Source of the DNA: Squalus acanthias | Taxonomy: Eukaryota | NCBI GenBank assembly: GCA_030390025.1 | Contig: CM059432.1 | Coordinates: 98,272,001 to 98,336,000, forward strand | Reading direction: 5' to 3' | Length of the DNA: 64,000 bases | Part shown: positions 1-64,000 of the stretch, piece after piece | Layout of the letters: every line of letters begins with the position of its first letter | How positions within the stretch are numbered: the stretch's first letter is position 1 | Notes under the pieces: model-generated | Seen by the model: the letters and a program-made list of their open reading frames with translations, nothing else | What the model was told of the DNA's origin: nothing | Database searches by the model: none | Position numbers and translations under genes: made by a program

Positions 1-123
1 CGCACATTCCACACTTTGCATACAGTAAGGGCTATTCACCTATGGGAGGCACATCAGGCAAGACCATGGCTGTATATTTACTCAGACGCCGTCCTTTTTC
101 TTTTTCTTGCATGCCAAGCTATC

Positions 124-1389
124 TCATAATAGGAAACAGCAGCAACGACAGGTGGAGGGCGGCCTCAGCTGCAACCGCTCAGCGATCTTGAGGAGCGCGT
201 CCAGAGGATTGTGGCAAGCCGGGTGATCAGTCCCGTCGCCACTGGAGAGGCCAACCCTGTTCTGGACAGCAATGGTAAGGTCATCACCTTTTTGTCCTCT
301 CTCCTTCCACTTGTCCCTCACAACACCAGCCTTTGACACTTTCAATCCAACTTACTAAATCGCTGCACTCATTCCTCACAGGAAAGCCACTCTTGTACCT
401 CCCTGCTTTCAGATGGTGATTCACCAGCTGAGGAGACGGGCCCTCAAGCTGCCAGTGGGAGTGAAGCTGCAGGCGAGGAGGAAGATGAAGCCAGAGCAGC
501 AGCGCCACCCTCTCCCGAGGAAGCCCGTGCCCACACTGGGAACACGCCTTCCCTGGAAGGGAGCAGGGGGGAAGGGTCTGATGATGGTGAAGCTCCAGGA
601 CCCAGCGGGCTGCAGCAACGCGATGGGGGTAGGGAAGCTCGGGGGCATTCTCCCCGGAGGGAGAGTATGCCAGCGAGTCCTCCTGCACTGGACGCAGAGG
701 AGGAGCGGCTGATCGCAGAAATGAACACCCAGGCGGTGGACATGCACACTGAGCTCATGGGTGCAGTGGGAAGGGTGCCCAAATGCATTGAATCACTGGC
801 AAGGAGTGTGGAGCACTTCGCTGTAGCACAGGCGGATGCCACGCAAATGTTTAGTGCTGCAATTCAGTCACTGGCTGCCGTGACCCCATCTCTGACTGCT
901 CTCATGCAGACTCAGATTGAGGCCACGTGAGCACTGACTGCTGCCATCCTCGCTGGTTCGGAAACATTTCCCCAGTGCTCTCATCGCGCCGCAGCAGGCC
1001 AGCAATCTGTGCTCCAGCAGATTGCTCCAGATGCTGAAGTGCTGCCCCGTGGGAGTGCCAGTGTGTCGGTCGAGCAGGGAGTTGCTGTCCTCTCTCAAGA
1101 TGACAGCATTCCTGCTGCCACCACTGTCACTTCTCCACTGCACTTGCCACCGCCTGTAGGACAGACTGCTGCCGCCCATGCAGAGTTGGTGCAGTCTGCA
1201 GCCGGGCCCTCCAGGCCCAGAGCTGGTCGAGGCCGTCCTTCAAGGGCATCTGCAGTCTTAGGTTCTGACAATCAGCAGCCTTGCACCAGCCTTGCTGCAG
1301 CCACTGGGGTCCCATTACGGAGGAGCAGTAGGGTGGGAAGGGGGGAAGTTTGCAAGGGAAGGAGATCACCCTCGAAGGGCAAAAAGTAG
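124..1389 (+). pseudogene. Harbinger ORF2 (Myb/SANT-like DNA-binding partner), 3' exons
   Basis: Exon encoding GGGRPQLQPLSDLEERV ends at ATG|gtaagg (~274). Acceptor ttcag| at ~411. Last exon has an in-frame stop at 930 and carries AVLSQDD and AGPSRPRA motifs shared with copies at 11359-12114 and 48053-48747. Confidence 0.75.
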
Positions 1390-1700
1390 GAGGTGTTACA
1401 AAATGTTGGTCATTTTTTTATTAAAGGCCGAGGTTCGTGGTCAAACTTTTGTTTAGTGTTTTGGATATTATCTCCAGGTTGTGAGAACCAGTTATGTTAA
1501 TGACTGTTTTTTTGTGTTTCTTTCTATTAGTTTGTCATGAAGAAATGACACACACAGAGTTTGTAAAATAAATATATTTTTGTAATAAAAATGTACATGT
1601 TTGGCCTTTGCAATCATTGCTGCCTTGGCCGGCTTAGGGGTTGCGGGTTGGTTTCATTCATGTTGTTCTTAATGGCAGAAGCCATTTCCTCAGCAGAGGC

Positions 1701-2848
1701 CTAGAAGCGGCTTGCTATCAGCCGTTGACGGACGGCCCTTCCAGTTTCTACATTGTGGGCCTCCCTCCCGCCTTGGTGCTGCTGATGATCATCCTCCTCC
1801 TCTTCCTCCTCCTCTTCCTCCTCCTCCTCTGGTGGTGCTCCAAGGCCTGGTGGCATTGGCTGGGTCCTGACGATTGCCATGTTATGCAACATGCAGCACA
1901 CAACGAAGAGGGAGACTCGCTCAGGCGAGTACTGCAGGGCTCCTCCTGAGTGGTCCAGACAGCGGAACCGTTGCTTGAGCACGCCGCTTGTGTGCTCAAC
2001 GATGTTCCTGGTAGCTTGATGGCTCTTGTTGTACCGCAGCTCAGCAGGGGTGTTGGGGTTACGGAGCAGTGTCATCAGCCAGGTGCACAGTGGATATCCC
2101 TTGTCCCCGAGAAGCCAACCACCTGGGTGATACGGTGCCTGGAAAAGTTCTGCCACAGTAGTCTGGCGCAGGATGTATGCATCGTGGCTGCTGCCAGGAT
2201 AGCAGGCATTGACAGCGAGTATCAGCTGTCTGTGCAGACCAACTGCACGTTTAAGGAATGGAACCCCTTTCAGTTGCAGAAATCCTCTGCATTCTCATGC
2301 GGAGCACGCAAAGCCACATGCGTGCAGTCAATGGCGCCCTGCACCATGGGGAAGCCCGCTATCCTCGCAATGCCCATAGCGTGTTCATGCTGCTTGGCCG
2401 GGGTCATGGGGAAAGAGATGTACTGTCATCTTCTTTTATAGAGGGCACTTGTGACCTGACGGATGCAGCAATGGACCGTGAACTGGGAGATATTGGCGAT
2501 GTCCCCAGTAGCTGATTGAAATGAACCGGTGGCATAAAAGTTGAGAGCCACTGTTATCTTCACTGCCACCGACAGAGACGTCCTGCTCCTCAGTAGAGGC
2601 TGCAGATCTGGCTGCAGCAGGTGGCAGAGCTCAGTGACCACCTCCTTGCTGAAGCGCTGCCTTCGCAAACACTGCTCCTCAGACATATTAATGTTTGAGA
2701 ATTGTTGGCAAAATACCCTGGGAGGGTAAGGTCTCCTGTACAGAGGCCTGTTGGCCCTCCTCCATCTGGCCATGATTGCCACTCTCTCTCTCTGTGGCCT
2801 CCGATTCTGCTGGCGCAGGACGACACCCCCAATTAGTGCAGCCCCCAT
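1701..2848 (-). pseudogene. Harbinger (HARBI1-like) DDE transposase, disrupted
   Basis: MGAALI start at 2848; motifs ALNFYATGSFQ, GAIDCTH, GSSHDAYIL, WLLGDKGYP, RNIVEH and CCMLHN; internal stops and a frameshift. Confidence 0.92.
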
Positions 2849-3374
2849 AGTCTCTTGGCAATCAAAGTAATGAAGGTCAAAAACCAAAGTACCTGCAAAT
2901 TTATGCTCAGTAGACAAAACTACCTCACACAGCGTTTACTCAATGCAGAAGTCTCTCTTTCTCTCTCTCAAAATCTCTCTCTCTCTCTCAGAATGAGTGG
3001 TGCAAAAATGTCTACCACAGAAAAAGCCAGGAAGAGGCCCCCTTTAAATAGCGACCCCCAGCCCCACAGCGACTGGGAAGCGTTCCAGTCTACCTGTCGT
3101 TGGTTGCGCCAGGCGGAAAGGAGGGGGGCGCCACTCAATTTCCGTTCTGGGGCGCCCCAAGGGCATTGCACGCTCGAATGACGTCAAGATCTGCGTGCGC
3201 AGGAGATCGGGGCGGTATTGTTTAGCGCCACCGCAAAATGTCCGGTTAATTTCGCGCGAGGTGCAGATATCGCCGCGCCTGGGTGCTAGTTGCTTTGCGC
3301 CCCATTAGCGCCCTCTTAAGGCGCTAACAGGAGGCGCAAACCAACTGAATTTTTCCCCCTATGACTCTATGGAA

Positions 3375-3890
3375 GTACACTGTAGGAGCAGTAACTAAAG
3401 GGAATGCTTCCGTGTCGCTTGAACATTGAGAAAAAGGCGCTTTCAGTGATCGCAACGTTTATTACTTGCACCAGTCTGCTGCCTGTGCAAAATTTTTTAC
3501 ACCTTTTCCTCAAACATCTCCAAATGCTGCACTTTCTGAAAGTGATGGGGGCTGCGATGGAAAGTCGCCCAGGTCGCGTTGAAAAACACCACTGATGACT
3601 ATGAGGTTATACAACGTGAATGACTCTTCCCTTTAAGAGGTGGAAGCAGCCTGTGTGATTAAAGAGTGCCGTTTGGACTGTGCATGACCTTCTTTATCAC
3701 TCTGCCAGTAGTGCCCCGCTCTCAGAGGTTAGCACCCTAAGTTAGGAGTGCAGCGCTTGATTTAGCGCTCCACTTCCCTCTTGGAGCACTAACAATAAAT
3801 TTTGCGGGAGTCGACAATGATTAGCACCTGGCGCTAATTCTTCAACTTTTAAAGTTTTAGCTCCCCAAACGGGGCTATACTGAATTTCTG
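3375..3890 (-). mobile_element. Harbinger-type MITE remnant related to 28923-29680
   Basis: Shares AGCGCTTGATTTAGCGCTCCACTTCCCTCTTGGAG and CCCCAAACGGGGC...GAATTTC with the reverse complement of the 28194/28923 MITEs. Confidence 0.6.
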
Positions 3891-4099
3891 TGCATTGGAG
3901 CAGATGTGTGTGCTAAATATACGTTAGTGTTGTAATAATCATGGAGATAAGAATGTCTCTGGTCACTTTGTGTAGTGACACCATAAATACCTTAGTGAAG
4001 ATTTCTTCTATTTGCTACTTCTAAAAAAAATTATGATTTTGCTAGAAATCCTGAACAAAAAGTGTTCACAAACGTATTTACAATGTCACTACAAACAAC

Positions 4100-5030
4100 G
4101 ATCAGAGGGGTTTTTACCCATCGCAAGTTGGCGTTAATGAAAGAGTTGCTAACTTTCCCCTGCTCGTAAGATTGCTCCTGGGAGTAAACAGGGGTGTAGC
4201 ATGTTAAAGTATTGACCCAGCATTAATGTGTTTTTTGGCTAGTTAAAGGCTTGTTAAGCGGTAATTAACTGGATTTGCGCAATATCACTCAGGCTTGACT
4301 TTAATCTCACTTTGTATTAATGATACCCTAATAAAAGCTGCCAGTCAAGCAGAGAAGGAAGTTGGCAGGAATCCAGCAAGAAGCAGAGCAAAAGATGTCA
4401 AACCAAGCTACTCAACTTTTAGAGTGTATACAACAGTAGGGAGCAACAGCAGCCCTCACTATGCTAAACATATTGGAGGAGTCGAAGGAGCAAGAGAAAG
4501 GAGAGTGAGGAGGAGGAGAAAAAGAAAGGGAGGGTCTGGTAGGTCTGAGGTTGTATGAGCAGGCCCATGAGAGTTTGTTTCTAGCCCAAGTGACGCAGTT
4601 ACTTCAACACAACCGAGGAGTACAATGTGAGGAATATTCACCTCATTATGGACACCATTCCAGAACTCTGCCATTTCTTGGAACTAGATCTGTAGTAAGG
4701 CAGCACCTCATTGCCAGGAGCAGTAAAAATGAAATTGGCACTCAAATTTTATGTCACAGAGTCTGTTCAAGCACTGGCTGGTGACCTTGCAAGGATCAGT
4801 CAGTTTGCAACTGAGCACTGCATTACCCAAATCACAGAGGCACTTTCTCAACAAGCCTGCTACTCAATTAGATTCAGCATCAGGATATAGAGGTAGCTGG
4901 AGAGACAGTCACAGTTCTATGAAAAGTACGGCATTCTAAGTTTACAAGGCATGGTCAACTGGACCCATGCCGTTCATCAACAGGAAAGAATAGCACTCCA
5001 TAAAAAATTCAATCAGTCACATTCACTGAC
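4100..5030 (+). pseudogene. Highly degenerate Harbinger transposase 5' fragment
   Basis: Arg-rich leader followed by sequence loosely resembling the transposase N-terminus of the other copies; many lesions. Confidence 0.4.
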
Positions 5031-5259
5031 AAAAAGTCTGCAAATAAATGTATGTTTCACTTTGGTTGCAAGCAGAAAATCAACAGTTGCGGATTGGCTG
5101 CCCATTATTCACCCCGTCCAATTTTCCTTTCCATTCTGGCACCTTTACACAATTAGACCTGTGTTCATTTTTTAAAAGGAGATTGCAAGGTTGCAGAATA
5201 AATATATTCCATTAAAAAGGATGAGATTACTTCTGGTTTCAGAATGCAAAGCAGAAATA

Positions 5260-6600
5260 ATGACGTTAGAAACAAACTAAAATTGAAGAAGATGGTATAC
5301 GAGGCCTATAGGTGTTCTAGAAATGACAAACACAAGAGAGAATAGGAGGAAAGGAGGAAAGAGGTTAAGAAAGGGATAAGGAAAGTAAGGAGAAAGTATG
5401 AGGAGAAAATCTCAAAAAATATTAAGAAGAACAGTATTTTGCAAATATTTCAGTAGAAAGAGAATTGTCAAATGTGAGGTGGGTCCCTGAGGGGAGAGAA
5501 TAGTGAGTTAATAGAAGGGAAGCAGAAGTTTCTGGGGATACTTAATAAGTTCTTCATTTCTGAGTTTACAAAAGAGAAGGTTATTGAGGAGGAAGTAAAT
5601 TCTGAATTGATTGAAATAAAATGAGAAATATTATAATAAATAAAAGTATCGGAGAGGTTAGTTAAGTTGAAGGAGGACACAGTACCACAACCTGCCGGAG
5701 TACATCAGAGGGTCCTGAGGGAAATAGGGGACGAATTAGTGGAGGCGCTAGAAATTATGGGCTAGATTTTCTTGGGGAAGGCAGGTTGGGGGCGGTGGGG
5801 GGGGAGCTCTGATGCGGGTGGGAAACACGGGAGAACGACTTTAACGGCAAGGCCTGATTTGCATCTGAAGCCTTGGTTTCCTGTCCGCAGCCAGTCAGAT
5901 GGAGAGGCTGGCTGGCTGCGGCGAGCAGGCCTGCGGCAATAGGCCGCACAGAGGAGGGAGGGAGGGATTGGGTGAGGGCCGTTGTCGACCTCCGGGGGAC
6001 GGGGGTGGGAGAGGGGAAGAAGATCGTGACCGACCACCGGAGGATTGTGGCTGGCCTGAGGACCATCGGGGGCGGGGAGGGAAGAAAACATTGCATTGGG
6101 GCCGGCCACCGGAGGATCGTGGCCGGCCTCAGGATGATCATTGGGGGGGCGGTCCGGGAAGGTGATCGGAAGCCTCGTGAGGGGGGTCTCCGATCGTGGG
6201 GGTTAGGTTAGGCAGGGACCCTGCATCCAGGAGGTAAGTATAAAGGCACTTACTTCCTGGATCAAGCAGTCTCCGCCTTGCTGTAATTGCTGAGTTTTAC
6301 GAATTGTGTAAAACTCGTCCACATTCCACATGCAGTTAAAAACAAAATGGTGATTAAAAAAAAGGCTTCCAGCCTCATTATAATATATAAATTGACGTCC
6401 CACTTCCTGGGAGTGGGCTGGTCGCCCGGACCCGTCCCGCCCCCCTGTCCCACCTCCGTTAAAACTGGAATTGGCAGGTTGGAGGCGGGTTCAGGTCAGG
6501 GATCCCATTTTTAACAATTTACCTACCCCGACGCTCCAAACTCACCCATATTTTTAAGTTAAAATTCCCCCCTATATTTCAGAGTTCTATTGAGAGTGAG
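5260..6600 (+). mobile_element. Old CR1 LINE ORF2 fragment interrupted by a MITE
   Basis: Degenerate HQRVLREIGDELVEALEIIFQSS motif, continuous across the 5759-6572 insertion. Confidence 0.6.
5759..6572. mobile_element. Harbinger-type MITE
   Basis: Imperfect TIRs GGGCTAGATTTT / AAAATTCCCCCC and a TAT duplication (5756-5758, 6573-6575). Removing it restores the CR1 frame ALEIIFQSS. Confidence 0.75.
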
Positions 6601-7109
6601 TGGGGGCTAAATTGGGCTGTGTAGCGCGCATGTTTTAGGCACTGCGCAGCCACATAAGGATCAAAAATGGGGTCTGAGATGCGTCTAACTGACGGGGTCT
6701 AACAGGAAGTGCGCCGGACGCCATCTTGGTAAAGTGATTTGCGCGAGTGCACCTAATGACCACCGGCAGCATGCAGAGCAGATAGATTATGACATCAATC
6801 AATGTGCAATGCTGATTTGACACCAGTGCTACCATTTTCGAACTCCACACTTCAGCCAATGCCCTGTCTTAACCTCGCGCTGCTCACCATGATGTTAAAC
6901 GGAATGAAGGACGCTCCACCAGCGCTATTTAAAGGGATCATGAACTACTTACATGTTAGTTGCTGGATTATTTCTTCTGGCTGCTGGTGCAATTGTATGT
7001 GTTTTTGGAGCTTTCCAATGCTTGGCTAAAGTTTGAACACACTACAGGGAGTAGTCTGGCTGGTGCTGAAGTACTTATCTGTTCATTTAAAAGCTTGTGT
7101 TAAAACAAT

Positions 7110-8755
7110 TTGCTTCTAGACCTGGGTGGCCTGGTAGGGCTTCCTCTGGGAATCGAGCATGACTGGGAGAATGAAGAGAGGCCACGCAGAGCAGGACAAG
7201 CTGCTAGAAGAGAGAGAAAGAAGAGGGGGAGAAGGGCTCTCAGCAGGAGGCCATATCCACCAAGGGTCTTTAGGGAACAATTCTCTTACCTCAACTTCAG
7301 TGAGGACCAATGCATGAAACATCTTTGTTTCATTAAAGAGGTTGTGACTGAAATCTGCCAACTGCTGCAGCCACAACTGCAACCTCAAAACAGGGCAAGG
7401 ACAGCATTGTCTGTGCCTATCAAGGTGGCCATGGCTCTTACCTTTTATGGGTCTGGCTCCTTCCAGGCTGCTGCTGGAGATATAAGCAACACCTCACAGT
7501 CTCGCAGTGCACTGTTGTATAAGGGAGGTCACTGAGGTTCTCTATACACAGAAGACAGTTTAATCTCATTGCTTCTTGCCAGTGACAAGCAGGCGTAGCA
7601 ACATGAGAGTTTGCATGGATTGCAGGCTTCCCCATGGTGCAGGATGTAATTAACTGCACGCACATTGATTTGCTGGCACCTCATGTCAACTTGGCCATTT
7701 TTTTGAACCAAAAGGGTTTTCACTCACTCAATGTGCAGCTGGTGTGCGTCCTTAGACAGCGTATCATGCAGGTGAATGCCCATTGTCCTGGTAGCAGTCA
7801 TGATTCCTTCATTCTGTAGCAGTCCTCTGTGCCGCCTGTATTTGACCCACCACGGCAAGTCAAAGGCTAGCTACTTAGAAACATAGAAAAATAGGAGCAG
7901 GAGTAGGCCATTCAGCCCTTCGAGCCTGCTCCGCCATTCAATATGATCATGGCTGATCCTCTATCTCAATACCATATTCCCGCTCTCTCCCCATAGCCCT
8001 TGATGCCTTTTGTGTCTAGAAATCTATCTATCTCTTTCTTAAATATATTCAGTGACTTGGCCTCCACAGCCTTCTGAGGTAGAGAATTCCACAGGTTCAC
8101 CACCCTCTGAGTGAAGAAATGTCTCCTCATCTCAGTCCTAAATATCCTGCCCCGTATCCTGAGACTGTGACCCCTCGTTCTAGACCCCCCAGCCAGGGGA
8201 AACATCCTCTCTGCATCCAGTCTGTCCAGCACAGTCAGAATTTTATAAGCGGTACAAAAATAAAAACCACCAGAAAATGTACATTCTAATCCAATTTTAT
8301 AAATTCAATCATTACAAAATGCATACAAAATTTATACTGGGCGACAAGGTTATCCACTCATGACATGCTCATGACTCCTGTCAGGAACCCATGCACTGTA
8401 AGCCTACAATGAGAGTCATGCTGCCACAAGGAACATTATAGAGCACACCATCGGCATCCACAAGCTACGGTTCCACTGCCTGGCCCAATCTGGACTGAGC
8501 GGGTATCAAGATTTGTGGTAATATGCTGCGTGCTGCACAACCTGGCCATTATGAGAGAACAGCCCTTGCCACCAACTATCAGGTGAGAAGCTGAGGAGCA
8601 GGAGCACGAGGATGAAGAGGAGGAGGGGGAAATGAAGGAGGAGGAAGTACAACAGGAAGTGGAGGAAGACGAGGAGGAAGGAAGGCTACAACATAGGCAG
8701 CCTCTTTCTGCCTGATCTCTACACGATCACATTATTCATAAGTGATACCGGTAAC
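7110..8755 (+). pseudogene. Harbinger transposase, disrupted and split by a CR1 at 7877-8250
   Basis: RRPYPPRVFREQFSYL, FYGSGSFQ, NCTH, KGFHSLNVQLVC, GSSHDSFIL, LLGDK and CCVLHN motifs; poly-Glu tail. Confidence 0.88.
7877..8250 (-). mobile_element. 5'-truncated CR1 LINE 3' end
   Basis: RTRGHSLRIRG...FFTQRVVNLWNSLPQKAVEA C-terminus, 3' UTR and CATAGAAA tail. Confidence 0.92.
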
Positions 8756-9071
8756 CTCAACCAAACCTCGCCATTCACCAACAGTCCCACACTCCGTACC
8801 GTTCCTCTATCACTGACCATCACATCGTCCTCTTTCTGACAACACAAAAATAAAAACCACCAGAAAATGTACATTCTAATCCAATTTTATAAATTCAATC
8901 ATTACAAAATGCATACAAAATTAAACTAATCACTCTTGTGCATTCCTTTAGTGCCTGTCTTCCGTGTGTCTTTGCCTCTCCTAGTGCTCCTGTGCAGTGC
9001 TTCCCCAATGGCTGCAGCATAGGTGGTGGTGTGAAGGAATAAGCCCTATAACCTATTCAGAAAAATACACT

Positions 9072-10263
9072 GGGCCAGAAATTCGTCTGTTGTCGGGTGA
9101 GTACGCGCTGTGTACTCACCCGTAAGGCCACCTGAAGTGCCGGTTTCCTGCATGCACTGCGCATGCGCGGGAAACCGGAACTTCCGTTCCCCTGAAGGGT
9201 GGGGTTCGGAAGTCGAACACGTGTGCGGGAGAGGCTGTGCGCACGCAGCGAACTTCAATTTTTTTTTCAGGTTTCTCCGGGAAGGTAAGTATGAAGAAGC
9301 TGCGCTTTTAAAAAGAAGGCGCAAGGCCTGTTTTTAACAAGGTAAGTGGTTAATTAATTACAATTTAAACATTTTTTCAACAGGTTTATCTTTTTTAGAT
9401 ACTTTAAAGAAAGGTAAGTTTATTTTTAGCACCATTACAAAGTATAATTAATTTTTTCAAAAAATTAAATTTTTGGTTAATGTAGTTACAGGAAACTTTC
9501 GTTTATCCGGCATCGACGGGACCGGCGTGGTGCCGGTTTATCAAAAGTACCGGATAACAGAGAGTTACATCTACCGAGGCTATTTTTAACAAAGAGACTC
9601 CAAGCAGCACGGGAGAATCTACTCATGCTACTGCAATGTTTCGGACTTGCGACAGCGCCAGGAGGCCGAGTAGTGGCACTTTTGAAAAGTACCCCTACTG
9701 ACTAAATCGGCGTTCGCGGACTCGGACTCGGACTCGGGATCGGCAACATTGCCGGTTATTTGAGAGGATTTTTCGGAGCACTCGGCGTTCGCGGAGACTC
9801 GACTGCGACTCGGCAACATTGCCGGTTATTTGAGAGGAGTTTTCGGAGGATGATTTTTGCCGGTTAAGCGAGAATTCCGGATATTTGGGTGCCGGATAAA
9901 CGAAAGTTTCCTGTAATTTATTTAACTTGTAGTTATTTTAAAAAGGTGATGTTTTTTTTTAAATTTATTTGAAGTTTAAGTGTGGTTTTGGGGCCGATCT
10001 CTACTCATAGATTTGACAGGTCTTCCTGTCAAATCTATGAATGAAAATGCCCTGCTAGGATTGGCTCTCCGTGGCCCACGTGATCCCAGGGGACGCTTCG
10101 AACTAACTGCGCCCCTGGGATACACAAGCACTGCGCGCCGGCAGCTGGAGGAGGCCCAGGACCCGAAGTCCTCGTGGGCCCAAAGCACAACTGCAGGCGT
10201 GGTGGGCAAGTACGCGCGTGATGCTTGCACCCGCAGGAAGCCTGAAAGCTGAATTTCTGGCCC
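9072..10263. mobile_element. Harbinger-type MITE
   Basis: Perfect 13-bp TIR GGGCCAGAAATTC and ACT duplication; related to 17967-18724. Confidence 0.88.
9489..9913. mobile_element. Tc1/mariner (pogo/Tigger-like) MITE
   Basis: Perfect 24-bp TIR CAGGAAACTTTCGTTTATCCGGCA with TA duplication; internal TGCCGG(T/A)TA repeats and a ~70-bp tandem duplication around 9706-9850. Confidence 0.88.
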
Positions 10264-11373
10264 ACTATCTTTTGAAAGAATTCTGGCCTTATTAAAACAT
10301 GACTAACTGGGTTTGCAAATCTAGAAACCTAACTATGAAAAAGCTGTGAAAGCATTCTGGCTATAGAGATAAGATAGTTGTTGACACTGAATCAATAACC
10401 TTATTGAAACAGAAGGTTAAAGGCTCCAGCAGGCTGAACCTTTTGGAATGAAACAATGGTTCACCCTGGACAAGGTGTTCTAATTTACACTTCGTAAAGA
10501 AGCACATAAAAGTAAGAAACATCTGCCTTCGTAAAAATGACATCAAGTAAAAAAAACACCTGCCGTAACACCGTTTTTTATGGTAAACTTAGAACACCTA
10601 GAGGAGAGACATAATTCTGTAATGCTACCAGCTGAGGTGACTATAAGAATTGCAGGGGTCAGCAGAAAAATGACTAGAGATAATTAGATTACATCAGCAG
10701 AAAATCTTAAAGGAAATACCACTGGAAAAGGGGATAAATATTGAACTCTCAAATGGGATAGCAGACTCGCTTTAAAGGGGCAAAGCGATTCTCGGCTTCA
10801 GAGGTGGCTCTGTAAGTCTCCAACTCTTTGTACCTTGGGAATCAAAGGTATTTGATTTTGGTGGATATCCTGAATAGAACTTGAAGAACTGTAAAACTGT
10901 AGCGAAGTTAAGATTTGAGAGTAAGGTTCTCTGATAATAGAATTGTAAGCTTTCTCTTTTTGGAACTGTTAATGTTGCGATTGACTCACCAACTGTAAAT
11001 TACATGTCGGCTCTTTAATAAATCTATATATTTTCAGAATTGTCTCACATAAGACTTCTGTATCAAACTCGCGAACTCAATCTCTGTACACTCTTTGGTG
11101 AGGAGTTGCAGAATTCTGGGGGAGTTTTCCGGACCCTCATAATATCCAGAATGTTACAGTCTAGCTAAACCTATTAAAAGTGCTATCTGGAGGATGGTAA
11201 CATTTTCAGGTTGTTCCTTTCCTTTAGGGAGAGATAGTCCGGACCTTTAGGCCCAATTAAGCGTCTTTAGGATTCGGCTACCTCAAACTTTAGTTGAAAG
11301 TGAACGTCTGAGGAATACGCCTGATCCGGGGTAGCCCTAAAGGGACTAGGACTAGTAATTATCCCTTCAGTGG

Positions 11374-13116
11374 AAGGTGCTGACCTTCAATTGAGGAGAC
11401 AGCAGATGGCCTTGGAGGATAATTTTGAGCAGCTCTGGGTCTAGAGGGCCCAGCTTTCAATTGCACTATCTTGGCCAGGGCGGCAGCAGTCTGGGCTGGC
11501 TGGCTGACAGGCAAAGGCACTGGCAGAATGGCAGGTGTGGGAGCTGGAATGCCGTCATCCTGAGAGAGGACAGCATGTTCATGTTTCATAGATCCACTGC
11601 CACTCTCCAGGGGTGACGCCTCACCAATGCAACTGATCTGTTGGAGAAAAGATTGATGGACTGCTGTGATGCCCTGGAAGCCCCTTTGAACAGTGGTACC
11701 CAGAGCCACGATGGCAGCAGTCTGAGTTTGCACGGCATCAGTCTGAGATTCCACTACAGCACTCTGACCCCTTGATGGAAGCTTTTGTGCTACAATGGAA
11801 GCTGTGACACCAGCCATCGGACACTGCATCATGGTGGGTTTCACAGGTGTGCTGATGGAGGTGACCATCCATTCCATGTTGGAAAGGATGGGCTCCAAGC
11901 TCTGTGCAAAGCCCTGTGTCAAGTTGGTACTGGACTCCTCCATGCTCCTTGACATTGTGCGCAAGGTTTTTAGCAGGCTTTCCAGTGCACCGAGCATTTG
12001 GTTATGTAATTGGTTATCTATCAGCCTTCTACTGTAGCCTGGCCCATCAAAGTCATCATCTGAGTCCTCTTCAACAGGACTAGTATGCGACCTCGCAATC
12101 CTGCAAGCTGGCAACTGCGCTTTCCTTTCCCCCGCCCTGGCTCCTGCGCATTTGTGCCCGCTGTCTCACCACATGCAGATCCCTCCTCTATCCTAGCCTC
12201 TAAAATACGTGCAGTGTCAGTGTCTGAGCCTGTGGCAGTGAATGTTCGATCAATTGACGGTATCTTTTCATCTTCACTGTCTTGTTCCTCTTCCTCCTCT
12301 GACCTGGAAGGTTCCAGTTCTTGGGTATCTGAAATGAAATAGGGACCAGGGTTGGGTTGTATAGAGGGGAAAGGAGAATGTAAGAATTGTGTGCTTACAC
12401 CCTCTGCAGATTCTAAGTCAGAAGAGATTGTGCGTTGAGAGAAGGAGGATTATGTATGCAGATACCCTCATCATCGATCCCCCCAGCCCCACCAGTGCCT
12501 CAGCAATGCCCCTTTCCATGATGGCCAGCACTGTCTTCTCCATGGGGTTAAAACAAGCAGGCTTGCTTGTCCTCCTCCAGTTCTTTCCAGCTAGCTCCTG
12601 TTATACGTCACCTTCTCCTGCAAAAAAGAGGAAAATTTGTCAGTGAGTGCCCTGCAATATGTATTGATGATATGGCTGTCATGGGTGAATAGCTGCCAGT
12701 CTCTGTGCGAACAAGGCTTGCAACAGTGCTAAGTGTGCGAAGGTGAAGTCAAGCATATGAATTGAAGGGTTGATTACTGATTGATAGAGATTGTGTGTTG
12801 GGTGTGTAGGGAATTGAGCAGTGGATGAGGCTAGTGGTGCAGTTGGTAGGATATGCCATTTGAAGATGAACTCACTTACCTTGAAAGCTCATGTCAGATT
12901 GTTCAACTTCTTCCTGCACTGTATCCATGTTCTTGGAGCAACACTCCTGGCATTGACCTTCACCGTTACTTCTTCCCACTGCCCCCTGAGCATATGTCTG
13001 GAGGGCCTCCTGCCCCCCTGCAGATACAAGACTTCTCTCCTTTCTACCTCTTGCAGCAAAACCTCCAGTGCATTGCCAGAAATCCTTGGTGCTCGCTCTC
13101 TCGCATGTTCAGCCAT
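11374..13116 (-). pseudogene. Harbinger ORF2, Myb/SANT-like protein, 3 exons (C-terminus continues at ~8950-9029)
   Basis: MAEHARERAPRISGNALEVLLQEVERR...WEEVTVKVNARSVAPRTWIQCRKKLNNL is a Myb/SANT trihelix signature; donor AAG|gtaagt at ~12880; last exon has AVLSQDD and AGPSRPRA. Confidence 0.85.
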
Positions 13117-13335
13117 TCCTCAAAGTATCCCAGCCCAGATTCACTTTTCAAAAAGCTCTCACCACTTTTTGCAGCCACAATGCATCTCCCCTTTAAGAGG
13201 TGCAGGCTGCCTTTAACTAGCGCTAGCCACGAGCGATATTGAGCCCTCTGCTGATGCATGCAACCAATGAACAGCGTGGGTTTAAAACAGCAGGCAGCAG
13301 GAATTTAACGTGCTGCCTGCAACACAATGAACAGG

Positions 13336-14900
13336 TGCCAATGTAATACCTATTTTCAAAAAGGGAGACAGAGCTAACCTAGGTAATTATAGACCAGTCA
13401 GTTTAACATCTGTGTGAGGGAACATTTTGGAATCTTTAATTTAAAATGAAATTACTAAATATCTAGATGAATTAAAATAATTAGAAGCAACCAACACGAT
13501 TTCAGAAAGGAATAGCATGCCTGACAAACCTAATAGAGTTCTTTGAGGAGGTGACAGAAATGGTGGTTGGGAAGAATGCAGTGGATGTGATGTACCTGAC
13601 TTTCACAAAACCTTTGACAAAGCACCACACAGGAAGATTAAGGATTATGGAATTAGAAGGAGGGTAGCAAACTGGATTAAAACAAGTGTGATGTAAACTC
13701 CGCTTACGTGTGTAAATGGGTTTTCGCTGCACTGCCGGCAAAGTGACGGCAGTGTAGAAGGGAAGAAACAGAGAGTGTTATTGAAGGTGGGTAGTGGTAT
13801 TGCACAGTGTTCTCTTCTGGGACTACTTCTGTTTATGTGTATATCAATAATTTGGATCTGGGGCTAGAGATAGTGATATCCAATTTTAGAAGCAATATTA
13901 AATCGGAGGCATAGTAAATCCGATGAAGAAAGGAAGCTGCAAGGGGATATTGATATATTGGTGGAATGGGTAAAAATGTGACAGATAGAATTCAATGTCA
14001 GCATATGGTACAGTTTGATTTAAAAAAAAGTAATAATTATACTTGGAATTAGGAGGAGCAGAGTGACTTAGTGTTCAGGCTCGCAAGACATTAAGAGCAG
14101 CACCTCAAGTGGATAAGATCATAAAAGCTAATGGAATACTAGGCTTTGTGGCAAGAGCTATGGAATATAATAGTCGAAGTGTAATGTTGAATTCATATTA
14201 AACCTTATTAAGACCACAGTTGGAGTACTATGTGCAGGTCTGGGCTCCACAGTATAAGAAGGATGTTAAGGCAGCAGAAAGGGTACTGTACAGATTCACT
14301 AGGATGCTGTCTGGTATGAGGAAGATTTGTAAAACTGGGAATTTTTCAGCAGAATAATGGAGATTATGACGTGATTGAATGTTTGAAATTATAATGGGAT
14401 GGGAAAAAAAGATAGAAACAGAGGCCAGGAATTTCCTTGGAGCTGCTCCCACTCTGTTGGCGTTACTTTGCCACAAGTGCAACGGAAACTCCGCTTACAC
14501 ATGTAAACAGGTTTTCGCCGCACTGCCGGCAAAGTGATGACAGCAGAGTATGGGGAGCTCTGCAGAATTTACCAGGCAGATGGTTTCTAGTGATTGAGGG
14601 ATATAGAGCGAGGGGACATTGATATAAGAATAAATGTTAGAGATTTAGGACAGAGAGCAGGAGAAACTATTTTACACAGGGTTTTATAAGGTTGTGGAAT
14701 GCAGTACTGGAGTTAAGGATTGAAGCTGAGATCACGTCAACAGTTAAAAACAGGTTATATAGGTGGTTGAAGGAAAAGGGAATGAACCGACATAGAAGCA
14801 GGGCAGGACTATAGGATTAGGACTATTGTTTGTGTAGAGGATAAAACAGTAACATAGACATTGATCAAGCAGCCTGTTTCTGTGTTGTAATTTCTATGTA
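13336..14900 (+). mobile_element. Old degenerate CR1 LINE (RT and 3' end)
   Basis: NVIPIFKKGD...NYRPVSLTS, CLTNLIEFFEEVT and RPQLEY motifs; tail ending ...TTTCTATG. Confidence 0.8.
14423..14577. mobile_element. Short Harbinger-type MITE
   Basis: Imperfect TIRs GGCCAGGAATTTC / GAATTTACCAGGC and AGA duplication within the CR1. Confidence 0.55.
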
Positions 14901-15559
14901 ATTAAATACAACATTAAGTATGGCTTCCAATAGTAATGCTTATCATTAGTTATCAGATTAAAATATGTGCATAGTAAAGGCTGCAGCATGTGCAGTTCCA
15001 TTTCAACATCACATTGGTTGCTATCTACAAGTTACGATGCTTCTTTCTAAAATCCTCCCATGTCCTTTGGATTTCTGAACCATCATTGATTTCCTCAGGC
15101 AGCCTGGTCCCAAAAGGCTCACCTTGATCGCTTCATATATCCTAGCAAAAAGGACAGAGAGATGATAAGGTTTCTGAATGTTGTGAGCAGTGTTCTGATT
15201 TTCTCACTGCACAACTCTATTTACAGCCTATTTGGAACTTCTAATGATTAAGCAGCTTAATAATTGCTTGAGAAATGTGAAAATAAGCAGCACATTGCTA
15301 ATTGGGCAGTTTCTGCTGGGCACAATTATTTGTGAGGCATAAATCCAACGGGAGGAAATCCAGGTGCCCCTCAGGTGACATAAACAAAAATGGGTGAACT
15401 TTGATCATTATTTCTAAATAAAAGAAAATGTGGGCCATAATCTCATTGCTGTAGGAATATGAAAAGCAAAAAAGGAAATGTTGAAATTGGCTGGAAGAAC
15501 TTGCTGATGCGACAAAGCCAGTGAAGGAGTGGCAAGATGGGTAATAGTGTATATTACAT

Positions 15560-16250
15560 AAGAACATAAGTACAGTCAAGAATGAGTAAGGAGCATTCGG
15601 TCCATCAACATTAATTCCCTGAGTGCCTTGACTCTTCTTTCACATCATCCAACTCCATTTGATTTCCCCTAATGTATTTGTCTCTAATTCCCTCCTTGGC
15701 ACATTATTTAAAACATTTATCACCCTTTGAGTAAGAAGTTCTTTGAAGTACCTGTTCTAAACTTTTCACTCATTTTGTAGTAGGATTCTGGGTTAACTTT
15801 AACAATGTCAATAAATATTTTATATTTTATTTCATAATTTATGAACTGTCTTCCTTTAAACTGTAGATACTAAATTTCTCTAAATTGCCCACAGCTCATC
15901 CCTTTTACACTTGGGATCATACTTGCTGTTTTCTCTGTATCTGTTCTAATGCTTGTGATTTTTTTCTGCAGCATGATGCCCAGAATTATACTCCAAATGT
16001 GGTTTTACCAGTGCATTGCAAACCATAGCATATAAACTCTGTGGAAATTTACTCTACTATCCTGGCTATATATCACACCATCCTATTTGCTTTTATAACT
16101 TGTTGTCTAGACATTGAAAGTATTACTGTCACTTCCCGGTCTCATTCTAAGTCACCCTGCATTAATTCTATTCTGCTCATTCTATGCCTTTGTTGCATGT
16201 TTTACATTTTCAGTATTAAATTTCATTTGCTATTTATCTGCTTAATTGCA
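15560..16250 (-). mobile_element. Old CR1 fragment (probably continues at ~20500-21400)
   Basis: CATAAGAACATAAG tail and degenerate RT C-terminal sequence. Confidence 0.55.
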
Positions 16251-16255
16251 TAAGG

Positions 16256-16462
16256 TGTCAGCTGTGGCTCAGTCGGTAGCACTCTCACCTCAGAGTCAGA
16301 AGGTTGAGGGTTTAAGTTCTATTCCAGAGCCTTGAGCATATTATCCAAGCTGACACAGTACTGAGGGCATGCTGGTCTGTTGGAGGTGCCATCTTTCAGA
16401 TGAGACGCTAAATCAAGGCTCAGTCTGCCCTCTCAGGTGGATATAAAAGATCCCACAGTGCT
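16256..16462 (+). mobile_element. tRNA-derived SINE 5' half (DeuSINE/SacSINE1-like)
   Basis: A box TGGCTCAGTCGG and degenerate B box; the body continues at 20004-20232 after a CR1 insertion. Confidence 0.75.
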
Positions 16463-16980
16463 AAGTAGATACGTATTTAGGTATATATTAGAGGGATATC
16501 TGCTACACACAGAGCTGTATGCACAGAGCTGGGAGTATCTGCTAAACGGAGCGGCCTGTAAACAGAGTGGCAACAGGAATTTGGTGCGACTGGGAATTTG
16601 GTGCAGAGGAGGAGGAGGTGCTAAGTGCTTTAAACCAAGAAGCAACAGTAAATATATATAAAAATCAGGGTAATTAATTAGATCTAAAGGAATTTTTTTA
16701 AGCAAAATGATGGGACGGCTGAGACCCGTTGCCTTCAATTCTTGTGTCATGTGGGAACTCCAGGATGCTTCATGTGTCCTGGATAACCACATGTGCAGGA
16801 AATGCCTCCAGTTGCTTGAGCTCGAGCTCAGGGTTTCTGAGCTTGAGGAGCGGCTGGAGTCACTGCAGGGCATGTAAGAGTCTGAGAATTTCCTGAAGTC
16901 CACGTTCCAGGAGGTGGTCACCCCACAGCTACAGAGAGTTCAGGAGGATAGTAGGTGGGTGGCCGTTTGGCAGGGTAGAA

Positions 16981-19429
16981 AGAAACATAGAAACATAGAA
17001 GATAGGAGCAGGAGTTGGCCATTCAGCCCCTCGAGCCTGTTCCGCCATTTAATGAGATAATGGCTGATCATCCAAATTCAGTACCCTGTCCTTGCTTTCT
17101 CCCCATATCCCTTGATCCCTTTAGCCTTAAGAAATGTATCTAACTCCTTCTTGAATATATTTAATGAATTGGCCTCAACTGCCTTCTGTGGTCGAGAATT
17201 CCACAGGTTCACCACTCTCTGGGTGAAGAAGTTCCTCCTCATCTCAGTCCTAAATGGATTACCCCTTATCCTTAGACTGTGACACCTGGTTCTGGACTCC
17301 CCCACCATCAGGATCATCCTTCCTGCATCTAGTCTGTCTAGTCCTGTTAGAATTTTATAAGTTTCAATGAGATCCCATCTCATTCTTCTAAACTCTAACA
17401 AATATAAGGCTAATCGACCCAATCTCTCTTCATACATCATTCCTGCCATCCCAGGTATCAGTCTGGTGAATCTTCGCTGCACTCCCTCCATGGCAAGAAC
17501 ATCCTTCCTCAGATAAGGCGACCAAAACTGCACACAATACTCAAGGTGTGGTCTCACCAAGGCCCTGTACAACTGCAGCAAGACATCCTTGCTCCTGTAC
17601 TCGAATCCTCTTGCTATGAAGGCCAACATACCATTTGCCTTCTTAACCACCCACTGCACCTGCATGCTTACCTTCAGCGACTGGTGCACAAGGACACCCA
17701 GGTCTCGTTGCACTTCCCCTTTTCCCAATCTATTGCCATTCAGATAATAATCTGTCTTCCTGTTTTTGCCACCAAAGTGGATAACCTCGCATTTATCCAC
17801 ATTATACTGCATCTGCCATGCATCTGCCCAATCACCCAACCTGTCCAAATCATACTGGAGTTTCTCTGCATCCTCCTCACAGCACACACGCCCACCCAGC
17901 TTTGTGTCATCTGCAAACTTGGAGATATTACATCTAGTTCCCTCGTCTAGATCATTAATATATATTGGTGCAGAAATTCCGATATCTACGGGTGTGTACG
18001 CGCTGTGTACTCATCCGTAGGGATATCGGAAATGCCGGTTTCAGGCATGCACTGCGCATTCGCTGGAAACCGGCATTTCCGATCTGTCAAGAAAGCTCTT
18101 GACAGATCCTCCGGCTGCCCTGGAGAAGGGCCTCTGCGGGTGGAGAGTTCCGCTTTATGGAGACCCTCCGCCCACAGAAAACACTTACAATTCTTGCGCC
18201 TGGTAAAAGCAGGCATAAGGCTTGCTTTTACCAGGATAAGAGTTGAAAAAAGTTTTAAAAAATTTTTTCCACTGATTTATCTTTTAAAAATACTTTAAAG
18301 AAAGGTAAGTTTATTTTTAGCCCCGCTAAAAACTTTAATTACTTTTTCAAAAAATAAAATTTTTGTTTAAAATACTTAATTTATTGTAATTTAAAGTCAT
18401 TTTAAAAATGTGATTTTTAAAAAAAAAATTATTTAAAGTTTTACTATGTTTTGGGGGTGATCTCTATTCATATATTTGACAGGTCTTCCTGTCAAATGTA
18501 TGAAGGGAGATTCCCTTCTCTGATTGGCTCCCCATGGCCCACGTGATCCCAGGGATGCTGCGAACCACCTGCGCCTCTGGGATACGTGAGCCCTGCACAC
18601 CGGCAGTTTGGAGAGGCCCAGCAGCAGAACTCTGTGCCTCCCGGGAGCCATTCGGTCTTGGCGCAGATTTTTCGAGATCGCAGCCCTCTGCCCGCGGGAG
18701 GCCTGCGATCGGAATATCTGGACCATTGTGAATAGCTGGGGTCCTAGCACCGATCCCTGCGGTACCCCACTAGTCACTGCCTGCCACTCGGAAAAAGACC
18801 CATTTATTCCAACCCTTTGCTTCCTGTCTGCCAACCAGTTCTCCATCCAAGTCAGTACCTTACCCCCAATCCCATGTGTTTTAACTTTGCACGCTAATCT
18901 CTTATGCGGGACCTTATCGAAAGCCTTCTGAAAGTCCAAATACGCCACATCCACTGGTTCTCCCTTATCTATTCTACCAGTTACATCCTCAAAAAATTCC
19001 AGCAGATTAGTCAAGCATGATTTACCTTTTGTAAATCCATGTTGACTTTGTCCAATCCTGTCACTGTTTTCCAAGTGTTCTGTTATTACATCTTTTATAA
19101 TGGACTCTAGCATTTTCTCCACTACCGATGTCAGGCTATAATTCCCCGTTTTCTCTCTACCACCTTTTTTAAATAGTGGGGTTACATTAGCTACCCTCCA
19201 ATCCATGGGAACTGTTCCAGAGTCTATAGAATTTTGGAAGATGACCAGCAATGCATCTACTATTTCTAGGGCCACTTCCTTAAGTACCCTAGGATGTAGA
19301 TTATCAGGCCCTGGGGATTTATCGGCCTTCAATCCCGTCAATTTCCCTAACACCATTTCCCTACAAATACTGATTTCATTCAGTTCCTCCCTCTCATTAA
19401 ACCCAATGTTCCCCGACATCTCTGGGAGG
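16981..19429 (-). mobile_element. Young 5'-truncated CR1 LINE (RT domain), with a MITE inserted
   Basis: ORFs 18433-19542 and 17078-17887: KSPGPDNLHPRVLKE, YLDFQKAFDKVPH, GVPQGSVLGP, FADD; CATAGAAA tail. Confidence 0.95.
17967..18724. mobile_element. Harbinger-type MITE (same family as 9072-10263)
   Basis: TIRs GGTGCAGAAATTCC / GGAATATCTGGACC; ATT duplication; removing it restores the CR1 FTIYIND motif. Confidence 0.88.
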
Positions 19430-20003
19430 CAGAAGCAGGCAGTGCAGAAATTCTCCGGGAGTGTGACACTCTCAAACCGGTTTGTAGTGCTGAATACCAG
19501 TGAGGGTGATGACACCTTGCGGGAGTGCAGTCTAGAGCACAAAGTGTAGAAATGCAGTTGTCATAGGGGATTCGATAGTCAGGGGGATAGACAGGCTTTT
19601 CTGCAAATGCCAACGTGAGTCCCATATGGTGTGTTGCCTCCCTGGTGCCAGGGTAAAGGATATCACTGAGAGCCTGCAGAATGTTTTGAGGGGGGAAGGG
19701 GAACAGCCAGAAGTCATGGTCCATGTGGGAACCGATGACATATGAAGGGAATGAGTTGAGGTCCTGCAGTCTGAGTTTCAGGAGCTAGGGAGGAAGTTAA
19801 AAAGCAAGACCTCAAAGGTAATAATCTCTGCATTACTCCCAGTGCCACATGCTAGTAAGTATAGGAAGAGTAGGATAAAATAGGAAAGCACATGGGTGAA
19901 GAAATGATGCAGGAGGGAGGGTTACAGATTGCATTGGGACCAGTTCTGGGGCGGGAGGGACCAGTTGAAGGTGGATGGGTTGCACCTCAACAGAGCTGGG
20001 ACC

Positions 20004-20232
20004 GAGTTCTCCCAGTGTCCTGGCCAATATTTATTCCTCAATCAACATCACTAAAACAGATGATCTGGTCATTTATTTCATTGCTGTTTGGGAGCTTGCT
20101 GTGTGCAAATTGGCTGCCACATTTCCTACATTGCAACAGTGACTACACTTCAAAAGTACTTCATTGGTTGTAAAGCACTTTGGGATGTCCTGAGGTCATT
20201 AAAGCTGCTTTAAAAATGCAAGTCTTTCTTCT
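20004..20232 (+). mobile_element. SINE 3' half (DeuSINE/SacSINE1-like)
   Basis: GTCCTGGCCAATATTTATTCCTCAA...AAATGCAAGTCTTTCTT; matches the reverse complement of 44522-44805. Confidence 0.75.
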
Positions 20233-20289
20233 TCATAACTGAAGTTCTTCTGCAACTTTTCATCTGCAGTATTCATGCTCAAGTAACGC

Positions 20290-20480
20290 TTCTGCTGCCT
20301 GAAAGCTCGGGCGGAGCTTTGGACTGCTGCCCTAAACATGCTTCCAGACTTGTGCTAATGTGCTGCATGCTGCATAACTTTGCGATAATGAGGGATCAGC
20401 CCTGACCACCACCTGGGAAGCAAGTAGTGCAGGAGGAGGAGAAAGAAGAGCATGAGCAGCATCAGCCAACAAAAAGCTTT
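20290..20480 (+). pseudogene. Harbinger transposase C-terminal fragment
   Basis: MCCMLHNFAIMRDQPLPPP followed by a Glu-rich run. Confidence 0.65.
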
Positions 20481-22455
20481 CTTAAAGTCTAATAAATTAC
20501 ATTGCAGTTTTGCTATCTACTTTATTTGTAACATCCTCAAAGAAGTTGGGTAGATATCTGTAAATCCATGCTGCTGTTTCCTTTTAAGATATTCCTGTGT
20601 AAGCACTCCTCTATCCAACTCCTCATAATAGTTTCCCTTATTTTACCTGTCATTGGTATTATACTAAAAGTTTGCTGCGTCAGAATTATTATCTTTTTTT
20701 TTAATACAGGCACTATGTTAGCTTGCTTCCAATCTTGCAGTACCACACCAGTGCTCATGATGTTAACCAGTACCCCTCAAACATCTTCTCTAGTCTCTTT
20801 TAGGATAAATACCATTTTATCCAAAGGATTTGTTTGTTTTAGTCTTTTTAACCTGTGTTATGTTGACTTCAAAGGATATTCAGTGTACTACAAAAATTGG
20901 ACAGTAAATTAGTATTAACCTCTTGACTAAATATAAAACTATTCATTAAGTATGTTGACTAGTTTTTATTTTTCAATTTCATCACATTTTTTACTCTTTA
21001 GAATTCTCAATTCTTAAACTATTTTAACTTTATGATACTAAAAACTCTGATTAATTTGCATAATTTCATTTGTTACCTTTATCTTTAGATAAATACCTTT
21101 ATGCACACCGAATAATTGTTTCAACTTATGCTTGTACTCCACCCAAAGTTTCCCACCATCTCATTCCCTATAGATTTCTATAGTTTTTCTCTTATTCCCA
21201 TTTGAGTTGCCTTATTTATCCACTTTTGGGGCTGCTTGTTTAGATTACATTTATGTTTTCATGGGTGTATACTTAGCTGTTATAATCAGTATTGCAGTGT
21301 TAAAGTGTTCCATTGAGATATCTTTCAGCAGTACATCCCAATTAATTTTTTATAGTGAATTCCTTATTCCATCAAGATTTGTCCTTTTGAAATCATAGCT
21401 CTTTGTCCTGGTCCTTATTTTAATCAGTTTAATGGCTTCAATGAAGGTGTTTGATGCAAACATGTTAACCTAAAAGTAACATAAAAAGGAATTTCAATTG
21501 CCAGGTTAGATGTGAGGTACCTCACCGGGTTCCATTACACATAAGGCTAGATTTTCCTATGTATAGATCGCTACCATCACCAGAATTCAGGCTACTGGAG
21601 ATCAAAAATTTGATTAGGCAAATGTTAACAAGAAAACAGCCTGGATATTAACCACCACCCCACCCGCACGATGGGCGGGAGAGGGTCGGGGGTGGGGTTA
21701 AAGAGTTAAATACGAGGAGCGCGTCTGCAACACACAGCGCACGCACCTGCCACCTTTTTTACAGCGGCGGATATCGGGGTATCCGAGTGTCCTGCCATGG
21801 AAAGGCGGTACACTTCATTAATATATTTAAATCGAGCTCCCACAGTGCAATTGGGAGCCCGATTTAATATTAAGTACTGCTGCAAGGGTTTCCCAGGGGT
21901 TGGGAAATCTGGCAATGAAAGGGAGGCGCAGGCTGCTGGCTCCACAGGGTAAGTACCTTTTCCAGCACTCCTTGTGGGCCAGGAGCACTCAGGGTCTCGG
22001 ATGTAGCACTCCAGCTTTGAGCAGGGGGTCAACACTGGAAGAAAGGTCCTCTACCCATAGGGGGCCAGGAGACCCTCCAGAAAGAAGGATGTGGGACCAG
22101 ATCGCTGAGGCCGTCACTGCCAGCATTGTCACCCCGAGGACCTGGCTCCAGTGCCCAAAGAAGTTTCATGACCTCAGACGAGTGGCCAAGGTCAGTGAAT
22201 GCATCTTCAAAAGCCATCTCCTACCAACTGCACCATTAACCTCATACACTGCTCAATGCACGAAACCCCTCATCACTCACCTACTAACAATCTCTACCAA
22301 ACACAAGGCACACCTCACATTCCTAGCTTCACCTCACCTCCTTGGAGGAGATGGTGCTGGCCAATTTTGGCAGGGACATGGCTGAGCCCTTGGCCAGCAG
22401 CGGGGCTGAAAGAATACAAGATACCGGTATCCTCATACGTTATCCTTCTTCTCAT

Positions 22456-25400
22456 ATCGCACTTCCCCTCATTCCACAATCTCTTCTGATTTACAAGCTG
22501 CACATGGTGTAAGCATGCACCTCTTGCTTTACCCCCCTCCCCTCACCACAACTCCACCCTTGTGCTTTCCTCATTTCAGATACTCAAGAAATGCAGCCTA
22601 TTCAGCCAATGGTTGACCAAGAAGAGGGAGAGGAGAGTAAAGAAGAAGAAACATCATCACTCGATTTCACACTCCCAGCCACCAGCTCCTTGAGGTCGTC
22701 CTCCAAGGCCATTTCCAGTGTCCCCCACTGAAAGTCAGCAGCCTTCCACCAGCCATGCTGCAGGCACTGGGGTAGCACTGCATAACATCACTTGGATAGG
22801 CAAAGGCACATGCAAGACAGTCACAAAGGGAATGCACAAGGATGATTAGTTGATTTCTTGATGCCATATTGGATGGATAGATGTATAAAGTTGGATTGGA
22901 ACATTTGCTTTGAGGTGGCTTCTATTTCAGCATTGTGACCAAGAGGACGTTGTGATGGTCAGTAACAGAGGGAAGGTAATGAGTGGACAAATGTTGAAAG
23001 GGGAATTGGGGTTGTGTTCACTGGCGGATGATTTGATTAGGCGGTGGTCTGTCCAGCAGTCATCAGCTCCTGTCATGGCGCGGGTGATGCAGACGTCCTT
23101 GCGGTCCCTCCTTCGCTCGGTCGATGACATAGTCCAGCATATGCCAGTGCTTGGAGCGAAGGTGTTGCCATGAAGCCTTGTACTTGTCTCTCTGATGGAA
23201 CAAGGTGTTGGTTATGACAAGGCCATGTTCTAAGCATTTCGTCAGGAGGAGTGTACCGTTGGAGTTGGCTTTCCCTACCCCCTCTCTGCCGACCAAACTC
23301 GCGACCTAAATAACAGATGGTGGGTGGAGAAAGCGCAGGAGATCCAGCAGCTAGCCGACAACCACGAAATGTGTGGATTCTTTAGCGCAGTCAAGACCAC
23401 CTACGACCCAAGCACCCAAAGTCCTACCCCACTGCGGGCCAAGAACGGAGCGGTACTCATCAAGGACAGAGAGGCAGTCAGTGCCTGCTGGAAGGAGCAC
23501 ACTGAAGACCTCCTTAACCGAGACTCTGTCTTCGACGCGAGTGTCCTCAACTCCATCATGCAGCATGCTACCCACCACCACCTCAGCACAACCCCAGCCC
23601 GGCATGAGGTTGAAAAGGCCATCCGACAACTGAAGAACTACAAGGCCTCAGGAGCAGATGGAATCCCTGCTGAGGCACTAAAGCATGGCGGAGAAGCACT
23701 ATTGGTGGAAATACATGAACTAATTTCTCTTATTTGGAAGGAGGAGAGCATGCCAAGGATCTCAGAAAAACCGAAAGGTGACAAGTCCGATTGCAGTAAT
23801 TACAGAGGAGTCTCCCTGCTGTCTGCCACAGGGAAAGTCATCGCAAGAATCCTCCTCTATCACCTTCTCGCAGTGGCTGAAGTGCTCCTCCTAGAGTCGC
23901 AATGCGGATTCCGCCTACTAAGGGGCACAATGGACATGATCTTCACCACGCGTCAACTACAAGAGAATTGCAGGGAACAGCACCAACCACTGTACATGGC
24001 CTTCTTTGACCTCACAACGGCCTTCGACACTGTCAACCGTGAGGGATTATGGAGCGACCTCCTCAAATTCGGCTGCCCTCAAAAGTTTGTCACCATCCTC
24101 CGCCTGCTTCACGACGACATGCAAGCCGTGAACCTGACCAATGGATCCACCACAGACCCAATTCACATACGGACCGGGGTTAAGCAAGGCTGTCATCGCA
24201 CCAACGCTCTTCTCGATTATCCTGGCTGCAATGCTCCATCTCACCCTCAGTAAGCTCCCCGCTGGAGTGGAGCTAATCTACAGAACAAATGGGAAACTGT
24301 TCAACCTCCGTCGCCTCCAGTCCAGATCCAAGGTCGTCCCATCCTCTGCCATCGAATTACAGTGTGCAAACGACATTTGCGTCTGCACTCACTCGGAGGT
24401 CGAACTCCAAACCATCGTCAACACCTTCACCGAAACGTACGAGAGCATGGGCCTTACACTAAATATCCGTAAGACAAAGGTCCTTTACCAACCTGCCCCC
24501 ACCACACAGTACTGCCCCCCGATTATCAAAATCCATGACGAGGCCTTGGACAACGTGGACCACTTTCCATACCTCGGGAGCCTACTGTCAACAAGGGCAG
24601 ACATCGATGATGAAGTCCAACACCGCCTTCAGTGTGCCAGTGCAGCCTTCGGTCGCCTGAGGAAGAGAGTGTTTGAAGACCAGGACCTCAAACCCAGCAC
24701 CAAGCTCATGGTCTACAGAGCAGTAGTGATACCCGCCCTCCTGTATGCTTCAGAGACATGGAGCATGTACAACAGGCACCTCAAAGCACTGGAGAGGTAC
24801 CACCAACGCTGCCTCCGCAAATCCATTGGCAGGATAGGCACACCAACGTCAGTGTTCTCGCTCAGGCCAACATCCCCAGCATCGAAGCTTTGACCACGCG
24901 CGATCAGCTCCGATGGATGGGTCACATTGTCCTCATGCCCGATACGAGTCTCCCAAAACAAGCACTCTACTCGGAGCTCCAGCGCGGCAAGAGAGCCCCA
25001 GGTGGGCAGAGGAAACACTTCAAGGACACCCTCAAAGCCTCCTTGAAAAAGTGTAACATCCCCACCGACACCTGGGAATCCCTGGCCCAAGACCGCACAA
25101 AGTGGAGGAGAAGCAACCGGGAAGGCGCAGAACACCTCGAGTCTTTTCACCGGGAGCAAGCGGAAGCTAAGCGCAAACAGCAGAAGGAGCGCACGTCAAC
25201 CCAAGCACGCCATTCACCCGCCCCTTCAACCACCGTCTGCCCCACCTGTGACAGAGACTGTAGGTCCCACATTGGATTCATTAGTCACCTGAAAACTCAT
25301 TTTTAGTGTGGAAGCAAGTCATCCTTGGTTCCGAGGGACTGCCTAAGAAGAGAAGATCCCACTTGCCGCTCATTCCACAATCTCTTCTGATTTACAAGCT

Positions 25401-25937
25401 GCACATGGTGTAAGCATGCACCTCTTGCTTTACCCCCCTCCCCTCACCACAACTCCACCCTTGTGCTTCCTCATTTCAGATACTCAAGAAATGCAGCCTA
25501 TTCAGCCAATGGTTGACCAAGAAGAGGGAGAGGAGAGTAATGAAGAAGAAACATCATCACTCGATTTCACACTCCCAGCCACCAGCTCCTTGAGATCATC
25601 CTCCAAGGCCATCTCCAGTGTCCCCCACTGAAAGTCAGCAGCCTTCCACCAGCCATGCTGCAGGCACTGGGGTAGCACTGCATGACATCACTTGGATAGG
25701 CAAAGGCACATGCAAGACAGTCACAAAGGGAATGCACAAGGGCGATTAGTTGATTTCTTGATGTCATATTGGATGGGTAGATGTATAAAGTTGGATTGGA
25801 ATGTTTGCTTTGTGGTGGCTTCTATGTCAGCATTGTGGCCAAGAGGACACTGTGATGATCAGTAACAGAGGGAAGGTAAGGAATGGACAAATGTTGAACG
25901 GGGAATTGGGGTTGTGTTCACTGGCGGATGATTTGAT
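22456..25937 (+). repeat. ~580-bp direct repeat (22456-23037 and 25356-25937) flanking an RTE insertion
   Basis: The two copies align by eye with few mismatches at an offset of 2900. Confidence 0.9.
23038..25355 (+). mobile_element. RTE-clade LINE, 5'-truncated, with an inverted 5' segment
   Basis: + strand RT 23324-25306 (KASGADGIPAE, NYRGVSLLS, ESQCGFR, FFDLTTAFD, GVKQG, HFPYLGS, C-terminal CPTC...H..TH) and GGGACTGCCTAAGAAGAGAAG tail. 23038-23293 is the endonuclease on the - strand (LVITNT, WQH.RSKHWH.LDY, DCWTDHRLI). Confidence 0.92.
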
Positions 25938-26208
25938 CCCGGACATCCGGCCAAAAAGGGGTTGTCTGGGTTGCATCCTTCCTTCTGCTTCCTCTTCCTC
26001 TGCTTCTTCCTCTTCTGCTTTTTTCTCTGCTGCTTTTTCCTCTTCTGCTTCCTCCTCTTTTGCTTCCTCCTTCTTCTGTGAGCAGCTGGTCCCCTTTGCT
26101 GCCTCTGCTCCATCTCCATGTGGTGATGGAGCCCAAGGGGGACTGCAACTGGAGCCCCCAGGACTGGGAGCAAGTGTTGTTCTCAGAGGCCTTCCTTTGA
26201 GAGTCAAA

Positions 26209-27101
26209 GGGGGAAAAATTCAGTTGGTTGCGCCTCCTGTTAGCGCCTTAAGAGGGCGCTAATGGGGCGCAAAGCAGCTAGCGCCCGGGTGCGGCGAAGT
26301 TTGCGCCGCTCGCGAAATTAACTAGACATTTTGCGGCGGCGCTAAACACTACCGCCACGATCTCCTGCGCCGGCAGATCATGACGTCACTCGAGTGCGCA
26401 ACGCCCCGATATCGCCCCGGAGCGGATATTGAGTGGCGCCCCCTGCCTTACCACCTGACGCTAGCAACGACAGGTTGAGGGGAGCGTTCTGCAGTCATGA
26501 AGAGAAAGGGGGAGCGCTATTTAAAGGTGACCGCTTCCTGCCTTTTATTGTTGGTGCCATTTTTGAACTACGCATTCTGAGAGAGAGAGGTAGAGACTTC
26601 TGGAGAGATTCAACGTTGTGTGAAGGAGTTTTGGGTACTGAGCAGCACTTTGCAGGTTCATTTTGATTTGCCATTCCTTGTATCGATTTAGCAGAGATTG
26701 TGGGGGCTGCACTCTGAGCTCTTGGCCTGGTACTCTCCATTGTTCTTTCCAGCAGATTTGATGTGCAGGTCTCTCCAGGCCGAGATTCAAGGCTGCAATG
26801 AGCAGGATGTGGATGGAAAGCAAGATTAACCATCCCCTTTAAGAACTGGCCCGTGCCATTGTGTGTGTGTACCATTGCTGACTGACATTACATGAGCTTC
26901 GCCAGCGCTCTGAGGTAGCGCCTCGCTCCTCGGCCTTTGCGCCTTAAGACAGGTGTGAAGCGCCTGATTTAGCGCTGCAATCACCTCCAGGGGCGATAAA
27001 AGTGAAGTTTGCAGTTGGTGGCGATAATTAGCGCCAGGCGCTAATCTTTGCGCCAGGCCGATATTTGCGCCCCAAACGGGGCGCGACTGAATTTTTCCCT
27101 C
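26209..27101 (-). mobile_element. Non-autonomous Harbinger (internal-deletion derivative)
   Basis: TIR GGGGGAAAAATTCAG / CTGAATTTTTCCCTC; AAA duplication; close inverted copy at 38063-38956; one end matches 3060-3359. Confidence 0.9.
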
Positions 27102-28193
27102 AAAGTCTTGCAAGCATCCAGCAGCATTCGCTGCACATTTTAACAACTTTTTAAATGTATTGCACCAAGCCACTGCTCCAATAGAATGGAAAGATACCAG
27201 TCCAAAAACAAAAACCTAAACTTACCTGAAAGTTGTGTGCCTCCCTTTAAGAAGCACTGGCAGCGGCTCCGTTATACTGCTGCACGCACGTTCTTCCGTG
27301 CGTGGTTTGGTGAGGGCGTTATTAAGAGTGGCGATGTCGAAAATCACAGATAGTGTGTCAATTCAGGCGTTGCACGCCGACTGATGTCATGAGCTGGATC
27401 TTTTAAATATGGGAAGTGAGTGCAGTCAACGGCAACACTGCCAACCTGCCCAAAATGGCGGCTGCCGCGATCTGCGCTGGAAGCTGGTGGAATTGAGGCG
27501 GCCACTACTTTTTCTTCCAAACCAGCCATAACGGCCGGCGCTAATGGCTCCAATTTCACGGCCTTTATGTTTGGCGATATGCAAATGAGTTTGAGAGGGA
27601 ACATTACCAAAAAAAACACCTCTGAAAACTAGCGCCATTTTGAGCACAATTTGTGCCTGGATCATGGATTGCGTCCAAAGCGGTAACTCTACCCCACAGT
27701 GTCTACTGGGCTACTTTGGTCTTTTGGGGATCAACCCTTTGACCACCCAAATATGGTCATTGGCATAAGGTTGTGGCCAGTTGTGATCCCCAGAATTCCC
27801 ACATACCAGGCCTTTATTGAGACCCAGGTTATGGTCGGTACAGGTATGCCTGGTGATATAAGGCACACTGGCCAACCATATACAGGATGCCAGTATATTT
27901 CTACTCCCCAGACGCCACAAGAAAAGGCCTACAAGAATGTACAATTGTAAGACAGAAATGTGACAGTGCATTCTTTTGACCTATTAGAGCAATGTATCCA
28001 ATACTGGGATCATTCTGGCAGTGCCGAGTAGTATGAGTTTGAATAAATTAGCAGAATTAAAGTAATATGCTGCACGTAGCATAATAATATTATTGAAAGA
28101 GGCATACACATGCTTGCCAAAGAGGAGCAGCAGCAAAGCATTTTCTCCTTATTTCAATTGTTCTGCATTTGTATTTTTTTATCTACAGATTAA

Positions 28194-28920
28194 GGGGGAG
28201 AAATTCATTGCAGCCCCGTTTGGGGCGCTAACTTTTAAAAGTTGAGAAAATTAGCGCCAGGCGCGAATGTTTCTCATCTTTTAAAAAATTCGCTTTTGCG
28301 CTCCAGGAAGAAAGTGGAGAGCTAAATCAAGCGCTCCACTTCATTCCTGGAGAACAACAGGCAGCAGGCGGGGCGGTAGGTGTGCAGCGCTGCCGCGTTG
28401 GAAGGCTCCTTCCCTCCCTTAAAGGGAAGGGCCATTGCTGCAGGCTCTGCAAGGAAAATATTTACCTGGTTCCCGACGGCAGCTGCAATTCGGCCCGATC
28501 AACCCGATGAACTGCAGCAGAGTGCCGGGCTGATCGATCGCTGGCGATGAAACAAAAAAAAACCGCAAAGAACATTTCAGATTTTTTTTTTTATCTACCT
28601 CGGCCGCCTCACCTTTAATTATCGTCCCCCGATGCGCCCGACCTCCCGATCAACGCTTCCTGCAGCTGTCGGTGTCATCGCCCGGCGATGCTGCAGGGGG
28701 CGGAAATGAATTTCGGGTCCGGGGCGATGCCCTGCCAGATGATGTCACGATCTCTGGGCGCAGGAGATCGTGGCGCGAGACGTTACCGCCTCCGCAAACC
28801 ACCAGGTGAATTTCACGGGCGGCGGTAACATTGCCGCGCCCGGGCGTTAAGTCCTTAGCATCCTGTTATCGCCCCCCGGAGGTGCTAACGGGAGGCGCTA
28901 AGGCACTGAATTTCTCGCCC
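28194..28920. mobile_element. Harbinger-type MITE
   Basis: TIR GGGGGAGAAATTCA / TGAATTTCTCGCCC; subterminal GGCGCTAA/TTAGCGCC motifs. Confidence 0.8.
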
Positions 28921-28922
28921 TT

Positions 28923-29680
28923 GGGGGAGTAATTCGGTATGGCCACGTTTGGGGCACTAAAACTTTGAAAGTTGAAAAATTAGTATCAGCCTCCCGCAAA
29001 ATTGAGTTTTAGCACTCCAAGAGGGAAGTGGAGCGCTAAATCAAGCGCTAACTTCTCTTAGGGCTCTACAATCTGACAGCGGGGTGGTAGCGGCAGAGCG
29101 TTAAACAAGTTCGAGCGCGTTGTAACCGGCACTCTTTCATCACAGAGGCTGCTTCCCTCGCTTAAAGGGAAGGGCCAATGATGCTGCACAAGCTAGTTGT
29201 CATCAGTTCTGTTTTGCAAGGCAACCTGGGCGACTGCCATTACAGCCCCAAACACTCACAAAGCAGAGGGCTTGGACATCTTGCAGCAATGAAACATTAA
29301 AAACTTTGCGCAGGCACCAGACTGGCGCACATAATAAAGGTTGCGCGAGCTGAAAAGCATTCCCTTTAATTACCGCTCCCGAAGTGGCCAGCCGCGTTCA
29401 CAACGCTTCCTCTTGCTGGCATTGTCGGTGTGAGGCGATAAAGCAGGGACAAGAGTCAATTTCCCATCTGGGGCGATAATGGGGCGCTGCACTCTTTATG
29501 ACATCACGATCTGCGAGGCGCTAGAGGCCCAGGCGCTAGGAGTTAGCGCCAGCGTTAAACCGGCACTGAAGTTCGCGGGTGTCGCTGCATTCACCGCGCC
29601 TGGCCGCTAACCCCTTAGTACCCCGTTAGTGCCACCGCCAGGCGCTAATGGGAGGCGCTAACATACCAAATTTCTGGCCC
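28923..29680. mobile_element. Harbinger-type MITE abutting the previous one
   Basis: TIR GGGGGAGTAATTCGGTATG / CATACCAAATTTCTGGCCC; similar subterminal motifs. Confidence 0.8.
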
Positions 29681-30454
29681 TTATTTTGCTCTGGAGATAA
29701 GTGATATAAAATAACCATGTAAAGGTTATTGATTTGCTAAAGTAATTCTGCAGTACTGTAAACAAATTAACAGCAGAATGATAATAAAAAAGAATATATA
29801 AATTTATAACAATAAACAATAAAATTAATATAAATATTTTTTATTAACCCCAAAAGAGAGATTAAACTCAGTAAAGATTTGCACCAGTAATGTAATTTTC
29901 ATGCTTTATGGTGTTAAATATAGATTACATTATTGATGTTTTAGGAATCCTCTTCAAATTAGAAGGCAACAAATGTTACCAACCAAGAAATAAGGGCAAG
30001 GCATTTATCTATTATGAGATGGGAAATTAAGGTGACCATATCAATTGCATTGACAAGTGCAAACTTTTTGAAAGAACAATTTTCTCCACCAATTTTCTCT
30101 CCTCCCCTCCTAAAGGTGCTCACTTCTTTCTGGCTTATGGTTCCACAGGTGCTGGGCAGACTGAAGCACGTACTTCACCCAAGTGGCCATTATTCAGGAG
30201 TAAGCCTTGTCAGCGAGCATAGAAAGATTATTCATCCTTAGGGCTCACTGGATAATGATCAGGAATGTGAACCATGGTTGATTTTCCCCTTCCTAACCCA
30301 GGAAGCGGAGGGTAAATGTAGAGCATTCAACTCTCATTGTGGCTGAGATCAGTTAACTTGGCACACCGGTTACCAAATCTGGTCTGTATGGCTCCATTAC
30401 TCATTTTTCAATTTTAAGGTTTTAGATTCTCTATGTGCTTCTCAAACCTTCAAT

Positions 30455-31676
30455 ATGTAAACAGAAAGGATTGATGACGGGAAAGCAATGGATGTTGTCT
30501 ACATGGATTTTCGGAAGGCATTTGACAAAGTACCACATAGAAGGCTGGTTAACAAAATTGAGGCTCATGGAATAGGTGGGTCAGTGGCAGCTTGGATAAG
30601 GAATTGGCTTAAGGATAGAAAACAGCGAGTTGTGGTAAATGGCTATTTTTCAGACTGGAGGATGGTAGACATTGGTGTTCCCCAAGGGTCAGTGCTGGGA
30701 CCACTGCTTTTTTTGATATATATAAATGACCTGAATATTGGAATACAGAGTAGAATTTCTAAATTTGCCGATGACACCAAACTTGGGGGTGTGGCAAACA
30801 GTGATGATGATACCAATCGACTGCAACAGGACATAAAAAGGCTAGCAGAATGGGCAGACAAGTGGCAGATGAAATTTAATACAGAGAAGTGTTTGGTGAT
30901 GCATTTTGGCAGAAGGAACAGGGAGAGGCAATATACACTTAATGGCACAGTTTTAAAGAGTGTGCAGGGGCAGAGGGACCTGGGAGTTAATGTGCATAGG
31001 TCCCTGAAGGTGGTAGGACATATTGACATAGTGGTTAACAAAGCATATGTGATCTTGGGCTTCATAGATAGAGGTATTGAATCCAAAAGTAGAGAAGTTA
31101 TGCTGAACCTTTATAAAGTGCTAGTTAGGCCGCAACTGGAGTATTGTGTCCAGTTCTGGTCACCACACTTTAGGAAGGATGTGAAGGCCCTTGAGAGGGT
31201 GCAGGGGAGATTTACCAGAATGGTTCCGGGGATGGGGGATCTTAGTTACAAGGACAGGTTGGAGAAGCTAGATTTGTTTTCATTGGAGCAAAGGAGGATG
31301 AGGGGTGATTTGATAGAGATGTACAAGATTATGATGGGTTTGGATAGGCTAGACGGGGAAAGGCTGATCCCCCTAATTGATGGTACAAGGACTCGGGGAC
31401 ACAGATTTAAGGTTTTGGGCAAGAGATACAGGGGGGCGTGAGGATAAACTTTTTTATGCAGCGAGTGGTGAGGACCTGGAACTCGCTGCCGACGGAAGTG
31501 GTGGAAGCAGAGACACTCAATGTTTTCAAGGGGAGACTGGATAGGCAATTCAGGGAAATAAACTTGCAGGACTACGGGGATAGAGCGGGGGAATGGGACT
31601 GACTGGATTGCTCTGCAGAGAGCCGGCTTGGACTCGATGTGCCGAATGGCCTTCTTCTGTGCCGTTATGACTCTAT
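30455..31676 (+). mobile_element. 5'-truncated CR1 LINE
   Basis: 317-aa RT ORF 30488-31441 (YMDFRKAFDKVPH, GVPQGSVLGP, FADD) and TATGACTCTATG tail. Confidence 0.95.
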
Positions 31677-31826
31677 GACATCGAAAATCACTGAGCATGC
31701 GTCAATTCGGCGTTGCATGCCAATTGACATCGTGCTCCTGGTCATTAAAATATTTGCAGCGAGTGCAGGCAACAGCAGCGCTGCCGACCTGCCCAATATG
31801 GCGGCCGCCACGTTTCGCATCAGAAG

Positions 31827-33259
31827 TGTAAAGTTTCGCAATTATCGCGATTCGAAATAACAAGATAGAAGCAGATTCGTTTGATCAGTTTATTTAAACG
31901 AAATGCTGTCATGATTATAAAGGACACAGAAGCCTGTAAAATGGCCGCCGCGCATCGTGGCAGAAGCTTCCAGAATTTCAGTGGGCAGACAAGATGGCGT
32001 TCGAATATACATTTCAAATATAAGACGGGATCATACTCGATGAGCACTGATAAAGACAGGATGCAACCTGTTTGCATTTGTGACAATAGCAAAAGATATA
32101 AGTGCTGGAATCGTTTTCCATGCACAAGTAAGGACCATTGTACTGGGCAATCGAAGGCCCATCCAGACACATCAATACACAAATACCCCCATGGCTCTAC
32201 AATGAGAGAGCCATTCACGGGTGATTAAGTCAGTATTCGAGGAGGCCCCAAAACCAGTCAGGGAGACTCCTAGCCGGTTCGACAATGGGGAAAACATTAA
32301 CGAGTAGTTGCCAGCTTCAAGTGCTACCGAAACCCATTAAAGAAGACAACCGCCCCATGCTGGGAGCTTTGTGCACCAGTATTACACAAAGGACAAACAT
32401 TAAGATTTGGGCGGGAGATAAGGGAACACAGCACTATAACTATAGTGAACAAATGTCCATTGGGGGCTTATTCGCTTGAACCGACCCTTATCTCTGCGGA
32501 CTCTTGACTCGGGCTGAACTCTTGATTCGACTATTATTCTCTTATCTAGCTGATGACTGCTGAACTCTTATTCGCTTGCCGCTTCATGGACTCGCTTGAC
32601 TGGTGAGCATTTGACTGTCTCTCTGGACTTCTACAACCATGTGCGAGTTCTGTCGAGTTCGTCATGACAACAGGGAGTCGGGCCTGCTTGTCGCAGCAGC
32701 GAAGATAAACAAGTGGGGTACAGAGACCCCTCCAACCATGTGACAGTCAGGTGCTGCAGCGAAACGAGCCGAGTGCCTTACTTTAAAATTCTCCGAAGTA
32801 TCACGAGTGGTGAGCATGTTTCCCGATCCTACAAATCTAGACGTAGTGTAGGTATTGATAGGGGATAGTGGTTTTATTAAGGATAAAGTATAATGTGTTC
32901 CCCTTTTTATGATGTGCCGTGCGTTCTTCATTACCATAGACCAAGCTTTATGAATGTATGTATACTTGTACTCTCGTTAATTTGTGCCTATGACATGTAC
33001 TTCATGATTTTAGACGCTATGCAATAAAGATTTCCATTTCGTACTATTCAACCGGGTCTATTTGAGTTTTTCTCTGCATTGCTGCTCTCGCACCTAAGTC
33101 CAGTGTTAGAACCGTAAGGGCGAGTGGGTCGAACCACTCACAGGTGCTTATTGCAACAAGGCTGGCCGGAGACCAGAGCAAGCAATAGTATTAGGCAACG
33201 AAGGCCTAACCCCGCACCAGCACCGTCTGCGATACAAGCACGACACCGAACCCCTTACA
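31827..33259 (+). mobile_element. Solo LTR (1433 bp) related at its termini to the LTRs of 53542-61404
   Basis: TGTAAAGTTTC...CCCCTTACA; GAAG duplication (31823-31826, 33260-33263); interrupts a Harbinger terminus (31677-31826 / 33260-33343); TATA-like at ~32435; AATAAA 33023-33028. Confidence 0.88.
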
Positions 33260-33999
33260 GAAGTGGACAGAAGCAAGGCGGCCGCCATTTTTTATTCAAA
33301 ACCGGCCTTAACAGCTGAAGCTAAAGTTTACAATTTCTAGGCCTAAAATTGTTCAGATGAAAAGAAGGATTTCCTAGCGGTAGAGCATCAGGATATGTAG
33401 ATTATTTCAAGACGAACTCTTGACTTATAGAGTAATTCTCAGTAAATTCAGCAAAAGAAATACAATCAATCAAAAAAAATTACATTGTAGACTGGAAACT
33501 TTACCCTGAACAATATGTCTTCAAAATTTCTTTCTGGTTGCAATTTGTACTTGGGAAAGCAACATTATTCATAAGGTAATGCATAATATGAAAAAGCAAT
33601 GAGGAGTTTAAGAAGGAGAAAATGAGAAATTGTTGAATATTACGACAACTTCTGACTCAAACGTATCAGTGATATTTATTTTGGCAATCTGTAATATTTA
33701 TAAGTTTAGTTGTATCTTGTCACAAACATATTTATTATCATTATACCTATTTCTCTGAGAATGTTTAATATTTTATTTTGCTTCAGAGACATTCTAGATC
33801 TCATTCTGTGAACGCAGTTGCTAATTTTATTGTTGCCTGTGCCACATGATTGATATCTGCCATATATGAAAATCAAAAATGACAAGCAAACCTCCAAAAT
33901 ATCACTTTATGATCAGCACTCATAAATGAAGTTGCGCAATGTATTTAAAGGTATATTTAGGATCCATCAAGAACTGCACATCCATGGAATAAACAAACT

Positions 34000-35387
34000 G
34001 GGTAGTGGGGAAAATGCTAGAGTCCATTATAAAAGATGTAATAGCTGAGCACTTGAAAAACAGTGACAGGATCGGACAAAGTCAACATGGATTTACAAAA
34101 GGTAAATCATGCTTGACTAATCTATTGGAATTTTTTTGGATGTAACTGGTAAAATAGACAAGGGAGAACCAGTGGATGTGGTGTATTTGGACTTCCAAAA
34201 GGCTTTTGATAAGGTCCCGCATAAGAGATTAGCATGTAAAGTTAAGGCACATGGGATTGGGGGCAAGGTATTGACTTGGATAGAGAACTGGTTGGCAAAC
34301 AGAAAGCAAAGAGTTGCAATAAACGGGTCTTTTTCCGAGTGGCAGGCAGTGACTAGTGGGGTACCGCAGGGATTGGTCCTTGGACCCCAGCTATTCACAA
34401 TATATATTAATGATCTAGACAAGGGAACTAGATGTAATATCTCCAAGTTTGCAGACGACACAAAACTGGGTGGGCGTGTGTGCTGCAAGGAGGATGCCGA
34501 GAAACTCCAGGATGATTTGGACAGGTTGGGTGATTGGGCAGAAGCGTGGCAGATCCAATATAACGTGGATAAATGCGAGGTTATCCACTTTGGTGTCAAA
34601 AACAGAAAGGCAGACTATTATCTGAATGGCAATAGATTGGGAGAAGGGGAAGTGCAACTAGACCTGGGTGTCCTTGTGCACCAGTCGCTGAAGGTAAGCA
34701 TGCAGGTGCAGCAGACGGTTAAGAAGGCAAATGGTATGTTGGCCTTCATAGTGAGAGGGTTTGAGTACAGGAACAAGGATGTCTTGCTGCAGTTGTACAG
34801 GGCCTTGGTGAGACCACATCTTGAGTACTGTGTGCAGTTTTGGTCACCTTATCTGAGGAAGGATATTCTTGCCATGGAAGGAGTTCAGCGAAGATTCACA
34901 AGGTTGATACCTGGGATGGCAGGAATGACGTATGAAGAAAGATTGGGTCGATTGGGCTTATACTCGCTGGAGTTTCGAAGAATGAGAGGGGATCTCATTG
35001 AAACTTATAAAATTCTGACAGGACAGGACAAACTAGATGCAGGAAGGATGTTCCCGATGGTCGGGGAGTCCAGAACCAGGGGTCACAGTCTAAGGATAAG
35101 GGGTAAGCCATTTAGGACAGAAATGAGGAGGAATTTCTTCACCCAGAGAGTGGTGAACCTGTGGAATTCTCTGCCACAGAAGGCAGTAGAGGCCAATTCA
35201 TTAAATAGATTCAAGAAGGAGTTAGATATATTTCTTAAGGCTAAAGGGATCAAGGGATATGGGGAGAAGGCAGGGACAGGGTACAGAATTTGGATGATCA
35301 GCCATGATCGCATTGAATGGCGGAGCAGGCTAGAGGGGCCGAATGGCCTACTCCTGCTCCTAGCTTCTATGATTCTATGATTCTATG
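34000..35387 (+). mobile_element. Young 5'-truncated CR1 LINE
   Basis: RT ORF 34136-35380; (TTCTATGA)n tail; very similar to 16981-19429 and 62034-64000. Confidence 0.95.
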
Positions 35388-35689
35388 AAACTGTCTCACC
35401 AGTTAAGGTGAGTTCTTGCTATTTTTTTTTAATTGAATGAAAAACCGTCATAGCTTAGTAATGAGTTGCAAGCTTTTTACATTTGCCAATTAACTAATGT
35501 ATTTTACTGTCATCATTGATTCATATATCCTTAACTGATGTCATTCTGGGAGGCACGAAAACACTAAATGCTACCCATTGACTATTATGGGTTCTATTTT
35601 CTAAATATTAGAATGATGATGGTAATAATGCTTCAGCATCAGATGTAAGATAAAAAAGAAAGGTACAATATGAGCAAACTCACTTTAGC

Positions 35690-37460
35690 TGTAAACAAGG
35701 AAATGGCAGATCAATTGAACAAGTACTTTGGTTCGGTGTTTACTGTGGAGGACACACACAACCTGCCGGAAATAAAAGGGGTCAGAGGATCTGGTAAGAG
35801 GGAGGAGCTGAGGGAAATCCTTATTAGTCGGGAAAAGGTATTGGGAAAATTGATGGGACTGAAGGCTGAAAAATCCCCGGGGCCTGATGGTCTGCATCCC
35901 AGAGTACTTAAGGAGGTGGCCTTGGAAATAGTGGATGCATTGACGATCATTTTCCAACATTCCTTAGACTCTGGATCAGTTCCGATGGAGTGGAGGGTGG
36001 CCAATGTAACCCCTCTTTTTAAAAAAGGAGGGAGGGAGAAAGCAGGGAATTATAGACCGGTCAGCCTGACATCGGTCGTGGGTAAAATGATGGAAGCAAT
36101 TATTAAAGATGTCATAACAGACCATTTGGAAAGTGGCGACATGATAGGTCCAAGTCAGCATGGATTTGTGAAAGGGAAATCATGCTTGACAAATCTTCTG
36201 GAATTTTTTGAGGATGTTTCCAATAGGGTGGACAGTGGGGAACCAGTAGATGTGGTGTATTTGGACTTTCAGAAGGCCTTCGACAAGGTCCCACACAAGA
36301 GATTGGTGAGCAAAGTTAAAGCACATGGGATTGGGGGTAATGTGTTGACGTGGATTGAGAACTGGTTGGCACACAGGAAACAAAGAGTAGGAGTAAATGG
36401 GTACTTTTCAGAATGGCAGGCAGTGACCAGCGGGGTACCGCAGGGTTCGGTGCTGGGACCCCAGCTGTTTACATTATATATTAATGATTTGGACGAAGGG
36501 ATTAAATGTAATATCTCCAAATTTGCGGATGACACTAAATTGGGAGGCAGTGTGAACAATGAGGAGGATGCTAGGAGGCTACAGAGTGACTTGGACAGGT
36601 TGGGTGAATGGGCAAATGTATGGCAGATGAAGTACAATGTGGATAAATTTGAGGTTATCCACTTTGGTGGTAAAAATAGAGAGGCGGACTATTACCTGAA
36701 TGGTGGCAGATTAGGGAAAGGGGAGGTGCAACGAGACCTGGGCGTCATGGTACATCAGTCACTGAAGGTGGGAATGCAAGTGCAGCAGGCAGTCAAGAAA
36801 GCAAACGGAATGATGGCCTTCATAGTAAGGGGATTTGAGTACAGGAGTAGGGAGGTGATGCTGCAGTTGTACAGGGCCTTGGTGAGGCCACACCTGGAGT
36901 ATTGTGCGCAGTTTTGGTCTCCTAACTTAAGGAAGGACATTCTTGCTATTGAGGGAGTGCAGCGAAGGTTCACTAGATTGATTCCTGGGATGGCCGGACT
37001 GACATATCAAGAAAGATTGGGTCAACTGAACTTGTATCCTCTGGAGTTCAGAAGAATGAGGGGGGATCTTATGGAGACATTTAAAATCCTGACTGGTTTG
37101 GACAAATTAGATGCGGGCAGAATGTTCCCAATGTTAGGGAAAACTAGAACCAGGGGTCACAGTCTAAGGATTAAGGGGAAGCCATTTAGGACTGAGCTGA
37201 GGAGGAACTTCTTCACCCAGAGAGTGGTGAATCTATGGAATTCTCTTCCACAGAAGGTTGTTGAGGCCAGTTCGCTAAATATATTCAAAAGGGAGTTAGA
37301 TATAACACTCACAACTAGGGGGATCAAGGGGTATGGCGAGCAAGCAGGAATGGGGTACTGAGGTAGCATGTTCAGCCATGAACGCATTGAATGGTGGTGC
37401 AGGCTCGAAGGACCGAATGGTCTACTCCTGTACCTATTTTCTATGTTTCTATGTTTCTAT
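35690..37460 (+). mobile_element. 5'-truncated CR1 LINE with an uninterrupted RT frame
   Basis: 563-aa ORF 35670-37361 with all RT motifs; the first codons come from flanking DNA; TTTCTATG tail. Confidence 0.95.
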
Positions 37461-37625
37461 CTAATATAAGTGTTCAAAATCATGAAGGGTTTTCATCAGG
37501 TAAACTATTTCCATTTTCGGTGGTTCAGAAACTAGAGGGCATATAAGAACATAAGAACAAAATAATTCGGAGCAGGAATAAGCTATACGGCCACTCAAGT
37601 CTGCTCCGCTATTCAATAAGATCAT

Positions 37626-37839
37626 AAATGAGAAGTTGCACAACACCAGGTTATAGTCCAACAATTTTATTTGAAATTACGAGCTTTCGGAGCTCTGCTC
37701 CTTCTTCAGGTACAGATGTACCTGACGAAGGAGCGGAGCTCCGAAAGCTCGTAATTTCAAATAAAACTGTTGGACAATAACCTGGTGTTGTGCGACTTCT
37801 CATTTTTGTCCACCCCAGTCCAACACCGGCATCTCCGCA
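37626..37839. mobile_element. Penelope-like element terminal fragment forming a ~180-bp palindrome
   Basis: 37626-37712 is the near-perfect reverse complement of 37719-37805, followed by a short tail; TCAATAAGATCAT duplicated at 37613-37625 and 37840-37852. Confidence 0.8.
37719..37753 (+). ncRNA. Minimal hammerhead ribozyme motif (second copy on - strand, 37678-37712)
   Basis: TAC-CTGACGA-AGGAGC-GGA-GCTCC-GAAA-GCTC-GTA: CUGANGA and GAAA cores, GGAGC/GCTCC stem II, TAC/GTA stem I. Confidence 0.7.
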
Positions 37840-38062
37840 TCAATAAGATCATGGCTGATCTTTGACCACAACTCCACTTTCCCGCCTGATCCTCATATCC
37901 CTTGATTCCCCAAGATTCCAAAAATCTATTGATCTCAGCCTTGAATATATTCAATGACTGAGCATCCACAGCACCTTGGGGTAGAGAATTCCAAAGATTC
38001 ATAACCCTCTGAGTGAAGAAATTCCTCCTCATCTCAGTCTCAAATGGCCGACCCCTTATTCT

Positions 38063-38956
38063 GAGAGAAAAAATTCAGTCGCGCCTCGTTTGGGGCGCAA
38101 ATATCGTCCGGGCGCAAAAATTAGCGCCTGGCGCTAATTATCGCCACTGACTGGAAACTTCACTTTTAACGCCCCTGGAGGTGATTGGAGCGCTAAATCA
38201 GGCGCTGCACACCTGTCTTAAGGCGCAAAGGGCGAGGAGTGAGGCGCTAACTCAGAGCGTTGGCGAAGCTCATGTAATGTCAGTCAGCAATGGAACACAC
38301 ACACAATGGCACGGGCCAGTTCTTAAAGGGGAAGGTTAATCTTGCTTTCCATCCACATCCTACTCATTGCAACCTTGAATCTCGGCCTGGAGAGACTTGC
38401 ACATCAAATGTGCTGGAAAGAACAATGGAGAGTACCAGGCAAAGAGCTCAGAGTGCAGCTCCCACAGTCTCTGCTAAATCAATACAAGGAATGGAAAATC
38501 AAAATGAACCTGCAAAGTGCTGCTCAGTACCCAAAACTCCTTCACACAACGTTGAATCTCTCCAGAAGTCTCTCCCTCTCTCTCTCAGAATGCGTAGTTC
38601 AAAAATGGCACCAACAATAAAAGGCAGGAAGCGGTCACCTTTAAATAGCACTCCCCCTTTCCCTTCATGACTGCAGAACGCTCCCCTCAACCTGTCGTTG
38701 CTAGCGTCAGGCGGTAAGGCAGGGGGAGCCACTCAATATCCGCTCCGGGGTGATACCGGGGCGTTGCACACTCGAGTGACGTCATGATCTGCCGGCGCAG
38801 GAGATCGTGGCGGTAGTGTTTAGCGCCGCCACAAAATGTCTAGTTAATTTCTCGAGCGGCGCAAACTTCGCCGCGCCCGGGCGCTAGCTGCTTTGCGCCC
38901 CATTAGCGCCCTCTTAAGGCGCTAACGGGAGGCGCAACCAACTGAATTTTTCCCCC
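38063..38956 (+). mobile_element. Non-autonomous Harbinger, inverted sibling of 26209-27101
   Basis: High similarity over ~890 bp; ends CTGAATTTTTCCCCC; the left boundary and TSD are not clean. Confidence 0.88.
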
Positions 38957-39338
38957 TATGTCCCCTAGTTCTAGGCCCTCCAGCCAGGGAAAACAACCTC
39001 TCAGCATCTACTCTGTCAATCCCCCTCAGTATCTTATTTGTTTCAATGAGATCACCTCTCATTCTTCTAAATTCCAGAGAGTATAGGCCCGATCTACTCA
39101 ATCTCACCTCATAGGACAACCCTCTCATCCCAGGATCAATTTAGTGAATCTTCATTGCACCGCCTCGAAGGCAAAGTATGTCCTTCTTCAGATAAGGAAA
39201 CCAAAACTGTGCACAGTACTCCAGGTGTGGTCTCAGCAAGGCCCTGTACAATTGTAGTAAGACTTCCTTACTCTTGTACTCTTGCAACAAAGGCCCACAT
39301 GCCATTTGCCTTCCTAATTGCCTGCATGCTGACTTTCT

Positions 39339-40182
39339 GGGTTGAGATTTTCTCAGCCCCGAGGAGGCGGATATGGAGTCGAGGCTGCCGGTAAAGTAGC
39401 AGAAAGTGGGGGCGGATGGCAAACCCACCCCCATCCCACCTCCGCGCCCTTTTGCCAGGAGGCGGGAAGATGTGCTGCTTCTGGTCCCGTCTCCTCGAGG
39501 TGGGAAAGGGATTAAATTCTTTTAACTGCCTGTTAACAGGTAGTTAACAGGCAGAAAAAAGGATTAGTTCCATTTTGCCTTTTTAGGTGAAGGCTTCCCG
39601 ACCTCAGAGAACCCCGCCGGGTTGGAGGAGTCGAGTAGGAGGTCTGCGGGGGTCGGAGGGACCTGAAAGTGCGATGTGGAGGTGAGTGATGGGTGCAAGT
39701 GTGGAGTGGTAAGTATGTAAGGTGAGTGTTAAGTTTAAAAAATGTTCACTTACCTTGGTTTCTGCCTACAGCCGTCATCCACTCTGGATCGGGAGTCCTG
39801 ACATCTTCCTTGTCAATTTCACAGACTGGCTGTTGGATCCTCCGAACCAACAATCATCTGAAATATACAAAGTTGAAAGGTTTGATGAGTCCTGAACATA
39901 AGATCTCATCAAACTGCAGAGAATGTCAGTGTTTGACAGCTTCACAGAGCTGTCAAACGCTGACATTTTTCTTTCAAGAAGTCTTGACAGATAGCACGTC
40001 AGATGTTGATGTGCTCTGTCAGTAACTTCTCCCTAATTGGCCTGCTGAGCCCGCGGGGCGGGCTTAACAAGGTCAATCAGGGGAAAATCCTGCTAGTTGG
40101 CCAGAAGATGATGGAGGCGGGACATAGACCCGACAAGCAGCAGTCCCACCTCCAACTCGTCTCCTTTGAGAAAATCCAGCCC
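39339..40182. mobile_element. Harbinger-type MITE
   Basis: TIR GGGTTGAGATTTTCTC / GAGAAAATCCAGCCC; TCT duplication inside the CR1. Confidence 0.8.
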
Positions 40183-42599
40183 TCTGTGTTTCATGCACTA
40201 GGATACGTATATCTCTCTGAACACCAATATTTAATAGTTTCTTACCATTTAAAAAAGATTATTTTTTTCTATTCTTCCTACCAAATTGAATTACCTCACA
40301 TTTCCCAACATTACATTCAATCTGCCATCTTATTGCCCACTCACTTAACCTGTCTATATCGTTTTGCAGGCTCTTTGTGTCCTCCTCACAGCTTACTGTC
40401 CCATCTAGCTTTGTATCATCAGCAAACTTGGATACATTACACTCGGTCCCTTCATCTAAGTCATTAATATAAATTGTATATAGCTGAGGCCCAAGCACTG
40501 ATCCTTGCGGTACCCCACTAGTTCCAGCCTGCCAATCGGAAAATGACCCATTCATCCCTACTCTCTGTTTTCTGTCTGTTAACCAACCTTCTATCCTTGC
40601 TAATATATTACCCCAACCCCTTATCTTGCATAGCAAACTTTTATGCGGCACCTTATCGAATGCCTTTTGGAAATCCAAACGTACTGCATCCACTGGTTCC
40701 CCTTTATTTACCCTGCTAGTTACATCCCCCAAAAGCATAATAAATTTGTTAAACACCATTTTTCCTTTCATAAAACCATGTTGACACTGCTTAATCATAT
40801 TAAGATTTTCTACGTGCCCTGTTACCACGTCCTTGATAATGCAGCATTTTCTCGACAAGTGATGTCAGGCTAACTGGCCTGTAGCTCCCTGTTTTTTCTC
40901 TTCCTCTTAAATAGTGGGCTTACATTTGCTACCTTCCAATCTGCTGGGACCATTCTAGAATCCAGAGAATTTTGTAAGATCACAACCTATGCATCCACTA
41001 TCTCTGCAGCCACCTCTTTTAGAACCCTAGGATGTAGGCCATCAGGTCCAGAGGATTTGTCAGCTTTTAGTCACATTAGTTTATCAAGTACTTTTTCACT
41101 ACTGATATTAATTACTTTAAGTTCCTCACTCTTATTAGCCCCTTGGGTTCCCCACTATTTTTGGTATGCTTTTTGTGTCTTCTACTGTCAAAGCAGATGC
41201 AAAATATTGGTTTAAAGGCTCTGCCATTTCCTTATTCCCATTATAATTTCACCTGTCTCAGCCTCTAAGGGACCAATGCTTACTTTTGCTGCTCTCTTCC
41301 ATTTTGCATACTTGTAGAAGCTCTTACAATCTGTTTTTATATTTCTTGCTCGTTTACTCTCATTTTCTATTTTCTCCCTTTTTATCAATTTTTTGGTCAT
41401 CCTTTGCTGGTTTTTAAAGCTCTCCCAATCCTCAGGCTTACTACTATTCTTCACAACATTAGAAGCCTCTTCATTTAATGTAATACTATCCTTAACTTCT
41501 TTAGTTAGCCACTTTCCCATGGCGTTTTTATTTCTCAATGGAATGTATATTCGTTGAGAATTTTGGAATATTTCTTTAAATGTCTGCCACTGCTTATCTA
41601 CCATCATACCTTTTAATCTAATTTCCCAATCTACCTGAGCCAACTTGCCCCTCATACCTATGCAATTGGCTTGTTAAGTTTAAGACTCTCATTTCAGATT
41701 TAAGTATTTCACTCTCAAACTCAATGTGAAATTCTATCATATTATGATCACTCTTCCCCAGAGGATCCTTTACTATGAGATTACTAATTAACCCTGTCTC
41801 ATTCCATAATAAAAGATTTATAATATCCTATTCACTGGTTGTTTCGCTGATGTATTGTTCTCGGAAACTGTTTTGATTGCATTCCATGAACTCATCCTCC
41901 AGACTATCCTTGCCAATTTGATTTGCCCAGTGTATATGAAGATTAAAGTCCCCCATGATAATTGTATTATCATTGTTACAAGCTCCTATTATTTGTTGGT
42001 TAATACTTTGTCCAACAGTATAGCTACTGTTTGGGTGCCTATAAAATATTCCCACCAGTGATTTCTGCCCCTTGTTATTTCTTATCTCCACCCATACTGA
42101 TTCTACTTCCTGATCTTCCGAGCCGAGATCCTTTCTCACTACTGTCCTTATCTCATCCTTTTATAATCAGGGCTACCCCCTACTTTTCCATTCTGCCTGT
42201 CTTTTTGAAACGTCTAGTAGCCTGGAATATTTAGTTCCCAACCTTGGTCACCTTGCAACCACGTCTCTGTAATGGCTATTAGATAAGAGATGTATCTCTA
42301 TTTGTTCCACTAATTCATCTACCTTGTTATGAATGCTTCATGCATTCAAATAAAGAGCCTTTAATTTTAATTTATTACCATTATTCCCTGTTTTCACCTT
42401 ATTCGCTGTTCACTATTACCATTAAACTCTCTGTCCCTTCCTGTCACACTCTGCTTATTTTTACCCAAATCGCTACACTGCTCCATTGTCTTGACTTTCC
42501 TCTTTAGATTTCTAAATTTCCCCTCACCTGACCCCTCCCCCCTGTTGTTTAAAGCCCTATCTACAGCCCTAGTTTAAATTTAAAACATATATATATATT

Positions 42600-42852
42600 T
42601 AAACATCACCAAAAGAACAAAGGGAGAGGTTGGGGGCAATTTCTCGCACAGAGGGTTGTTAGGACATGGAATGACCTCGTACAAAGAGTGGTGGAAGCAA
42701 AATTCTTAAATCACTTTTAAAAGGGAAGTGTAAACTTCAAAAGGTATGGGAAAAGAACAAGACAATGGGATTAAGGAATTGTTCTCTCAGGAGTCAGCAG
42801 AGTAATAGGTTTGAATGACCCCCTTCTGTGCTCTAAAAGTCTATGATTCTAA
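42600..42852 (+). mobile_element. Old CR1 3' end
   Basis: F.QRVVRTWNDL.QRVVEA motif and TCTATGATTCTA tail. Confidence 0.65.
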
Positions 42853-44521
42853 GTAATATCATCACGGATAGATTTTACATATATATGAAAAAATATGCAA
42901 ATATGTTTCAGATTATTTCAACTGAATTAACATATCTAAAGCCAACTTTTGACATTTTAGCAACCTCATGCTCATGACGATAATTCTCAGATTACCAATT
43001 ACTTGCTAATCATCTGAATATATAACATTGAGGCTATATTATTGATTCAGGAGTCCCTGAATATCTCAATAAATTTATGCTCTGCACCTTAGAATATATG
43101 ACATACAGCGCGCTCATGTAAATGGTGTTGATGACCCTAACTTGATTAGAAGATATGTAACTTTTTTGCATTCACTTTAGGTTACAAGCATCAAGAATAC
43201 AAACCATCCTTCTGACGGAATCCACCAGTATCAACTATCCAAAATCACCCAACATGCAGCAGATCTATGTATCCTAGCAACCAGCAAAGATAAGAGTTAT
43301 AAATCTTTACAGCAATCCCTATAGGTTAGTAGTGATCATTTGTATGTGCTGGTCAGACAGACTTTTCCAAATCTAGAGGAGGAAGTTTAAATATAAAAGC
43401 AGAGAAAAAGACAGTAATGTTTTAGATTTAGGTTGTGGTTAATGCTCCATATTTGTTTAAATGGCATGAATCAGAGAACAAGACCATTAGTACAAAAAAG
43501 AACACCAATGCTCAAATTCCAGATCTATAGTATGTCACCTCAGCTTGAAAATGACTATTGTCATAACAGAAGTAATGCTGTGGAAGGTAGAGGATTAAAT
43601 TGGAGAGAAATATATAAAGGGGAGGCAGAAAACATGTTAACAATGGTTTATAAAAACACAATTGTTTATACTCTGATGTGTAGGAAATTGGCAGAAAACA
43701 GCAAAAAGCTATTTTAAAAAGTCTATCTCATAAAAGCACAACATAGTAAACCAAATGAATTTCAGTCTAAATGTGAAGATATGATAAATAACACAGTAAA
43801 AAAACCTCAATCAAATAAAGTAGATACAAGGGCATCATTTGCAAGACACAGACGAATGAATGAAAGAAAACTTAATAGCCCAGATTTTCTTGTGATGGTG
43901 AGATCTGCGATGGCCCAGTGTCTAGTGCGCCAATTTCACCGTCGATAATTTCCTCCATATTTTCTTGCAATTCTAATAAGAATACGTCGCAGTGAGAATA
44001 GAGGCAAAACAGAAGCAGTGCAGTCAACGGCTGATATATTTATCTCAGCTTTCAATACTTGCAAATAATGAACAAACATTGGAACATGATAGGATTCCTG
44101 GCTGTATATTTGGCACAAGGTTTCCTGCTGTGCACTGATCTTATTGTGAAAGATTGGAATTGATAATGCAGTGGACAGGACATTTTTATTTTCTAATGTA
44201 CCTACTTTGAGCTCCTTGCAAAGAAAGTGAAGAAATCAAGAAAATGGTAGAAAATGACAAAGGCTGCCAGGTTTTGACATATAACAACTATAAAATGAAA
44301 GCATTTGCGCTACAAAATCTAACTGGATCCTGGACAGCATTGAAAATATGGAACGAACGTCATATGTACTGACAATATAACTGACTATTTTATTTGTGGA
44401 TTAATCTATATCTCACATGGAGGCAACCTTGATTTCTGAAATACTACCAATTTCACAAGGATTTGCCCCAAATATTTTGTCAAGTTAACTTGGACTGGTC
44501 AAATTAGGGCTCCTTCAAGAG

Positions 44522-44805
44522 AAAGAAAGAGCTTGCATTTACATAGAGTCTTTCACAACCTCGTCATGACCCAAAGCGATTTACAGCCAGTAAAGAAATT
44601 TTGAAGTTTTGTAATGTAGGAAACGAGGCAGACAATTTATGCACAGCAAGGCCCCAAAAACAGCAATGAGAAATGGCCAGATAATCTGTTTTCATGATGT
44701 TGGTTGAAAACTCCCCTGCTCGTCTTCGGAATAGTGTCATGGGATCTTTATGTCCACCTGAAAGGGCAGACTGGGCCTCAATTTAACATTTCATCCAAAA
44801 GACAG
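44522..44805 (-). mobile_element. SINE (DeuSINE/SacSINE1-like), 5'-truncated
   Basis: Reverse complement of the SINE split across 16256-16462 and 20004-20232. Confidence 0.7.
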
Positions 44806-46148
44806 CCAGGGTAATTTTAATCTCAAAAGAGAAAACACGTCAGTAATTATTTATCCAAAGTTCTATTCTAGCTTTTTTTTTAATTCAGTTTTTTCCTTAG
44901 GTTCAATACTAAAAGATATCAGAGCATTCATGTGCAATTGCCACACTTTCAACAGGCAGAACATTTCAAATGGCAGTTCCATAGCTGAATAAAGGTCTCC
45001 TCTCCCCGGTTCCCAACCTTTTACTGAGAGGCAGATGGAGCAATTTTCAGTTCAGATGCTAATTGGACGGGCAGCGGGCAGCGGGCAGAGTGATCACACC
45101 ATCCACCCGATGGCACCAGCGAGAGGCCCAGTCCATTTTCATAGTCGGGCTTCATCATAATACTTTCGGCAAGCTGTCAGCGTTCATTGAGCACTGGCAG
45201 ACAGCTTGACGATTGGGGTGGGTCGTGAAATCTGGTGGCTCCTCCAGAGCTACAAATAAGGTCTTAAAGTGGGAAGAGGCAATCCAGGATGGGGAGGGCT
45301 ACTGGATGCCCTACAGTGGGTGAGAAGACCTTTGTGGGGTCAGGAGAAGTGTTCAGTGTTTTGTCTCTGATGCATTATTAGAAATCTTCTTTGAGGACTG
45401 GGAGACTTATTCAGCTTTCAAAATCTGTAAACAATTACAAAGCTAAATGTCTGCAAATGTACTCAGCCTAAATTATCCTAATCTTGTTATATGTTTGAGC
45501 TTGACACAGAAATCCTATCAAATGTTCATCCTGCAGTAATCATAGGAAAGACTCATTTTAATCAGACTTTTCTTTCTTACTTCACTCAGCCGCTCATATA
45601 ACTTTATTATTTTTTGATTATGAAATGCTTCCCTTTTCCAAACTTTCTGCAGTATAAAATTGGAAGCATGTGCCAAATTCTACAGAAAAAGTGACAGTCA
45701 AATTAACTTATACTCCTTCATGGCAGGTGTGTGACTAATGCTTTTTTCCATTGTGTTCCATTTTGTAATGATTCATGGTTGTGGATATCCCTTCAAGATA
45801 AACTTGTCAAAACAAATTCTAAAAATAAAGACAAGTTTTCAAAATGGAATTCATGGCTTTTTTCTTCATCCAGAGAAGTCATTCAGAGCCCCAATTTCTG
45901 TGTAATTTTATAAGATATTAAAACAATATCAATTAGTGCAATATTGACATTTAACTTGCTGTTGCTGAACAAATTAGATTGTTGCTTCCTACATTAAATT
46001 GTACTTAATATTTAAACAAGCACCAGGTCGTCAACAGAAGCTTATCTGCTAAGTTAAATCTAAACAATTTTTCACCACATTAAGAATGCTTCTGTAAATT
46101 GTTCTAATAATACACTAAAAGATTATAATGAATGCATTAGACAACATG

Positions 46149-48797
46149 GCCGGGAAATTCGGCACCTTATCGCCGGCTGTTAAGGCCGGTTTCAGCAAAC
46201 AAATGGCGGCTGCCTCGCTTCCGGCCACTTCTGGAGCTTGCGCGGCGGCTGCCATTTTGGGCATGTCAGTAACGCGGCCGTTGCCCGCGTTCACCAGAAG
46301 AATGCTAATCAGTCAGATCGTGACGTCAATCAGCGTGCACGACCTGCTATTTTTGACATTGCCGCTCGACTGCACGCCTTCTCCAAATCATGCACAGTAG
46401 AACATGCTGCATGAGGGAGGCCTCACCAGGGATCATCAACAGCTTGCAGGTGACTTGCTTTTTGATTTCTACTGGCTCTGTGCAAGTTTGTGCAACTGCT
46501 TGGAGCTTTCTACAGTTATTTAAAGTTGGTGAGGTGACAGGGAGTGGTGCTGCAAGTGGAGAAGGACTTGCTTCTGATTTAAAGGGTTCTGATCAGACCA
46601 CTTGCTCCTAGTCATGGGGTCTGTACTTGCAGTCCCCCTCGCGCTGAAGCATGACAAGGGTGATGGCGCAGAGGCAATAAAGACAAGCTGCTCACAGAGG
46701 GAGGAGGAGGGGCAGGAGAGCTCTTAGCAGAAGGCCTTTCCCACCTAGGGTCTTCAGGGAGCACTTCCCTTACCTGCACTGAAGCTAGGAACAGCGTATT
46801 CGGAGGTTCCGTTTGACCAAGGAGTTGGTCACAGAACACTGCCTCTCCTGGAACCAGACCTGCACCTTCACAGCAGGGTGACGACGGCGCTGCCAGTGAC
46901 CCTCAAGGTCCCATGGCCGTCAATCTTTTCACCACCAGATCCTTCCAGTCTGACTAGGCAACATAGCTAACATCTCCCAGTTCGCTGTCTATCGCTGCAT
47001 CCGGGAGGTCACAGAGGCTCTGTACTCCAGGAGAAGGGACTTCATTGTCTTCTCTCTGAACAGAGAGAAGCAGGAGGAGCGCGCACGTGACTTTGCTAGG
47101 ATATCGGGCTTCCCCATGGTGCAGGGCGCCATCGACTATACACATGTGGCTTTGTGGGCGCTGCATATCAATCCTGAGATGTACCACAACTGCAAAGGCT
47201 ACCACTCACCTAATGTGCAGTTGCTGTGCAACCATGCCCAGTACATCAGGACAGCTAATGCCCAGTATCCTGGCAGCAGTCATGATGCCTTCATCCTGTG
47301 CCAGTCCAGTGTGCCAGCAATCTTCCAGCCACCATGTCGAACCGAAGGGTGGCTGCTCGGAGACAATGGCTATCCACTCTACACCTGGTTGATGACTCCC
47401 CTCCGCAACCACACCACTTGTGGCCAGCACTCATATAATGACAGCCATGCTGTCACGAAGAACGTCATCGAGTAGACCACTGGGGCGCTGAAGCAATGGT
47501 TCTGCTGCCTTGACGGCTCAGGAGGAGCCCTCCAGTACTCACCAGAGTGGGTGGCCCATTTTGTGGTGGTCTGCAGCATCCTCCACAACTTGACCATCAT
47601 GAAGACGTGGCCCTTGCCACCATGGGTTCTGCCACCATCTCAGGAGGAGGAGGAAGAGGAAAAGGAAGAGGAAGGGGTAGAAGAGGAGGAGTAGGAGGAA
47701 GAGGAAGGGAGGAGGCAGGCAGAAAATTCTCATTATGGGCTAGCTGTCCGTGAGCACATCATCAGACTCCTGTTCCAATGAACGAATCCCCAGATCCCCG
47801 TTGCTCAACAGTTTCCCACCTTACCGACCCTTTGTCACGGAACATCACAGCTTTGGGCACATCACAAAACAAACATTCTTAACATAATTTATAAATGATT
47901 ATTTTGAATATTACATTAAAAAGTCAACTACGCACCCTTGTGCATTTCCTTAGTGTCTGTCTTTCATGTATCTTTGCCTATTCCAGCGCCCCTTGCAGAG
48001 AGTCGGCACGGGCTTGACCGGCTGAATGGCCTCCTAATGTGCTGTAACGATTCTATGATTCTATACACAGTGCTCCCCCAGTGGCTGCAGCATGGCTGGT
48101 GGAAGGCTGCTTACTTTTGTGGGGGCACTGCAGATGGCCTTGCAGGATGACCTCGAGCAGCTCTGGGCCTAGAAGGCCCGGCTGTAGACTGCACCATGTC
48201 GGCATGGGCTGGCTGGTTGACAAACAATTGCAATGGCACTGGCGGAGTAGCTGTGGTGGTAGTACGAATGTTGTCATCCTGAGAGAGGCAGCAGATTTTT
48301 GCTTCACGGAGTCACTGCTGCTTCCCTGGGGCGGCACCTCAGCATTCCTAGCCATCTGTTGGAGGACAGATTGCTGGACTGCTGTGAGACCCTGCAAGCC
48401 CCTTTCCTAAACTCAGCCATGATGGCAGCAGTCTAATCTTGAATGGCAGCAAGCTGAGCCTGCATGAGAGCAGTCTGAGCTTCCTCTGCAGCACTCAGAC
48501 ATTGGGTCGCTTCCGTTTGTGCTGAAATGGAAGCTGTGACATCGCCCATCACACCCAACAGCATGTTTGAGTCCACAACTCCTCTAATGGAGTTATCCAT
48601 CACTTCCATCCTGGAAATCATGGGTTCCAAGCTCCACGCAAAGCCCCGTGCAATGTTGGAGCCGGACTCCTCCATGCTCCTTGAAAGTGATGCCATTTCA
48701 ATAAGCAGTTCTATGTGCGTGCCCATCACCCTTATTCTGAAGACCACCCCATCAAAGTCCTCATCTGAGCCCTCTGCAGTAGAACTCGCGCGCGAAT
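46149..48797 (+). mobile_element. PIF/Harbinger transposon, copy 3, right part lost
   Basis: Starts GGCCGGGAAATTC; transposase on +, ORF2 last exon on - (~47950-48790); small CR1 tail at ~47993-48065. Confidence 0.85.
46614..47781 (+). pseudogene. Harbinger transposase, disrupted
   Basis: RRPFPPRVFREH, VQGAIDYTH, KGYHSPNVQ, GSSHDAFIL, WLLGDNGYP, KNVIE and CSILHN motifs; poly-Glu tail. Confidence 0.9.
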
Positions 48798-49616
48798 TGG
48801 AGGGAAAAAAAAATCACGTCCTCAGCAACTGTGCAAAATGTGGCCTCATCACAATATACAAATAAAGAGGACATCATATGGCACTATATAAATGCAAGTT
48901 CTCTTTTTTTTCTTTACTCAAGTGAGAAATTTAATCTAATGCTCTATTTCCATAATATTCACTCTAATATCACTATCAGGGAGGTCCTCTTTCTTTGCGA
49001 TTACCACAGATTTTTTAACATTTATTTTCAATCTATATTCCATTGTTATATGATTTACCTTCTCAATAATCTCTTGTAATTATTCTTTTGTGTATTGCAA
49101 TCAGTACTGTATTATTGGCATATCTTAGGGTAATTTATTAATTTTGCAATGATCGTGAACCAACTTCTAAGACATCCACACCGTCTGCCACAATTAATTC
49201 ATAGGATATGTTGAAAACATAGATAATATAACACTTCCTCGATTCCCTCCTCTTTTGATCCATGCCCATTTTGTTAACTTATCAATGCTCACTGCTGTTT
49301 GTCATTCCCAGTAGATCTCCAACAAGCCTTTTTTCATTAACTCCAACTCTTTTGCAGGACATTTATTAATCTTGCATGCTTCATTCTGTCAAATGTCTTC
49401 TCATAATCTATGATGCATAAATACACTCCTCTTCATTATTTGTTTGCCCTGCTCACCTATCATTCTCAAATCATTCAGCAGTCTACATGCTGCCTACAGT
49501 TGAGAAAACATCTGAAATGAATTAACTCCTCTTGTTTCGTGCATCTTAACTTAAAGCAAGCATTCAATTTTGTTACAGAAGCAACTTGTTAATGATTCTG
49601 GTATCAAGACACATCA

Positions 49617-50260
49617 GCCCAGAAATTGCAGCTAGTGTGCTATCATCTTTGGGTTAATAAACTTTTTTCCAGAGACTTTTCACCTGCCCATTAAACCCTG
49701 ATGTTGCTGTTTTCAGATGCATGTGTAAGCTGTGTGATCACCCAACACACACAGTGGGTTGTACAATGGTGCACCAGGATCAATTAGGCTGACGATCAGC
49801 ACTTCAATGGATCCAACAGGCATTTAAACTCCTGCATTTGCACAAGGGAGAGCTGATCATGGATTAGCGCAATCCTATTCCTGTAAAATGGAAGCAGCCA
49901 GAGTAAGAACCAACCAGGTGCAAGGAGTCCTTGTTAGTAACATAGGAACAGGAGTAGGCCATTCAGCCCCTCGAGCCTGTTCCGCCATTGAATTAGATCA
50001 TGGCTGATCTGTATCTTAACTCCATTTACCCACCTTGGTTCCCTATCCCTTAATACCCTTGCCTAACAAAAATCTATCAGTCTCCATTTTCATGAAGTGT
50101 GGGAAAGGAGGTCTGTCCTGCATGGAACGGAGAAATATCCTGCTCAAAAAAGACTGTTAATCAAGTGTGGAAGCAGACTGCAGATAGAGTCAATGCTGTT
50201 GCAAAACTCAGCAGACCTGAATATAGATTGCTTGTCTTTCTTAGATTCTTTCTTGGATTC
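49617..50260 (+). mobile_element. Degenerate Harbinger end with a Myb fragment, interrupted by a CR1 tail (- strand, ~49938-50090)
   Basis: Starts GCCCAGAAATT; VWKQTADRVNAV resembles the Myb helix of the other copies. Confidence 0.5.
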
Positions 50261-52369
50261 TTTTGTGCTAGTTATGATATACACAATGTTAAGGTCAGTT
50301 ACTGGTAGCTGTTTTTGCAAATTGTACAAAATACACATTATATATTATTCTTCACATCTCAGGACAAGGCATAGACAAGTATATTTCAGGAAGGCCTTGG
50401 TGTATGTGGTTTGATTGCTGCAAATGTAGTCTGATGGTGACCCATCAAACAGGTCATTTAAAGTCTTGGACACAAATCAATGAATCAATCCTCTCCAGTG
50501 AATTCAAACATCCTACATAACTGACAATCTGTCTATCTAATGTAATTGAGAGAAAGACACATTTAGTGTCCTTTATTTCAGCATATCTTCAAAGGATTTT
50601 TAATGGTATATCTGTGGTTGACTTTCTCCTAGTCTGAAGCCAACAGAGATACTGAACTACACAGAGCTTCCGTGGTAATATTCTTGCCATGTAAGAAGTG
50701 AAAAGCCGTGTTTCAAGGATCAAGTTTATGTTGAGAGTTTGGTGCAGGGAAGCACCTTGATTCAACATTTCAAGGATAATAGTAAAGTTTTTAATTGCTG
50801 TAAATATACGCTTTGTACTAAATACTGTTCATTTTTCTGTTTGATGTTAAATACATTTTTCTGTTGACTTATAGCCTGAGACACAATATTTTTGACTATA
50901 TATTCTTCTACCCACTAATTTGATGAGATAACATGGCAGCAGTGATATATTCCAGTAAGCCAGGGTACAGTGGGAAACATTCTTGAGTCTGGTTACATTT
51001 AACAAACTACCGGCTCATAGGAATGCAAGGTCCACTGATGGGTGCTGGTGCTGAACCAAAGGACCTACCTAGTATAAAAACCCCAAAACTGTAACAGTAT
51101 TGACAAAGATAACTGACCTGCAGAAAGCTGCTAAGGTAAAGCTGCTGTACAACTTTCCATATCAAGTACCTATTCCAAGTATGCATGCCATAAAGTGTAC
51201 CTTTACAACCTGTAAATTACTTTGTGCAGACCCATCTGAGCATTCCTAGATTTTTATCATGTTCAGTCTTGCCATGACAGAATCAACCCATTGAATGCTC
51301 ACCATGCATGCTCACCATGCATGGCCATACTGCAGCATAGGACAAATAGAAGCAGCAACTTAGGAAGATAAAAAATCTTAAAAGGACTTGTCATAAGAAT
51401 TTTTCATAAATCAAACTAGCTGTCTGAGCTAAACTTCCACCCCCAAATCACTTTCTGTGTTCCATAACTTCTGACCTTTGAATCTAATCTAGCTTTGTCA
51501 TTTTTTATTTTCCTCAATTTTTGGTCTATTATATCTTTATGATCTTTCTAACTGGTTTATGCATCTTTTGATTTGCATATTCCTTCAATTCTTCTTTGGC
51601 CATTTAATTCCTTCACCTTTTAGCAGCATTAAAGGGTAAGTTTTGTGACGATGCACCCCTGCCACTCCTGTCACTCAGAATGGGCACAGATTGGAGGATT
51701 GGGCACAGAGGTCAGCACATATGATATGCGATGTTCCCGATATTCCTACAGGCCCAATTCTCCTATCAGAGCGCTGGTCAAATCAAACTGCTCAATGAAA
51801 GTGCAGCTTTACTCTCATATATTTTTTAAAAGATTATTACTATACTGTCATCATGTTTTATATGAGATAAAGCATTGTTCCTTGCTATAGTTTTCATCTT
51901 TCTGTATAATCATTGTTCAATAAATCAGGAAAAAATTACTTCTGCAAAGCAGAAAATTATGCCATTCTCTTCTGCTGACACACCATTAAACTTCTATCTA
52001 ATTCAGACATAATGCTTTCCTGGCTGTTTTAAATGCTCATCCATAATCATGAGCACATTGAGATGTAATTAGACTCGTTTATGCTTTGACAGTATTGACT
52101 GAAACACATGTGCCTCCTGATTTATATCAATAAATTTAACAATCAAAAACCAATGAGCCCAGTGATCATTGATAACAGGACTTTGAATTGCAGTTATAAA
52201 CACAAACTTGTATAAACAGCAATCCTAAAAATTACTACCAAATTAAAAGAGTCATATATATAAGAATGTTCAAAAGGTGCATTTATCATAGAACTGAAAG
52301 AGTTAATAAACAAAGCCAAAAAACAAAACAAATGTGATGCTGAATTATACTGCTATATCAGTTGAGTAT

Positions 52370-53520
52370 AACTTAAAAATTGTCATGCTAAAACTGTGCA
52401 GTGCAAACTTTGAATACTGTGTTCACTTTTGGTGACCAAGACATAAGGGAAACATCCAAGCCATGGAGGCTGATCGCTGGCATCAAAGAATTGAGTTACA
52501 AGGAAAGCCTGGATAAACTGGAGCTCTTTAACCTTAAAAGGAGGTGACTAGGGAGGGAGCTTAAAGAAGTATACTTATATAATATTACATAGAAATTACA
52601 GCACAGAAACAGGCTGTTCAGCCCAACTGGTCTATATTGGTGTTATGCTCTATATGAGCCTCCTCCCACCCTACTTCATCTAACCCTATCACCATAACCT
52701 TCTATTCCTTTCATGTACTAGTTTCCCCTTAAATGCATCTATGCTATTGCCTCAACTACTCCAAGTTCCACATTCTAACCACTCTCTGGGTAATTCAAGG
52801 TAAGCCAACACTAAAAGAACTAGGACAGTTCTGGTCACCGCATTACAGAAAGATGTGATTGCATTAGAGAGGGTACAGAGGAGATTTACGAGGATGTTGC
52901 CAGAACTGGAGAATTTTAGCTATGAGGAACGATTGGATAGGCTGGGGTTGTTTTCTTTGGAACTGAGGAGGCTGAGGGGAGACCTAATTGAGGTGTCTAA
53001 AATTATGAGGATCCTAGATAGAGTGGATAGGTAGCACCTATTTCCCTTAGCAGAGAGGTCAATAACCAGGGGGGGCATAGATTTTAAGTAATTGGTAGAA
53101 GGATTAGAGGGAAGTTCAGGAGAAATATTTTTACCCAGAGGGCGGTGAGGGTCTGGAAGGCACTGCCTGAAAGGGTGGTAGAGGCGGAAAATTTCACCAC
53201 ATTTAAAAGTACTTGGATATGCACTTGAAATGCCGTAACCAGCAAGGCTATGGACAAAGAGCTGGAAAGTGGGATTAGGCTGGATAGTCCTTTTTTGACC
53301 GGCGCAAACACGATGGGCCAAATGGCCTCCGTCTGTGCTGTAAATTTCCATGATTCTAGGATTCTAAGAAGGGAACAGACTAAAGCTGGTAAAAGAATAT
53401 GGACAGATATCAGGAAGAATATGTTCAGAGAGTGATCAATGCTTGAAATAATCTTCCAGCTATGGTAGTCAAGACAAAACTTAGTTCCATTTAATATACA
53501 GTTAGGGGTCATGATGGGGT
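52370..53520. mobile_element. Cluster of CR1 3' fragments in both orientations
   Basis: QFWSPHY...RVQRRFTRMLP and FTQRAVRVW motifs at ~52825-53365; - strand tail at ~52585-52790. Confidence 0.75.
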
Positions 53521-53541
53521 CTCTCTCTGTATCTCTAGCTC

Positions 53542-54661
53542 TGTAGGGGGTGGTGGTGGTAGGGGTCAGCCTTTCCCCTGACTCAGTGAGCGGTTCGAAT
53601 CGCTCCCACGCCCCAGGTTCAGACCTTGGACTTAATTAGGGGTTGTGAATAAAGATGCAGTAGACAACAGGTTCCGATGAAAGAATTTTGGCTTTTATTC
53701 AAAGTAAAAGGTAACAAACTTAAAACACACTTCACACTTAAACAGGTTGGGAAACATACGGTACAGGCGAGGGAGAATGACAATATACAAAACCCTTATC
53801 CCTCCCAAGAATCCCACTATCTAGCTAGGTTTTTGGTTTCAGGAGATCAGGGATAATGCTCACCAATGAATCCTTGACAGGATTTTAGAGTCTTTTGATT
53901 AAAACATTTTGTAAAGCCCTTGTTGCTGCGAGGTGTCCGATGGTCACTGAGGCAGTCGCTCTGGTTTCTTCTTGTGTGATGGTCTGTTTGTTGGCCTCCC
54001 TCCTTCCTCCTCGTGGCTTGTGGTGTCTTTTGCTGGAGCAGGGCTGAGAGAGAGAGAGAGAGAGAGAGTTGTTCCAGCATTGTCAGCGAGTCTAAAAAGA
54101 GAGAGCGAGTCTTGGGTCAGGCTGCAATTATATAGTCCTTTTCGCGCCCAAAACCCCTTACTAAAACGGTTTCGTGCTGAAGTGATTGGTTTCAGTTGAG
54201 GCCTGTTCATTCCATTGTCTTGTTAAGTTTGGATGGGCCTTCAACTATGCTAAACCAAATCAAATCCTGGTCAATTGAAAGACCTCGTTACCAGTAACGG
54301 CTTTTTTACTGAGTCAAATGGCTTGCGTCCTGTCGATCTGTTGTTTTATTGGAGTTTGCAGTATCCTCATGTTTTGGGTTTCTTGCTGGGCCTAGCATTC
54401 CTATCTTTATGCGTCTCCTTTAATGGGTTGTGTGTTTTGGGTGGGGCGGCCTTCTCCCAGGGCCTATTGTCCAAATGTTAATGTTTGCTGGGGCTTGAAT
54501 TCCCAGACAATGCAATACCCAAAACTGCTATTTACAGAGGTTGATCCCACATGCTGTGCAGCCTCCTCTTCCTTACATGTCCAGACATGTTCTTTTAAAG
54601 TTCCAAAGTCCTTATTTTTTTCCTTAGATTTTGGGGATCTGCAAATTTTGGAAACTTTACA
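53542..54661 (-). repeat. 3' LTR (1120 bp)
   Basis: Direct repeat of 60288-61404; on the - strand TATATAA at 54128-54134 and AATAAA at 53694-53699. Confidence 0.97.
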
Positions 54662-54672
54662 GTCCCTCCTGC
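54662..54672 (-). other. Polypurine tract
   Basis: - strand GCAGGAGGGAC directly before TGTAAAG of the 3' LTR. Confidence 0.7.
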
Positions 54673-54951
54673 GATACTTTGAGTTCACTACAGTATCGTC
54701 CTGGGTGGACAAAATTCCTGATCCCCGAAAACCAACCTTCCCCTGTATTACCTAAACTAAAACCCAAACATACATTCCCCTTTAAATGTGGTGTTTTAGG
54801 TGCATACAGGTAAGAACATTTTTATTTCACAACCAAGCACGGAAAGGGTCCGACACCCCTGCACTGCCTGGGAAAACACATATATCTTTATTAAACAGAA
54901 CAAAACACAAAAAAACAACAATCTTTATTCAGGAACACAGAATAAAAAAAT

Positions 54952-57293
54952 TCAAACAGGTGTATCTCTCTCCACCTCAGCATAATGCTTCTTCCAAGTC
55001 CTTTCATTTCGGAACTGTAGTATTCTGCCCTTTCCCTTGCACTGAGTGCACACCAGGTACAATACTATTCCCAGTTGGCAAACTACGAGGAGGTGGGAAG
55101 CCATTCTGACCCATGAAGGGACCTCTATGTTTTCGAAGATGTCCCACCAGGGTGATACCTTGAATCTCTCTCTATCTCGTGTGTTTTCTGTTCTAAAGTG
55201 TAGAAATGTTTTTGTGAGAGCTCTACAGCTTTTAGTAACTTGGTAAGGCGTTCTGGTAGCTGGGGAATTTCGTAGCCAAAATGTGCTACATATTTTTGCA
55301 GGTTGGTGAAATTTTGTGTTACAGTGAGGTGAACAGTGGAGGGTTCAGGAATGGGGACAATCCGTTCCTGGGCCACTTGAACTGCTGCCTCGGGTTTAAA
55401 GCAGAAACTGCTGTCACTTACCGGACACCAGGTATGCTGTCCATACTGGTAGTGAGGCGCGCTGGTGGTGACACAATATGTCCCACCTCCTATATATGCT
55501 ACCTGTGGAGGGACATGGTCTTGTGCCATTACCTCCATGGTACAGTTTATAGGTCGTGCGCCAGCAGCTTTAAACCCGCACTGTGGTTTAGAATAGGCGT
55601 TCAAGTGCTGGGGACACAGTATTATGTGTGCTCCCCGGCTCCAGCACCCGGAGAGGTCTGTACCTGTCATAGCGTGCTCCCACTTTATGACATAAGGTGG
55701 GACAGCTGTGAAACGGATGTGTGCACCCCCTTGAATGACTCCAATGTTCTCCACCCTGTATACCGGTGCGGGTCGGGCGGTCCCACCCATGACCGGCATC
55801 CTCACCACTATCTCCATGATAGTGTGATTGGAACACCCACAATCTACTGGTACAGGGTAGGCTTCAGAGGCTAGACGCAGCTGACATGGGCTTAGTGAAT
55901 TCTCAAATGGGTGGAGGGCTGCGAGGTGCTTGTTGCTGATCCAGGAGGGGACTAAACCTTGCTTTAAATCCTCCAGGTTACTCCGGCCCTCGCCTCGCAA
56001 CCATGCCCCGTACCGTATGCACACCTCGTTCTGTGCAGCCTGGTCTGATGCATTCCTGTCCTCCCGTATGAGTGCATTTACCGTCTTTGCATGCCTTTCC
56101 AGCTCAGCAATGATTTATTTTAAATGGACCGTCATAGCTTGGTCCTCGTGTAACTCTGAGCCCACTACTGTATTTTCATCCATTAAGATTTTGCGTAATT
56201 GTGTTTTTAAACCGTTTATTTGTGGCTGCAATTCTATGTCATCCAGACTGTTGATGACAGAGGACCCTGTATTATATGCTGTAAAAACATCATTCCAGGC
56301 TCCCCTCCTTTGTCTCCCCGTATTGCTAAAATACTCAGTGTGTGCAGTGTACAGTTCTGTTTTGTCTACGTTTGCGAAATCGAACTCGTAGAACTTCCTG
56401 AACATTTCTCTGAACAGGGCCTGGTATAGCTGTTCCGTCTCTTTGGGGCACCACTCAGGTAAGTGTACCTCCGTGAGGTTTAGGATCACGGAAGCTACCG
56501 CATAGTGTACCCCCTGGTATAGCACCTTTTCGGTTGGCACTAGTACCAGCCCATTCCCTGGTCCCTTGGTGGTGGCAGGGCACGTCTCTGTGTGTGTCCT
56601 TGCTGTCTGGGTCGTGGGCAGGGGCTTACGGGCGTGTGCCACGAGTTCAGTGGCCTTGACTGGGGCTGGAGAGGGCGGGACTATGCAAGTGTGTAGGTGG
56701 GAATCCCATTTCACCCACTTCCCCTTATCCAGCCATGCTGCGGAAAAGATAATGGATATGCCCGTGGGGCAGGCCTTCCGCGACCCCCACATGCAGACAT
56801 AAATCCCCTGTTCCGATTTCTACCACTTGTCCCAGCACACGCTCACACCCCTATGGTCCCCTGTAATGGTCCGATGGGTGTCGTTCCCCAGTCGCTCCCA
56901 GTCAGCTGTACGGTCCCCCATATCTCTGCTCAGCTTCCTGAGCCACCACCACCTCCCCAGGGGAATCTGTCCTCTGCAGGTCAGGCACACGCGTTTCCCC
57001 TCAGTGACCCCGACCCGAGTGGCTACAACCTGTATGCTGGGACAGGGGAGGGAGGCCTCCCCATAGGTGAGCCCAGTCTGACTGGAGTATCGGGTGGAGT
57101 TAGATCCCAGCCACCCTGGCCATCTTCCCACGTGGGAATAGGTAGCGAGCTCCTCCACGCCTCGCTTGCTGCCCCCCGCAGTCACAACCGGTGCTCTCTC
57201 TCCTGAGCACCCAAAAATGTGGGAGTCCTCCACGTCACCTCGCCTCCCAGCGCTCATTCCTATCAGAGCGAGTAGGAGTATGCCCCCCTTCAT
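54952..57293 (-). pseudogene. env: Envelope glycoprotein (~780 codons): signal peptide, Ig-like domain, furin site, class I fusion-like ectodomain, TM; two in-frame stops and one frameshift
   Basis: ORFs 56820-57440, 56115-56792 and 55125-56024 share one frame (stops at 56820 and 56115). Signal MKGGILLLALIGMSAG; RQRR|GAWNDVF at 56315-56304; a shifted frame gives PWWDIF...MASHLLVVCQLGIVLYLVC...DTPV* ending at 54952. Confidence 0.85.
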
Positions 57294-57307
57294 ATCGACA
57301 ATCCCTT

Positions 57308-57328
57308 CTGTAAGGAGACACAAGAGCA
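57308..57328 (-). promoter_or_regulatory. Putative env splice acceptor
   Basis: - strand TGCTCTTGTGTCTCCTTACAG|AAGGGATTGTCGATATG, 14 nt before the signal-peptide ATG. Confidence 0.65.
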
Positions 57329-57613
57329 TATAGCCAGGTCCCGAGTAGATTCTCTGGCTTGGGTGAAGCATAGTCGGGTCTTGCAACCTCGACTCAATGC
57401 AAAACACTCTTGAAACTATAACATTTAAACTACCAACCACCTTACTTAAAATTTAACTAAAAACACCCAAACTTAACAATCTCAAAATTTCACAATAAAA
57501 GCTATGTACATTTGCCACCCGTCTCCGAGCAGCCAGCCTAAACCCTGTCGGGCTGCAGCACACTACTCGCTTTGGTGTGGCCGCCCTGTCCTGTACCTGT
57601 TGTCCCTTGCAGC

Positions 57614-58461
57614 CTATGGCTGCTGGCTGCGGACCTCTGTCCTCAGATCGATCCCTGACTTGAGGGGCGACCTTTTTAAATTGGGGAGCCGGTGACCACG
57701 GTTTCTTTGGCTGTGGCGTTCGTGGGGACCTTCTAGGGGCTCTGGCTGGTGGGGTTTTCTGGCTGGTGGGTCTTTAACATGAACCACTGCCCCCTGTTGT
57801 GTGGTCTGTGAATCATCCACTGCCACTGCCTGGGGATTTCTATCCTCAGAGTGTACCTCTTCTAAACCTGTGTCAGGGTCAGGTGACTCTTCGCAGCCTG
57901 GTGCTGCAGGCTGCGGGTCCCCGCCTCCAGGTTCAAAACCTGGGTCGGGGGCGGGGCTATCTGGTTCGGGCTCCTCCTCCTCCCCACCTGAGTCCCAGAA
58001 GAGAGGGGGGGTGGTTTGAACAGGGGCCTGGGTGACTCCTCCCTCAAGACAGGCCACCGCCCCTGCTTGTGCAGTCTGTGAAATTGCTCCTGCTGCAGGC
58101 TGAGGATTTCTAACCTGTTTTAGTTTGGGCAACTCTGCTACCATGGCTTGCAACTGCGGGTGGTGAATTCCCCCGGGGTTGTTGAGCAAACCATCCCTCT
58201 GGCTTTGGATAGGGCTTGGGCCAGACCTTTTATCCTTTCCTCACAGGGCCCATGGTTTAAATCCACATACTCCCTGCTCCTGGCTACGCTGTAGGCTGCC
58301 TTTATGTCTCTAAGCTGCCCCTCTAGCCCGTCTACTTTACCCATTAAGCGGGTGTTCTCCTCCCGTAAGGCCTGCTCATTTAACCTGGCCTCCTTACGGG
58401 AGGTCTCTTCCTGTGCGTGTCTTTCAAGGGGACACAGGTAGACAGGCTGCGCTGGTTCTAG
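57614..58461 (-). pseudogene. Gag-derived read-through ORF in the pol position (one frameshift near 58165-58190)
   Basis: Open in the gag frame from 58461 to 58138; similar to the Gag coiled-coil/DHGPC block, then HPQLQAMVAELPKLKQ (Gag: TQQLRVMVSHLSKLTQ), then an acidic Pro-rich tail. Confidence 0.7.
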
Positions 58462-60285
58462 TCAGAAGTCTGGGTTGTATGGGGCTGATGGGGTCAGAGC
58501 ACCGATGGTTGCTGCTACCTTCCCTGGGCCAGTCAATAGGGACCTCATGGCGTCCAACAATGACTCGACCGTGGCGGGAGGGATCCCTGTCTCTGCCTTT
58601 TGGGCTGGGGCTGAGGAATTCTTTCCCTTGTTATCCTTCCAAGGATTCTTACACTCCTTCCTCCAGTGACCATCCTTCCCACACCCATAACAGTTAAGCT
58701 TTGTGCTGGAAGGGTTATTCCCTTCCTGATGCCACTCCTTCCTACTCTGGCCGGGTTTTATTTCATGTACTTTCCCTTTTTGTGGGGGCTCTTCCGCTCC
58801 TCTACCGTTCCGGTAGGCCAGGTTCAGCTGTCTGACCACTGCCTCCTCGGTGACCCGGGGGTCTTTCGGGTCAAACCAAAGCTCAGCCTGGGTTTTGATC
58901 CGTGGCAAGCTGTTTGCCACTAGGCTATGGAGCCAGTGGGCCAGCTCATCCCGGTTTAGGTGAGCCCTGTTAAGATCCCCACTGCAAGCACCCCTGTACA
59001 CGGGCCACAGCCTGTCTGCGAACGCCTGTGGGGTCTCTCCTGCAAGCTGCACTGTTTTCTCCACCCGGGAGAAAGGACTTCCCTCATTCATCCCCATGGC
59101 CTCTAAAACTTCCTCTCTGATGGCAGCATATCCATTCTGTCCTCTCTTGCTCTCAGCAGAGAGGGACTGGTATAGCCGGCTGTCCAGTGAGAACAGGAGC
59201 ATTTTTGCCATCTTGGCATCATCACAGTCGTTGATGCCTGCTGCCTGTTCTACTTCTATGAAGTGAACTGAGGGGTCCCCTTGTTGGGTGAGTTTACTCA
59301 GGTGGCTTACCATAACCCTAAGCTGTTGTGTACCGTGGGGAGCCATGAACTGGCATTGGAGGGGTCCCCCATCCCCGTTATCAGCAGGTGGGCCAAACCT
59401 TTCCTGCCGGGCCGGGCACATCGGCCCCGGTCCCAGCCTCTCTTGCGGGGGTTTTTCCACCTCAGCTTCTGCCCCTAACTCCACCCCTTCTTCTTGCCAG
59501 ACTTCGCTAAAGCTTGGCGCTATGGGTGGTGGTCGTGGGCCCTCCTGCTCCTCAACCGGGTCGTCCCTTGGCGCTATCTTTGGTATCTGAACCGTTCTCC
59601 CCAGGTTCCCTGTAAAGTCGACCTGGGCTGCACTTGGGCTTATGAGGCACGCCACACCTCTTGCCTTCCTCAGAGCAAGGCTGAGACTCTCTATCTGCTT
59701 CTGACAGGGGCCATGGTCTGCATCCTCAAACCCCTGTGCTCTCATTACCTTATAGGCTGCCTGTAAGCCTTTTACTGTCTCCTCCTGCTCTCTTACTTGT
59801 TTTGCCAGGCGGGCATTCTTTTCCCGCAACCTCAGCTCATTGTTCTTGGCCTCTGTGACCTGGCACTGTAAATAATCCTGCCAGGTCTTATGTTCCCCCA
59901 CTAACTGCACCCTTTCCTGGTTTAGCGCCTGCAATGCTAACAGTAACTTCTCCCCTGCTAGGGCCTTTGTTTGGACTTCCAGGGCTGACTCCCGAATCTC
60001 AGCTGCCTGTGCTTCAACGAGTCTGTCCAAAAGTTGGATCTGTTTCTTGAAGCACATCAGCCAGACTGCCTTTTCTAAGGATTTTTTATGATCCTTCCCT
60101 TCTGTCCATTTAGCTGCTGCATCTACCGGGCGCCCAGTTTTTAACAGATTAGTGACCCACTTCTTTTCCATATTCACTTTGCTGAATACATAATCTGAAA
60201 TCCTCTCTTCCATTACAGTTCTCTCTTCCGAATCAGTGTCTACTGCTTCACAACCCTTTTGCCAAGTCCGTACCACAGTCGCCAT
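58462..60285 (-). CDS. gag: Gag polyprotein, 607 aa, uninterrupted
   Basis: N-terminal coiled coil, Pro/Glu linker, MHR-like QLAGETPQAFADRL, CCHC knuckle CYGCGKDGHWRKEC, C-terminal PSAP; first ORF after the 5' LTR. Confidence 0.93.
   Translation of the reverse strand: MATVVRTWQKGCEAVDTDSEERTVMEERISDYVFSKVNMEKKWVTNLLKTGRPVDAAAKWTEGKDHKKSLEKAVWLMCFKKQIQLLDRLVEAQAAEIRESALEVQTKALAGEKLLLALQALNQERVQLVGEHKTWQDYLQCQVTEAKNNELRLREKNARLAKQVREQEETVKGLQAAYKVMRAQGFEDADHGPCQKQIESLSLALRKARGVACLISPSAAQVDFTGNLGRTVQIPKIAPRDDPVEEQEGPRPPPIAPSFSEVWQEEGVELGAEAEVEKPPQERLGPGPMCPARQERFGPPADNGDGGPLQCQFMAPHGTQQLRVMVSHLSKLTQQGDPSVHFIEVEQAAGINDCDDAKMAKMLLFSLDSRLYQSLSAESKRGQNGYAAIREEVLEAMGMNEGSPFSRVEKTVQLAGETPQAFADRLWPVYRGACSGDLNRAHLNRDELAHWLHSLVANSLPRIKTQAELWFDPKDPRVTEEAVVRQLNLAYRNGRGAEEPPQKGKVHEIKPGQSRKEWHQEGNNPSSTKLNCYGCGKDGHWRKECKNPWKDNKGKNSSAPAQKAETGIPPATVESLLDAMRSLLTGPGKVAATIGALTPSAPYNPDF
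60267..60284 (-). other. Primer binding site, tRNA-Ser-like (imperfect)
   Basis: TGGCGACTGTGGTACGGA starts 3 nt after the LTR; TGGCG is complementary to the CGCCA end of tRNA-Ser; isoacceptor not resolved. Confidence 0.55.
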
Positions 60286-60287
60286 TA

Positions 60288-61404
60288 TGTAGGGGTGGTG
60301 GTGGTAGGGGTCAGCCTTTCCCCTGACTCAGTGAGCGGTTCGAATCGCTCCCACTCCCCAGGTTCAGACCTTGGACTTATTTAGGGGTTGTGAATAAAGA
60401 TGCAGTAGACAACAGGTTCCGATGAAAGAATTTTGGCTTTTATTCAAAGTAAAAGGTAACAAACTTAAAACACACTTCACACTTAAACAGGTTGGGGAAC
60501 ACACGGTACAGCGAGGGAGAAGGACAATATACAAAACCCTTATCCCTCCCAAGAATCCCACTTTCTAGCTAGGTTTTTGGTTTCAGGAGATCAGGGATAA
60601 TGCTCACCAATGAATCCTTGACAGGATTTTGAGTCTTTTGATTAAAACATTTCGTAAGGCCCTTGTTGCTGCGAGGTGTCTGATGGTCACTGAGGCAGTC
60701 GCTCTGGTTTCTTCTTGTGTGATGGTCTGTTTGTTGGCCTCCTCCTTCCTCCTCGTGGCTTGTGGTGTCTTTTGCTGGAGCAGGGCTGAGAGAGAGAGAG
60801 AGAGAGAGAGAGAGCTGTTCCAGCGTTGTCAGCGAGTCCAAAAAGAGAGCGAGTCTTGGGTCAGGCTGCAATTATATAGTCCTTTCCGCGCCCAAAACTC
60901 CTTACTAAAGCGGTTTCGTGCTGAAGTGATTGGTTTCAGTTGAAACCTGTACATTCCATTGTCTTGTTAAGTTTGGATGGGGCTTCAACTATGCTAAACC
61001 AAATCAAATCCTGGTCAATTGAAAGACCTCGTTACCAGTAACGGCTTTTTTACTGAGTCAAATGGCTTGCATCCTGTCGATCTGTTGTTTTATTGGAGTT
61101 TGCATTGTCCTCATGTTTTGGGTATCTTGCTGGGCCTAGCATTCCTATCTTTATGCGTCTCTTTTAATGGGTTCTGTGTTTTGGGTGGGGCGGCCTTCTC
61201 CCAGGGCCTATTGTCCAAATGTTAATGTTTGTTGGGGCTTGAATTCCCAGACAATGCAATACCCAAAACTGCTATTTACAGAGGTTGACCCACATGCTGT
61301 GCAGCCTCCTCTTCCTTACATGTCCAGACATGTTCTTTTAAAGTTCCAAAGTCCTTATTTTTTTCCTTAGATTTTGGGGATCTGCAAATTTTGGAAACTT
61401 TACA
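60288..61404 (-). repeat. 5' LTR (1117 bp)
   Basis: - strand TGTAAAGTTTCC...ACCCCTACA; TATATAA at 60872-60878; (CT)n run; AATAAA at 60439-60444. Confidence 0.97.
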
Positions 61405-61854
61405 GCTCTCTCTCTATATATATAATATATATATTAAACTGGGTAGATTATCTCAGATGGGTTTAATGATCTCATATACATATCTTATGATCTTATGACC
61501 TTCTGCCTAAACTAACTAAACCAAATCAATCATGTAAAGGAAAGCAGGTTAGCTTATATGGGATCCTCATAAACTAAAACACATGCCTTTAATTCACCAC
61601 AGTGCATGATTCAATTTTTCAAGGTTGAACAATTAATTAACCTCTGCTCAGGAGCTGATGTGGGAAGCCCATTATGTTCACATGGCCAGAGCACAAAGCA
61701 AGCAAACTATAACTACTTAGTCAAATTTATTTACAGATGAAATAATATACAGAAACAAAAAGACAGTTTTTCTAAAAAGAATTAAAAAATGTACTGTTTA
61801 TGAACTAATTGAAAAACAGAAAAGTACGCAAACATTTTTAAAGTTCTTCTCAAC

Positions 61855-62033
61855 ATGGTTTTATGAAAGGGAAATCGTGTTTAACAAATTTATTAGAAGT
61901 TTTTGAGGGTGCAACTGGCAGGGCAGATAAAGGGGAACCAGTGGATGTAGTATATTTGGATTTCCAAAAGGCATTCGATAAGGTGCCACATAAAAGATTG
62001 CTACGCAAGATAAGGGCTCATGGGATTGGAGGT
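61855..62033 (+). mobile_element. CR1 RT fragment
   Basis: KGKSCLTNLLE...YLDFQKAFDKVPHKRL. Confidence 0.85.
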
Positions 62034-64000
62034 CATAGAAACATAGAAACATAGAAGATAGGAGCAGGAGTAGGCCATTCGGCCCCTCGAGCCTGTTCTG
62101 CCATTTAATGAGATCATGACTGATCATCCAAATTCAGTATCCCGTCCCTGCTTTCTCTCCATATCCCTTGATCCCTTTAGCCTTAAGAAATATATCTAAC
62201 TCCTTCTTGAATATATTTAATGAATTGGCCTCAACTGCCTTCTGTGGTAGAGAATTCCAGAGGTTCACCACTCTCTGGGTGAAGAAATTCCTCCTCATCT
62301 CAGTCCTAAATGGCTTACCCCTTATCCTTAGACTGTGACCCCTGGTTCTGGACTCCCCCGCCATCAGGAACAACCTTCCTGCATCTAGTCTGTCTAGTCC
62401 TGTTAGAATATGATAATTTTCAATGAGATCCCCTCTCATTCTTCTAAACTCTAGCAAATACAAGCCCAATCGACCCAATCTCTCTTCATACGTCATTTCT
62501 GCCATCCCAGGTATCAGTCTGGTGAATCTTCGCTGCACTCCCTCCATGGCAAGAACATCCTTCCTCAGATAAGGCGACCAAAACTGCACACAATACTCAA
62601 GGTGTGGTCTCACCAAGGCCCTGTACAACTGCAGCAAGACATCCTTGCTCCTGTACTCAAATCCTCTCACTATGAAGGCCAACATACCATTTGCCTTCTT
62701 AACCACCTGCTGCACCTGCATGCTTACCTTCAGCGACTGGTGCACAAGGACACCCAGGTCTCATTGCACTTCCCCTTCTCCCAATCTATTGCTGTTCAGA
62801 TAATAATCTGCCTTTCTGTTTTTGCCACCAAAGTGGATAACCTCGCATTTATTCACATTATATTGCATCTGCCATGCATCTGCCCAATCACCCAGCCTGT
62901 CCAAATCATAATGGAGTTTCTCTGCATCCTCCTCACAGCACACACGCCCACCCAGCTTTGTGTCGTCTGCAAACTTGGAGATATTACATCTAGTTCCCTC
63001 GTCTAGATCATTAATATATATTGTGAATATCTGGGGTCCTAGCACCGATCCCTGCGGTACCCCACTAGTTACTGCCTGCCACTCGGAAAAAGACCCATTT
63101 ATTCCAACTCTTTGCTTCCTGTCTGCCAACCAGTTCTCTATCCAAGTCAGTACCTTACCCCCAATCCCATGTGCTTTAACTTTGCACGCTAATCTCTTAT
63201 GCGGGACCTTATCGAAAGCCTTCTGAAAGTCAAATATACCACATCCACTGGTTCTCCCTTATCTATTCTACCAATTACATCCTCAAAAAATTCCAGTAGA
63301 TTAGTCAAGCATGATTTACCTTTTGTAAATCCATGTTGACTTTGTCCGATCCTGTCACTGTTTTCCACGTGCTCTGCTATTACATCTTTTATAATGGACT
63401 CTAGCATTTTCCCCACTACCGATGTCAGGCTTACCGGTCTATAATTCCCAGTTTTCTCTCTACCACCATTTTTTAAATAGTGGGGTTACATTAGCTACCC
63501 TCCAATCCATGGGAACTGTGCCAGAGTCTAAAGAATTTTGGAAGATGACCAGCAATGCATCTACTATTTCTAGGGCCACTTCCTTATGTACACTAGGATG
63601 TAGATTATCAGGCTCTGGGGATTTATCGGCCTTCAATCCCTTCAATTTCCCTAACACCATTTCCCTACAAATACTGATTTCATTCAGTTCCTCCCTCTCA
63701 TTAGACCCTATGTTCCCTGACATTTCTGGGAGGTTATTTGTGTCCTCCTTTGTGAAGACAGAACCAAAGTATGTATTTAATTGGTCTGCCATTTCTTTGT
63801 TCCCCATTATAAATTCCCCTGATTCTGACTGCAAGGGACCTATGCTTGACTTCACCAATCTTTTTCTCTTCACATATCTATAGAAGCTTTTACAATCAGT
63901 TTTTATGTTCCCTGCAAGCTTACTGTCATACTCTATTTTCCCCCTCTTAATTAATCCCTTTGTCCTCCTTTGCTGAATCCGAAACTGCTCCCAATCAGGT
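62034..64000 (-). mobile_element. Young CR1 LINE (runs off the window)
   Basis: RT ORF pieces 62134-63873; CATAGAAA tail; near-identical to 16981-19429 without the MITE. Confidence 0.95.

Follow-up and report, generated by a model that had tools for sequence, protein, structure and literature searches.

The window, i.e., the whole stretch of 64,000 nucleotides of Squalus acanthias DNA that was analysed (GenBank assembly GCA_030390025.1, contig CM059432.1, positions 98,272,001 to 98,336,000), carries a solo long terminal repeat (LTR) and a provirus that belong to two families of endogenous retroviruses (ERVs), here named F2 and F1, respectively (Table 1). All of the strings quoted in an earlier note on this DNA were found where it had placed them, and the half of the structure that it had overlooked, namely the primer-binding site (PBS) together with the leader, lies outside the LTR. 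The segment it singled out (33095-33259) represents the last 165 bases of the solo LTR and, because the poly(A) signal AATAAA at 33023 precedes it, belongs to U5, with an R/U5 border that we infer. Splice-donor-like GGTGAG blocks are present inside the LTRs on the 5' side of the poly(A) signal (at 32602 and 32809, and in the 60595 region on the minus strand), which suggests a long R region. First-look searches of the genome with the provirus LTR and the solo LTR as queries returned 2163 F1-type and 1850 F2-type candidates, respectively, and at least 40 near-identical F2 copies were among the matches listed. Elsewhere in the window, a near-perfect palindrome of 88 nt (37672-37759), which reaches 53 bits with Rfam mir-1597 against a gathering score of 93, is probably a MITE-like hairpin.

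Table 1. Features of the solo LTR and the provirus in the window.
Feature	Position	Strand	Remarks
Solo LTR, family F2	31827..33259	+	1433 bp; starts with TGTAAAGTTTC, ends with CCTTACA
GAAG target-site duplication flanking the solo LTR	31823-31826 and 33260-33263
Poly(A) signal AATAAA of the solo LTR	33023..33028	+
5' strand of the extended stem; partner of the leader in 5' LTR copies	33077..33091	+	Outside the segment covered by the earlier note
CCAGTGT, 5' strand of the U5-leader stem	33100..33106	+	Partner in 5' LTR copies: ACACTGG at the PBS end/leader
GAACC, complement of tRNA-Arg 52-56	33109..33113	+	PAS-like motif predicted to pair with the T-loop
GTAAGGG, 5' strand of the U5 terminal stem	33114..33120	+
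Hairpin H (GAGTG/CACTC)	33122..33139	+	TCGAACC at 33129-33135 complements tRNA-Arg 52-58
Variable family-specific insert	33143..33251	+	Inner helices GGTGCT/AGCACC, CTGG/CCAG, TTAGGC/GCCTAA
CCCTTACA, 3' strand of the terminal stem and integrase attachment end	33252..33259	+
Provirus, family F1	53542-61404	-	GAGC target-site duplication
Provirus 5' LTR	60288..61404	-
Provirus 3' LTR	53542..54661	-	Hairpin H at 53588-53605
Provirus U5 core	60333..60374	-	Leader-stem strand 60367-60374, GAACC, hairpin H 60333-60350
Decayed tRNA-Arg primer-binding site	60266..60284	-	ATG over the first PBS bases, in frame with gag
Leader strand, partner of U5 60383-60408	60240..60257	-
Provirus internal region	55125..60327	-	gag with CCHC knuckle 58462-60327, coiled-coil ORF replacing pol, broken env

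The two LTRs of the provirus are identical at 1087 of 1113 aligned bases. No reverse transcriptase (RT) was found in its internal region (55125..60327, minus strand), where gag and a stop are followed by a second copy of the Gag coiled coil in place of pol (57600-58460, minus strand) and by env. The same pol-less layout was observed at loci L063 and L069 and occurs with both F1 and F2 LTRs, suggesting either exchange of internal regions or a common non-autonomous ancestor. Autonomous relatives encode protease, RT, tether, RNase H, integrase, and env, and the coding ERVs are 8-11 kb long. Env (L068:8018-10000; 55125-57450 on the minus strand of the window) contains an RxRR site of the furin type and stretches predicted to be coiled; comparison with Pfam and Atlas gave no relevant match, and likeness to the Pfam fusion glycoprotein F0 was not seen. 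Both F1 and F2 have an ATG in the gag frame that lies over the initial bases of the PBS (60266-60285, minus strand; L080-L128), and two alternative tRNA-Arg PBSs result in different Gag N-termini (MATAAG vs MATTKG).

F1 and F2 share about 82% identity in RT, 66-68% in Env, and about 51% in C-terminal Gag. Their LTRs, which the earlier note could not align by eye outside the U5 structure, proved to be homologous: the first 11 bases are identical, weak blocks are found in U3, and the U3 alignment of the solo and provirus LTRs scores -41, compared with shuffled sequences (n=100) at -66 +/- 7 and -43 at best, although the likeness is faint. Homology and selection are not alternatives in this case, as the U5 block has persisted while U3 has nearly dissolved. 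In an RT tree built without F8 (no usable RT) and without snakehead retrovirus (SnRV), F1, F2, and F3 group together (96/68) within a clade (100/99) that also holds F4, F5, and F6, three families devoid of the hairpin described below, and the nearest proteins come from frogs and coelacanth. Judged by eye from RT motifs, with SnRV outside the tree, the clade appears to be snakehead-retrovirus-like. Membership in the lokiretroviruses was considered in view of the dual RNase H and the coiled-coil ORF and finds no support in the RT motif: the Loki motif YANSPAEF has 25 matches in the published supplement, whereas LPQGFHNSP of the RTs studied here has none, in a comparison by motif rather than by tree in which line wraps may hide some matches. 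In the accessible part of the lokiretrovirus paper, such elements are reported in none of three chondrichthyan genomes.

The U5 regions of the solo LTR and the provirus both contain a hairpin (hairpin H) whose stem was described in the earlier note as having swapped GAGCG/CGCTC for GAGTG/CACTC. This compensatory change from C-G to T-A is real, and two more families add GGACG/CGTCC and GGTG/CACC, which makes four family-specific stems on one common loop. In six hand-picked sequences, pairing is kept in 96.7% of 30 cells with two-sided changes in three of the five pairs, and the covariation score was reached by none of 500 shuffles, which ignore relatedness. Genome counts were obtained by pattern searches, the cross-family MAFFT alignment being too poor for a covariance model. 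The pattern, GAACY followed by the loop of the hairpin with no demand for stem pairing, has 18,106 matches in the genome compared with 30 for the reversed pattern used as control. The suggestion that such matches should sit at LTR 3' ends was borne out in the 30 loci that were fetched: a poly(A) signal is upstream in all of them, and the match is followed by a PBS in six, by the end of a solo LTR with matching duplication in one, and by an LTR-type terminus in 23, in which a duplication was not visible with a 1.5-kb flank and a loose pattern. Hairpin H is found in four of 13 families (F1, F2, F3, and F8), and the stems and GAAC are kept in F4, F5, and F6 while the TCGAACC hairpin is absent. 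Related U5 sequence is also present in sequencing-run contigs from several organisms (unstranded, with a guessed RNA status).

Pairing of GTAAGGG with CCCTTAC (33114-33120/33252-33258), which had been read on the antisense strand, is indeed present and equally possible on either strand. This terminal (U5-IR-like) stem is clear in F2, F3, F4, F5, F6, F8, and F11 and irregular in F1; thus, the topology said to be common to the solo LTR and the provirus is loose. Among the extra helices proposed in the same place, GGTGCT/AGCACC is mostly retained from one subfamily to another, where swaps occur and some columns are mismatched, whereas TTAGGC/GCCTAA and TATTGC/GCAATA are limited to one subfamily, the latter with one two-sided change (in L122). 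The U5 region of the solo LTR folds similarly well in both orientations (sense z -2.50, antisense z -2.15), and the provirus U5 alone has no unusual stability (z -0.57 to -0.99).

The PBS of young copies is the exact complement of positions 59-76 of host tRNA-Arg(TCG), including CCA (18 nt), and a second type of PBS presumably complements the 3' end of another Arg-type tRNA. LTR-PBS junctions were detected at 3381 sites in the genome (control, 0), and 113 of them were examined, of which 94 are distinct and fall into 11 families plus two with other primers. In 5' LTRs, the TAAGTCCAGTGT block of U5 is complementary to the leader directly behind the tRNA-Arg PBS, and a longer stem prolongs this pairing. 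Block and partner change together from family to family (CCAGTGTC/GACACTGG, CCAAGGTC/GACCTTGG, CCAAAGTC/GACTTTGG, CCTATCGTCC/GGACGATAGG, and AGTCACGTCC/GGACGTGACT). The strand at 33077-33091 has no partner within the solo LTR, which we regard as a passenger copy because its leader half has been lost. When U5 and leader strands of 13 family representatives were combined, cognate duplexes had a mean energy of -32.2 kcal/mol compared with -18.0 +/- 5.2 kcal/mol for non-cognate ones, and the cognate partner was the best in 11 of 13 rows, a result matched by none of 200,000 permutations, with anchors picked by eye and families that are related. Of 19 representatives examined with an anchor-free helix finder restricted to Watson-Crick pairs, 14 yielded the model stem and five did not. 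Unconstrained folding of sense RNA gave the leader stems in four of five copies and the terminal stem with the inner hairpin in three of five; RNAalifold on 12 F2 copies recovered the extended leader stem, the terminal stem, and hairpin H, with the first U5 strand partly paired with the PBS in another register. Taken with the hairpin covariation and the excess of pattern matches over the control, these family-specific duplexes uphold the view that structure has been under selection across a clade of elements.

Several observations concern the junctions and the primer itself. One family has a doubled U5 end (L191, L195, L196, L200, and L204), in which an old LTR terminus and a decayed PBS lie 5' of the current ones. 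In F9 (L120, L169, and L176), U5 and leader are near-identical across copies, GAAC is absent, and the PBS is of two types, which we take to correspond to an Arg-type or a Lys-type tRNA. Genes for tRNA-Arg(TCG) were identified at L071:1500-1584, L075:1432-1523, and L079:1500-1590, in tandem arrays with a period of about 1.6 kb on one contig (C26 of genome G000), which holds 99 of the 100 matches listed out of 422 genome matches to the gene pattern. They contain an insert between positions 37 and 38, the canonical intron site, that can pair with the anticodon and measures 16-17 nt in L075 and L079 and is shorter and damaged in L071; to our knowledge, human Arg-TCG genes are intronless.

Two short motifs connect U5 to the primer: GAAC complements tRNA positions 53-56 and the TCGAACC of hairpin H complements positions 52-58, which adjoin the PBS-paired positions 59-76. 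In the anchor-free analysis, 9 of 19 representatives have a GAAC that starts 0-6 nt past the best helix, compared with a background of 7.6%. The loose GAACY pattern is matched by 90 of the 94 distinct junction copies, and TCGAACC is kept in 60 of the 94; by family, GAAC is present in eight of 13, F7, F10, F12, and F13 have an altered form, and F9 lacks it. Because the GTTC of the T-loop does not vary among tRNAs, covariation of GAAC with the primer cannot be demonstrated, and conservation of a T-loop complement does not by itself prove pairing. It might be argued that the stems are real while GAAC and TCGAACC owe their conservation to a protein (Gag/NC, RT, integrase, or TFIIIC on DNA) or to control of the poly(A) site, their complementarity to the T-loop being a coincidence. 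GAAC is just 4 nt long, the families have a common ancestry, and the poly(A) signal precedes the motif by 80-110 nt, all of which would suit such an explanation. However, GAAC is located where the U5-leader stem ends and the released T-arm of the tRNA would be expected, a second exact complement of 7 nt is present, and the stem of the hairpin covaries, which would be needless for a site in double-stranded DNA; we thus consider this explanation very unlikely.

Judging from sequence comparisons, we think it likely that this U5 end is the left half of a junction in sense RNA that would form around the tRNA-Arg PBS to start reverse transcription. Before priming, the partners of U5 would be the leader and the bases that end the PBS. 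Annealing of the 3' 18 nt of tRNA-Arg to the PBS would displace U5 from the PBS end and free the T-arm, after which U5 GAAC(C) could pair with tRNA positions 52/53-56, and positions 57-58, left unpaired, would act as a hinge. The junction would be given its shape by the terminal stem, which has the integrase end as its right strand and would tolerate the variable insert inside it.

The earlier note had instead read the structure on the antisense strand, as an acceptor stem plus T-arm. If this were the selected fold, transcription of the minus strand, perhaps by Pol III with GGTTCGA as its box, would yield a product that might be cleaved by RNase P/Z or serve as a self-made primer. Antisense T-loop-like matches (n=81) comprise 64 copies of hairpin H, 16 of the first motif in F1, and one outside any LTR. 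On the antisense strand, all four hairpin families retain GGTTCGA together with a C at position 61, and the first motif forms a perfect antisense T-arm (5-bp stem, 7-nt loop) in 15 copies, a second and canonical one that is confined to F1. However, T-arm geometry is found in none of the 64 copies of hairpin H, in which G52 cannot pair with position 62. No common CCA, D-arm, anticodon arm, or cloverleaf was found among the families, a CCA 3' of the stem being present in F1 only. ARAGORN, even at a relaxed score of 95, and Rfam found no tRNA in the U5 of the solo LTR or the provirus, relaxed ARAGORN giving just inconsistent mitochondrial-type calls on both strands. Moreover, the elements already own exact tRNA-Arg PBSs, the hairpin is absent in the related families F4, F5, and F6 while the frame persists, and an antisense mimic would leave the U5-leader covariation unexplained. 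On the basis of geometry and family distribution, we rejected the tRNA mimic as the selected object and consider it highly improbable.

Strand-specific signals in the helices were also examined. Shared G-U and A-C columns number 19 vs 16 in strand-neutral helices, many of which are spurious; for the helices of the model they number 11 vs 6 (p 0.33), and both results are compatible with the antisense strand as well. The sense duplex is the more stable one in 12 of 13 families, and likewise in 71% of non-cognate pairs; its energy advantage is -4.8 compared with a baseline of -2.9 (p 0.065). At three columns, pairing is kept solely as sense G-U in 18, 19, and 19 of 34 F2 copies, which reflects lineage-wide changes and speaks for the sense fold. 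In 31 of 31 F1 and 16 of 34 F2 copies, hairpin H has an innermost pair that reads A-C on the sense strand and would be a wobble on the antisense strand only, which speaks for the mimic; the sense A-C pair fits an 8-nt loop with the C kept for the tRNA, and equally fits the mirror strand. U5 occurs once in retroviral genomic RNA, at its 5' end. Considering this and the PBS-centred layout, we infer that the fold acts on genomic (sense) RNA. The antisense tRNA-like appearance probably mirrors an ordinary fold of viral sense RNA, since the complement of a T-loop complement resembles a T-loop, and reverse-strand T-loop look-alikes at LTR ends would be expected for the same reason.

The least certain step in the junction proposed here is the role of hairpin H in the subset of families that have it. 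It may provide a second T-loop docking site (complementary to tRNA 52-58) that captures or opens the primer, and could even be a dedicated tRNA-capturing loop, whose T-arm complement of 7-9 nt would kiss the T-loop before the PBS is annealed; both ideas are tentative, and we would put each of them below an even chance. If the latter were true, a tRNA-capturing hairpin added by one sub-clade would amount to a two-site device for primer loading, which is absent from the literature searched. A different role has to be weighed, in which the frame is a scaffold for the primer site or packaging and hairpin H is a dimerisation (kissing) loop that acts through its TTCGAA/TCGA palindrome independently of tRNA. 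The loop is exposed and palindromic, its stem covaries, it lies near the 5' end of the RNA, and the 6-nt palindrome TTCGAA occurs in F1, F2b, F3, and F8. However, the abundant GGTCGAAC variant of the loop, to which the solo LTR at 31827-33259 belongs, has the 6-nt palindrome broken and TCGAACC whole, and TTCGAA is AU-rich beside known dimer-initiation loops, which we also count against dimerisation; we therefore regard it as improbable.

Among known systems, Helenus (TRIMp3) LTRs also have a box-B-like GGTTC within the LTR, and the accessible part of the report describes non-coding elements of 311-1263 bp with boxes A and B and a tRNA-derived Pol III promoter (PMC10886601). In the elements studied here, U5 has the box on its reverse strand, and no A box or cloverleaf is common to them. 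Assignment to Helenus/TRIMp3 was rejected, as these are coding ERVs with LTRs of 1.1-1.4 kb or more. The RT motifs LDISNGFWSI and LPQGFH-SP-IFHQ match those of SnRV RT by eye (supplement of PMC7947760), and the tether plus RNase H is another feature in common with SnRV-like ERVs, which include elephant shark CmiERV lineage I (PMC4422223). We found no description of the U5 structure for the SnRV-like group in the literature searched, and the fold appears to be undescribed in shark and fish ERVs in the portions consulted (including PMC12193657, PMC3592414, PMC12440569, and bioRxiv 10.1101/2023.10.26.564294), a set mostly made up of papers other than subscription ones.

The junction proposed here resembles that of avian sarcoma/leukosis virus, as far as the accessible sources describe it, in that a U5 strand pairs with the leader behind the PBS and adjoins a T-loop complement, and in that a stem closes U5. 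The avian stems in question are the U5-leader and U5-IR stems. In the avian virus, U5 and tRNA-Trp's T-psi-C loop have been reported to interact (Aiyar 1992; Morris 2002, as cited in the consulted part of PMC3185550). Unlike that system, the shark elements use a tRNA-Arg primer, belong to a fish-type ERV clade, and enclose in the terminal stem an insert that varies and reaches about 110 nt, and, as judged from sequence, they have an extra hairpin with a second and longer T-loop complement. The PAS/anti-PAS of HIV-1 is likewise a short viral complement of the primer T arm near the U5-leader stem (accessible parts of PMC3185550 and PMC1865047); the HIV-1 PAS is 8 nt long and buried in a stem, whereas the complement found here has 4-5 nt and is predicted just outside the stem. 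The interaction of the HIV-1 PAS is described as contested in the consulted part of PMC3185550. If our reading is right, the primer-junction design of avian retroviruses and HIV would extend to a distant, fish-type retrovirus clade, and natural covariation of the U5-leader stem together with a conserved T-loop complement would bear on a question that is still argued for HIV-1.

Follow-up and report, generated by a model that had tools for sequence, protein, structure and literature searches.

A provirus without enzyme genes

The window, a 64,000-nucleotide stretch of Squalus acanthias DNA, contains a provirus that occupies its minus strand, as do all of the element's genes and features described below. 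The 5′ LTR (60288-61404) and the 3′ LTR (53542-54661) both have the form TGTA...TACA and differ at 26 of 1124 aligned columns (2.3%). A 4-bp target-site duplication, GCTC, flanks the element (left copy 53538-53541, right copy 61405-61408). The polypurine tract, GCAGGAGGGAC (54662-54672), adjoins the 3′ LTR, and its core is common to two other families, B and D. The primer-binding site (60266-60284) is of the tRNA-Arg(TCG) type: a decayed match, in this copy, to the 3′ end of the host tRNA-Arg(TCG), and a 19-nt match to that end in sister copies L034 and L050. We thus located every landmark of a provirus that a preliminary description of this DNA had reported (paired LTRs, 4-bp duplication, primer site and polypurine tract).

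Between the LTRs, gag (58462-60285) is a single open frame of ~607 amino acids with an N-terminal coiled coil, a capsid region and a CCHC knuckle; its first ATG overlaps the primer-binding site. The env gene (54952-57293, ~783 codons) is broken at three points: stop codons lie in frame near 56820 and 56115, and a frameshift occurs just before the PWWD motif and transmembrane segment (TM). This copy is therefore unable to supply Env. Scanning six frames of the window, we found no reverse transcriptase (RT), RNase H or integrase family. The description of the element as gag and env without pol is right as regards the enzymes, but env is dead and the place of pol is occupied by other sequence.

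pol has been swapped for a gag-like piece by recombination

In the pol slot a stub of pol comes first, followed by a Gag-like coiled coil and then a Pol C-terminal tail. The stub comprises 12 codons (58426-58461) after the gag stop, TGA-CTA. The Gag-like piece (58117-58425), which is out of frame in the window copy, stands in place of ~3.65 kb of pol. It shares 44% identity over 73 amino acids with the element's own Gag N-terminal coiled coil and, more broadly, 35-44% with the Gag of families A and C, A being the family of the window copy. When its first 140 residues were searched against a database, none of 202 candidates proved to be a donor. The Pro/Glu-rich tail (approximately 57520-58116) sits in frame after integrase in pol-bearing copies. 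Amino-acid constraint was absent from the cassette and tail (p = 0.33-1, at few sites).

The piece lies within a recombinant tract of ~400 nt (approximately 58090-58490) that is 90-100% identical to family B, whereas gag and env windows elsewhere in the copy are 94-100% identical to family A and 30-78% to family B. Identity passes from A to B at ~58490 and back to A at ~58090. The flanks of the cassette bear B-type letters, and there are at least two different left crossovers. Although the body of the family B LTR has no BLAST match to that of A, the LTRs of the two families agree in their first 10 nt, and the polypurine core and Arg primer site are also common to both. These data indicate that the cassette reached family A by recombination from pol-less family B, and that pol was not merely deleted but swapped for an in-frame gag-like coiled-coil piece.

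Pol-less copies are numerous and independently inserted

Searches of the genome with exact patterns, each with a reversed-pattern control that returned 0 sites, found the family A pol-less junction at 66 sites spread over many contigs, pol-bearing family A at 23 sites and pol-less gag and env elements of family B at 180 sites. We dropped a comparison of 215 pol-less with 23 pol-bearing sites as a family ratio, as 16 of 20 sampled junction loci belong to family B; that sample was drawn from the first 100 listed sites, skipped copies already fetched and so leans to B. A set of 39 env-matching stretches comprised 25 with the whole replacement piece, 3 with part of it, 9 with pol and 2 that are truncated.

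Target duplications were read for 36 of these 39 loci. Among copies with both ends read, perfect 4-bp duplications flank 13 of 17 pol-less A copies (11 different sequences) and 6 of 7 B copies, whereas in pol-bearing A the figure is just 2 of 6; with the window included, the sampled pol-less A copies show 12 different duplications. L050, L052 and L061 have common flanks and are duplicates. Tandem arrays are also present among the copies. Because the pol-less form recurs at 66 sites with many different target duplications, it represents a lineage rather than a one-off deletion, and we conclude that the window copy entered the genome already pol-less, as the preliminary description had considered possible from its clean duplication.

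The same description had called for a pol-bearing helper, and family A contains copies that answer to it: they have the same primer site, polypurine tract and termini as pol-less A, and their ages overlap, with median LTR mismatches of 2.2% (n = 11) for pol-bearing and 2.4% (n = 20) for pol-less copies (p = 0.58). Family B, at a median of 1.2%, is younger than pol-less A (p = 0.004), so the donor has to come from an older stratum of B; among the B copies sampled, one stands at 4.2%. These medians exclude L045, L063 and L066 (no pair, or unreliable) and the duplicates L052, L058 and L061. A search with two exact patterns found no pol-bearing B. In an env tree whose bootstrap is not settled, pol-less and pol-bearing A are intermixed and D env nests within B env; B and D differ by ~20% in DNA over tail and env. 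An env match is retained in 14 of 16 sampled B copies (the other 2 have none), and env is present in all 8 sampled D copies, on which ground we dropped a bipartite system with env-less helpers.

By eye, the helper RT resembles that of snakehead retrovirus

Compared by eye, the RT motif of family A, LPQGFHNSP, is close to LPQGFHASP of snakehead retrovirus (SnRV), while every lokiretroviral row seen in a published alignment reads ..PFG[YL].N... Over four RT blocks (~117 positions, counted by eye), we found ~70 identities to SnRV and ~50 to Loki-Lch. This by-eye comparison of motifs suggests that the helper RT sides with SnRV and not with lokiretroviruses. SnRV has an Arg-tRNA primer site and joins gag to pol across a stop codon; the element likewise combines an Arg-tRNA primer with gag and pol in frame across a stop codon.

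Trees built without SnRV place the A and D RT beside amphibian and coelacanth proteins, away from Ty3/gypsy and not within the clade that the five gamma/epsilon-like rows form, with deep forks open; the split from gypsy-like rows has 100/100 support. In searches, the RT matched those of MLV and foamy virus at E ~1e-52 and that of Ty3 at 8e-34. An errantivirus (Ty3/gypsy with an F-type env) was accordingly rejected, since the RT is not Ty3/gypsy. A pol-bearing copy contains PF17917/PF17919 followed by PF00075, a dual RNase H (tether and RH), which is not diagnostic of lokiretroviruses because it is common to all retroviruses. Some database entries carry the name 'NYNRIN-like', a name alone that says nothing of integrase affinity to CGIN1.

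Env is predicted to fold like paramyxovirus and pneumovirus F

Env consists, in order, of a signal peptide, an N-terminal extension, an F-like core, a furin site, heptads, a Cys-rich domain, PWWD and TM. The furin-type site, RQRR (56304-56315), ends at Env residue 330; an open-frame sister copy has 453 residues after it and PWWD at 718. The gamma-type Env motif, CX6CC, is missing both from the frame in the window and from the sister copy with the open frame. The layout first described, with PWWD and without CX6CC, thus holds, except that the furin site is not unusually early, given an N-terminal extension of ~240 residues.

We predicted the fold from the open-frame sister copy (pLDDT 65, pTM 0.47). 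A Foldseek search of the PDB with this model gave 216 matches at E ≤ 0.001 (top E 3e-10), and among the matches listed all were paramyxovirus or pneumovirus F. Against postfusion Nipah F the model scored Z 12.0, with an rmsd of 5.0 over 291 residues; TM-scores were at most 0.50. Model residues 245-712, the core, are collinear with F, and language-model features likewise scored Env as similar to F (0.91-0.92). Sequence profiles failed to detect this homology: the Pfam F family, PF00523, matched 0 of 43 Env alignment members, and the best match of a PDB profile search had an E of only 0.1. The likeness to F therefore rests on structure and language-model features, which together indicate that Env folds like paramyxovirus and pneumovirus F. 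The extension may contain a weakly Ig-like beta-sandwich (56724-56999, low confidence; pLDDT 42): nearly all of the best 50 listed structural matches are Ig folds, the best Z is 5.8 with none ≥8, and Pfam Ig_3 matches at E 0.044.

gag and env of family B are under purifying selection

Family B env has an N/S ratio of ~0.2 of neutral (p 0.001-0.005). Variants found in at least three B copies comprise 42 nonsynonymous and 73 synonymous changes, compared with 119 and 96 among private variants (p = 0.0012; non-CpG variants, p = 0.0049). For B gag, p = 0.003 (non-CpG, 0.03). Both genes of family B are thus under purifying selection. The same test in family A falls short of significance (env p = 0.089, gag p = 0.085), with only a trend to be seen; recombination with pol-bearing A copies could itself give rise to such a trend. 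The test left out L052, L056 and L061, duplicates of L050.

A helper-dependent recombinant lineage

We consider it about 80% probable that the provirus in the window is a germline copy, now dead, from a recombinant and non-autonomous lineage of SnRV-like endogenous retrovirus (ERV), mobilised by pol-bearing relatives. The autonomous parent, A, would have had the order LTR-gag-UGA-pro/RT/tether/RNaseH/IN-tail-env-LTR, with probable readthrough of UGA and an F-type Env, and the independent pol-less family B would have carried the coiled coil in place of pol, in frame. Co-packaging, with template switches in the conserved blocks that flank pol, would have moved the B cassette into A genomes more than once, the window's lineage being one product. 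Pol-less RNA would retain the primer site, polypurine tract and att ends, with the packaging signal presumably preserved as well; because these are kept, the Gag-Pol of pol-bearing relatives could reverse-transcribe and integrate it. With its own enzyme gene gone, the element has to borrow enzymes from intact relatives, probably A for the window's lineage and most likely D for B. Two traits expected of trans-mobilisation were found, namely many independent pol-less insertions and a contemporary autonomous partner with the same cis signals. Env may act in cis in cell-to-cell reinfection.

The strongest competitor, although unlikely, is that these are passenger genomes, trans-mobilised with gag and env unused, whose constraint came down from pol-bearing viruses or was renewed by recombining with them; these viruses would be the endogenous A and D, or else a B that was not sampled and is exogenous or pol-bearing. 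The intermixing of A env, the nesting of D env in B env (a hint of B-D exchange), the non-significant selection in A and the two B copies with no env match all fit such passengers. Yet the shared variants of B are strongly synonymous-biased despite its distance from D, the two patterns for pol-bearing B found nothing, and env persists in most B copies, while intracellular retrotransposition usually ends in env loss. We initially favoured a different identity, a lokiretrovirus derivative, which would be the first in cartilaginous fish, on account of the F-type Env with RXXR, the dual RNase H and the Gag N-terminal coiled coil; we abandoned it on the RT motifs, which are nearer SnRV, and with a universal dual RNase H it is now very improbable. 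The preliminary description had likewise pointed to the Envs of lokiretroviruses and errantiviruses; its F-like fold stands, but the helper RT appears to belong with neither. That pol was deleted once, after integration of one provirus, or that the copies spread by segmental duplication, has next to no probability: flank-sharing duplicates and tandem arrays exist, but the same replacement junction recurs across many contigs, the different target duplications already refute it, and foreign sequence in the pol slot is not the product of a deletion.

Helper-dependent mobilisation leaves room for a bolder possibility, which we regard as doubtful: a long-lived enveloped satellite retrovirus with its own Gag and a working F-type Env, borrowing only Gag-Pol and spreading between cells or hosts, with the cassette as a mobile 'enzyme knock-out' that turns autonomous families into satellites by recombination. 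The readthrough product (Gag, extra coiled coil and Pol tail) may mimic Gag-Pol as a decoy and so promote joint assembly with the helper. A satellite supplying capsid and envelope had been proposed at the outset; selection in B supports it, but A shows only a trend and the window copy cannot supply Env. Neither outcome named as counting against that description was seen: the pol-less structure proved recurrent, and the modelled Env resembles class I F.

ERVs are usually thought to amplify by env loss. Here, several hundred copies lack pol but have env, and in family B env is under selection. Reinfection of a vertebrate germline by a retrovirus that depends on a helper, in the manner of defective-interfering viruses, can thus be put to the test. 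As it is shared, the cassette would be a record of co-packaging between families only ~70% identical. The pairing of an F-type Env with an SnRV-like pol would enlarge the F-fold group (loki-, foamy and probably walleye viruses) by another lineage, and is relevant to whether retroviruses had an F-type Env ancestrally. Pol-less elements of this type are entirely missed by RT-based ERV surveys.

Comparison with known systems

In literature outside subscription journals and Repbase, we found neither a pol-less gag and env SnRV-like family in sharks nor an F-type Env on SnRV-like pol. SnRV and SnRV-like ERVs share RT motifs, by eye, with the pol-bearing parent described here, and the SnRV-like elephant-shark CmiERV lineage I also has a cartilaginous-fish host; the available parts of these sources make no mention of a pol-less gag and env lineage (PMC4422223; PMC12193657; PMC4977317). 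Unlike SnRV, the element shows no 3′ORF-like frame.

Lokiretroviruses, in the portions of PMC7947760 available, resemble the element in an F-similar Env with an RXXR site and in a Gag N-terminal coiled coil ('smc-gag-pol'), and were detected in 0 of 6 chondrichthyan genomes. However, their RT motifs are missing here, and Loki-Xtr Env is without the long N-terminal extension. The lokiretroviral gag-only Bhikhari/Bik-1 and Bik-2 are similarly non-autonomous but, as far as the available text describes, have neither pol nor env (bioRxiv 10.1101/2024.03.25.586437). Foamy-virus Env has an F-related fold, according to the accessible part of PMC11468914 (PDB 8rm1, Z 8.6), and walleye epsilonretrovirus Envs gave BFVD matches at E 4e-10 and 3e-8; both are much longer than the Env described here, with large receptor-binding domains. 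Since other retroviruses have F-like Envs, the initial label 'non-retroviral-type' was overstated.

Defective ERVs of birds and mammals offer partial parallels. Chicken EAV-HP has lost most of pol but retains env. Both EAV-HP and mouse ETn/MusD have conventional orthoretroviral genes, unlike the element, but their spread is thought to be helper-aided and their internal sequence was replaced by recombination, as here, and ETn is non-coding, as described in the parts of PMC4607243 and PMC10089650 available. Another counterpart is Athila of Arabidopsis, which, in the available portion of PMC2410132, is pol-less, has gag and env under purifying selection, is trans-mobilised and recombines between distant families. 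Athila is, however, a plant Ty3/gypsy element whose env-like ORF has no proven function, and its recombination ran from pol-less to autonomous (PMC2410132), whereas here the cassette turned autonomous into pol-less. Pol-less gag and env elements under selection thus have a precedent in plants, and loki- and foamy viruses provide one for an F-type Env.

A pol-less provirus with paired LTRs

The element (53542-61404, minus strand) is bounded by LTRs of 1117 and 1120 nt (60288-61404 and 53542-54661) with termini TGTA...TACA, which differ at 26 of 1124 columns of their alignment and are flanked on both sides by GCTC. No enzyme family was found when six frames from the window were scanned for protein families. 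The proposed provirus with paired LTRs, a 4-bp duplication and no pol is therefore real. Its age is loosely constrained, because the LTR mismatch translates to ~5 My with the mammalian rate of PMC7947760 and to ~50 My with the rate that PMC4422223 assumes for sharks. The primer-binding site (PBS) is of the tRNA-Arg(TCG) type but has decayed in the window copy, whereas in sister copies it fits the host tRNA 3' end exactly over 19 nt; gag's first ATG overlaps it (60266-60287). The window gag frame is open, and env is broken by two stops and one frameshift upstream of PWWD/TM.

Two PBS variants occur among the copies, one the exact tRNA-Arg(TCG) match; one pattern searched for the second found no tRNA. 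Hundreds of tRNA-Arg(TCG)/tRNA-Ser(GCT) units lie in 1,623-bp tandem arrays on contig C26 of the Squalus acanthias genome (G000; loci L094, L095), with 431 matches genome-wide. Among copies of the element's family (family A), U3 is largely just 65-72% identical between LTR types, in contrast to 94-96% for the internal region, reflecting either rapid U3 turnover or exchange. Positions 1-53000 of the window consist mostly of what we take, from translations, to be fragments of LINEs, CR1/L2-like or RTE-like, together with pieces of Harbinger-like transposases; the translations identified no host genes there.

Pol-less and pol-bearing copies of family A

An env search of the genome gave 40 scored matches out of 3355 candidates. 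In the 39 loci fetched, a piece replacing pol was full in 25 and partial in 3, pol was present in 9, and 2 were truncated. Perfect 4-bp duplications, of 11 different sequences, flank 13 of the 17 pol-less A copies with both ends read, and exact patterns locate 66 pol-less family-A sites. These results demonstrate that the window element integrated already without pol, as had been suggested. A helper that lends Pol had also been proposed, and pol-bearing candidates for it occur at 23 family-A sites by exact pattern. In the pol-bearing copies, PR, RT, tether, RNase H and IN follow in gag's frame past one stop, and PBS, PPT and termini are those of the pol-less copies. Median LTR mismatch is 2.2% in pol-bearing and 2.4% in pol-less copies (p=0.58), so that their ages overlap. 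In the env tree, whose bootstrap support is not fully settled, pol-bearing copies are interspersed among pol-less ones, the pattern expected if both RNAs were co-packaged and recombining.

The pol-replacing cassette and its donor

In the pol-less copies, ~3.65 kb of pol is exchanged for ~310 nt whose translation is homologous to the coiled coil of Gag (44% identity over 73 aa, E 4e-18). Of the 37 copies in which both junctions were read, 28 stay in the Pol frame across the join. Gag ends at TGA-CT(A/G), a context that favours readthrough, in 24/25 pol-less and 7/8 pol-bearing copies. The post-stop frame reaches the native Pol C-terminus (~290-360 codons) in 9 of the 25 pol-less copies; three of these nine are duplicates. 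Since shared and private variants in the cassette and the Pro/Glu-rich tail that follows cannot be told apart from neutrality, the predicted readthrough product may be no more than a relic that preserves the frame.

A junction 21-mer matched 215 times in the genome, and 16 of 20 sampled junction loci belong to a second pol-less gag+env family (family B; 180 junction sites by exact pattern), whose gag and env are just 67-73% identical to those of A. Between the two families the LTR bodies do not match, but there is agreement in the first 10 nt, the core of the PPT, the Arg PBS and the 4-bp duplication (6/7 B copies). In the window copy, gag and env are 94-100% A-like, and the tract from ~58490 to ~58090 is 90-100% B-like. 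In A copies the sequence flanking the cassette shows letters typical of B, and the left crossover lies at more than one point, which sets the direction of transfer as B to A. The cassette of the window lineage came from family B. Two patterns searched in the genome found no pol-bearing family B.

Family B copies (L096-L114) have LTRs of ~1.4 kb, and gag, a 350-405-aa post-stop frame and env are open in some. Contigs from other organisms (runs X6, X7, X11 and X13; coded organisms B, C, A and D) cover cassette bins, and one from coded organism D spans the cassette's right junction and runs into a family-B-type tail; thus, pol-less copies also exist outside the Squalus acanthias genome.

Selection on gag and env

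The preliminary description proposed a satellite that supplies capsid and envelope. We classed each variant by site as private or shared. Family B env variants present in at least 3 copies comprise 42 nonsynonymous and 73 synonymous changes (0.23 of neutral), versus 119 and 96 among private ones (p=0.0012; non-CpG sites, p=0.0049), and B gag is likewise selected (p=0.003; non-CpG, 0.03). Env of pol-bearing A copies gives a comparable signal (p=0.0003). Pol-less A copies give ratios of 0.49 for env and 0.45 for gag, with p ~0.09, and exchange with pol-bearing copies confounds these values. We conclude that the pol-less elements are probably helped in cis by the Gag and Env they encode; support for this is good in B, and in the window's lineage it may also hold. 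That the pol-less RNAs are passengers mobilised in trans is compatible with the values for pol-less A, sits poorly with the selection in B, and seems to us unlikely.

We instead favour, with a probability of about 0.8, a helper-mobilised pol-less lineage with cassette transfer between families. Pol-less RNA would be packaged with helper Gag-Pol and primed by tRNA-Arg, its integration would make the 4-bp duplication, and in mixed particles template switching would carry the cassette from one family to another. The first reading of the feature stands in its main points.

Pol-bearing relatives

Family D (gag-pol-env; 569 sites that match its pol-start motif exactly) encodes an Env 90% identical to that of B. 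Its gag and pol frames exceed 3 kb and are open in 6/6 sampled copies, env is present in 8/8 (open in 7), and its LTR pairs are 97-100% identical, five of them without mismatch. Family D is thus a very young, high-copy sister of B, and the likeliest helper lineage for it. A split system of gag-pol and gag-env elements was ruled out because D carries env.

Family C (L070-L073) is also pol-bearing, its pol ~82% identical to that of A; L072 and L073 contain nested LTRs. L088, a pol-bearing family-A copy, falls with C in the env tree, and this placement marks it as an apparent further inter-family recombinant.

An Env resembling paramyxo- and pneumovirus F

Env has its best named homologues in Rhinoraja (58% identity) and Pristiophorus (61-81%), which points to a cartilaginous fish as host. 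Remoter ones (20-33%) occur in Mustelus, Chiloscyllium, Pelodytes, Xenopus and Mantella (P0030, P0031, P0038, P0048, P0059); P0031 has a differing N-terminal head, Ig-like by its source's naming. Gene models of Pristiophorus japonicus (P0003, P0004) that fuse a zinc-finger or Niban-like frame to Env pieces are probably annotation artefacts.

We modelled Env from an open-frame sister copy with AlphaFold2 (783 aa, 43 sequences, pLDDT 65). A structure search with this model matched the F proteins of hPIV3, RSV, NDV and henipaviruses (best E 3e-10). With Z 12.0 and an rmsd of 5.0 across 291 residues, a structural aligner placed its residues 245-712 collinearly on F2-F1. Among predicted viral structures the model also matches the F proteins of lispivirus and baculovirus as well as Envs of walleye retroviruses, and Env's language-model neighbours are the Baculo_F and Fusion_gly clusters. 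The fusion-type Env read from the sequence is therefore borne out by fold, a relationship that sequence profiles missed. The N-terminal extension contains a weakly Ig-like beta-sandwich (Z <=5.8, model pLDDT 42). F-like Envs are described for lokiretroviruses in PMC7947760, and for foamy viruses in PMC11468914.

Classification and known systems

The F-like Env had suggested a lokiretrovirus layout, an identity we dropped on the RT motifs. Family A RT has LPQGFHNSP, PTVA and QYVDD, as in snakehead retrovirus (SnRV), whereas lokiretrovirus rows in the supplement alignment of PMC7947760 read ..PFG[YL].N.. with SRWPM or SGWPVP; a by-eye count over ~117 positions gives ~70 identities with SnRV and ~50 with the lokiretrovirus Loki-Lch. 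Trees built without SnRV and lokiretrovirus references place A and D beside amphibian and coelacanth proteins (~50% identity) and separate them from the gamma/epsilon-like rows and the gypsy ones. SnRV-like ERVs are recorded in elephant shark (PMC4422223).

The literature searched holds no report of an SnRV-like vertebrate ERV combining an F-type Env, hundreds of pol-less copies that keep env, and an inter-family cassette replacing pol. Every single ingredient has precedent. The pol-less gag+env families of Athila work in a similar way, although the element is not a member, and so does Bhikhari, from whose group the element is likewise distinct.

Follow-up and report, generated by a model that had tools for sequence, protein, structure and literature searches.

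The window analyzed here, a 64,000-nt stretch of the Squalus acanthias genome, carries on its minus strand an element that fits a lokiretrovirus-like endogenous retrovirus. LTR comparison placed the 5' LTR, with TG...CA termini on the minus strand, at 60288..61404 and the 3' LTR at 53542..54661; the two are 97.6% identical (1093/1120 aligned bases) and are bordered by a 4-bp target duplication, GCTC (53538-53541 and 61405-61408). Also on the minus strand are a polypurine tract just inside the 3' LTR (54662-54670), a PBS for tRNA-Arg(UCG) that here measures 19 nt with one extra base (60266..60284), a gag gene of 607 aa with a CCHC knuckle (58462..60285), and an Ig-like frame followed by an env-like frame (55125..57452). 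The gag ATG (60283-60285) lies within the PBS, and therefore the first codons are dictated by the acceptor stem of the primer tRNA; in families B, C, and F of those described below, a leader separates PBS and gag. The env-like frame encodes a furin-like RQRR, is interrupted by an in-frame stop, and gave no PF00523, other Pfam, PDB, or atlas match. The extra frame ahead of it (56820-57452) showed a weak immunoglobulin-domain match, and a similarly weak Ig-like frame precedes the env-like gene in relatives, all below the Pfam cut-off. An AATAAA (60439-60444) and a TATA-like site (60872-60878), both on the minus strand, would place U5 at ~60288-60420, and it is from their positions that we assign the motif described below to U5. 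The R region deduced in this way is long (~425 nt, 60420-60845) and contains a dinucleotide microsatellite (60789-60814).

No RT, integrase, or other pol match was found in the window copy. Relatives L129 and L132 encode protease, RT, tether, RNase H, and integrase, in the order gag-pol-env between LTRs, and in PDB the best matches were RT/RNase H p80 and Pr125Pol chains of retroviruses, with Ty3 ranking behind them. The nearest named Pol relatives are those of frogs, coelacanth, and a turtle (34-50%). In L132 (1894-6264), gag and pol share a frame with one stop codon between them, which suggests that Pol might be made by read-through, as in type C retroviruses. Elsewhere in the window, a frame at 46954-47475 (+) resembles what we take to be a piece of a Harbinger-type nuclease, and frames at 62134-63258 (-) resemble what are presumably pieces of a CR1-type LINE reverse transcriptase. 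Identity with Troyka was considered and rejected, since the CG termini and 3-bp TSD given in the available part of its description do not fit (PMC12440569).

A tRNA-like motif at the LTR end

A preliminary description of this DNA had drawn a tRNA-like cloverleaf on the plus strand, antisense to U5, and its named stems, T arm, and CCA can all be read directly in the sequence. The unit begins 4 nt inside the LTR end (TGTA, 60288) with an acceptor-like stem, GGGGTGG (60292-60298) pairing with CCACTCC (60351-60357), which on the element's minus strand is a terminal U5 stem (60292..60357). It encloses a central arm (60308..60329; core GTCAG/CTGAC on the plus strand) and a T arm consisting of a 5-bp hairpin with an 8-nt loop (60333..60350). 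Within the T arm, 60337-60346 reads as a B box on the plus strand, GGTTCGAATC, and as GAUUCGAACC on the element RNA. The CCA (60358-60360) overlaps a second, outer segment (60359..60365), CAGGTTC on the plus strand and GAACCUG on the RNA, which is followed at 60366..60378 by the U5 strand of a predicted U5-leader stem; the leader strand comprises the last 4 nt of the PBS plus 60262-60265. As the preliminary description had noted, the motif recurs in the other LTR (53546-53615), where the fourth acceptor pair is G.G. An AATAAA on the plus strand lies just past the motif (60393-60398), in the antisense direction, and is absent from other subtypes. Two further candidates were rejected: the tRNA-like unit as a self-primer, since it is internal to both LTRs and is succeeded by an ordinary PBS, and a second B box/T arm at 60359-60374, the stem of which is not kept across subtypes, its resemblance arising from the outer GAAC and the U5-leader strand.

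The drawn cloverleaf is not the favored fold of the window copy, its energy being -26.0 vs. a minimum of -31.0 kcal/mol and its ensemble probability 2.6e-5. Of its parts, the T arm alone is firmly predicted (pair probabilities 0.93-1.0); the acceptor pairs have a probability of 0.01 and the central arm 0.14. The expectation that the 69-mer would fold better than shuffled controls held, if mildly, with z-scores of -1.61 on the plus strand (13/200 shuffles as good) and -1.57 on the minus strand (14/200), i.e., equal on the two strands. ARAGORN found no tRNA anywhere in the window, and an Rfam search of it returned a chance-level match only (E 4.7), with no match to the mascRNA-menRNA model. A canonical T arm has a 5-bp stem and a 7-nt loop; here, the loop measures 8 nt in the window's family (A) and in families J and D, and the J stem contains an A.C mismatch on the plus strand. 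Among the families compared, a D-loop GG on the folded strand is not kept and the linker is not conserved. Whichever strand is folded, the three-armed fold comes out as the minimum-energy structure in predictions for other subtypes and for families J and K. Considering also the compensatory changes seen elsewhere, the three-armed fold predicted beneath the drawn cloverleaf is real.

To describe variation within family A, we counted regular-expression matches at 105 distinct LTR ends, a sample biased towards the window's subtype. A clean acceptor stem (with G-U) followed by CCA does not hold as a general design, since it occurred at only 2 of these ends. The variable fourth acceptor pair was G.G at 31, G-U at 18, U-G at 10, A.G at 4, G.A at 3, and T-A at 2, with 37 unparsed. 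Nor is a CCA after the stem a conserved feature: CCA was found at 48 ends, other triplets at 49, and 8 were unparsed. The central arm was missing from 28 of the 105 ends and the loop from 13, and an exact-pattern search identified a subtype devoid of both arms at 76 LTR ends on many contigs. The deletion is present in both LTRs of such elements, and they have therefore been copied without the cloverleaf. The T-arm loop is thus a dispensable extra: lineages replicate without it and keep the outer motif.

Covariation among families and the strand that folds

Ten further families (B-K), with Gag proteins 25-57% identical to that of the window, were found in the same genome by means of divergent Gag proteins and patterns, so that all families compared come from one genome. 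A terminal stem closing at the LTR end, with differing sequences, was predicted in 8/9 families, the exception being I. Families J and K share the three-way junction, built of different arms, whereas D has two arms; the central arm is replaced in J, lengthened in K, and absent from D. The loop GTTCGAAT, or a CpG-decayed form of it, was present at every counted end of A (100), J (22), and D (25), as it must be from the construction of the count. The T stem is GAGCG/CGCTC in A (83-96 of 100 ends per pair), GGACG/CGCCC in J, and GGTG/CACC in D (24-25 of 25 ends); its second pair is C-G in A and J and T-A in D, and its fourth is A-T in A and G-C in J and D. These are script counts on natural copies. 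In K, one base is inserted in the loop and the stem is 3 bp, and the T-arm hairpin is absent from E, F, G, H, I, B, and C. A capsid tree groups J with A and K and nests D with E, the joining node being weakly placed; the hairpin has therefore either undergone repeated loss or been transferred by recombination. Scans of viral and metagenome sequences for relatives gave nothing, or apparent chance matches. Covariation across families, the absence of which would have counted against the fold, was thus found, with the loop fixed and the stems compensated. Since the families concerned are 43-50% identical in Gag, this combination indicates that the motif is under selection.

The suggestion that G-U pairs, which become A.C mismatches on the sense strand, favor folding on the antisense strand fails across families, as energies and z-scores are split and J has A.C on the antisense strand. 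Raw folding energy favored the antisense (plus) strand in 11 of 16 representative copies, in two of them by ≤0.2 kcal/mol, and the sense strand in 5, while shuffle z-scores favored the sense (minus) strand in 8 of the 16. In the window copy, raw energy favors the plus strand by ~3-4 kcal/mol. Such a preference is expected, the plus strand being the G-rich one. In the J T stem, a pair that is A.C on the plus strand is G-U on the element RNA in 18/22 copies and A-T in three more. T-stem departures in A, read on the plus strand, were of the A.C type in 29 cases and the G-U type in 16, a weak comparison as they are not independent. The variable acceptor pair of A, on the other hand, is tolerated better on the plus strand (G-U or U-G in 28/68 parsed ends). 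The U5-leader stem predicted for J and D has energies of -12.8 and -16.1 kcal/mol on the sense strand and -8.6 and -10.9 on the opposite strand, the difference reflecting sense-only G-U pairs, and in J, D, and K the sense strand of the junction linker is rich in A. It is therefore likely that the predicted fold works on the element's sense (minus-strand) RNA.

A fold read on the plus strand could instead be an antisense tRNA mimic like mascRNA and menRNA of MALAT1 and NEAT1, in which case RNase P and RNase Z would cut antisense transcripts of the LTR and end them, and the cutting may release a small RNA. On that strand the motif, like mascRNA/menRNA, is ~65 nt long, has no D stem, and combines a conserved T hairpin with a variable middle arm (PMC12941219). 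In the same account the T hairpin of mascRNA/menRNA is the most conserved part, the middle hairpin is variable, and CCA is added later, so that the loss of CCA is no argument against a mimic (PMC12941219). The lower plus-strand energy of the window copy, and a T hairpin that stacks gaplessly on the terminal stem to give 12-13 pairs in A, J, and D, also agree with a mimic. Unlike mascRNA/menRNA, however, the motif is antisense to its element, has an 8-nt rather than a 7-nt loop in A, J, and D and no Rfam match, and shows the J mismatch in 18/22 copies; no triple-helix tract was found upstream of the plus-strand motif, where there is PBS/gag or host flank. The linker, moreover, is U-rich on the plus strand in J, D, and K with no kept GG, and both arms are lost at the 76 ends noted above. 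We consider such a mimic unlikely, and equally improbable that one sequence has two roles, a primer dock on one strand and a mascRNA-like antisense terminator on the other.

A different use of the plus strand would be at the DNA level, with TFIIIC binding GGTTCGAATC and either directing a short antisense Pol III RNA or marking a boundary at the LTR end. Families A, J, and D all retain the 10-mer, which matches a B box, and four A subtypes have an A-box-like site with one mismatch 27-29 nt upstream and a T run ~95-100 nt downstream, although one-mismatch A-box matches are common by chance (~20% by estimate) and J, D, and the subtypes without the central arm lack a suitably spaced A box. A B box would need no covarying stem, is broken by the K insertion, and here points away from the element. 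Promoters for Pol III derived from tRNAs do occur in LTRs: Helenus, Cassandra, and Ajax (TRIMp3) likewise carry a tRNA-like sequence with a B box inside the LTR, are short and non-coding, being made up of two LTRs, a PBS, and a PPT, and have boxes A and B that are thought to make the template RNA (PMC10886601). They differ from the present elements, which belong to a gag-pol-env family and in which the B box is antisense and the A box is not conserved. We regard this reading as quite unlikely, and the evidence weakens both the Pol III and the RNase P/Z reading.

Complementarity to the primer tRNA

The PBS pairs with the 3' 18 nt of a host tRNA, the genome's own tRNA-Arg(UCG), and among the other families the PBS of K matches tRNA-Arg(ACG) genes and that of B matches Arg-CCG genes. 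Pattern searches gave 430 matches to tRNA-Arg(UCG) genes genome-wide, and intron-bearing tRNA-Arg(UCG) genes occur in long tandem arrays with a 1.6-kb unit, together with Ser and Pro genes (G000:C26:38.9-41.9 Mb). Family K (L243-L272) has two PBS forms, which match two tRNA-Arg(ACG) isodecoders both present in the genome. Of the options offered in the preliminary description, a sense motif pairing with the T arm of the primer appears to fit best, as judged from the loop complement and the covariation of U5 and leader on the sense strand. The sense loop GAUUCGAACC is complementary in 10/10 positions, one of them G-U, to positions 52-61 of the primer tRNA-Arg, and would form a loop:primer duplex of -13.9 kcal/mol vs. 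-6.3 for the complete hairpin and -5.1 when the loop pairs with itself. In A, J, and D, the 10-nt complement requires an additional G, the one that makes the T arm non-canonical. In four families the hairpin loop is complementary to the primer T arm. The outer GAACCUG could form seven pairs with primer positions 50-56, and its core, GAAC, lies at the same place, just outside the terminal stem, in 9/9 families tested. As a T-arm complement would match almost any tRNA, these matches are no proof of primer specificity.

Pairing with the D or anticodon arm of the primer was rejected, since the cognate tRNA ranked only 3rd to 8th of 8 in 12/12 copies. The matches of this kind apparent by eye were TCTGACTTC in one subtype and an A-box-like arm in J; a 9-nt match to the anticodon arm in one A subtype was equaled in 1/300 shuffles, but was one of 12 tests.

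Nine families share, 5' of GAAC, a U5 strand that is predicted to pair with the leader and the final four bases of the PBS. When the U5 strands of nine families were tested against all nine leaders, the true pairing summed to -113.2 kcal/mol vs. a mean of -67.3, with 2/362,880 assignments as good and the family's own leader best in 6/9 rows, in a 14-nt window that was placed after inspection of the data. An unplaced 140-nt version was much weaker, the own leader coming first in 3/11 rows. The test performed poorly in families F and I, and it excluded B and C because the motif could not be placed in them. In family K, the change of primer is accompanied by a change of the U5 strand, and the whole sense fragment of the window is predicted to fold with the U5-leader stem.

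The exposed loop might instead serve genome dimerization, the sense-loop palindrome UUCGAA pairing with a second RNA in a kissing loop like the HIV DIS. In favor of such a contact, the six-base palindrome has a single base on either side and sits in an exposed loop that does not vary among A, J, and D, and the contact would explain why the loop has AUUCG instead of ACUCG, the exact complement of the primer. Yet the self-duplex is weak (-5.1 kcal/mol), the palindrome covers only 6 of the 10 conserved bases, it is broken in K, and it sits upstream of the PBS; dimerization is accordingly a distinctly improbable role. The motif could also be a functionless relic, a T-arm copy captured when the primer tRNA was over-read and now framing the LTR end. 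Elements of family E (L174, L175, L177-L179, L182) contain an inner degenerate PBS and a copy of the LTR end ~58 nt upstream of the working PBS, which shows that these U5 regions do capture primer-derived sequence; the arms are dispensable, and the 9-nt anticodon-arm match would be a natural remnant. We nonetheless find a relic highly doubtful, given the selection implied by the fixed loop and compensated stem. Lastly, the fold could act on minus strong-stop DNA, e.g., as a pause or an aid to strand transfer right after the primer. This is the first DNA made, and the T hairpin does form with DNA parameters. Folding with these parameters is weak, however, and equal on the two strands (-13.5 and -14.0 kcal/mol), and action on DNA, which would leave the fixed loop and the sense-only G-U pairs unexplained, is very improbable.

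We favor the reading that the cloverleaf is an endogenous retrovirus U5 end read on the complementary strand, and that on the sense RNA the fold is part of a docking domain for the tRNA-Arg primer, and assign it a probability of roughly 0.6. The motif is real and conserved, and is most likely a variant of a known retroviral mechanism rather than a tRNA mimic in its own right, namely a U5/PBS initiation domain of the retroviral kind that carries an additional, dispensable complement of the T arm, whose pairing we infer from complementarity. In the mechanism we propose, the U5-leader stem would mask the final four bases of the PBS, the partners of tRNA positions 59-62. The tRNA would anneal by its acceptor end, its T stem would then open, and the hairpin loop, or less strongly the outer GAAC, would capture positions 52-61, the loop being an accessory copy beside the outer motif. 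By analogy with the HIV PAS and the avian U5-TpsiC contact, capture may activate or stabilize initiation. If this is correct, the 10-nt T-arm complement in the loop could take over tRNA bases withheld by the U5-leader stem.

Comparison with known retroviral systems

Searches of openly available papers listed no description of the motif. The published lokiretrovirus plan consists of gag, pol with tether and RNase H, an env-like gene, and LTRs (PMC7947760), and relatives L129 and L132 share it. A lokiretrovirus Env has an RXKR site and resembles paramyxovirus F (PF00523); the env-like frame of the window copy has the RQRR noted above, and the present elements gave no PF00523 match for Env. The likeness is one of overall plan. 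PBS and tRNA are not mentioned in the main text of the lokiretrovirus paper, and the portion of its supplement available has no match for the 10-mer or "PBS", which says little (PMC7947760).

The closest parallels to the proposed docking domain are found in the initiation regions of other retroviruses. In avian sarcoma/leukosis virus, a U5-IR stem and a U5-leader stem accompany a U5-TpsiC contact with the primer, tRNA-Trp. The present elements would resemble that virus in a stem at the U5 end, a predicted U5-leader stem across the PBS, and an adjoining T-loop complement. They differ in using a tRNA-Arg primer and in having two T-arm complements, the longer of which, enclosed by the terminal stem, occupies an apical loop of the three-way junction and is lost in some lineages. 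If the proposed reading is true, the U5-IR/U5-leader/T-arm design is shared by avian and human retroviruses and a deep lineage resembling lokiretroviruses, which would refine a known mechanism rather than define a new class of RNA.

The U5-TpsiC contact has been proposed for avian sarcoma virus and HIV-2 (PMC3185550). The PAS of HIV is described as an 8-nt U5 sequence that is complementary to the T arm of the primer, activates priming, and is kept within a stem (PMC1865047). Like the PAS of HIV-1 and HIV-2, the motif described here is a U5 segment lying upstream of the PBS that is complementary to the T arm and contained in secondary structure (PMC1865047, PMC3185550). However, whereas the PAS is directed to the 5' strand of the T stem and is masked in its stem, the complement described here measures 10 nt, faces the T loop (tRNA positions 52-61), and is mostly exposed; again compared with the HIV-1/HIV-2 PAS, no anticodon-loop contact was found in the 12 copies of these elements. 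SHAPE did not see the PAS contact, and it may therefore be transient (PMC3185528). If the proposed reading holds, the shark elements form a natural series, in which the loop is intact, interrupted by an insertion, or deleted and three tRNA-Arg primers are used, and would make this disputed PAS-type contact testable by comparison.
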